IMG/VR virus record: IMGVR_UViG_3300037067_004081
Reading direction: 5' to 3' (one strand)
Origin: an uncultured virus (IMG/VR IMGVR_UViG_3300037067_004081)
Taxonomy: Duplodnaviria > Heunggongvirae > Uroviricota > Caudoviricetes
Length of the DNA stretch: 20,000 nucleotides
Of this stretch, positions 1-20,000 are shown piece by piece. Every line of letters begins with the position of its first letter. Within the stretch, counting starts at the first letter, position 1. A program made the translations under genes and the position numbers. The notes under the pieces were generated by a model. It ran no database searches and was not told where the DNA came from. It was given only the letters and a program-made list of their open reading frames with translations.

Positions 1-21
1 CGATATTTCAGGAGACATAAA

Positions 22-3000
22 ATGGCCTATGATTTTACAAATGATGCTCGCTGTGTTTCTCTTTATAGATTTGAATCTGGTGCTTTAACAACAGATTCAA
101 AAGGGACAAACACACTCACAGCAACAGGCACTCCTGGCACAAGCACTGCAGATAAAAAGGAAGGTGGAGCTTGTGTCGATCTTGAGTGTGATAGCAATCA
201 GATGTTCTCAAGAACTGATGCAAATCTTTCAGCAGACTTTCCATTAAAAAGTGGCACCACAAACAAAACAATTACAGTGTGTTGCTGGTTCAAGGAAGAG
301 TCACAGAATGGTGCCTCTGCAAGGGATCTTGTAACCAGATATGATACTGGTGGCAACAAACGGACATATGGTCTTCATGTTGTGGGTGCAAATGTTCAGC
401 TATTCATAGGGCAAGGAGCAACAACTGATACAAATTTGCTTTTTACAGGTCTTTCCACAGGAGTTTGGTATTGGCTTTGTGTTCAGTATCGGGATTCTGA
501 CAAATACATCTATGCCAGACTCTGGGATGACACAGCAAAAACAATGAAAGAAATCTGGCGGACTGGGGCCAATAATATAGTTCTATCTGATACTCCATTT
601 GGAATTGGCGGAAGTTATACCAGCGGATCAATGAACACAAGTACAGGTTTTGATGGGTTGATTGATCAGGTGGCAATATTCAAGGATTTGATCTCTGGTG
701 AAGATATGAATCAGATCCTTGCAGATGGTTACTCTGGTGCCCCAGCTTATATCAACTATGTCGGTTATGAGGCTGCTGTTCCGACATATGCAGAACAGGC
801 TACAATTATTCAGGCAATCTGCACAAGAAATGGATGGTCATATACAAACTTTGGTAATTCTGCCAAGGATAACCCAATTGTTGGGGTGATCATATCTCCT
901 GCAGGATATGAAAAGACAGTTGTTGTTGGTGGATCCATTCATGGTCTGGAGAAGGTGGGCTGTCAAGGATTGATTGCATTTTTGCATTACTTGGAAATGA
1001 ATCCATCAAGAATCAACAACAAAGTCAGATATGTGATTGTCCCCATCCAGAATCCTGATGGCTATATCAATGGCACAAGAAAGAATGACAATGATACTCA
1101 TGATGACAGCTTAGAGCCATGGCCCAGATCAGTTGATATCAGCAGGAACTTCCCTACAGGTTTTGGAGCAGGTGATCCTGATGATGCCAATTCAGCCAGC
1201 GAGTATTACCATGGGCCTTCTGCTTTATCAGAGCCAGAGACTGTAAGGCTTGCTGCCATCTTTGCAGATTATGATCCAAGCTTCTATGTTGATGTTCACG
1301 GGCAAAGCAATTATGTTGACTACTCCATTCCAGACTCAACAGCAAGAGAGACTGCAACAAATGCAGCACTCACAGCTGGCGGATTTGATGCCTGGGCTTG
1401 GCAACTTGGATGGATTGGTGGAGAAGCCTATAATGAAGCTTATGCAATATATGATATTGAATCTTATCTTGTGGAACTTGCAACCTATACAGATATAGGC
1501 CATGAAGATGCCAACAGACTCATATGCTGGCTTCAGACCATTATTGGTTTGGTGGCAGATGGAACAACCGGCAGCATTGGTGGCCCATATAGAGTTCCTG
1601 TTACCATTCCAGCAGCAAGTGTTTCAGCTTCGCTGAATTCATTTCCTGTCTATATTGATTTATCAACTCTGCCCTCTGAATTTTGGACAAATCTTCACGA
1701 TGACTGTGGTGCAGATTTGCACGTTCAGAATAATGATGGTGATGAAATACCTTTTGATCTTGTTTATATCTCAAAGGTGTCACAAAAGGGTACGCTGTTT
1801 GTTAAGACAAATTTGAGCAGCTCATCATCTACCATTGTTTGGATATGTTTTGGGTCATCAGTCTATACAAGAGTTGCCCCAACTGCAACGAATGGACGCA
1901 ATGCTGTCTGGTCAGATTACCATCGCGTGTTTATGTTTGGGGATTCTCTGACTGACAGAACTGGTTCAGGAGAAACCTTGAATTTCCCTGCCAGCATCAA
2001 TTATCAATTCAAGGCAACAGCTATCTCAGGAGACATTGGCTGTCATCAAGGTCTTGTCTTTGATGGGACACACTACTATTGCATTGATACAAATAAGATA
2101 AGAAAGTATGATCTCAGCTGGAACCTAGTGACTGCAAACACATCTCCATTCACAGGCATAACTGGGCATACAGTTAATCACATAAGTGATGGCTGTATAT
2201 ATGATGGCCAGCTTATTGCCTTCCTGAGTGATTGGCCAGCAAATACAGATTATCCTGTTATTGGGAAATACAATTTGTCTGATCTCAGTCTTGAGTCATG
2301 GTTTGATTATGGGACAAATGCTGTTGATGGCGCTGGTATGTGCTATGTTCCTGAGTGGGATAAATTTGTCACCGTAGGGTACAGTGCTGTTGGAGAGCAC
2401 TTATATGTCCTCAATAACGATGCCACCATGAGCTTGAATGGCTATATTGATCTTGAGACTCCTTTGCCATGGTGTCAAGGAATTGAGTATTGGCGTGGAG
2501 CCTTTTGGATCAATCAAGACAAAACAAGTGAAGCAGAAACAACTCACAACACCACCTATAGAGTAGAATTGGATGGGACAGGAATCACCCCAATGGCTCA
2601 GGTTACAAATTTTGATTTTCATGAAGGCATCTGTGGCTATGGTGATCATCTTTATATTACAAGCTCAACAGGGAATGGAAATGGAACCATATTCAGATAT
2701 GACCTGCCTACACAGATGGGTGCCTCTGAAGGAATAAAATTTGAAGACTCTGCACCTGATCACAGAGCCTATATTCCATCCAGCCGATTTACCCAATGGA
2801 CTATTGGTGTTGGTCAGAGCGTCTGCTGGCGGCAATCATATAATCAGAATATTGTCGGATATGGAAAGGTTTCAGAAGTTGATAACAATAAAAGAGAGTC
2901 TATCCAGTGGACGATGGATGTTGATAAATATCAATTGTACAACGGAGTTGATGGATCAATCCAGATTGATCCTCTGACAGCAATCACAGCTTATTTCAAG

Positions 3001-4572
3001 GATAACTTTTCTAGTCAGACTGTTGGGAGTGCTCCAACAGGATGGACTGAGCGCTGGAACGCTGCTTCAGGTGCCATAACCACTCGCAAAGATGGTGTGT
3101 TTGGTATGAATACCATTGAGCAAGTGACAACAGATGTATACCGATATGCAGCCTCCATAGATGCTCTTGGGACAGCAAATGCTGATTGTGAAATTCTTGC
3201 ATTATGCAGGCCAGATACAAATGATAATCACTATGTCCGTCTCTATGTAAGAGGTGCTGGGGCAGCAGGAGCAGAGAGTTGTTATTTTGCATACATTCAG
3301 CTTTCTGGTGATGCAATAGGGATTCATAAATATACAGCACCAACATCGACTGCTGTTGGTAGTACTGCGAAGACAATAAATACTGGTACTTGGTACTACA
3401 TGCGCTTTCGTGTTGTCGGAACATCACTCAAATTAAAGGTTTGGGCAAAGGGAACTGATGAACCGGCTGCATGGGATTTGGAATTCACTGACTCTAGTGT
3501 TACAGCAGCAGGATGGATTGGCATTGGTTCTGCCAATACTGGTTGTGAAGTGAACTATGATTATATCGGAATAAATGTTGGTTCATCAGCAGCAACTGTC
3601 CCACTGCCTGTGAGTGATGTGGTTGCAACTACTACAGGGAATTATGTTGAAAAATTCAAAAGACTTCATGCTGTTCATAATGGAGCAATAGAACGGATAT
3701 TTTATTTTGATGGGGTGGCTCATACTGATGCCATCTGTTCAGTCCAGCCTGATGCTACAGCAGATGCATTATTTCTTGGATTCAATGATGCCGATCTCAA
3801 CAATGGAACCTATGGATACCTTGATTTTCTTTATTTGAGAAATTCAATTCTGACTGCAGCCTGGATTACAGCAGAACTTCTCAACCTAAAAACACCAGCA
3901 TCATTTTATACAGTAGGTGCAGTTGAATCTGATGGTGGATTGCCAACAGAGGTGCGGCAGGCAAGAATCGATATCAGCGGCAATGCTCGTAATCTTTCTG
4001 ATACAGGAACAGTTTCGACTGGTGATGTCTTAGGGAAGATTGGCAATGGTGCATATTTTAGCGGATCAGGACAGCAGCTGCTAACAAGAACAACTGCACC
4101 AGACTTAACAGGTGATGCCAATTTCACAGTTGCATTCAGAGTGAAGCCTCATCGCATATCAAATCCTGCCGCTGATGATTACTGGCATTTCAAGATAGGG
4201 ACAGAATTTGAAATAAGAGTTGGCTTCAAAAATGGTCAGACTGATGCCTATGTGATCGCAACCTCACCCAGCCTAACAGCTGATGCAGGTAATGTGATTT
4301 GGGCTGATGCCTGGACAACTATCATTGTCTTTTTCAATGGATCAGGTTTATATGTCGAGATTGATAATGAAAGTGCAGCGAATGATGATGGAGCCAGCAC
4401 AGGCTTTACCACTCCGGCTACAAGCATTGAGATGGGAATATCTGCAGCTGTTGATATGACAGTTGTGATTGATGAAGTGGGCATATGGGTTGGTGCAAAT
4501 GCGCTGAGTCCATCTGAGCGGGCAACTTACTGCAATGGCAACTATGGGCAGAGGGCATCTTTTGCAACATAG
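22..4572 (+). CDS. Large modular virion/tail-associated protein: LamG/ConA-like domains, M14 zinc carboxypeptidase domain, DUF2341-like domain, probable beta-propeller
   Basis: 1516-aa ORF with AGGAG RBS at 10-14. The N-terminus has LamG-like motifs (LYRFE...DSKGTNTL, FDGLIDQVAIF) and the C-terminus has VVIDEVGIW...ALSPSE. M14 motifs: HGLE (HxxE), NPDG, RKN, DISRN, SEPET, DVHG, LVE. YRVPVTI..FPVYIDL..DGDEIPF resembles DUF2341. The gene lies directly before the lysis genes. Confidence 0.8.
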   Translation: MAYDFTNDARCVSLYRFESGALTTDSKGTNTLTATGTPGTSTADKKEGGACVDLECDSNQMFSRTDANLSADFPLKSGTTNKTITVCCWFKEESQNGASARDLVTRYDTGGNKRTYGLHVVGANVQLFIGQGATTDTNLLFTGLSTGVWYWLCVQYRDSDKYIYARLWDDTAKTMKEIWRTGANNIVLSDTPFGIGGSYTSGSMNTSTGFDGLIDQVAIFKDLISGEDMNQILADGYSGAPAYINYVGYEAAVPTYAEQATIIQAICTRNGWSYTNFGNSAKDNPIVGVIISPAGYEKTVVVGGSIHGLEKVGCQGLIAFLHYLEMNPSRINNKVRYVIVPIQNPDGYINGTRKNDNDTHDDSLEPWPRSVDISRNFPTGFGAGDPDDANSASEYYHGPSALSEPETVRLAAIFADYDPSFYVDVHGQSNYVDYSIPDSTARETATNAALTAGGFDAWAWQLGWIGGEAYNEAYAIYDIESYLVELATYTDIGHEDANRLICWLQTIIGLVADGTTGSIGGPYRVPVTIPAASVSASLNSFPVYIDLSTLPSEFWTNLHDDCGADLHVQNNDGDEIPFDLVYISKVSQKGTLFVKTNLSSSSSTIVWICFGSSVYTRVAPTATNGRNAVWSDYHRVFMFGDSLTDRTGSGETLNFPASINYQFKATAISGDIGCHQGLVFDGTHYYCIDTNKIRKYDLSWNLVTANTSPFTGITGHTVNHISDGCIYDGQLIAFLSDWPANTDYPVIGKYNLSDLSLESWFDYGTNAVDGAGMCYVPEWDKFVTVGYSAVGEHLYVLNNDATMSLNGYIDLETPLPWCQGIEYWRGAFWINQDKTSEAETTHNTTYRVELDGTGITPMAQVTNFDFHEGICGYGDHLYITSSTGNGNGTIFRYDLPTQMGASEGIKFEDSAPDHRAYIPSSRFTQWTIGVGQSVCWRQSYNQNIVGYGKVSEVDNNKRESIQWTMDVDKYQLYNGVDGSIQIDPLTAITAYFKDNFSSQTVGSAPTGWTERWNAASGAITTRKDGVFGMNTIEQVTTDVYRYAASIDALGTANADCEILALCRPDTNDNHYVRLYVRGAGAAGAESCYFAYIQLSGDAIGIHKYTAPTSTAVGSTAKTINTGTWYYMRFRVVGTSLKLKVWAKGTDEPAAWDLEFTDSSVTAAGWIGIGSANTGCEVNYDYIGINVGSSAATVPLPVSDVVATTTGNYVEKFKRLHAVHNGAIERIFYFDGVAHTDAICSVQPDATADALFLGFNDADLNNGTYGYLDFLYLRNSILTAAWITAELLNLKTPASFYTVGAVESDGGLPTEVRQARIDISGNARNLSDTGTVSTGDVLGKIGNGAYFSGSGQQLLTRTTAPDLTGDANFTVAFRVKPHRISNPAADDYWHFKIGTEFEIRVGFKNGQTDAYVIATSPSLTADAGNVIWADAWTTIIVFFNGSGLYVEIDNESAANDDGASTGFTTPATSIEMGISAAVDMTVVIDEVGIWVGANALSPSERATYCNGNYGQRASFAT

Positions 4573-4590
4573 CGGCGAAAGGTTACTGTC

Positions 4591-5076
4591 ATGGATGATA
4601 ATGAAAAAGCTGCTATCAATCTCCATAAGGAATTGATTGAGACTCTTTATCAATTGAAAGCAGGTCAATCAATTCTTGCAGAGGGACAGGCAGGAATAAA
4701 TAACACCCTGAAAGAAGTGAATACATCAATTGATAAATTATTCAGACGGTCAGATGCTCATACTGATCAGATAAAGGATAACACCCAAGCGATGAAGATC
4801 CACATTCTTGAGTGTCCCCAAAAGGAAAAGATTGAAGAGATGAATATGAAACTGATCTCTGGCAATTATCCTGCACCGGCGGCATTAAAGGAACAGGTGA
4901 CAAAACTTGAGGTGCTTCTGACCAAGGTTCAAACTGAAAGAGAGACTGAGGCAAAGAAGCACAACAAGTGGATAGACATCTTGCTCATCCCAGTGGTCAA
5001 GTGGGCATCACTGGGGCTTGTGGCCTATATCGTTTTGGTATTGATTTCACATCTAAAGGAGATGCCAATCAAATGA
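4591..5076 (+). CDS. Coiled-coil protein with C-terminal transmembrane anchor, lysis-region hypothetical
   Basis: 161 aa with a helical, charged body and a hydrophobic C-terminus (ILLIPVVKWASLGLVAYIVLVLI). Its stop overlaps the next ATG (ATGA at 5073-5076). Confidence 0.7.
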   Translation: MDDNEKAAINLHKELIETLYQLKAGQSILAEGQAGINNTLKEVNTSIDKLFRRSDAHTDQIKDNTQAMKIHILECPQKEKIEEMNMKLISGNYPAPAALKEQVTKLEVLLTKVQTERETEAKKHNKWIDILLIPVVKWASLGLVAYIVLVLISHLKEMPIK

Positions 5077-5534
5077 TACAAACATCAGCGTACAAAGTTG
5101 CAAAAACATTCCTGGGCACCAAAGAGCTTGCTGGCAATATCGACAATCCTCTGGTGCTCTATATGCTTCAGAAAATAGACAGATCAATCCAGCACGATGA
5201 AACGCCATGGTGCTCTGCCTTCGCAAACTTCATAGCAGGCATACTTGAATTGCCGCAATCCAAGGCTCTGAATGCTCGAAGCTGGCTGGCTGTTGGGCAA
5301 CCAGTGCTGCCAGAGAATGCGCAGGTTGATTGTGATGTCATAATAGTCAAGCAGGCAGTTGATGATCCTGGCCCACAGGTGACGGCATTCAGAGGCCATG
5401 TTGGCTTCTTTGGAGGATGGGTGGATGCAGGGCGCACCCGCGTGAACATCCTGGCAGGCAATCAGCATGATGGATCTGTTTGTGTCACAAGCTGGCCTGC
5501 AGCTTGGATACTTGGAATCAGACGGTTGGCATAA
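5073..5534 (+). CDS. TIGR02594-like (NlpC/P60/CHAP-related) cysteine peptidase, probable endolysin
   Basis: Motifs DETPWCSAF (catalytic Cys), ARSW, GHVGF (His) and LAGNQ. Start moved to ATG 5073, which has an ATGA overlap and AAGGAG upstream; 153 aa. Confidence 0.8.
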   Translation: MIQTSAYKVAKTFLGTKELAGNIDNPLVLYMLQKIDRSIQHDETPWCSAFANFIAGILELPQSKALNARSWLAVGQPVLPENAQVDCDVIIVKQAVDDPGPQVTAFRGHVGFFGGWVDAGRTRVNILAGNQHDGSVCVTSWPAAWILGIRRLA

Positions 5535-5556
5535 CAACAATACAAAGGAGTTTGAA

Positions 5557-5928
5557 ATGCTTATGAACAAACACGCAATATGGGCTGCTTATTTCATGGC
5601 AGCTTTGCTCACACTGATCGGCAAGCTGGTTCGATATGTTCAGGAAGGAAAGAGGAATGGCAAGACTACCAAACAGTGTCTCTGTGAATGGTTCTTTGAA
5701 TCCACCAGAGAGAATCTATTCTCATGGATAGCTACTGTGGGCATTGTTTGGGTGCTTGGTGTTCTGTACATCGAAAGGCTTGTTGATGCATCAGGAATTC
5801 TTGGAACTGTCTTCAGCACAATCCCTGTTCATGTATCAGGCGCTGTCCTTTTAGGGTATCTGGCAGAGACGCTGGCACCCAATTTTCTTAAATGGGCCAT
5901 CTCAAAATTCCCTTATCAGGCTGGATAG
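5557..5928 (+). CDS. Probable holin (about 3 transmembrane segments)
   Basis: AAGGAG RBS precedes ATG 5557, with a second in-frame ATG at 5563. 123 aa with three hydrophobic stretches, located between the endolysin and the spanin-like genes. Confidence 0.6.
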   Translation: MLMNKHAIWAAYFMAALLTLIGKLVRYVQEGKRNGKTTKQCLCEWFFESTRENLFSWIATVGIVWVLGVLYIERLVDASGILGTVFSTIPVHVSGAVLLGYLAETLAPNFLKWAISKFPYQAG

Positions 5929-6045
5929 CACCCCAGCAACCGGATTTCAGATGAAAGATCACCTCTTTTATACCTCTATAAACGCCCAGATACCACGTGG
6001 CATTTGGGCAGAGGCATCTTTTTAAGAGAAAGGACAGGCAAAGAC

Positions 6046-6498
6046 ATGGGATTTATCCTTGGGTTGTGGTCTAAAGCCACCCTACAATACCGAATTATTG
6101 CCATAGCTGTGCTCTTGGGTGCTCTTTTCCTTGGCTGGAGGTGGTATACAAATCGCATCTATGCGCAAGGCAAGGAAGCAGGCAGGGTGGAGATGAGCAA
6201 AGAGATGGTGAAGGCCAAAGAAAAAGAATGGGCCCAGAAGGATGCTGCCATTCAGGCAGATCGCACCAAGTTGGAAAAAGAGATTGATCAGAAGAGGATC
6301 ACATATGCTGCTCAATTTGCTGAGTTGGATAGACAGCGCACAGATACCAAAGTTGCTCTGAATAAATTTGCAAAGACATTGGACAACGAAAGGGAATTGA
6401 ACAATGCGCAAGTATACCGCATTCCTGCTGTTGAGCTTGATGGTGCCATCCGTGATTTGTCAAACAAGCTCGCCAGAGTCAACACCCCAACTAAATGA
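6046..6498 (+). CDS. Probable i-spanin (Rz-like)
   Basis: N-terminal TM (IIAIAVLLGALFLGW) followed by YAQGKEAG and a long coiled coil. The 3' end is overlapped by the next gene in another frame; 150 aa from ATG 6046. Confidence 0.6.
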   Translation: MGFILGLWSKATLQYRIIAIAVLLGALFLGWRWYTNRIYAQGKEAGRVEMSKEMVKAKEKEWAQKDAAIQADRTKLEKEIDQKRITYAAQFAELDRQRTDTKVALNKFAKTLDNERELNNAQVYRIPAVELDGAIRDLSNKLARVNTPTK

Positions 6499-6808
6499 GG
6501 GTGAGAAACGGCAAGTATTACTGCAGCTGATAGAATTGCAGACACTCCGGCAAAAGGTTCAGCTGTATGAAGAATTCTTCAGCAAGATGGATGAGCAGAA
6601 CAAAAGTGCTGTCTCCACATATCAGCAGGCCATAACAACAGAGAAGGAAATTGCTGATGTTACAATCAAGAGCAGAGATGCTGAGATTGTGATGCTGAAG
6701 GAAAAAGTTGATTTCTATAAGCAGCAATATGAACTCCTTGTCAAGAAAGGCCCAAGCTTCAAATGCATTATGAAGAAGATATTCACACTTGGTATTGGGC
6801 GGTGCTGA
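6404..6808 (+). CDS. Exported coiled-coil protein, possible o-spanin (Rz1-like)
   Basis: Overlaps the i-spanin-like gene by 95 nt. Signal peptide MRKYTAFLLLSLMVPSVIC has Cys19, but the lipobox is non-canonical. Confidence 0.5.
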   Translation: MRKYTAFLLLSLMVPSVICQTSSPESTPQLNEGEKRQVLLQLIELQTLRQKVQLYEEFFSKMDEQNKSAVSTYQQAITTEKEIADVTIKSRDAEIVMLKEKVDFYKQQYELLVKKGPSFKCIMKKIFTLGIGRC

Positions 6809-6809
6809 T

Positions 6810-7379
6810 ATGAGGATGCTGTTGATGGGCCTATTGATCATCTCATTCTGCAGCAGCGCTGTTGCTGGTGATGTTCATCTTGCCTGGGATGCCAGTATCA
6901 GTCCAGGTGTGACCAACTATCAGGTATATGTTGGAAGCTCATCAAGGTCATATGGAGTGCTAATAAAGATCGGTAACCAGTCAGCCTATACAGTATCAGG
7001 ATTGAAGCCTGGTACATATTTCTTTGCAGTGACCGCAATGGATGCTGCTGGAAATGAATCAGACTTCTCCAATGAAGTAAGCACCACCATTGCAGGCCCA
7101 GTTGAATTCAAGATCACCAGTCAGACTGCACAGATGAACTGGTATGGGGTGGTACTGCTGGCCACAACAAACACAAAGGCCACAGCAATTCTGCGCTATC
7201 AAAAGGTTGAACCCAATGCTGGGTGGACAACGATTGTTGCAAGCCAGACGCCAAGAACAGAACACAGAGCAATAATCTACATGGGGAAGTTCAAACCATC
7301 AGTCTATTGGCGATATGAATGGACCATCACAGATGACAAAGGGAACAAGGTGACTGGTGGCAGCACATTTCTGAGGTGA
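6810..7379 (+). CDS. Secreted fibronectin type III domain protein
   Basis: Signal peptide ending SSAVA. Fn3 pattern LAWD...Y.VY.G...YTVSGL.PGTYFFAVTA.D..GNES.FS, followed by a second beta-rich domain. Confidence 0.8.
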   Translation: MRMLLMGLLIISFCSSAVAGDVHLAWDASISPGVTNYQVYVGSSSRSYGVLIKIGNQSAYTVSGLKPGTYFFAVTAMDAAGNESDFSNEVSTTIAGPVEFKITSQTAQMNWYGVVLLATTNTKATAILRYQKVEPNAGWTTIVASQTPRTEHRAIIYMGKFKPSVYWRYEWTITDDKGNKVTGGSTFLR

Positions 7380-7849
7380 TGGATATGATCAAATGGGTGC
7401 TTATCTCTCTTGGAATAGCAGCGGCTGTATGGCTCATCATCAAAAAGGTGCTGGGCAAAGAAGAGGTTGGCAGTCTTGTATTTTATAGAATGGTGGATAA
7501 CAAAATAACAACAGAAAGGATTGAGCGTATGATTCTGAAAGACAATCAGCAAGGCCAGTTGGCTGTAATGGCTGTCTCCAAAAAGGGACACCCTGCACAG
7601 GTAGAAGGAACACCGGCATGGCTTTCTTCTGCTCCTGAAATTGCATCTGTCACCCCAGCAGCAGATGGGCTTTCGGCCACAGTAAAGGCAGAGGTCAATC
7701 TGGGCGATGCAGCAATCAATTGCTCTGCCCAGGTGATGGAGGATGGCAATTTGGTAGCAAAGAACAAGAGCATCACTGTATCGGTTGTTGCTGGAGATGC
7801 CAGCGACATCAGCATCATTGAAGGTGAAATCACAGATCAACCTGTCTAA
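7376..7849 (+). CDS. Membrane-anchored Ig-like domain protein
   Basis: N-terminal TM (WVLISLGIAAAVWLII) and an Ig-like pattern W.SS.PEIASV..A.DGLSATV.A...G.A.I. GTGA overlap with the upstream stop; the exact start is uncertain. Confidence 0.65.
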   Translation: MMDMIKWVLISLGIAAAVWLIIKKVLGKEEVGSLVFYRMVDNKITTERIERMILKDNQQGQLAVMAVSKKGHPAQVEGTPAWLSSAPEIASVTPAADGLSATVKAEVNLGDAAINCSAQVMEDGNLVAKNKSITVSVVAGDASDISIIEGEITDQPV

Positions 7850-7862
7850 CCATTATTGGAGG

Positions 7863-7934
7863 TGCAGCTTTGGTAGGCTTGTACAAAAGTAAGCCATTAA
7901 ACAGCAGAGCCTGATTCTGCTGGCCAAAGCTGCA
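7863..7934 (+). ncRNA. Candidate three-way-junction structured RNA or regulatory element at the end of the late module
   Basis: Perfect 11-bp closing stem TGCAGCTTTGG (7863-73)/CCAAAGCTGCA (7924-34) enclosing two hairpins, GGCTT..AAGCC (7876-95) and CAGCAGA/TCTGCTG (7902-22). Confidence 0.45.
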
Positions 7935-7941
7935 ACATTAT

Positions 7942-8106
7942 ATGACCTGCCCTGAAGCGCACAATTGCAAATTCATAGCTGAGTTGAAACTACTCCTGCG
8001 TGAAAGGGATAAAATAATCAGCAAGCTTGAGCAGTCAAATGACACAGCTTGGAAGAGAACAAGAATTGTTGAAAGCAAAATCAGAAGGATAAAAAGGAGA
8101 AGATGA
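7942..8106 (+). CDS. Small basic coiled-coil hypothetical protein (54 aa; not in ORF track)
   Basis: Manual translation gives MTCPEAHNCKFIAELKLLLRERDKIISKLEQ...IRRIKRRR*. The stop overlaps the next ATG (ATGA). No clear RBS. Confidence 0.45.
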   Translation: MTCPEAHNCKFIAELKLLLRERDKIISKLEQSNDTAWKRTRIVESKIRRIKRRR

Positions 8107-8360
8107 TGAGAGCTGTTTCACCAGTTTTGAAGGGTGTCCCTGAAGTTGTGATGGGAAAGGATCAACCACAATACATTCCGCTTCCTGCAATAAAATCAAG
8201 GTCAAAAGGAATCGTGACCACAAAATGGAAATTCAGCTGGAAAGAAAGGTTGATGGTTCTATTTGTCGGCAGTGTATACCTGCAGGTGTGGGTGTTCAAT
8301 AATAGATTGCAGCCGGTTAAGATGTTTGTAAACAAACCTGACCTAAAAGAAGTGGTATAA
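8103..8360 (+). CDS. Hypothetical phage protein
   Basis: 85 aa with AAGGAG RBS upstream (start 8103 or 8106). Protein-like sequence KDQPQYIPLPA...WKFSWKERL...LQP. Confidence 0.7.
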   Translation: MMRAVSPVLKGVPEVVMGKDQPQYIPLPAIKSRSKGIVTTKWKFSWKERLMVLFVGSVYLQVWVFNNRLQPVKMFVNKPDLKEVV

Positions 8361-8684
8361 TTTTTCATTTTACTTTTAAATTTTGGAGGGAATAATATAG
8401 CAGTACACACGAAATAGATTTCACTTTTATGGTGACAACTATTTCGATTTTACCAACTAGGGGGAAACCTCAAGGGGGGGTAGGGGGGGTTTAGGAAGAG
8501 GGATTTGCGAAGCAAAGATTCGAATCTTCACTTCGTGAAGTTAAAAACTCTAATCAATATGAAGAAACAAAAAAGTTGCAAAGTTGGAAAGTTGATAAGA
8601 GAATCAGAAGCCCACTTGCTATCGCAAGTGGTGGCCACCATAGGTGGCCATGGGAGTCTTAACAGCAGGCGCACTGGAGGTGAA
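8361..8684. other. Non-coding region, candidate replication origin or control region
   Basis: Contains an AT-rich tract (8361-8400), G-runs G5/G7/G7 (8460-8489), a 14-bp palindrome AAGATTCGAATCTT (8515-28), 3x AAAGTTG at 8-bp period (8572-94) and two abutting perfect 8-bp hairpins (8612-31, 8632-50). Lies immediately upstream of the replication genes. Confidence 0.4.
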
Positions 8685-8933
8685 ATGGCAGAGAGCACCA
8701 TAGAAAGAAATGAAAGGCGAATGTTGGTGCTATTCCTGCTGACACAATTTGCAGATAAAGGATATCCGGCAATTGATGTTGACAAGCAGGTTGCACTATC
8801 ATATCAATATGTCAATTCGATGTTGGCATATGAACAGCGAGAAAAAGAAAGGAGCATCCCAGCAACAGAGAAAACCACGGATGGTGAAGCAAACTTTGGT
8901 GGCGGCATCAACAGCTCATTCAAGAAGGTGTGA
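8685..8933 (+). CDS. Hypothetical protein (82 aa)
   Basis: Strong GGAGGTG RBS before ATG 8685 (MAESTIER...). GTGA overlap with the next gene. Confidence 0.7.
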   Translation: MAESTIERNERRMLVLFLLTQFADKGYPAIDVDKQVALSYQYVNSMLAYEQREKERSIPATEKTTDGEANFGGGINSSFKKV

Positions 8934-9622
8934 ATATGAATTGGCAGAATATACCGAACAGGAAACCACCTGAAAGACCAGAGCCGGACGAATTGATTGG
9001 GATCATATCCAAAAGAGTATTGGAGCACGAATTCCAAAATGCAGTGGCAATCTTCAGGGAATTATATCAAAAGTATTACAAGTTCAGTCTCAACGGTTAC
9101 AAGAATCCATCAACAATAACAGGCATCAGAAAGATCATAGCACTTTGCAAATATAAAGGCTGGGATCTGCGTGACTTCATCGAGTGTAATGTCATTTGGT
9201 ATCTTGAGAACAGCAGATTCAAGCCTGTCCCAGTTGCACTCTGTGGTCAGAAGGCAGAGATGAAATATGAGATGTATTTGCAGGACAACTATGATGGCAG
9301 CGTTGAAAGAAGGCTTGAAGAGCTTGAGCAGATAAGAGGCACAAGTGAAAGAGTCACCCGCATGGAAGCTGCTGGGATGCTGCCGGAACAGGTGAAACAA
9401 ATGGCAGAGCAGTATGCTAAAGAAAAAGCGGATGCAGCCATCATTGATGTGGATAAAATAAAGGAGACCATGCCGGCATTCATCGCAGATAAGATGGATG
9501 TTGAAGCCTTAGAGCAGAGAGGCAGGCAAAAGGTGTTCTTTGATGCAAAAGATGAGTACATGAGGAATTGGAATTTCGCGCATGAGCAACAGGAAGCTGA
9601 ACTTCATATATGCACTTATTGA
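8930..9622 (+). CDS. Hypothetical replication-module protein
   Basis: 230-aa ORF coupled to the upstream gene and lying upstream of the helicase and primase. No recognised motif. Confidence 0.7.
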   Translation: MNMNWQNIPNRKPPERPEPDELIGIISKRVLEHEFQNAVAIFRELYQKYYKFSLNGYKNPSTITGIRKIIALCKYKGWDLRDFIECNVIWYLENSRFKPVPVALCGQKAEMKYEMYLQDNYDGSVERRLEELEQIRGTSERVTRMEAAGMLPEQVKQMAEQYAKEKADAAIIDVDKIKETMPAFIADKMDVEALEQRGRQKVFFDAKDEYMRNWNFAHEQQEAELHICTY

Positions 9623-10229
9623 TCCAAGAGACAAGAGAATCAGATATATAGGAATTGCAGTTGATGTCAAGATAAGATACAGGGCACATCTGCGAGATAA
9701 TTATCAAAGTCCAAAAGCAAATTGGATAAAATCTCTTGCCAGTAAAGGATTGAAGCCCAAACTAAAAATTCTTGAAGTCACTATTGATAGAAATAGAGAG
9801 TTGTTCTGGATAAAGAAGTATGGAAGGGACAACTTACTTAATCTAACTGATGGTGGTGAAGGAACTCTTGGCAGAATTGTGTCCAAAGAAACAAGAGATA
9901 GAGTTAGCAGTAAGCTTGCTGGTGTGAAGCCTTGCAAGGAGGCATTCGAGAATTCCCCAGTATTGAAACCAGGTTGGTACCATACCAAGGAAGCAAGAAG
10001 AAGGATTGTGGTGGCACAGTTGGGAGGAAAAAGATCAGAAGCTGCAAAGCAAAGAATGAGAGAATCACAACTTGGGAAGGTTCTTTCTGCTGAACACCGG
10101 AAAAAGATAAGTGTTGCTGTAAATGGAAACAAAAGTCACCTTGGCTTAACATTTTCTGATGAATCAAAAAGGAAGATGAGTTTGGCCAGATCCAATTGGT
10201 GGAGGGCCAAGCGTGAGCAATCAAATTAA
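9582..10229 (+). CDS. Free-standing GIY-YIG homing endonuclease with NUMOD3-like repeats
   Basis: FIYALIDPR...RYIG, R..H, E.FWI and LLN.TDGGEG nuclease motifs. C-terminal repeats such as HTKEARRRI, SEAAKQRM, SAEHRKKIS and SDESKRKMS. Confidence 0.85.
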   Translation: MSNRKLNFIYALIDPRDKRIRYIGIAVDVKIRYRAHLRDNYQSPKANWIKSLASKGLKPKLKILEVTIDRNRELFWIKKYGRDNLLNLTDGGEGTLGRIVSKETRDRVSSKLAGVKPCKEAFENSPVLKPGWYHTKEARRRIVVAQLGGKRSEAAKQRMRESQLGKVLSAEHRKKISVAVNGNKSHLGLTFSDESKRKMSLARSNWWRAKREQSN

Positions 10230-11580
10230 ACCAGATAATTTTTCAGGGTTCGATCACGGATTTCTTGATAGCATTATTCACCTAATGATAGTTGATGTCA
10301 ATTTTCTTAGGGAATATTCTGGCTTTTTGAAACCAGAGCTATTCAATGATGACACTCGTGTTCAATTAGCATATGCTGCCTTGTATTTCTTCAAGGACTG
10401 TGGCTGTGCTGCTAAGAACTTATATTTTGATTATCTTGATCGGCTGGCAGCAGAGAACGGCTATTCAGATGCAAAGGTGCAGCTGCTGAAAGAAAAGGCA
10501 GCTGACATCATGGTGAACACCACTCCCAATTCGGAATACATAACCAAGAGGTTGAAGGATTATTTCGAATTTGCAAAGGTAAAGCTGCTGCACTACCAGC
10601 TGACAAGATCCATAGATGATGGTGATGTAAAAGGAGCAATTGACAGCGTGAAGGTGGCGCAGATTGAATTGAAGAAAGGAGAGGCTGCACCTGTTGACTT
10701 CTTTGAAACCATACCAACAAGGATCAACAGAAGGGAAGTGATTCATGCCCAGGAAGATGGTGTCTATCTCAACATACCAACGCTGGACAAAAACAACATA
10801 TATGCACACAACGGTGAGATTACTCTTTGCATAGCGCCCAGCAAAAGAGGCAAGTCAATCTGCCTCACTCATGCAGCCAAATGCGCTCTGTTGCAGAATC
10901 ATACAGTGCTGCATATCAGCTTGGAAAATCCTCTGCAGATGGTTGAGGACAGATATGATGCAATGCTATCAAATATTGAGATTGATTCATTGCGGATGGG
11001 ATCAGACAAGCTGCGCAACAGAGTAGAATACATCAGGGACATCATAAAAGGAAAGTTGTTTGTGCTTTGGCGAATGGCGAAGACATATTCAACATCAGAT
11101 CTCAGAGCAGACATTACAAGCCTGAGAAGGCAGGGGCACAAGATTGATGTTGTCATAATTGACTATGGTGAACTGATGAAACCAACCGGCAAGTTTGGTG
11201 GCGAAGCAGCAATGCGAGCAATAAGAGATGACATATTTGCCGGAATGCGCGCAGTGGCTTCTGATATGGGATTTGTCTGCATAACCGCACAGCAGACACC
11301 TCTCAAGAAAAGGAAGCAATTCAGAATCTATATGGAAGATGGTCAGGAAAGCTCGATGCCTGCCCAGCATTCCAGCTTGATCATCACGCTGAACCAGACA
11401 CCTGATGAAGAGAAGGCAAATGAAATGCGGCTGTATGTTGATGGATACTGGCATGGGGTCAGTGGAACCAGGGTTGGCGATATACTTGTTAAGCAGAACT
11501 TTGACAAGATGCAATTTTGTGTTAAAGAGATTCCAATCAGCCAGGGTGTTGAGGCTTCAAATTCGCAGGCAAATCCATGA
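10213..11580 (+). CDS. Replicative DNA helicase, DnaB-like (SF4)
   Basis: Walker A APSKRGKS, HISLE, Walker B VVIIDYGELM and TAQQ motifs. GTG start with a GGAGG RBS. Confidence 0.85.
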   Translation: MSNQIKPDNFSGFDHGFLDSIIHLMIVDVNFLREYSGFLKPELFNDDTRVQLAYAALYFFKDCGCAAKNLYFDYLDRLAAENGYSDAKVQLLKEKAADIMVNTTPNSEYITKRLKDYFEFAKVKLLHYQLTRSIDDGDVKGAIDSVKVAQIELKKGEAAPVDFFETIPTRINRREVIHAQEDGVYLNIPTLDKNNIYAHNGEITLCIAPSKRGKSICLTHAAKCALLQNHTVLHISLENPLQMVEDRYDAMLSNIEIDSLRMGSDKLRNRVEYIRDIIKGKLFVLWRMAKTYSTSDLRADITSLRRQGHKIDVVIIDYGELMKPTGKFGGEAAMRAIRDDIFAGMRAVASDMGFVCITAQQTPLKKRKQFRIYMEDGQESSMPAQHSSLIITLNQTPDEEKANEMRLYVDGYWHGVSGTRVGDILVKQNFDKMQFCVKEIPISQGVEASNSQANP

Positions 11581-12458
11581 ACCAAGGTGAAAGAATCATC
11601 ACAGGACAACCGAATGCAAGGCCTGGAGGCACCCCAGGAGAGTGGACAATTTTCTGCCCATGGCACGAGATGGGTGCAAGGCATATGCCTTCCTGCTGTG
11701 TCAATCTGGTGAAGGGTGTATTCATCTGCCACGGTTGTGGGATTGCAGGAAGGCTGGCCAAGCTGGTTGCCAAGCTGGAGAATGTTTCATACAAAGAGGC
11801 AATCGGTTTGGTTGGTGGTGAAGCAAGAGGAAGATTCAAGGATCAGGATGCAGCTGTGCAGTTGCCTGAAGAGTATCAGAACTTGCCTGCTGTTGGAAGG
11901 TTTGCATCAGAGGCGATTACCTATTTGCAGAACAGGAGAATCACCCAGAAACAAATTGAGCACCACCAGATTGGATTCTGCGGCACAGGCAAATATGCAA
12001 GAAGGATAATTGTGCCAATCACCCATGAAGGAAAGTTGATCAATTTCATCGCAAGGGATTGGACAGGAAGATCAGAACGCAAAGTGCTGAATCCTCCAGG
12101 CAGTCAGGCAATCCGATCAGTGTTTGGGTGGGATAGAGCCTGTAATTATGCAAGGTCAGTGGTGATCACAGAAGGCTGGGCTGATGCGCTTGCAGTAGAA
12201 AGAGTGTTGCAGAAAGACAGATACTTTTCAGATTGGGCTGCACTGGCGATTGGTGGCAAAGAGATAAGTGATGACAAGCTTCTGATGTTTACCAAGTTTG
12301 AAAAGTTTGTTGTCATGTTGGACTCTGCAGCCAGAGCAGATGCTGTGTTGGTTGGCAGGAAGCTGACAAGCTTCACAGACAAAATCAGAATTGTTAAGGT
12401 GTCTGGCAAAGATCCTGCTGAGACACCAGAGGAAGAAATCATGAGGTTGATACGATGA
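11577..12458 (+). CDS. DNA primase (CHC2 zinc finger + TOPRIM)
   Basis: CPWH...CHGCG zinc finger, YLQNRRI, RIIVPI, ARD, ITEGWADAL, and KDP near the C-terminus. Adjacent to the helicase. Confidence 0.85.
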   Translation: MNQGERIITGQPNARPGGTPGEWTIFCPWHEMGARHMPSCCVNLVKGVFICHGCGIAGRLAKLVAKLENVSYKEAIGLVGGEARGRFKDQDAAVQLPEEYQNLPAVGRFASEAITYLQNRRITQKQIEHHQIGFCGTGKYARRIIVPITHEGKLINFIARDWTGRSERKVLNPPGSQAIRSVFGWDRACNYARSVVITEGWADALAVERVLQKDRYFSDWAALAIGGKEISDDKLLMFTKFEKFVVMLDSAARADAVLVGRKLTSFTDKIRIVKVSGKDPAETPEEEIMRLIR

Positions 12459-12664
12459 AAAGACGATGGGTTGATCTGAATGACATTCTGACAAGAAAAG
12501 AAGCTGCTGATTTATATGGATGCAGCCTTCAAACGCTGCAATATCACATCGGAACAGGCAGACTGCAGCCTGTTTTCTCGAAAGGCAGTGTGAAATTGTT
12601 CCTCAGAAGCCAGATTTTGGCGCTGAAAGCTCTTAAATTACACGCTGGAAGGCCAAAATTATAA
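12455..12664 (+). CDS. Small helix-turn-helix DNA-binding protein (excisionase/MerR-like HTH)
   Basis: 69 aa with the pattern LTRKEAADLYGCS.QTL..HI.TGRL.P. ATGA-coupled to the primase. Confidence 0.75.
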   Translation: MKRRWVDLNDILTRKEAADLYGCSLQTLQYHIGTGRLQPVFSKGSVKLFLRSQILALKALKLHAGRPKL

Positions 12665-12770
12665 GAAAAAATCACTATTTACCAAAAATAATTTCTCCCA
12701 TAAATGCTGCAATTACATAAACTTGCCTGTCTGACCAAAAATAAATCGACAAAAGTTGAAAATAATCCTA

Positions 12771-12798
12771 TTGCTTTTGACGGGATTTCCGATAAGAT
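12771..12798 (+). promoter_or_regulatory. Candidate sigma70-type promoter for the accessory operon
   Basis: TTGCTT (12771-76), 16-nt spacer, TAAGAT (12793-98), with an overlapping TTGACG (12777-82) and an A-rich UP-like sequence upstream. Confidence 0.4.
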
Positions 12799-12809
12799 AG
12801 TCATAACTT

Positions 12810-13230
12810 GGAGGTGAGACGGAAACAAAAGCAAGACGGTGATGGTGGTTCTAAAGTACACCCACCGAAATAAAGAAAGCCAGCGGGAAAGTAAGAATCG
12901 GGTGTCCAGGCTTAGGGTCAGACGCCAAGAGAAGAAATCCCAAAAGCAGCGGAAAAATCCAGATAGAAGGCTCTGGAGATAAACAAAAGCCTAGACCAAA
13001 GCGGAAAATCGCTTAGGCGCAACTACTGAAGCCTGATGAGGGATAAGGTGGACCTAGACCAAGAATCACGGTGTAGGCAAGGCTGCTGACAAGCCTGGAG
13101 AAACAGACGATAGAATTGCGAAAGCACGCCAGTCAAGTAGGGTGGCTTGGCTCAAGGGTGTGATCCTTGAAAAACGGGTTGGATGCTGCGCAACTTCTTC
13201 TAAGGAGATGAAAAGAGAGATAATGAAAAT
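12810..13230 (+). ncRNA. Candidate large structured non-coding RNA or leader, family unassigned
   Basis: No credible ORF. A long-range helix TCCAGGCTT(AGG)GTCAG (12905-21)/CTGACAAGCCTGGA (13086-99) encloses several hairpins. Further hairpins downstream have G-U pairs and a GAAA tetraloop. Confidence 0.55.
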
Positions 13231-13303
13231 GCAGAGTGGCGGTGAAGCGAATAACTTCACCGTTAATGCGCTGGGCAAGGTGCCCATTCAGTCACAAGCC
13301 TGA
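13231..13303 (+). ncRNA. Twister ribozyme (circularly permuted, P5-open), copy 1
   Basis: GCA-GA-GTG-G; P1 CGGTGAAG/CTTCACCG; TTAA-TGC-GC; P3 TGGGCA/TGCCCA; P4 TCAG[TCACAAGC]CTGA. Predicted cut 13264/13265. Confidence 0.85.
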
Positions 13304-13318
13304 TAAGGAGAGAATGAA

Positions 13319-13573
13319 ATGAATCTATCATCAAAGACACCACCTGCAGTAAGAATGATGACAACTGAAGACTTCCTGAGTTTGGCAGAGCGGATTGGCA
13401 GAATATATCGTGCACCTGGTAGTGGTGCTGGTGAAGGTTACTTGAGAGCAAAAAGGGAAATCAAATTGCAGCTTGACCAAGCAGGAATGACCCCAGAAGA
13501 GTTTGACCGAACAATGAAGCCTATTGCAAAACGGCGCAGAGTGATTAAGCTTTCCAGAATGCAATTTGAATAA
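13319..13573 (+). CDS. Hypothetical protein (84 aa)
   Basis: AAGGAG RBS 8 nt upstream, directly after twister copy 1. Confidence 0.65.
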   Translation: MNLSSKTPPAVRMMTTEDFLSLAERIGRIYRAPGSGAGEGYLRAKREIKLQLDQAGMTPEEFDRTMKPIAKRRRVIKLSRMQFE

Positions 13574-13587
13574 GAAAGGATTTGGCC

Positions 13588-13686
13588 ATGGATATCGGAT
13601 CAATTATAATTTCGGTTGGTGCAGTCTTATTCCTTCTCAAGCTGTTGGGATCAATAAGAAGAGCAAAAAGCATTTCGAGCAGATAG
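13588..13686 (+). CDS. Small single-pass membrane peptide (32 aa; not in ORF track)
   Basis: AAAGGA RBS; MDIGSIIISVGAVLFLLKLLGSIRRAKSISSR*. Its TAG shares its G with the first base of twister copy 2, as in other cassettes. Confidence 0.65.
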   Translation: MDIGSIIISVGAVLFLLKLLGSIRRAKSISSR

Positions 13687-13750
13687 CAGAGTGGGGTTGC
13701 TTAGGCAACCTTAATGCGCTGGGCATATTGCCCAACAGTCACAAGCCTGT
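13686..13750 (+). ncRNA. Twister ribozyme, copy 2
   Basis: Same core; P1 GGTTGC/GCAACC, P3 TGGGCA/TGCCCA, P4 ACAG/CTGT. Predicted cut 13712/13713. Confidence 0.85.
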
Positions 13751-13775
13751 TAAACTTTTCCAAGGAGAAAATCAC

Positions 13776-14477
13776 ATGACTAGCAAGAACAGTTCTTTGA
13801 TAGTAACCAGCAACAAATTGACGGCACAGCAGGAAGCGGACATATTGAGCAAGGGAATTGTTGACCTGGATGACTTCATGGACAACTTCCAATATCTGTG
13901 TTTCGTGCTTGATGGCTCTGGTAGCACCCACTGCCCACTTGAAGGTGATAATCCTCAGCGGATGACAGTGGTTGACCTTGAGAAGAAAGTCATCCAGCGC
14001 TATGCTGACAAAAAGATCGGCGAAAAAGCGCTGTCCATGAAGATCGGGATTGTTGAGTTTGACAACAAGACTCGAATTCACCTGACAGGTTCATCCGATC
14101 TGCAGGAAATCAAAGCAGCCATCGGCAACATCGGCAGCATGGGTGGAGGCACGACAATCAGCAAGGGAATTCGCGGTGGCTTGTCGATGCTGAAGAAGAG
14201 CAAAGACTTCACGCCCAGAATCATCCTCACTTCTGATGGTGAGTTTTATGACATCCATGCCGCTCTTGAGGCTGCAGAGGATGCAAAGAAAAAAGGCATC
14301 GTCATCGACACAATTTATTGTGGAGCTGGCAGAGCATCTGACAAGAATGCCTCTGAACTTCTGAAGCGGATATCTGAAGCCACTGGTGGCGTCCATGAGG
14401 AAATCACTGGTGCCCATGACTTTGAAGAGAAGTTCCTGAAGGTTGCAGAGCGCAAGATGCTTTCTGCCACCTTATAA
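13776..14477 (+). CDS. von Willebrand factor A (vWA) domain protein
   Basis: MIDAS motif FVLDGSGS (DxSxS), GGGTT and IILTSDG. Start at ATG 13776 after AAGGAG; 233 aa. Confidence 0.85.
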   Translation: MTSKNSSLIVTSNKLTAQQEADILSKGIVDLDDFMDNFQYLCFVLDGSGSTHCPLEGDNPQRMTVVDLEKKVIQRYADKKIGEKALSMKIGIVEFDNKTRIHLTGSSDLQEIKAAIGNIGSMGGGTTISKGIRGGLSMLKKSKDFTPRIILTSDGEFYDIHAALEAAEDAKKKGIVIDTIYCGAGRASDKNASELLKRISEATGGVHEEITGAHDFEEKFLKVAERKMLSATL

Positions 14478-14479
14478 TA

Positions 14480-14550
14480 GCAGAGTGGACTTGGGAGCAA
14501 TCCCAAGTTTAATGCGCTGGGCAAGGTGCCCATTCAGTCACAAGCCTGAA
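14480..14550 (+). ncRNA. Twister ribozyme, copy 3
   Basis: P1 ACTTGGGA-GCAA-TCCCAAGT (GNRA loop), P3 TGGGCA/TGCCCA, P4 TTCAG/CTGAA. Predicted cut 14510/14511. Confidence 0.85.
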
Positions 14551-14563
14551 AAGGAGAAATGTT

Positions 14564-15238
14564 ATGGCATCAACCAGGAAAGCTTTGGAGTTGATTTATG
14601 GAATGTTCGCAAGGGCAATCGCTGATCTTGATCAGCGCAACAGCCTTCTTGTTCAGGCTGTGGGAATCATGGATCCAATCTGTGGTAGTTTAAGGCTATT
14701 GCAACAGCGTGATCCCAATGTCAAATACCTTGCTGATGATGCAGAGAAGCTTTGGAACAAGGCAAAGCTCTGCAGGCAACGGGCAATGGGCACCAACTTC
14801 CCTGAAGAGAAGGAAGTGAGCCTGAGAATGGCCTTGAAGTTCATGGGAAGATTTGCAGCAAAACTGAATCCGCCCAGTATTGATGATGCAATCCTTATGC
14901 TGGAAAGCAATCAGAAGGGTGGCAAGGCTTCAAAGGCACCAAAAGCTCCAAAGGCAACCGGGCAGCCAAAAGCGCCAACAGTTCCTGGCAACTATCCTTC
15001 AAACATTCCTCCATTGGGCCCAGACGGAATTCCTGCATGGAAACCTGGGACATCAGCCAGGATCTGCGCTGATATCCTGATGGCGCAGGATTCAATAAGC
15101 AAGATGGATGCAAGGAAAGCAGCACACGCTGCTGGCTTCAAATCAGATAATGTTGATGCCCGTATCAATATGGTTGCTGGCTTTCTGGTAAAGTTTGGGA
15201 AGCTGAAGAGAACCAAGGTTGGTTGGGTTAAAGCATAG
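14564..15238 (+). CDS. Hypothetical protein with a DUF2786-like segment, Pro/Lys linker and possible C-terminal winged helix
   Basis: AAGGAG RBS. KAKLCRQRAMGTNFPEEKEVSLRMALKFM loosely resembles DUF2786; linker KAPKAPKA; basic C-terminus. Confidence 0.7.
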   Translation: MASTRKALELIYGMFARAIADLDQRNSLLVQAVGIMDPICGSLRLLQQRDPNVKYLADDAEKLWNKAKLCRQRAMGTNFPEEKEVSLRMALKFMGRFAAKLNPPSIDDAILMLESNQKGGKASKAPKAPKATGQPKAPTVPGNYPSNIPPLGPDGIPAWKPGTSARICADILMAQDSISKMDARKAAHAAGFKSDNVDARINMVAGFLVKFGKLKRTKVGWVKA

Positions 15239-15308
15239 CAGAGTGGGGCTGGAGTCATCCAGCCTTAATGCGCTGGCGGGATTGTCCTGCCAATAGTCAC
15301 AAGCCTAT
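15238..15308 (+). ncRNA. Twister ribozyme, copy 4
   Basis: P1 GGCTGGA/TCCAGCC, P3 TGGCGGGA/TCCTGCCA (one G-U), P4 ATAG/CTAT. Predicted cut 15266/15267. Confidence 0.85.
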
Positions 15309-15324
15309 AACAAGGAGAAATCAA

Positions 15325-15684
15325 ATGGGAACAGTAATAGTTGAATGCGATGCTTGCCACACCAAGAACAGAATGCAAGAAGACAGAATCGGAACAGCAC
15401 GCTGCGGCAAATGCGGCAATCCTCTTATGGATGCATATACAGATCAATTTGGTGGCAGTGAAGAGGATGAAGAGTTGGAATTTGATGATGACGATGATGC
15501 TGACAGTGAAGATGATGAAGATGACCCAAGATGCTTTGGGTGTGGTCATGATTGGAAGAGTAATTGGTCAGAAGATGATCTGGCCACAGTAAAAATAAAG
15601 GGTGTTTCAAAGGGCATTAAAACTGTTCAAGTCTGCCCAGAGTGCATGGATGAAGTCAAGCAGCAATATAAGGTAGTCGAATAG
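15325..15684 (+). CDS. Double zinc-ribbon protein with acidic linker (119 aa)
   Basis: AAGGAG RBS before ATG 15325. CDAC..KNR...CGKC resembles the TrxC N-terminal Zn ribbon; then a D/E tract and CFGC...CPEC. Confidence 0.75.
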   Translation: MGTVIVECDACHTKNRMQEDRIGTARCGKCGNPLMDAYTDQFGGSEEDEELEFDDDDDADSEDDEDDPRCFGCGHDWKSNWSEDDLATVKIKGVSKGIKTVQVCPECMDEVKQQYKVVE

Positions 15685-15752
15685 CAGAGTGGGCCCAGGA
15701 ACACAACCTGGGCTTAATGCGCTGGCAAATGTGCCACTAGTCACAAGCCTAG
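15684..15752 (+). ncRNA. Twister ribozyme, copy 5
   Basis: P1 GCCCAGG/CCTGGGC, P3 TGGCA/TGCCA, P4 CTAG/CTAG. Predicted cut 15715/15716. Confidence 0.85.
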
Positions 15753-15768
15753 AAAAAGGAGAAACCAA

Positions 15769-16200
15769 ATGGGAACTTGTTCAGCTATAATAAATGATAT
15801 GAGCGCAGCAGGTGGATGTAGCCTTGATTTTGACTCTTCTGAATATGAAAGAGAATTGACAGAGGAAGAGTTTGCCCAGCAGGAAAAGAGGCGCAGGCGC
15901 AACCGACAAATACAGAGAAGCCACAATCGGATATACAAGAGCAAGAGGAAAGCTTTGATTGCTGCCATGGGCGGTGAGTGTGTTGAGTGTGGAAAGAAAA
16001 GAAAGCTTGAATTCCATCATCCTGATGGACGTGATTGGAATGTCAGATCAATGAACCAATGGCGCAGAATAAAGAAGTATGAAGAGGAATGGGCTGCAGG
16101 CAAAATTGAGCTGCTGTGCAGATCCTGTAATGGCGGCATCAATCCGAAAAAGGAAAGGGAAGAGGAAGAAGCATATGATGAATATGCAGACTGTGAGTGA
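15769..16200 (+). CDS. HNH endonuclease-like protein
   Basis: CVECG....LEFHH...LLCRSCN zinc-finger HNH pattern; AAGGAG RBS. Confidence 0.75.
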   Translation: MGTCSAIINDMSAAGGCSLDFDSSEYERELTEEEFAQQEKRRRRNRQIQRSHNRIYKSKRKALIAAMGGECVECGKKRKLEFHHPDGRDWNVRSMNQWRRIKKYEEEWAAGKIELLCRSCNGGINPKKEREEEEAYDEYADCE

Positions 16201-16366
16201 TGTTATCTTTATTGGCACCCAAGAGCAGTCTGGTGGCCTTCCTGGGTTGCCGATGTATAATGACAAGGTGACAGGAACCACCTTTGTTGTTGGGCCAGGA
16301 GAGACCCTGGAGCAAGCAGTTGAAAGGAAGCGGAAACAATTTGAGGAATATGGAAAGGAGTTTTGA
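16175..16366 (+). CDS. Hypothetical protein (about 60 aa; start uncertain)
   Basis: GAGG upstream of ATG 16175. Fills the gap between the HNH gene and the next gene, and its stop abuts the next ATG. Confidence 0.55.
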   Translation: MMNMQTVSDVIFIGTQEQSGGLPGLPMYNDKVTGTTFVVGPGETLEQAVERKRKQFEEYGKEF

Positions 16367-16714
16367 ATGTCAGGGAACAGGAATAGAGAGCAGTCAAACT
16401 CAATAACCCAACTGGTGAAGATTGTTTGCAGGGAAGTTGTTGAGGAAGTTCTGAAGGAAAAGGAAAGAACAGCGAAACAGGAAACAGACCCAACCTGGAC
16501 ACCGGATAAGCTTGGAGCGCTGGGCAATGTCAAGGACAGCGTGCTGCCTGAAAGGGCTGGCCATGATTGGTCACAGGAAGAAGACAATTTTTTGCTTCTG
16601 GAGATGGACAGAGCAATTGAAGCTATTGCCCAGAATCATAAGCGGAAACCTGGTGCCATTCGTGCTAGGGTGGGCAGGAAGGAACTTTTCAGGTGCAGGC
16701 CTGATAGTTTATAA
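16367..16714 (+). CDS. Hypothetical protein with Myb/SANT-like HTH C-terminus
   Basis: AAGGAG RBS; pattern AGHDWSQEED..LL...IEAIA..HKR.PGAIRAR. Confidence 0.7.
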   Translation: MSGNRNREQSNSITQLVKIVCREVVEEVLKEKERTAKQETDPTWTPDKLGALGNVKDSVLPERAGHDWSQEEDNFLLLEMDRAIEAIAQNHKRKPGAIRARVGRKELFRCRPDSL

Positions 16715-16721
16715 TAGAATT

Positions 16722-16790
16722 GCAGAGTGGGCCCAGGAGCACAACCTGGGCTTAATGCGCTGGCCTTTGGCCAATCAGTCACAAGCCTGA
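16722..16790 (+). ncRNA. Twister ribozyme, copy 6
   Basis: P1 GCCCAGG/CCTGGGC, P3 TGGCC/GGCCA, P4 TCAG/CTGA. Predicted cut 16753/16754. Confidence 0.85.
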
Positions 16791-16800
16791 ATCCAGTATA

Positions 16801-16927
16801 GACAAATGCAGCCTAAAGCTGATATGTCAAAATGTCTTCTCCAGGTGACTGAGAAGGCGCATTCAGTTGAGCAGAGGCAGCTGCTGATTCGATAATCAGA
16901 AGGTGGCACAGCGTCCACCACCTCTGC
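16801..16927 (+). ncRNA. Candidate structured RNA downstream of twister 6
   Basis: Hairpin TGTCTTCTC/GAGAAGGCG (16833-59, with G-U pairs). Three-way junction GCAGAGG/CCTCTGC (16871-927) enclosing CTGATT/AATCAG and GGTGG/CCACC. Confidence 0.45.
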
Positions 16928-16956
16928 AGCAATCATATATATAAGGAGATAACAAA

Positions 16957-17532
16957 ATGGCGTCCATAGAAGAAAGAAAAGTGAAGTTGCTTAGGGAATT
17001 GCGATCTGAGCTGATGTGCAGAGGCTTGATGGTTGCATCGGATTTGGGGAGCGTTGATGGCATGGCGATAAAGTTTAACATCATGGTTGATGGCATGGTG
17101 CTGATTGCCCAATGGGTGACAAAGAGTGGCATCCACCGCTATCACTACAATGATCTTGGTGTTGAACCGCTTGCCAACTTCCTAGTCAAGACTCTTGATG
17201 AAGCTTATAGGCCAATAGTCATTGACAGAACAAAGTCTGCAGCTGTGCCTCCACAGGCCAAACCGCAGCAGAAGAAACATCCGATCACTGGCCCAGGATT
17301 TGTGATGGGTGATAAGCCAAAGCAGAAGTTCACAGGTGCTAGGGTGGCAGATCCTGTCACCATTAGTCGTGAGCAATATCAGGAATATATCGAACTGAAA
17401 CAGAGAGCAGAGAATGGGGTGTTCATATCCAACCAAGCTTTTGAAGATATCAAATATGGATACATCCCGCCAAAGCAAAGGGAAGAGTTGAACCGGCAAA
17501 TGAATCATCTGATAAGGAGTATGTCAGTATGA
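16957..17532 (+). CDS. Hypothetical protein (191 aa)
   Basis: TAAGGAG RBS; ATGA overlap with the helicase gene. Confidence 0.75.
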   Translation: MASIEERKVKLLRELRSELMCRGLMVASDLGSVDGMAIKFNIMVDGMVLIAQWVTKSGIHRYHYNDLGVEPLANFLVKTLDEAYRPIVIDRTKSAAVPPQAKPQQKKHPITGPGFVMGDKPKQKFTGARVADPVTISREQYQEYIELKQRAENGVFISNQAFEDIKYGYIPPKQREELNRQMNHLIRSMSV

Positions 17533-19274
17533 AGCTTGAATATAGTCCATCATTAAAGATGTACATCTGCACCTCTTCTGTTGCAGAGAAGGACATCCCA
17601 AAGCAGGCTGGTTTTATTTGGGACAGGATGTGCTCGAAACATTGGGCCACAAAAGATCCTGAGAAGGCATCAAAGCTTGCGCGGTGGGCTTCTCCTGCTT
17701 GTCGGCAGCAGCTTGAAATCGACCTGAAGGCACAACAGGAGATGATTGGGCTGTCATCAGCAACTGATGCAAATATCAATCTTCCTGTGCCAAAGGGAAT
17801 GGAATATTTTGGATATCAAAAGGCAGGAATTCTGTTTTCCTGGCAAAAGAAAAGAACCTATATTGGTGATGAGATGGGGTTGGGAAAAACCATTCAAGCC
17901 ATCGGATTGATCAATGCTGAACCCAGGATCAGAAATGTGTTGGTGGTGACAAAGGCCAGCTTGCGCGTCAACTGGAGGAATGAGTTGCTGAAGTGGTTGG
18001 TTAGAAAGGATCTGTCTGTGGGCATGGCTTATGGGAATACATGGCCAGCAGCAGAGGTTGTTGTCATCAACTATGAAATCCTCACCAGGCACAAGACTGC
18101 TATTGATTTCAGGAAATGGGATTTGCTTATTCTTGATGAGGCTCATCTGGTCAAGAATCCAAAGGCAGAGCGCTCCAAGATGATATATGGCTGGATGCCA
18201 AAGGATATTTTGAAGAGGAGTGAAAGAGTGGCACCTGTTGTTGCAGAATATGCGGTGGCGCTGTCTGGTACTCCAATAGAGAATAGGCCAATCGAGTTGT
18301 ATCCAATTCTCAAATATCTTGATCCAATGAACTGGGGAAACTGGTTCAACTTCATCACCAAATTTTGTGATGGCAAGCAGGAAGGCTTTGGATGGAATGT
18401 CAAAGGTAGCTCCAACAAAGAACTGCTGCAGAAGGAACTGCGCAAAACGGTGATGGTAAGAAGGATGAAAAAGGATGTGCTGAAAGACTTGCCACCAAAG
18501 CGCTATCAGGTGATTGAGATACCTGCTGAAGGCAAATTCATCCAGCAGATTGTCAACAGTGAGCTTGCTGAATGGGAAAGGATTACAAGGACAGCAAGAT
18601 CATTCAAGGGTGATATGGTTGATGCTTTTAAGGCAAATGATCATGAGGCATTCAACAAGCTGGTCGGAAAGCTGCTTGGTGATATAAACATCAAGTTCAA
18701 GGAGTTCTCTAAGCAAAGGAAAGAGACTGGCATCAAAAAGTTGCCATACATAAAGGAGTACATCAAAGAACTTTTGGAGGATGAACCTCATAAGATTTTG
18801 GTATTTGGTTATCACCAGGAAGTCATTGAAGACTTGGAAAGGGCATTCCCGTATTGCGCCAAAGTCTATGGACCAACCCCAGCAGACAAGAGGCAAGGGA
18901 TTGTTGACCGATACAACAACACGCCTGACATGTATCCATTCTTTGGTAGCATCGGCGCTGCTGGAGCTGGGCTGAATATTACTTCAGCTTGGCATGTCAT
19001 ATTTGTGGAAGAGGATATTGTGCCAGGAAGAATGTGGCAGGCAGAGGACAGAGCACACCGGATTGGCCAGACAGAATCTGTACTGGTGACACATCTTGTT
19101 TTGGAAGGAAGTCTTGATGCAAAATTGGCCAATATTGCAGCAGGAAAAGGAAGTATAATTGATGTGATTCTTGGGTCAGATCAGTCTACAATAGATGTTG
19201 ATTTTGGAGACTGGGGAAAAGATTTTGTTGATCCTGCCGCAGCAGGCCAACCGTCCAACACCTGTCCATTTTAG
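17529..19274 (+). CDS. SNF2-family (HARP/SMARCAL1-like) helicase/translocase
   Basis: Motifs YQKAG, GDEMGLGKT, INYE, ILDEAH, LSGTP, GLN and QAEDRAHRIGQ. Confidence 0.9.
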   Translation: MKLEYSPSLKMYICTSSVAEKDIPKQAGFIWDRMCSKHWATKDPEKASKLARWASPACRQQLEIDLKAQQEMIGLSSATDANINLPVPKGMEYFGYQKAGILFSWQKKRTYIGDEMGLGKTIQAIGLINAEPRIRNVLVVTKASLRVNWRNELLKWLVRKDLSVGMAYGNTWPAAEVVVINYEILTRHKTAIDFRKWDLLILDEAHLVKNPKAERSKMIYGWMPKDILKRSERVAPVVAEYAVALSGTPIENRPIELYPILKYLDPMNWGNWFNFITKFCDGKQEGFGWNVKGSSNKELLQKELRKTVMVRRMKKDVLKDLPPKRYQVIEIPAEGKFIQQIVNSELAEWERITRTARSFKGDMVDAFKANDHEAFNKLVGKLLGDINIKFKEFSKQRKETGIKKLPYIKEYIKELLEDEPHKILVFGYHQEVIEDLERAFPYCAKVYGPTPADKRQGIVDRYNNTPDMYPFFGSIGAAGAGLNITSAWHVIFVEEDIVPGRMWQAEDRAHRIGQTESVLVTHLVLEGSLDAKLANIAAGKGSIIDVILGSDQSTIDVDFGDWGKDFVDPAAAGQPSNTCPF

Positions 19275-19285
19275 TAAGGGGAATC

Positions 19286-19642
19286 ATGATGCCAAAAAAG
19301 GCTTCAGAAGCAGCTCACCATATAAGACTGAATCCACCTCCACAGGCTTGCTATCGTGGTTTGATATATAAGCCTGTTGGAATTCTTTTGATCAATACAC
19401 CATTCTGGTGTTACCCAGGGATGCAACATCTGTCTGGGGTGGTTTTGTTCCAATCTCTTGGTTCAACTACTGTCCGAATGAGGATGACACGCCCAATCAC
19501 TCATGAGGAATATGTTGATGACATAGGCATATCCACAGGGTCACTTGTACTTGTTGAAGAGGTAGAATATGAAAGACAAAAAACCATTCATCCTAGAAAC
19601 CTATGTGGAAACGCTGGCATGGAAGGCTTTCCAACGCTCTAA
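19286..19642 (+). CDS. Hypothetical protein (118 aa)
   Basis: AAGGGG RBS. Fills the gap after the helicase and overlaps the next gene by 74 nt. Confidence 0.5.
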   Translation: MMPKKASEAAHHIRLNPPPQACYRGLIYKPVGILLINTPFWCYPGMQHLSGVVLFQSLGSTTVRMRMTRPITHEEYVDDIGISTGSLVLVEEVEYERQKTIHPRNLCGNAGMEGFPTL

Positions 19643-20000
19643 AGATCCTGCAAAGGATAGGGAAGACTTTATGCAGGATGCTCAGATTGCCATTCTAAAG
19701 GCTGTGCGGCATTGGAATATTGATGGTGCATCAGTTGATACATATTGCATAACAGCTGTGGTCAATACTCTCAGGAAATCAATCAACAAGGAAAGGAGAA
19801 GACACAATCTTTATCAGAATGAAGTGAGAGATGAAATAGGCAAAAGCATAGTTTTGGAGGGCAGCTATCGTCTTGATTATTTCTACATCAAGGTGCTCGA
19901 TGTTCTTCAGAGTAAAGGGAACATGAGAGCAAAGAACCTGATTGAAGTCTTCTTATCAAAATGCGATGATCTGCAGAATTGCTCAATGAAGCAACTGCGT
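19569..20000 (+). CDS. Phage sigma70-family factor-like protein (partial, runs off window; not in ORF track)
   Basis: GAGGT RBS and 144 open codons: MKDKKPFILETYVETLAWKAF...DREDFMQDAQIAILKAVRHWNIDGASVDTYCITAVVNTLRKSINKE, matching the region-2 pattern EDL.Q...+.L.KA...+....+.TY.....N. Confidence 0.65.
   Translation, partial: MKDKKPFILETYVETLAWKAFQRSKDPAKDREDFMQDAQIAILKAVRHWNIDGASVDTYCITAVVNTLRKSINKERRRHNLYQNEVRDEIGKSIVLEGSYRLDYFYIKVLDVLQSKGNMRAKNLIEVFLSKCDDLQNCSMKQLR

Follow-up and report, generated by a model that had tools for sequence, protein, structure and literature searches.

The window, i.e. the whole 20,000-nt stretch of DNA that was analysed, carries every credible gene on the + strand (Table 1). 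A gene for a tail-associated protein, lysis and baseplate genes and a homing endonuclease gene precede those for a DnaB-like helicase, a primase and a small helix-turn-helix (HTH) protein, the last of which is the final gene ahead of a 654-nt gap (12665-13318) with no credible gene. The gap comprises an AT-rich spacer, a leader with a presumed start near 12810, and a twister ribozyme (twister 1), and the first array gene begins 16 nt past the ribozyme. A run of small genes, mostly without an assigned function, follows, and then come genes for an SNF2 helicase and a sigma-70 region-2 protein. No tRNA gene was found in the window.

Table 1 Features of the window and helices of the conserved domain (positions in the window).
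Feature	Position	Strand	Remarks
Tail-associated protein, 1516 aa		+	Peptidase M14 and lectin domains; lysis and baseplate genes next
Homing endonuclease gene		+	Between lysis/baseplate genes and helicase gene
DnaB-like helicase	10213-11580	+	
Primase	11577-12458	+	
HTH protein, 69 aa	12455-12664	+	Pfam HTH_17, E 1.5e-06; PHROG excisionase-like, E 4.5e-08
AT-rich spacer	12665-12809	+	Presumed promoter region
Variable 5' half of leader	12810-13019	+	Hairpins 12844-66, 12958-77, 12989-13018
Conserved 3' domain	13020-13205 (186 nt)	+	Seven helices
H1 outer	13023-27/47-51		
H1 inner	13032-34/39-41		
H2	13053-60/70-77		
H3	13078-84/92-98		
PL (closing helix)	13112-20/13189-98		RNAalifold adds 13109-10/13199-200
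H4	13132-38/45-51		
H5	13152-57/65-70		
Purine-rich spacer, domain to ribozyme	13206-13229 (24 nt)	+	Not conserved with L006
Twister 1, type P5	13230-13303	+	Rfam RF02684, 46.1 bits (gathering score 37.6), full model 1-58
First array gene, 84 aa	13319-13573	+	No family; AAGGAGA ahead of ATG
Twister 2	13685-13750	+	
Twister	14479-14549	+	
Twister (sixth found)	15237-15308	+	43.5 bits, above gathering score
Twister	15683-15752	+	
Twister (last in window)	16721-16790	+	
Sigma-70 region-2 protein gene	19569-20000		Truncated by window end

The Rfam scan at the gathering threshold returned five type-P5 twisters, all on the + strand, and a sixth appeared only in the permissive scan. The array twisters between 13685 and 16790 score 43.5-45.6 bits, all above the gathering score, with small genes between them. 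For five of the six, a ribosome-binding site and start codon follow 15-26 nt after the twister end, the exception being the last one in the window. With the sixth twister found lying 17 nt before the ATG at 15325, the start assigned to ORF 15268-15684 is probably too far upstream. Twister 1 was identified by the RF02684 model directly 3' of the leader, where a first-pass annotation made from the sequence had placed it. Twisters cut at the U-A step after stem P1 (PMC5408937). Mapped on the cmscan alignment of this permuted form, that step would place the twister 1 cut between U13264 and A13265, the same end point as the RNA 3' end at 13264 predicted earlier.

The leader was confirmed to be purine-rich (66.2% purine over 12810-13229). 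The strand is strongly purine-skewed in composition, and no skew inflection was found. Open + frames in 12665-13229 reach at most 57 codons, each + frame contains 8-16 stops, and no frame-specific peptide common to the leader and its relatives was found, so the earlier statement that there is no credible ORF stands. Similarity to relatives shows in all frames at once; the indels in the alignment of the 3' domain with that of a related phage (L006, see below) measure 3, 1, 2 and 1 nt, i.e. they are not consistently multiples of three; and the mismatches are spread evenly over the three codon positions (26/29/22). Together, these three features exclude a coding reading, and a small protein gene was ruled out by the many stops, the non-triplet indels and the lack of frame-specific similarity. 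An AAGGAG-ATG start lies in the purine-rich spacer between domain and ribozyme and is absent from L006.

Folding of the single sequence does not discriminate, as the z-scores are nearly equal on the + strand (-2.56) and on the reverse complement (-2.82). The complementary segments listed in the first-pass annotation all exist at their assigned positions. The repeat CCTAGACCAA is likewise present twice, at 12990 and 13053, but a repeated 10-mer was equalled or exceeded in 36 of 200 shuffles, so its recurrence is not beyond chance. Two short copies of the twister 3' end (13029-41 and 13089-97, compared with 13294-13308), which read ACAAGCCTG and AAGCCTGAT[G/A]AGG, occur within the leader, and the spacer at 13201-13231 resembles the ribosome-binding region after twister 1. 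These likenesses may go back to earlier insertions of ribozymes or cassettes, or may have arisen by chance.

In a search of 12600-13350 against Rfam 15 at E<=10, only the twister reached its cut-off; five other matches scored 11-23 bits against cut-offs of 45-88. No covariance-model match was obtained for ROOL and GOLLD (which we take to be RF03087 and RF01998), HEARO, OLE, raiA or the other Rfam 15 families. The leader thus matches no Rfam family, which agrees with the earlier statement that its class could not be assigned, and ROOL and GOLLD are precedents rather than matches. Three related contigs (L006-L008) yielded only twisters from Rfam at E<=0.01, and blastn of the gap against 50,697 GenBank phage records gave no match.

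The primase provided access to related phages. As a single query it returned no relatives, and a scan of genome contigs gave only two unrelated loci. Among 5.8 billion proteins, only seven relatives were found at E<=1e-10 (30-58% identity). Six of them (39-58% identical) were aligned with the query and led to four useful loci, namely the window's own contig (L016), an 81-kb contig (L006, primase identity 55%), L007 (same sequence as L017, 50%) and L008 (38%), all with twister arrays on the same strand. The whole records of L006, L007 and L008 (G002, G003, G004) contain 15, 11 and 15 twisters, and the nearest record of the window phage contains six. In each relative the type-P5 twisters form a single, unusually dense 6-9 kb cluster on one strand.

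The order primase, small gene in the HTH-gene position, non-coding gap and first twister recurs in L006 (gap 6125-6782; twister 6783-6862, 37.4 bits, just below the cut-off) and in L007 (gap 6094-6901; twister 6902-6979). A non-coding gap between the HTH gene and the first twister is present in all three retrieved phages whose primases are at least 50% identical. The leader occupies the same place in only two related phages, L006 and L007, whose primases are 50-55% identical to that of the window, while the corresponding position in L008 has no similarity to the window, L006 or L007. Leader similarity among the phages is modular. The window and L006 are 60% identical over 326 nt of the 3' part, and L006 and L007 are 69% identical over 157 nt of the 5' part; the L007 leader thus shares 5' blocks with L006 without the 3' domain, and blastn gave no hit between the window leader and L007.

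The 3' domain (13020-13205) was aligned with L006 6575-6759 using MAFFT, and a 43-pair structure was drawn on the alignment, in which PL encloses hairpins H4 and H5 and is preceded by H1, H2 and H3. In this comparison of two sequences, 42 of the 43 pairs are kept in L006, 19 are changed on both sides and one is broken. None of 500 shuffles matched the real structure on any of five measures, and when the 3' partners were slid by 1-3 columns only 0-3 double-changed pairs and 33-51% pairing remained, compared with 98.8% for the real structure. Since H3 and PL had been drawn with L006 in view, an independent check matters here: RNAalifold, run unaided on the same alignment, returned the same helices with 45 pairs, 20 of them compensatory. 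Single-sequence minimum free energy (MFE) folds contain H1, H2 and H4 in both the window and L006, and in L006 also H3 and H5. The covariation supports the previously noted hairpins at 13053-77, 13131-52 and 13152-70, and a covariation check against homologues, as the first-pass annotation had proposed, came out in favour of a structured RNA in this two-sequence comparison.

Alignment z-scores against L006 were 15 for the domain, 9.7 for the HTH gene, 2.7 for the 5' half of the leader and 1.7 for the upstream spacer, which barely exceeds shuffles. The window and L006 have the same H5 loop, GUGUGAU, though five of the six H5 pairs are changed. The H4 loop differs in its first base alone (AGGGUG in the window, GGGGUG in L006) on a stem with three compensatory pairs, and the joiner GAAACAGACG is identical in the two. 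Each sequence has four G-U pairs, and a minus-strand reading keeps only 39 and 38 of the 43 pairs; the fold is therefore specific to the + strand. T13138C, which among the differences listed for the ~90% variant runs is the sole one inside the domain, converts a U-G pair of H4 to C-G, as in L006. As far as sequence comparison reaches, this pattern shows that 13020-13205 folds as + strand RNA into a conserved multi-helix domain. The unpaired columns of the domain were searched for a conserved pseudoknot of at least four pairs in both sequences, and none was found. A hammerhead-like CUGAUGA at 13033-39 was rejected, as it is not kept in L006.

The 5' half is of a different kind. The ~90% relative in run X6 has 10 nt instead of 12864-12949, and a longer GAAA-loop hairpin, as in L006 and L007, stands in place of 13004-13014. 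L006 and L007 have hairpins at positions matching the 5' half, together with inserted GAAA-loop hairpins. The proposed helices TCCAGA/TCTGGA and GCCTA../..TAGGC survive as hairpins at matching positions in relatives, with little covariation. The X6 deletion and insertion and the hairpin differences between phages indicate that the 5' half is a variable, modular set of hairpins with indels between phages, and that the 3' domain is the constrained part. The ~455-nt structured RNA first described is thus upheld in its conserved fold and narrowed in extent, since only ~186 nt are well conserved.

Two of the helices assigned earlier were not retained. The long-range helix 12905-21/13086-99, which was thought to close a multibranch domain, has a duplex energy of -21.4 kcal/mol in the window and lies within the MFE structure; for the window alone, forcing H3 costs 2.7 kcal/mol relative to it, so the window RNA may adopt another fold. 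In L006, however, the best far partner of the equivalent 3' arm reaches -9.7 kcal/mol, and this arm forms the local hairpin H3 with three compensatory pairs, while the X6 relative without 12864-12949 also has no 5' arm. The hairpin TGC-GAAA-GCA (13117-26) shares bases with the 5' side of PL, a covarying helix, and both cannot form together.

In the otherwise poorly aligned 5' region, GUACACCC is present at 12856-12863 of the window and 6331-6338 of L006, and it is retained up to its final base in the X6 deletion variant. As it is complementary to the H4 loop GGGUG (13140-13144), a long-range contact between the two can be hypothesized.

Searches for further carriers point to a rare family, so that the comparisons are limited in their statistics as well as in their reach. 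In IMG/VR, three phage contigs carry the leader. Exact 29-nt and twister-derived patterns had no hits there; among 80 of the 115 stretches that matched a looser twister pattern, only those from the contigs of L006 and L007 had several matches; with a strict three-motif pattern, nothing but the L006 contig was recovered; and of the 33 stretches matching a family-block pattern, only the L006 and L007 contigs were related by blastn. The two training sequences of a covariance model of the domain (R1) scored 213 and 206 bits; the model found one copy in each of these phages, no other copy, and none in the L007 and L008 phages. With filters off, the best E-value on L007, L008, L018 and L019 was 0.71, with no match in a leader. 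A loop-motif pattern matched at least 116 stretches, and R1 gave nothing below E 0.77 on 100 of these (L143-L242). Public runs X2 and X4 contain near-identical sequence and may be the window's own source; variant leader forms from ~90% relatives occur in three runs, X2 (minor form), X5 (partial) and X6. Run X5, labelled cDNA and flagged as probably DNA, covers only 13060-13322 in two 151-nt contigs.

The spacer upstream of the leader is AT-rich (GC 0.34 at 12600-12799). It shares GAAAATAATCCT with L007, and AAGATRRT is common to the window, L006 and L007. A consensus scan of the + strand from 12400 to 13400 found no sigma-70-like promoter, and the candidate promoter reported earlier ahead of the leader was not seen; nor did this range contain a terminator-like site on the + strand. 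With no + strand promoter consensus, transcription of the upstream genes could continue through the stretch. L007 has a strong intrinsic-terminator-like hairpin (6130-6159, 13 pairs and a T run) directly behind the small gene in the HTH-gene position and ahead of its leader, suggesting that the L007 leader starts a new transcript. No equivalent was seen in the window or L006. The sigma-70 region-2 protein of the phage might read a presumed non-consensus promoter before the leader.

These comparisons indicate that the leader is a real, rare and uncatalogued structured RNA heading a twister-delimited gene array. We consider it probable that the stretch represents the non-coding head of a phage transcription unit whose genes are separated by type-P5 twisters, and the first ribozyme most likely cuts the leader RNA free. 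Transcription would start near 12810, and the AT-rich spacer would hold its promoter, either a phage-specific one or one that departs from the consensus. The twister 1 cut would then free an RNA of ~455 nt that ends in the 5' part of the ribozyme with a 2',3'-cyclic phosphate, and the first mRNA would begin with a 5'-OH. The 5' half may serve as a variable scaffold of exchangeable hairpins.

As to function, we infer with some hesitation that the freed leader may be a self-contained, stable RNA particle, whose 3' domain would act after release as a binding or tertiary-fold module. Three features favour such a product: the ribozyme would sever the leader from everything downstream, the loops and joiners are conserved in the manner of a binding or tertiary module, and the leader would be the promoter-proximal product. 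A more far-reaching proposal, possible but rather doubtful, is a new class of ribozyme-released phage RNA particles of ~450 nt, in which the 186-nt domain would bind a host or phage factor and which would form the fixed head module of the twister-delimited array, with the repeated twisters both processing the transcript and serving as crossover points at which gene cassettes are swapped.

Another reading, which we regard as less than probable although worth serious attention, is a cis-acting operon leader. While still attached, the RNA would modify the polymerase or recruit factors for read-through of the ribozyme hairpins, and would then be discarded, in the way of put- or boxA/nut-type antitermination. 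The put element of HK022 and nut/boxA are ~70-nt two-hairpin or short linear elements that remain tethered to polymerase. By description, the leader is like them a folded, promoter-proximal RNA at the start of a long operon, but it differs in its length of about 450 nt and in its predicted severing by a ribozyme. An action in cis is consistent with three observations: the leader always heads an array of 6-9 kb with 11-15 twisters, in L007 it lies past a terminator, and the phage encodes a sigma-70 region-2 protein. Against it, even at E<=10 none of the antitermination or leader RNAs catalogued in Rfam was matched, no + strand terminator-like site follows the leader, and the twister would cut the tether 24 nt after the domain. 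A riboswitch or attenuator leader was rejected because 12400-13400 contains no terminator-like site on the + strand and the ribosome-binding site of the first gene lies past the predicted ribozyme cut.

It is unlikely that the leader is a structured 3' untranslated tail of the helicase-primase-HTH message, shielding the mRNA from 3' exonucleases after the cut. Such a tail would fit the single coding strand and the fact that, in the window, neither a sigma-70-like + promoter nor a terminator separates the HTH gene from the leader, but in L007 a strong terminator separates the two, the leader is preceded by an AT-rich spacer with motifs common across phages, and 650 nt is long for a protective tail. 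Still more improbable is a functionless spacer made of decayed cassette or ribozyme remnants that folds by chance; the two twister-3'-end copies, the poorly conserved 5' half and the 86 nt that are dispensable in a relative are in line with this, whereas 19 compensatory pairs, a joiner and a hairpin loop identical in both phages, and the high z-score of the 3' domain next to a flanking spacer at noise level argue against it. An element that acts as DNA, for instance an origin of replication or a site of recombination with the hairpins as DNA structures or protein-binding repeats, is hardly credible despite the neighbouring helicase and primase genes and the purine skew, given the strand-specific fold with its G-U pairs, the absence of a skew inflection and of iteron-like repeat families beyond chance, and compensatory changes that keep pairing and not sequence.

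Compared with known systems, the released RNA that we tentatively favour has its nearest counterparts in ROOL and GOLLD, large ornate RNAs of phages and prophages (PMC12286853, PMC5737381). Like these, the leader is large, phage-borne, non-coding and multi-helical. It differs in its conserved core of ~186 nt, the lack of tRNA genes nearby and its place at an operon head ending in a ribozyme. The setting, several self-cleaving ribozymes by phage genes, is that of bacterial and phage loci rich in ribozymes, in which the twister, hammerhead, twister-sister, pistol and hatchet classes cluster near phage genes and have been proposed to process polycistronic transcripts (PMC6765202). The available sections of that review treat the ribozymes themselves and describe no conserved large leader at the head of an array. 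In Rfam, the leader domain matches none of the ribozyme families.

What self-cleaving ribozymes do in bacteria and phages is still described as largely open (PMC6765202). Here, a whole operon is built from twisters, six in the window and 11-15 per relative, and its first product would be a conserved folded RNA, not an mRNA. Should the leader RNA act alone, it would join the small set of known large phage RNAs as a further family and would provide a defined case in which a ribozyme forms the 3' end of an RNA with a function; should it act in cis, it would show how twister arrays get transcribed. Either way, the locus offers a compact system for asking what purpose twister arrays serve.

The array itself differs between strains. 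In the X6 relative, 328 other letters replace 13312-13701, minor contigs in X4 and X5 diverge just past 13311-13322, and in contigs of X2 and X4 position 14550 joins sequence that comes after the twister end at 16790 in the window. The gene cassettes between twisters (13311-13702 and 14550-16792) vary among strains, and the ribozyme copies, judged by these junctions, look like crossover points for cassette exchange. Past the 84-aa gene, an unlisted 32-codon ORF (13588-13686) would encode a hydrophobic peptide; it extends to twister 2, where its stop codon shares bases with the start of that ribozyme. After the last twister and ahead of the ATG at 16957, a stretch of 166 nt (16791-16956) has no evident gene and contains nested complementary segments, GCAGAGG...CCTCTGC around two hairpins, and it may be a second structured RNA element.

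Follow-up and report, generated by a model that had tools for sequence, protein, structure and literature searches.

Six type-P5 twister ribozymes arrayed between the genes of an uncultured phage

Introduction

Twister ribozymes were reportedly described as a class by Roth et al. in 2014. The class, including its type P5, is reviewed in PMC5408937. Among natural ribozymes of phages, hammerheads that occur in clusters around single genes or short gene blocks of prophages were described by Perreault 2011, with in vitro cleavage of ~2-kb transcripts (PMC3088659). The processing of polycistronic transcripts was suggested earlier for both hammerhead and twister ribozymes, and in the same 2019 review the role of genomic self-cleaving ribozymes in bacteria and phages is still presented as an open question (PMC6765202). 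An engineered counterpart is the pRAP system, in which a synthetic stem-loop, a twister, and a ribosome-binding site (RBS) yield monocistronic mRNAs in E. coli, and expression requires the 3′ stem-loop (PMC9872166).

Here we analyze a window of phage DNA, the whole 20,000-nucleotide stretch of IMG/VR record IMGVR_UViG_3300037067_004081, in which six ribozymes bound five pieces that contain eight ORFs, in a region of phage replication genes. As in the hammerhead clusters of PMC3088659, several same-strand ribozymes occupy intergenic spacers of a phage transcription unit, and the proposed role is the same, the cutting of a long phage RNA into mRNAs of gene length. The hammerhead clusters cleave in vitro, whereas the present array consists of twisters, six copies in 3.6 kb, whose cleavage is predicted; unlike in the hammerheads, the twister cut site is internal to the ribozyme, so that both products keep a structured half. 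With pRAP, as outlined in PMC9872166, the array shares the order of stem-loop, twister, RBS, and ORF, and a cistron released from either would have a hairpin at its 3′ end and ribozyme-derived structure at its 5′ end. However, pRAP is engineered, its twister cuts at its own 5′ end and its stem-loop is added separately, whereas the natural array has its 3′ hairpin (P1) from the P5 permutation itself. Our literature search, which covered the original twister reports through reviews only, returned no paper on twister arrays between consecutive phage cistrons.

Results

Six copies of a type-P5 twister

The array had been recognized in a sequence-only reading as six copies of three invariant blocks. 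An exact search on both strands recovered the blocks at the same starts: the window contains six exact copies each of GCAGAGTGG, TTAATGCGC, and AGTCACAAGCCT, only at the six array sites, and never on the − strand. The gapped three-block pattern has 6 matches in the window compared with 0.00 expected, as none of 200 dinucleotide-preserving shuffles contained a match. The same reading had proposed a check with the Rfam twister covariance models, and all six copies match Twister-P5 (RF02684, clan CL00120) at 43.5-46.1 bits, above the curated Rfam gathering score of 37.6 bits. The copies are listed with these scores, the scores of R1, a model made in the present analysis, the starts of GCAGAGTGG/TTAATGCGC/AGTCACAAGCCT, and the predicted cuts. 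The cuts fall at TT^AATGC sites whose coordinates are those named before.

13230..13303, + strand: ribozyme 1, Twister-P5; RF02684 46.1 bits (E 6.3e-07), R1 51.5 bits; blocks 13231/13263/13290; predicted cut 13264/13265
13685..13750, + strand: ribozyme 2, Twister-P5; RF02684 44.7 bits, R1 53.8 bits; blocks 13686/13711/13737; predicted cut 13712/13713
14479..14549, + strand: ribozyme 3, Twister-P5; RF02684 43.6 bits, R1 53.8 bits; blocks 14480/14509/14536; predicted cut 14510/14511
15237..15308, + strand: ribozyme 4, Twister-P5; RF02684 43.5 bits (listed in E-value mode only), R1 48.4 bits; blocks 15238/15265/15295; predicted cut 15266/15267
15683..15752, + strand: ribozyme 5, Twister-P5; RF02684 45.0 bits, R1 51.3 bits; blocks 15684/15714/15739; predicted cut 15715/15716
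16721..16790, + strand: ribozyme 6, Twister-P5; RF02684 45.6 bits, R1 52.2 bits; blocks 16722/16752/16777; predicted cut 16753/16754

No other Rfam family was found in the window at E ≤ 1. The nearest record, G001, carries the same six copies at 43.5-46.1 bits, and none of 14 control genomes has a match. In the remaining 36 kb of G001, no RNA family was found at E ≤ 0.1 and no tRNA. Since the window and G001 are identical over 11730-18290, their comparison says nothing on variation. A seventh or decayed copy was sought by running R1 over the window with filters off, which returned the six only, the next hit (11.5 bits, E 0.073, − strand) being taken as noise. The six elements belong to the type-P5 twister family, with the core intact.

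They share with RF02684 the helices P1, P2, and P4, the pseudoknots T1 and T2, the conserved nucleotides of L1 and L4, the U-A cleavage dinucleotide, and the P5 termini. They differ from it in a P2 of 3 rather than 4 base pairs and in the middle T1 pair, which is U-A in the array and G-C in the Rfam consensus. Compared with typical phage twisters, all six carry the optional P3, an insertion of at least 10 nt being present in only 26 of 144 hits. The array also lies in a phage of 44% G+C, whereas most other twister hits come from G+C-rich contexts.

Fold and covariation

Each element runs in the order P2-3′, L1, P1 hairpin, U^AA, P2-5′, T2, P3 hairpin, and P4/L4; Rfam alignments and folds place the open termini at the P5 position and close P1 and P3 with loops. 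The observation that the hairpins between the blocks vary and yet pair holds for P1, P3, and P4. P1 has five distinct sequences across the six copies, all paired, at −10.7 to −14.9 kcal/mol (−13.2 kcal/mol in ribozyme 1, where the P3 hairpin is likewise present). P3 has four distinct sequences within the window, again all paired, and is longest in ribozyme 4 with 8 pairs. P4 occurs in just the five covarying variants described earlier, TCAG/CTGA, ACAG/CTGT, TTCAG/CTGAA, ATAG/CTAT, and CTAG/CTAG, all paired. Every copy retains P2 (GCA/UGC) and the U^A cleavage site, and the pseudoknots T1 (GUG/CAC) and T2 (GC/GC) are complementary in 6/6. All 21 columns conserved at ≥95% in 138 other phage twisters, among them those of the GAG block and the cut-site UAA, are matched by 6/6 copies, a conservation that is partly ascertainment because the comparison set was recruited by a pattern fixing parts of the core.

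Across 131 distinct phage twisters, in an alignment that leans towards the structure because it was fitted to the model, 91.6% of cells are paired, versus 66.9% after shuffling and 30-45% with slid partners. Changes on both sides were seen in 19 of 21 pairs, T1 and T2 among them, with P1 contributing 8/8 pairs and P4 3/4. T1 is paired in 99% of these sequences, its middle pair being UA in 66, GC in 52, AU in 5, and CG in 4. The covariation agrees with the mapping of P2, the cleavage site, L4, and T1/T2 onto the twister core that the sequence-only reading had put forward.

Genes, junctions, and predicted pieces

The ORFs and ribosome-binding sites all share the + strand with the ribozymes, as does every gene of the window, in line with the assumption that the array is on the transcribed strand. 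The array is flanked by primase/HTH genes and by SNF2 helicase/sigma genes, and contains the following features.

12665..13229, + strand: ORF-poor leader of 565 nt, 5′ of ribozyme 1; AT-rich at its start, then purine-rich
13319..13686, + strand: piece 1, 84-aa ORF (13319-13573) and 32-aa ORF (13588-13686); no family match
13776..14477, + strand: piece 2, von Willebrand factor A (VWA) domain protein of 233 aa; Pfam VWA 1.4e-11
14564..15238, + strand: piece 3, 224-aa protein; no family match
15325..15684, + strand: piece 4, 119-aa acidic zinc-ribbon-like protein; weak Pfam zinc-ribbon matches below the cut-off
15769-16200, + strand: piece 5, HNH endonuclease; PHROG HNH endonuclease 5.8e-09
to 16366, + strand: piece 5, small ORF from the ORF list
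16367-16714, + strand: piece 5, 115-aa ORF from the ORF list

The leader shows no convincing + strand ORF and no Rfam match, and the fold of 12800-13229 has a z of −2.49. It is presumed to comprise a promoter plus a 5′ leader to be cut off by ribozyme 1; a promoter and terminator scan gave nothing persuasive.

The ORF coordinates bear out what had been said about the stop codons before copies 2-6. For the ORFs ending at 13686, 15238, and 15684, the G of the TAG stop is the first ribozyme base (copies 2, 4, and 5; the overlapping TAG of copy 2 is at 13684-13686). Copy 3 follows a TAA at 14475-14477 and an in-frame TAG at 14478-14480 that overlaps its first G, and copy 6 starts 8 nt past the TAA at 16712-16714. 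A second in-frame TAG, additional to those noted earlier, is found ahead of copy 6 at 16715-16717. The AAGGAG reported after copies 1-5 is indeed present 3′ of each of them, in piece 1 preceding 13319, and is absent after copy 6; behind ribozyme 6 there is no ribosome-binding site, and the next gene starts at 16957.

This layout recurs among phage twisters. An upstream ORF with its stop ending at −60..+14 of model position 1 accompanies 123 of 144 hits, and in 61 of these 123 the stop ends at −2..+1 of the ribozyme start; the 61 include the 21/144 hits in which a TAG shares its G with model position 2. An ORF bearing a Shine-Dalgarno motif lies downstream of 112 of the 144 hits, and the median gap is 27 nt.

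Recomputation returned the predicted internal pieces of 448, 798, 756, 449, and 1038 nt calculated before, with the P1 hairpins 1 nt from the predicted 3′ ends. A search for RNA sequencing runs over 13000-17000 listed none. The description of an operon punctuated by ribozymes stands for the six sites, with the qualification that the array skips three gene boundaries (13573/13588, ~16200, and 16366/16367), so single-gene resolution is not the rule.

Recurrence in other phages

In IMG/VR we found 144 twister hits in 78 sources, the window and 77 other loci. Three to nine same-strand copies are present in 11/77 of the other loci; at least three copies occur in 12/78 sources, and within a source the hits are always on one strand. 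The exact three-block pattern recurs in only 2 other IMG/VR stretches and in none of the genome contigs searched. A relative, L081, has twisters on both sides of a homolog of the VWA protein (46% protein identity) and a homolog of the 224-aa piece 3 protein (36% identity) directly 3′ of a twister, with an additional ribozyme-bounded piece between the two. The L081 ribozymes sit at conserved slots with stems and T1/T2 altered and pairing kept, T2 covarying as AC/GU and CC/GG. A comparison of the leader with the equivalent ORF-poor region of L081 was not convincing as homology. The array layout is recurrent and conserved among phages.

No cultured phage matched 12400-17600 in blastn. The SNF2 helicase reaches at best 36% identity, to Sphingobium, Thermus, and Rhodothermus phages, and no host could be assigned. 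A primase-based protein search for close relatives among viral contigs yielded 8 pattern matches, 0 of which were confirmed.

Discussion

We consider it likely that the six elements are functional type-P5 twister ribozymes through which a + strand polycistronic phage transcript processes itself. This was also the interpretation of the sequence-only reading, and the parts of it that can be tested in silico, namely the Rfam match, the mapping of the core, and the strand, all agree. Each ribozyme would fold during transcription, forming P1, P2, P4, and the pseudoknots T1 and T2, and would cut co-transcriptionally between the U and A of U^AAUGC. Cleavage would remove a leader of ~0.5 kb and free five internal RNAs of 448-1038 nt; the long message is probably chopped into five hairpin-capped pieces. 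At the 3′ end of each upstream RNA, the stop codon would be followed by 8 nt, the stable P1 hairpin, and a single U bearing a 2′,3′-cyclic phosphate. Each downstream RNA would have a 5′-OH and open with the hairpins P3 and P4, behind which come AAGGAG and then the start codon. It is the P5 permutation that would give the products their hairpin 3′ end and structured 5′ end; hairpin-ended 5′ products and structured 5′-OH 3′ products follow from type-P5 topology and twister chemistry as reviewed in PMC5408937. With structured halves predicted at both ends, the piece ends would therefore be uniform and independent of their neighbours. We infer that the sites are cut in vivo, and that this serves to make the stability and translation of each cistron independent of the others. 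Cleavage may also set per-gene expression, as the sequence-only reading proposed. Whether the 5′-OH evades decay depends on the host; its effect on mRNA stability differs between bacteria. In Bacillus, RNase J1 degrades the 5′-OH RNA that glmS cleavage leaves. The 2019 review PMC6765202 cites work on the destabilisation of mRNA by glmS.

It is scarcely probable that the repeats no longer self-cleave, either as inactive relics or as simple hairpins of the intergenic regions that act as RNase sites, attenuators, or protein-binding sites. Their 43.5-46.1 bits do lie in the lower part of the range of phage members, which tops at 65.6 bits; however, the scores are lowered because the P3 insertion is unmodelled and P2 has 3 bp, and none of the 21 highly conserved core columns is altered in any of the six copies. 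Moreover, the stems have changed with pairing kept, also at the orthologous L081 slots, a pattern that requires selection on the whole fold. An unlikely but somewhat better reading is that the main role of the ribozymes is to mark gene modules that move or recombine, each consisting of a 3′ half-ribozyme, RBS, gene or genes, and 5′ half-ribozyme and duplicated or exchanged at the invariant core, with cleavage chiefly insulating newly inserted genes. The copies are indeed mosaic: 1 and 3 are identical in the P3/P4 (3′) half (18/18) and agree in only 11/23 positions of P1, and copies 5 and 6 show the reverse (P1 20/21, P3/P4 only 11/16). The likeness of copies 4 and 5, 45 nt at 91%, extends through the RBS into the first codons of the coding sequence. 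An HNH endonuclease within piece 5, the extra ribozyme-bounded piece in L081, and the inconstant genes flanked by the hammerheads of Perreault 2011 (PMC3088659) point the same way. Ordinary duplication and gene conversion in a functional array, however, predict the mosaicism equally well, neither target-site duplications nor integrase-type genes accompany the array, and such an evolutionary history is compatible with a processing function.

The ends of the pieces raise another reading, highly improbable in our view, in which excised pieces close on themselves through the reverse reaction or a host RtcB-type ligase to give circular or closed-loop mRNAs. The 5′ end of each piece is the 3′ half of one twister and its 3′ end is the 5′ half of the following one, and in 5/5 window pieces the halves are cross-compatible with invariant blocks; the ends could pair because the inter-half contacts P2, T1, and T2 are invariant in the array. 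RtcB-type ligases join 5′-OH and 2′,3′-cyclic phosphate ends, to which the predicted ends of the pieces are suited. An RtcB paper is among the references of PMC8782182. We give a marginally better, still very low, chance to a wider form in which twister-half ends fold together and are sealed, and the same ends could swap pieces between arrays, an exchange that would fit the mosaic halves. Against closure, 16 of 66 adjacent pairs across phage arrays are not cross-compatible at T1 whereas 139/144 ribozymes are self-compatible there, and selection therefore acts on pairing within each ribozyme, with common descent explaining the uniformity within the present array. A re-formed twister would also cleave itself again, and for the hammerhead clusters Perreault 2011 states that circular or spliced products were sought and none found (PMC3088659).

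With self-processing as the preferred reading, the arrangement and the processing hypothesis are both already in print, the idea dating from 2011 for hammerheads (PMC3088659), and the array is a clear instance of an organization described in phages before. The locus leaves that picture unchanged and offers a compact test object of 3.6 kb, in which six ribozymes are intact and the five fragments predicted differ in size. Two results may be useful beyond it: the family-wide figures for the stop-ribozyme-RBS grammar, and the P5 permutation, which gives the 3′ hairpin that was added by hand in pRAP, as outlined in PMC9872166.

Six type-P5 twister ribozymes

The Rfam Twister-P5 model (RF02684) matched all six copies on the + strand at 43.5-46.1 bits, relative to a gathering score of 37.6. 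Five copies were found in gathering mode, and the copy at 15237-15308, which was lost there to speed filters, was recovered in E-value mode. Across the 20 kb, no family other than Twister-P5 gave a match at E<=1. All genes of the window, which is phage DNA, lie on the + strand, arranged as follows.

Ribozyme copies and genes of the window
Upstream genes, + strand: 1516-aa M14-peptidase/LamG protein, tail-like and unknown genes, GIY-YIG endonuclease, DnaB-like helicase, primase, HTH protein
12665-13229: ORF-poor leader of 565 nt between the HTH gene and copy 1
13230-13303, + strand: twister copy 1
13685-13750, + strand: twister copy 2
14479-14549, + strand: twister copy 3
15237-15308, + strand: twister copy 4
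15683-15752, + strand: twister copy 5
16721-16790, + strand: twister copy 6
Genes of the ribozyme block, + strand: 84-aa ORF, 32-aa ORF, VWA protein, 224-aa protein, zinc-ribbon-like acidic protein, HNH endonuclease and two small ORFs
Downstream genes, + strand: SNF2 helicase, sigma-70-like factor

The model alignments ordered the elements as the 3' strand of stem P2 (GCA), loop L1 (GAGUG), the P1 hairpin, U^AA, the 5' strand of P2 (UGC) and pseudoknot T2 (GC), followed by a hairpin in the P3 position, which the model does not include, and then P4 with loop L4. This order is the type-P5 circular permutation of the twister literature. In PMC5408937 the twister has P1, P2 and P4 as essential stems, P0, P3 and P5 as optional ones, and two pseudoknots; roughly ten strongly conserved positions lie in L1 and L4, and the cut falls at a U-A whose A is conserved. 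In the window array P2 comprises 3 bp and T2 directly follows UGC. The P3 hairpin is present in every window copy, whereas an insertion of at least 10 nt occurs in only 26 of 144 phage twister matches overall.

The sequence-only reading had built its case on three invariant blocks, and each occurs exactly six times, in the order and at the coordinates claimed, on the + strand only; the gapped three-block pattern gave 6 matches against 0.00 expected from 200 dinucleotide-preserving shuffles. The predicted TT^AATGC cut sites fell where they had been placed and reproduced internal pieces of 448, 798, 756, 449 and 1038 nt (pieces 1-5, 5' to 3'), and the P4 variants agreed with those listed. Its description of the gene junctions also held: the G of a TAG stop doubles as the first ribozyme base in copies 2, 4 and 5, tandem TAA-TAG stops are present at copy 3, and AAGGAG lies 3' of copies 1-5, at a distance of 4-19 nt. 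To this we add that a tandem TAA-TAG (16712-16717) also precedes copy 6. Gene boundaries are only partly marked by the array, with eight ORFs in the five pieces.

Comparison with other twisters

The loose core pattern was found in at least 124 stretches of IMG/VR, with ~350 estimated in the collection. A covariance model built from 52 Rfam-confirmed matches, among the stretches listed, gave 144 matches in the window and 77 non-overlapping loci (463 kb total). Across the 131 distinct sequences, in an alignment that was itself fitted to the model, standard pairs filled 91.6% of cells compared with 66.9% in shuffles and 30-45% with slid partners, and 19 of 21 pairs showed changes on both sides. 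The middle pair of pseudoknot T1 was UA in 66 of these sequences, GC in 52, AU in 5 and CG in 4, so the U-A of the window belongs to the two compensated states that are common; the GUG/CAC pseudoknot of the earlier reading was right. T2 covaries at the same positions in L081, a related IMG/VR array, with AC/GU and CC/GG versus GC/GC in the window. The six window copies agree throughout with the 21 columns conserved at >=95% in the 138 non-window sequences, part of this core being fixed by the recruiting pattern.

Twister copies per source (n=78 sources, window included)
1 copy: 56 sources
2 copies: 10 sources
3 copies: 1 source
4 copies: 2 sources
5 copies: 2 sources
6 copies: 4 sources, the window among them
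7 copies: 2 sources
9 copies: 1 source

Within each source all copies lie on one strand, spaced 100-1470 nt, and an Rfam scan of 14 of the loci returned solely Twister-P5 matches (57 rows, including duplicates where loci overlap). In bacterial genome assemblies the loose pattern occurred in 119 stretches, mostly from Clostridia but also from Dehalococcoidia, Acidobacteriota and others, including six pattern matches clustered on a 36.9-kb contig of a Eubacteriales MAG (L144). Among the IMG/VR sources the largest arrays hold nine twisters in 6.5 kb (L060) and seven each (L061 and L081).

The placement of the copies relative to genes also recurs. For 123 of the 144 matches an upstream ORF of at least 40 codons has its stop end within -60 to +14 of model position 1; in 61 of those it falls at -2 to +1, and 21 of the 61 have a TAG whose G is model position 2, like the window. 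The stop lies at +9 in 12 matches, as a TGA inside L1. Downstream, 112 of 144 matches are followed within 150 nt by an ORF with a Shine-Dalgarno motif (median gap 27 nt). In L081, with its seven twisters, four ORFs end in a TAG overlapping the next ribozyme, a VWA homolog (46% identity) is flanked by a twister on both sides, and the 224-aa protein has a homolog (36%) directly after another twister. At the slot upstream of VWA, P1, P3, P4, T1 and T2 all differ between L081 and the window and all still pair, which reflects selection on the twister fold at this conserved slot.

Genomic surroundings

G001, the nearest record (51.9 kb, with an estimated completeness of 65%), matches the window base for base over 11730-18290 and has no twisters beyond these six; across its remaining 36 kb, neither an Rfam match at E<=0.1 nor a tRNA was found. 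No DNA match was found in cultured phages, and the SNF2 helicase has <=36% identity to any of theirs. The leader is AT-rich at its start and purine-rich later, with a fold z of -2.49 for 12800-13229. In L081, too, the first twister is preceded by ~500 nt poor in ORFs, but the alignment of this stretch to the window leader was not convincing. At 13202-13303, AAGGAG and ATGs at 13208, 13223 and 13229 start a short frame that runs through copy 1 to a TGA (13301-13303) in the 3' strand of P4. This frame is probably not a gene, but copy 1 seems to occupy what resembles the start of a lost one. The 166-nt spacer between copy 6 and the next gene (16791-16956) contains hairpin-forming repeats, with no RBS until about 16944; a - strand twister-model match there (11.5 bits, E 0.073) was taken as noise. 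Two free-standing homing-type endonuclease genes are present, GIY-YIG/NUMOD3 at 9582-10229, just before the DnaB gene, and HNH at 15769-16200 in piece 5.

Mosaic copies and alternative readings

Several copies share halves. The 3' halves of copies 1 and 3 are identical (13263-13303 and 14509-14549) but their P1 hairpins differ, copies 5 and 6 agree almost fully over the 5' half, P1 included (15684-15727 and 16722-16765), but differ in P3/P4, and copies 4 and 5 have 45 nt in common from P4 through the RBS to the first codons (15288-15332 and 15732-15776), both following ORFs beginning Met-Gly-Thr. The sequences change over at the invariant core, suggesting that breakpoints of duplication or gene conversion lay within the ribozymes. 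Together with the HNH endonuclease gene in piece 5, this mosaic would fit an array of modules recombining at the ribozyme core, an explanation we consider unlikely; it addresses the history of the array and is compatible with processing.

It is very unlikely that the pieces are circular or closed-loop. Cross-compatible ribozyme halves do lie at the ends of all five, but in phage arrays 16 of 66 adjacent pairs fail this cross-compatibility at T1, compared with self-compatibility in 139 of 144 ribozymes, and Perreault 2011 (PMC3088659) detected no circles from hammerhead clusters. Even more improbable is that the copies are inactive relics, a reading contradicted by the intact core in all six and by the compensated stems.

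Proposed processing of the transcript

The best reading is that the window transcript is cleaved co-transcriptionally by its own ribozymes, as predicted. From the topology, each 5' product would end in one U preceded by the P1 hairpin (-10.7 to -14.9 kcal/mol), with the stop codon 8 nt before that hairpin, and each 3' product would begin with AAUGCGC, followed by P3, P4/L4, AAGGAG and the start codon. Twister chemistry, as described in PMC5408937 and PMC8782182, leaves a 2',3'-cyclic phosphate and a 5'-OH.

This processing hypothesis is already published and is not new with the window array. The 2011 hammerhead study (PMC3088659) proposed that ribozyme clusters divide long phage transcripts into gene-length mRNAs and showed in vitro cleavage of three clusters, and a 2019 review (PMC6765202) restates the idea for hammerhead and twister. 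Our literature search, with primary twister papers outside its reach, found no publication on twister arrays between consecutive phage cistrons. In a synthetic system of stem-loop, twister, RBS and ORF (PMC9872166), monocistronic mRNAs were produced in E. coli and the 3' stem-loop was required for expression of every cistron except the last. The window array would follow the logic described there, but obtains its 3' hairpin from the P5 permutation itself. The effect of cleavage on RNA stability would depend on the decay machinery of the host. If the leader is transcribed with the operon, cleavage at copy 1 would detach it as an RNA of its own with the P1 hairpin at its 3' end.
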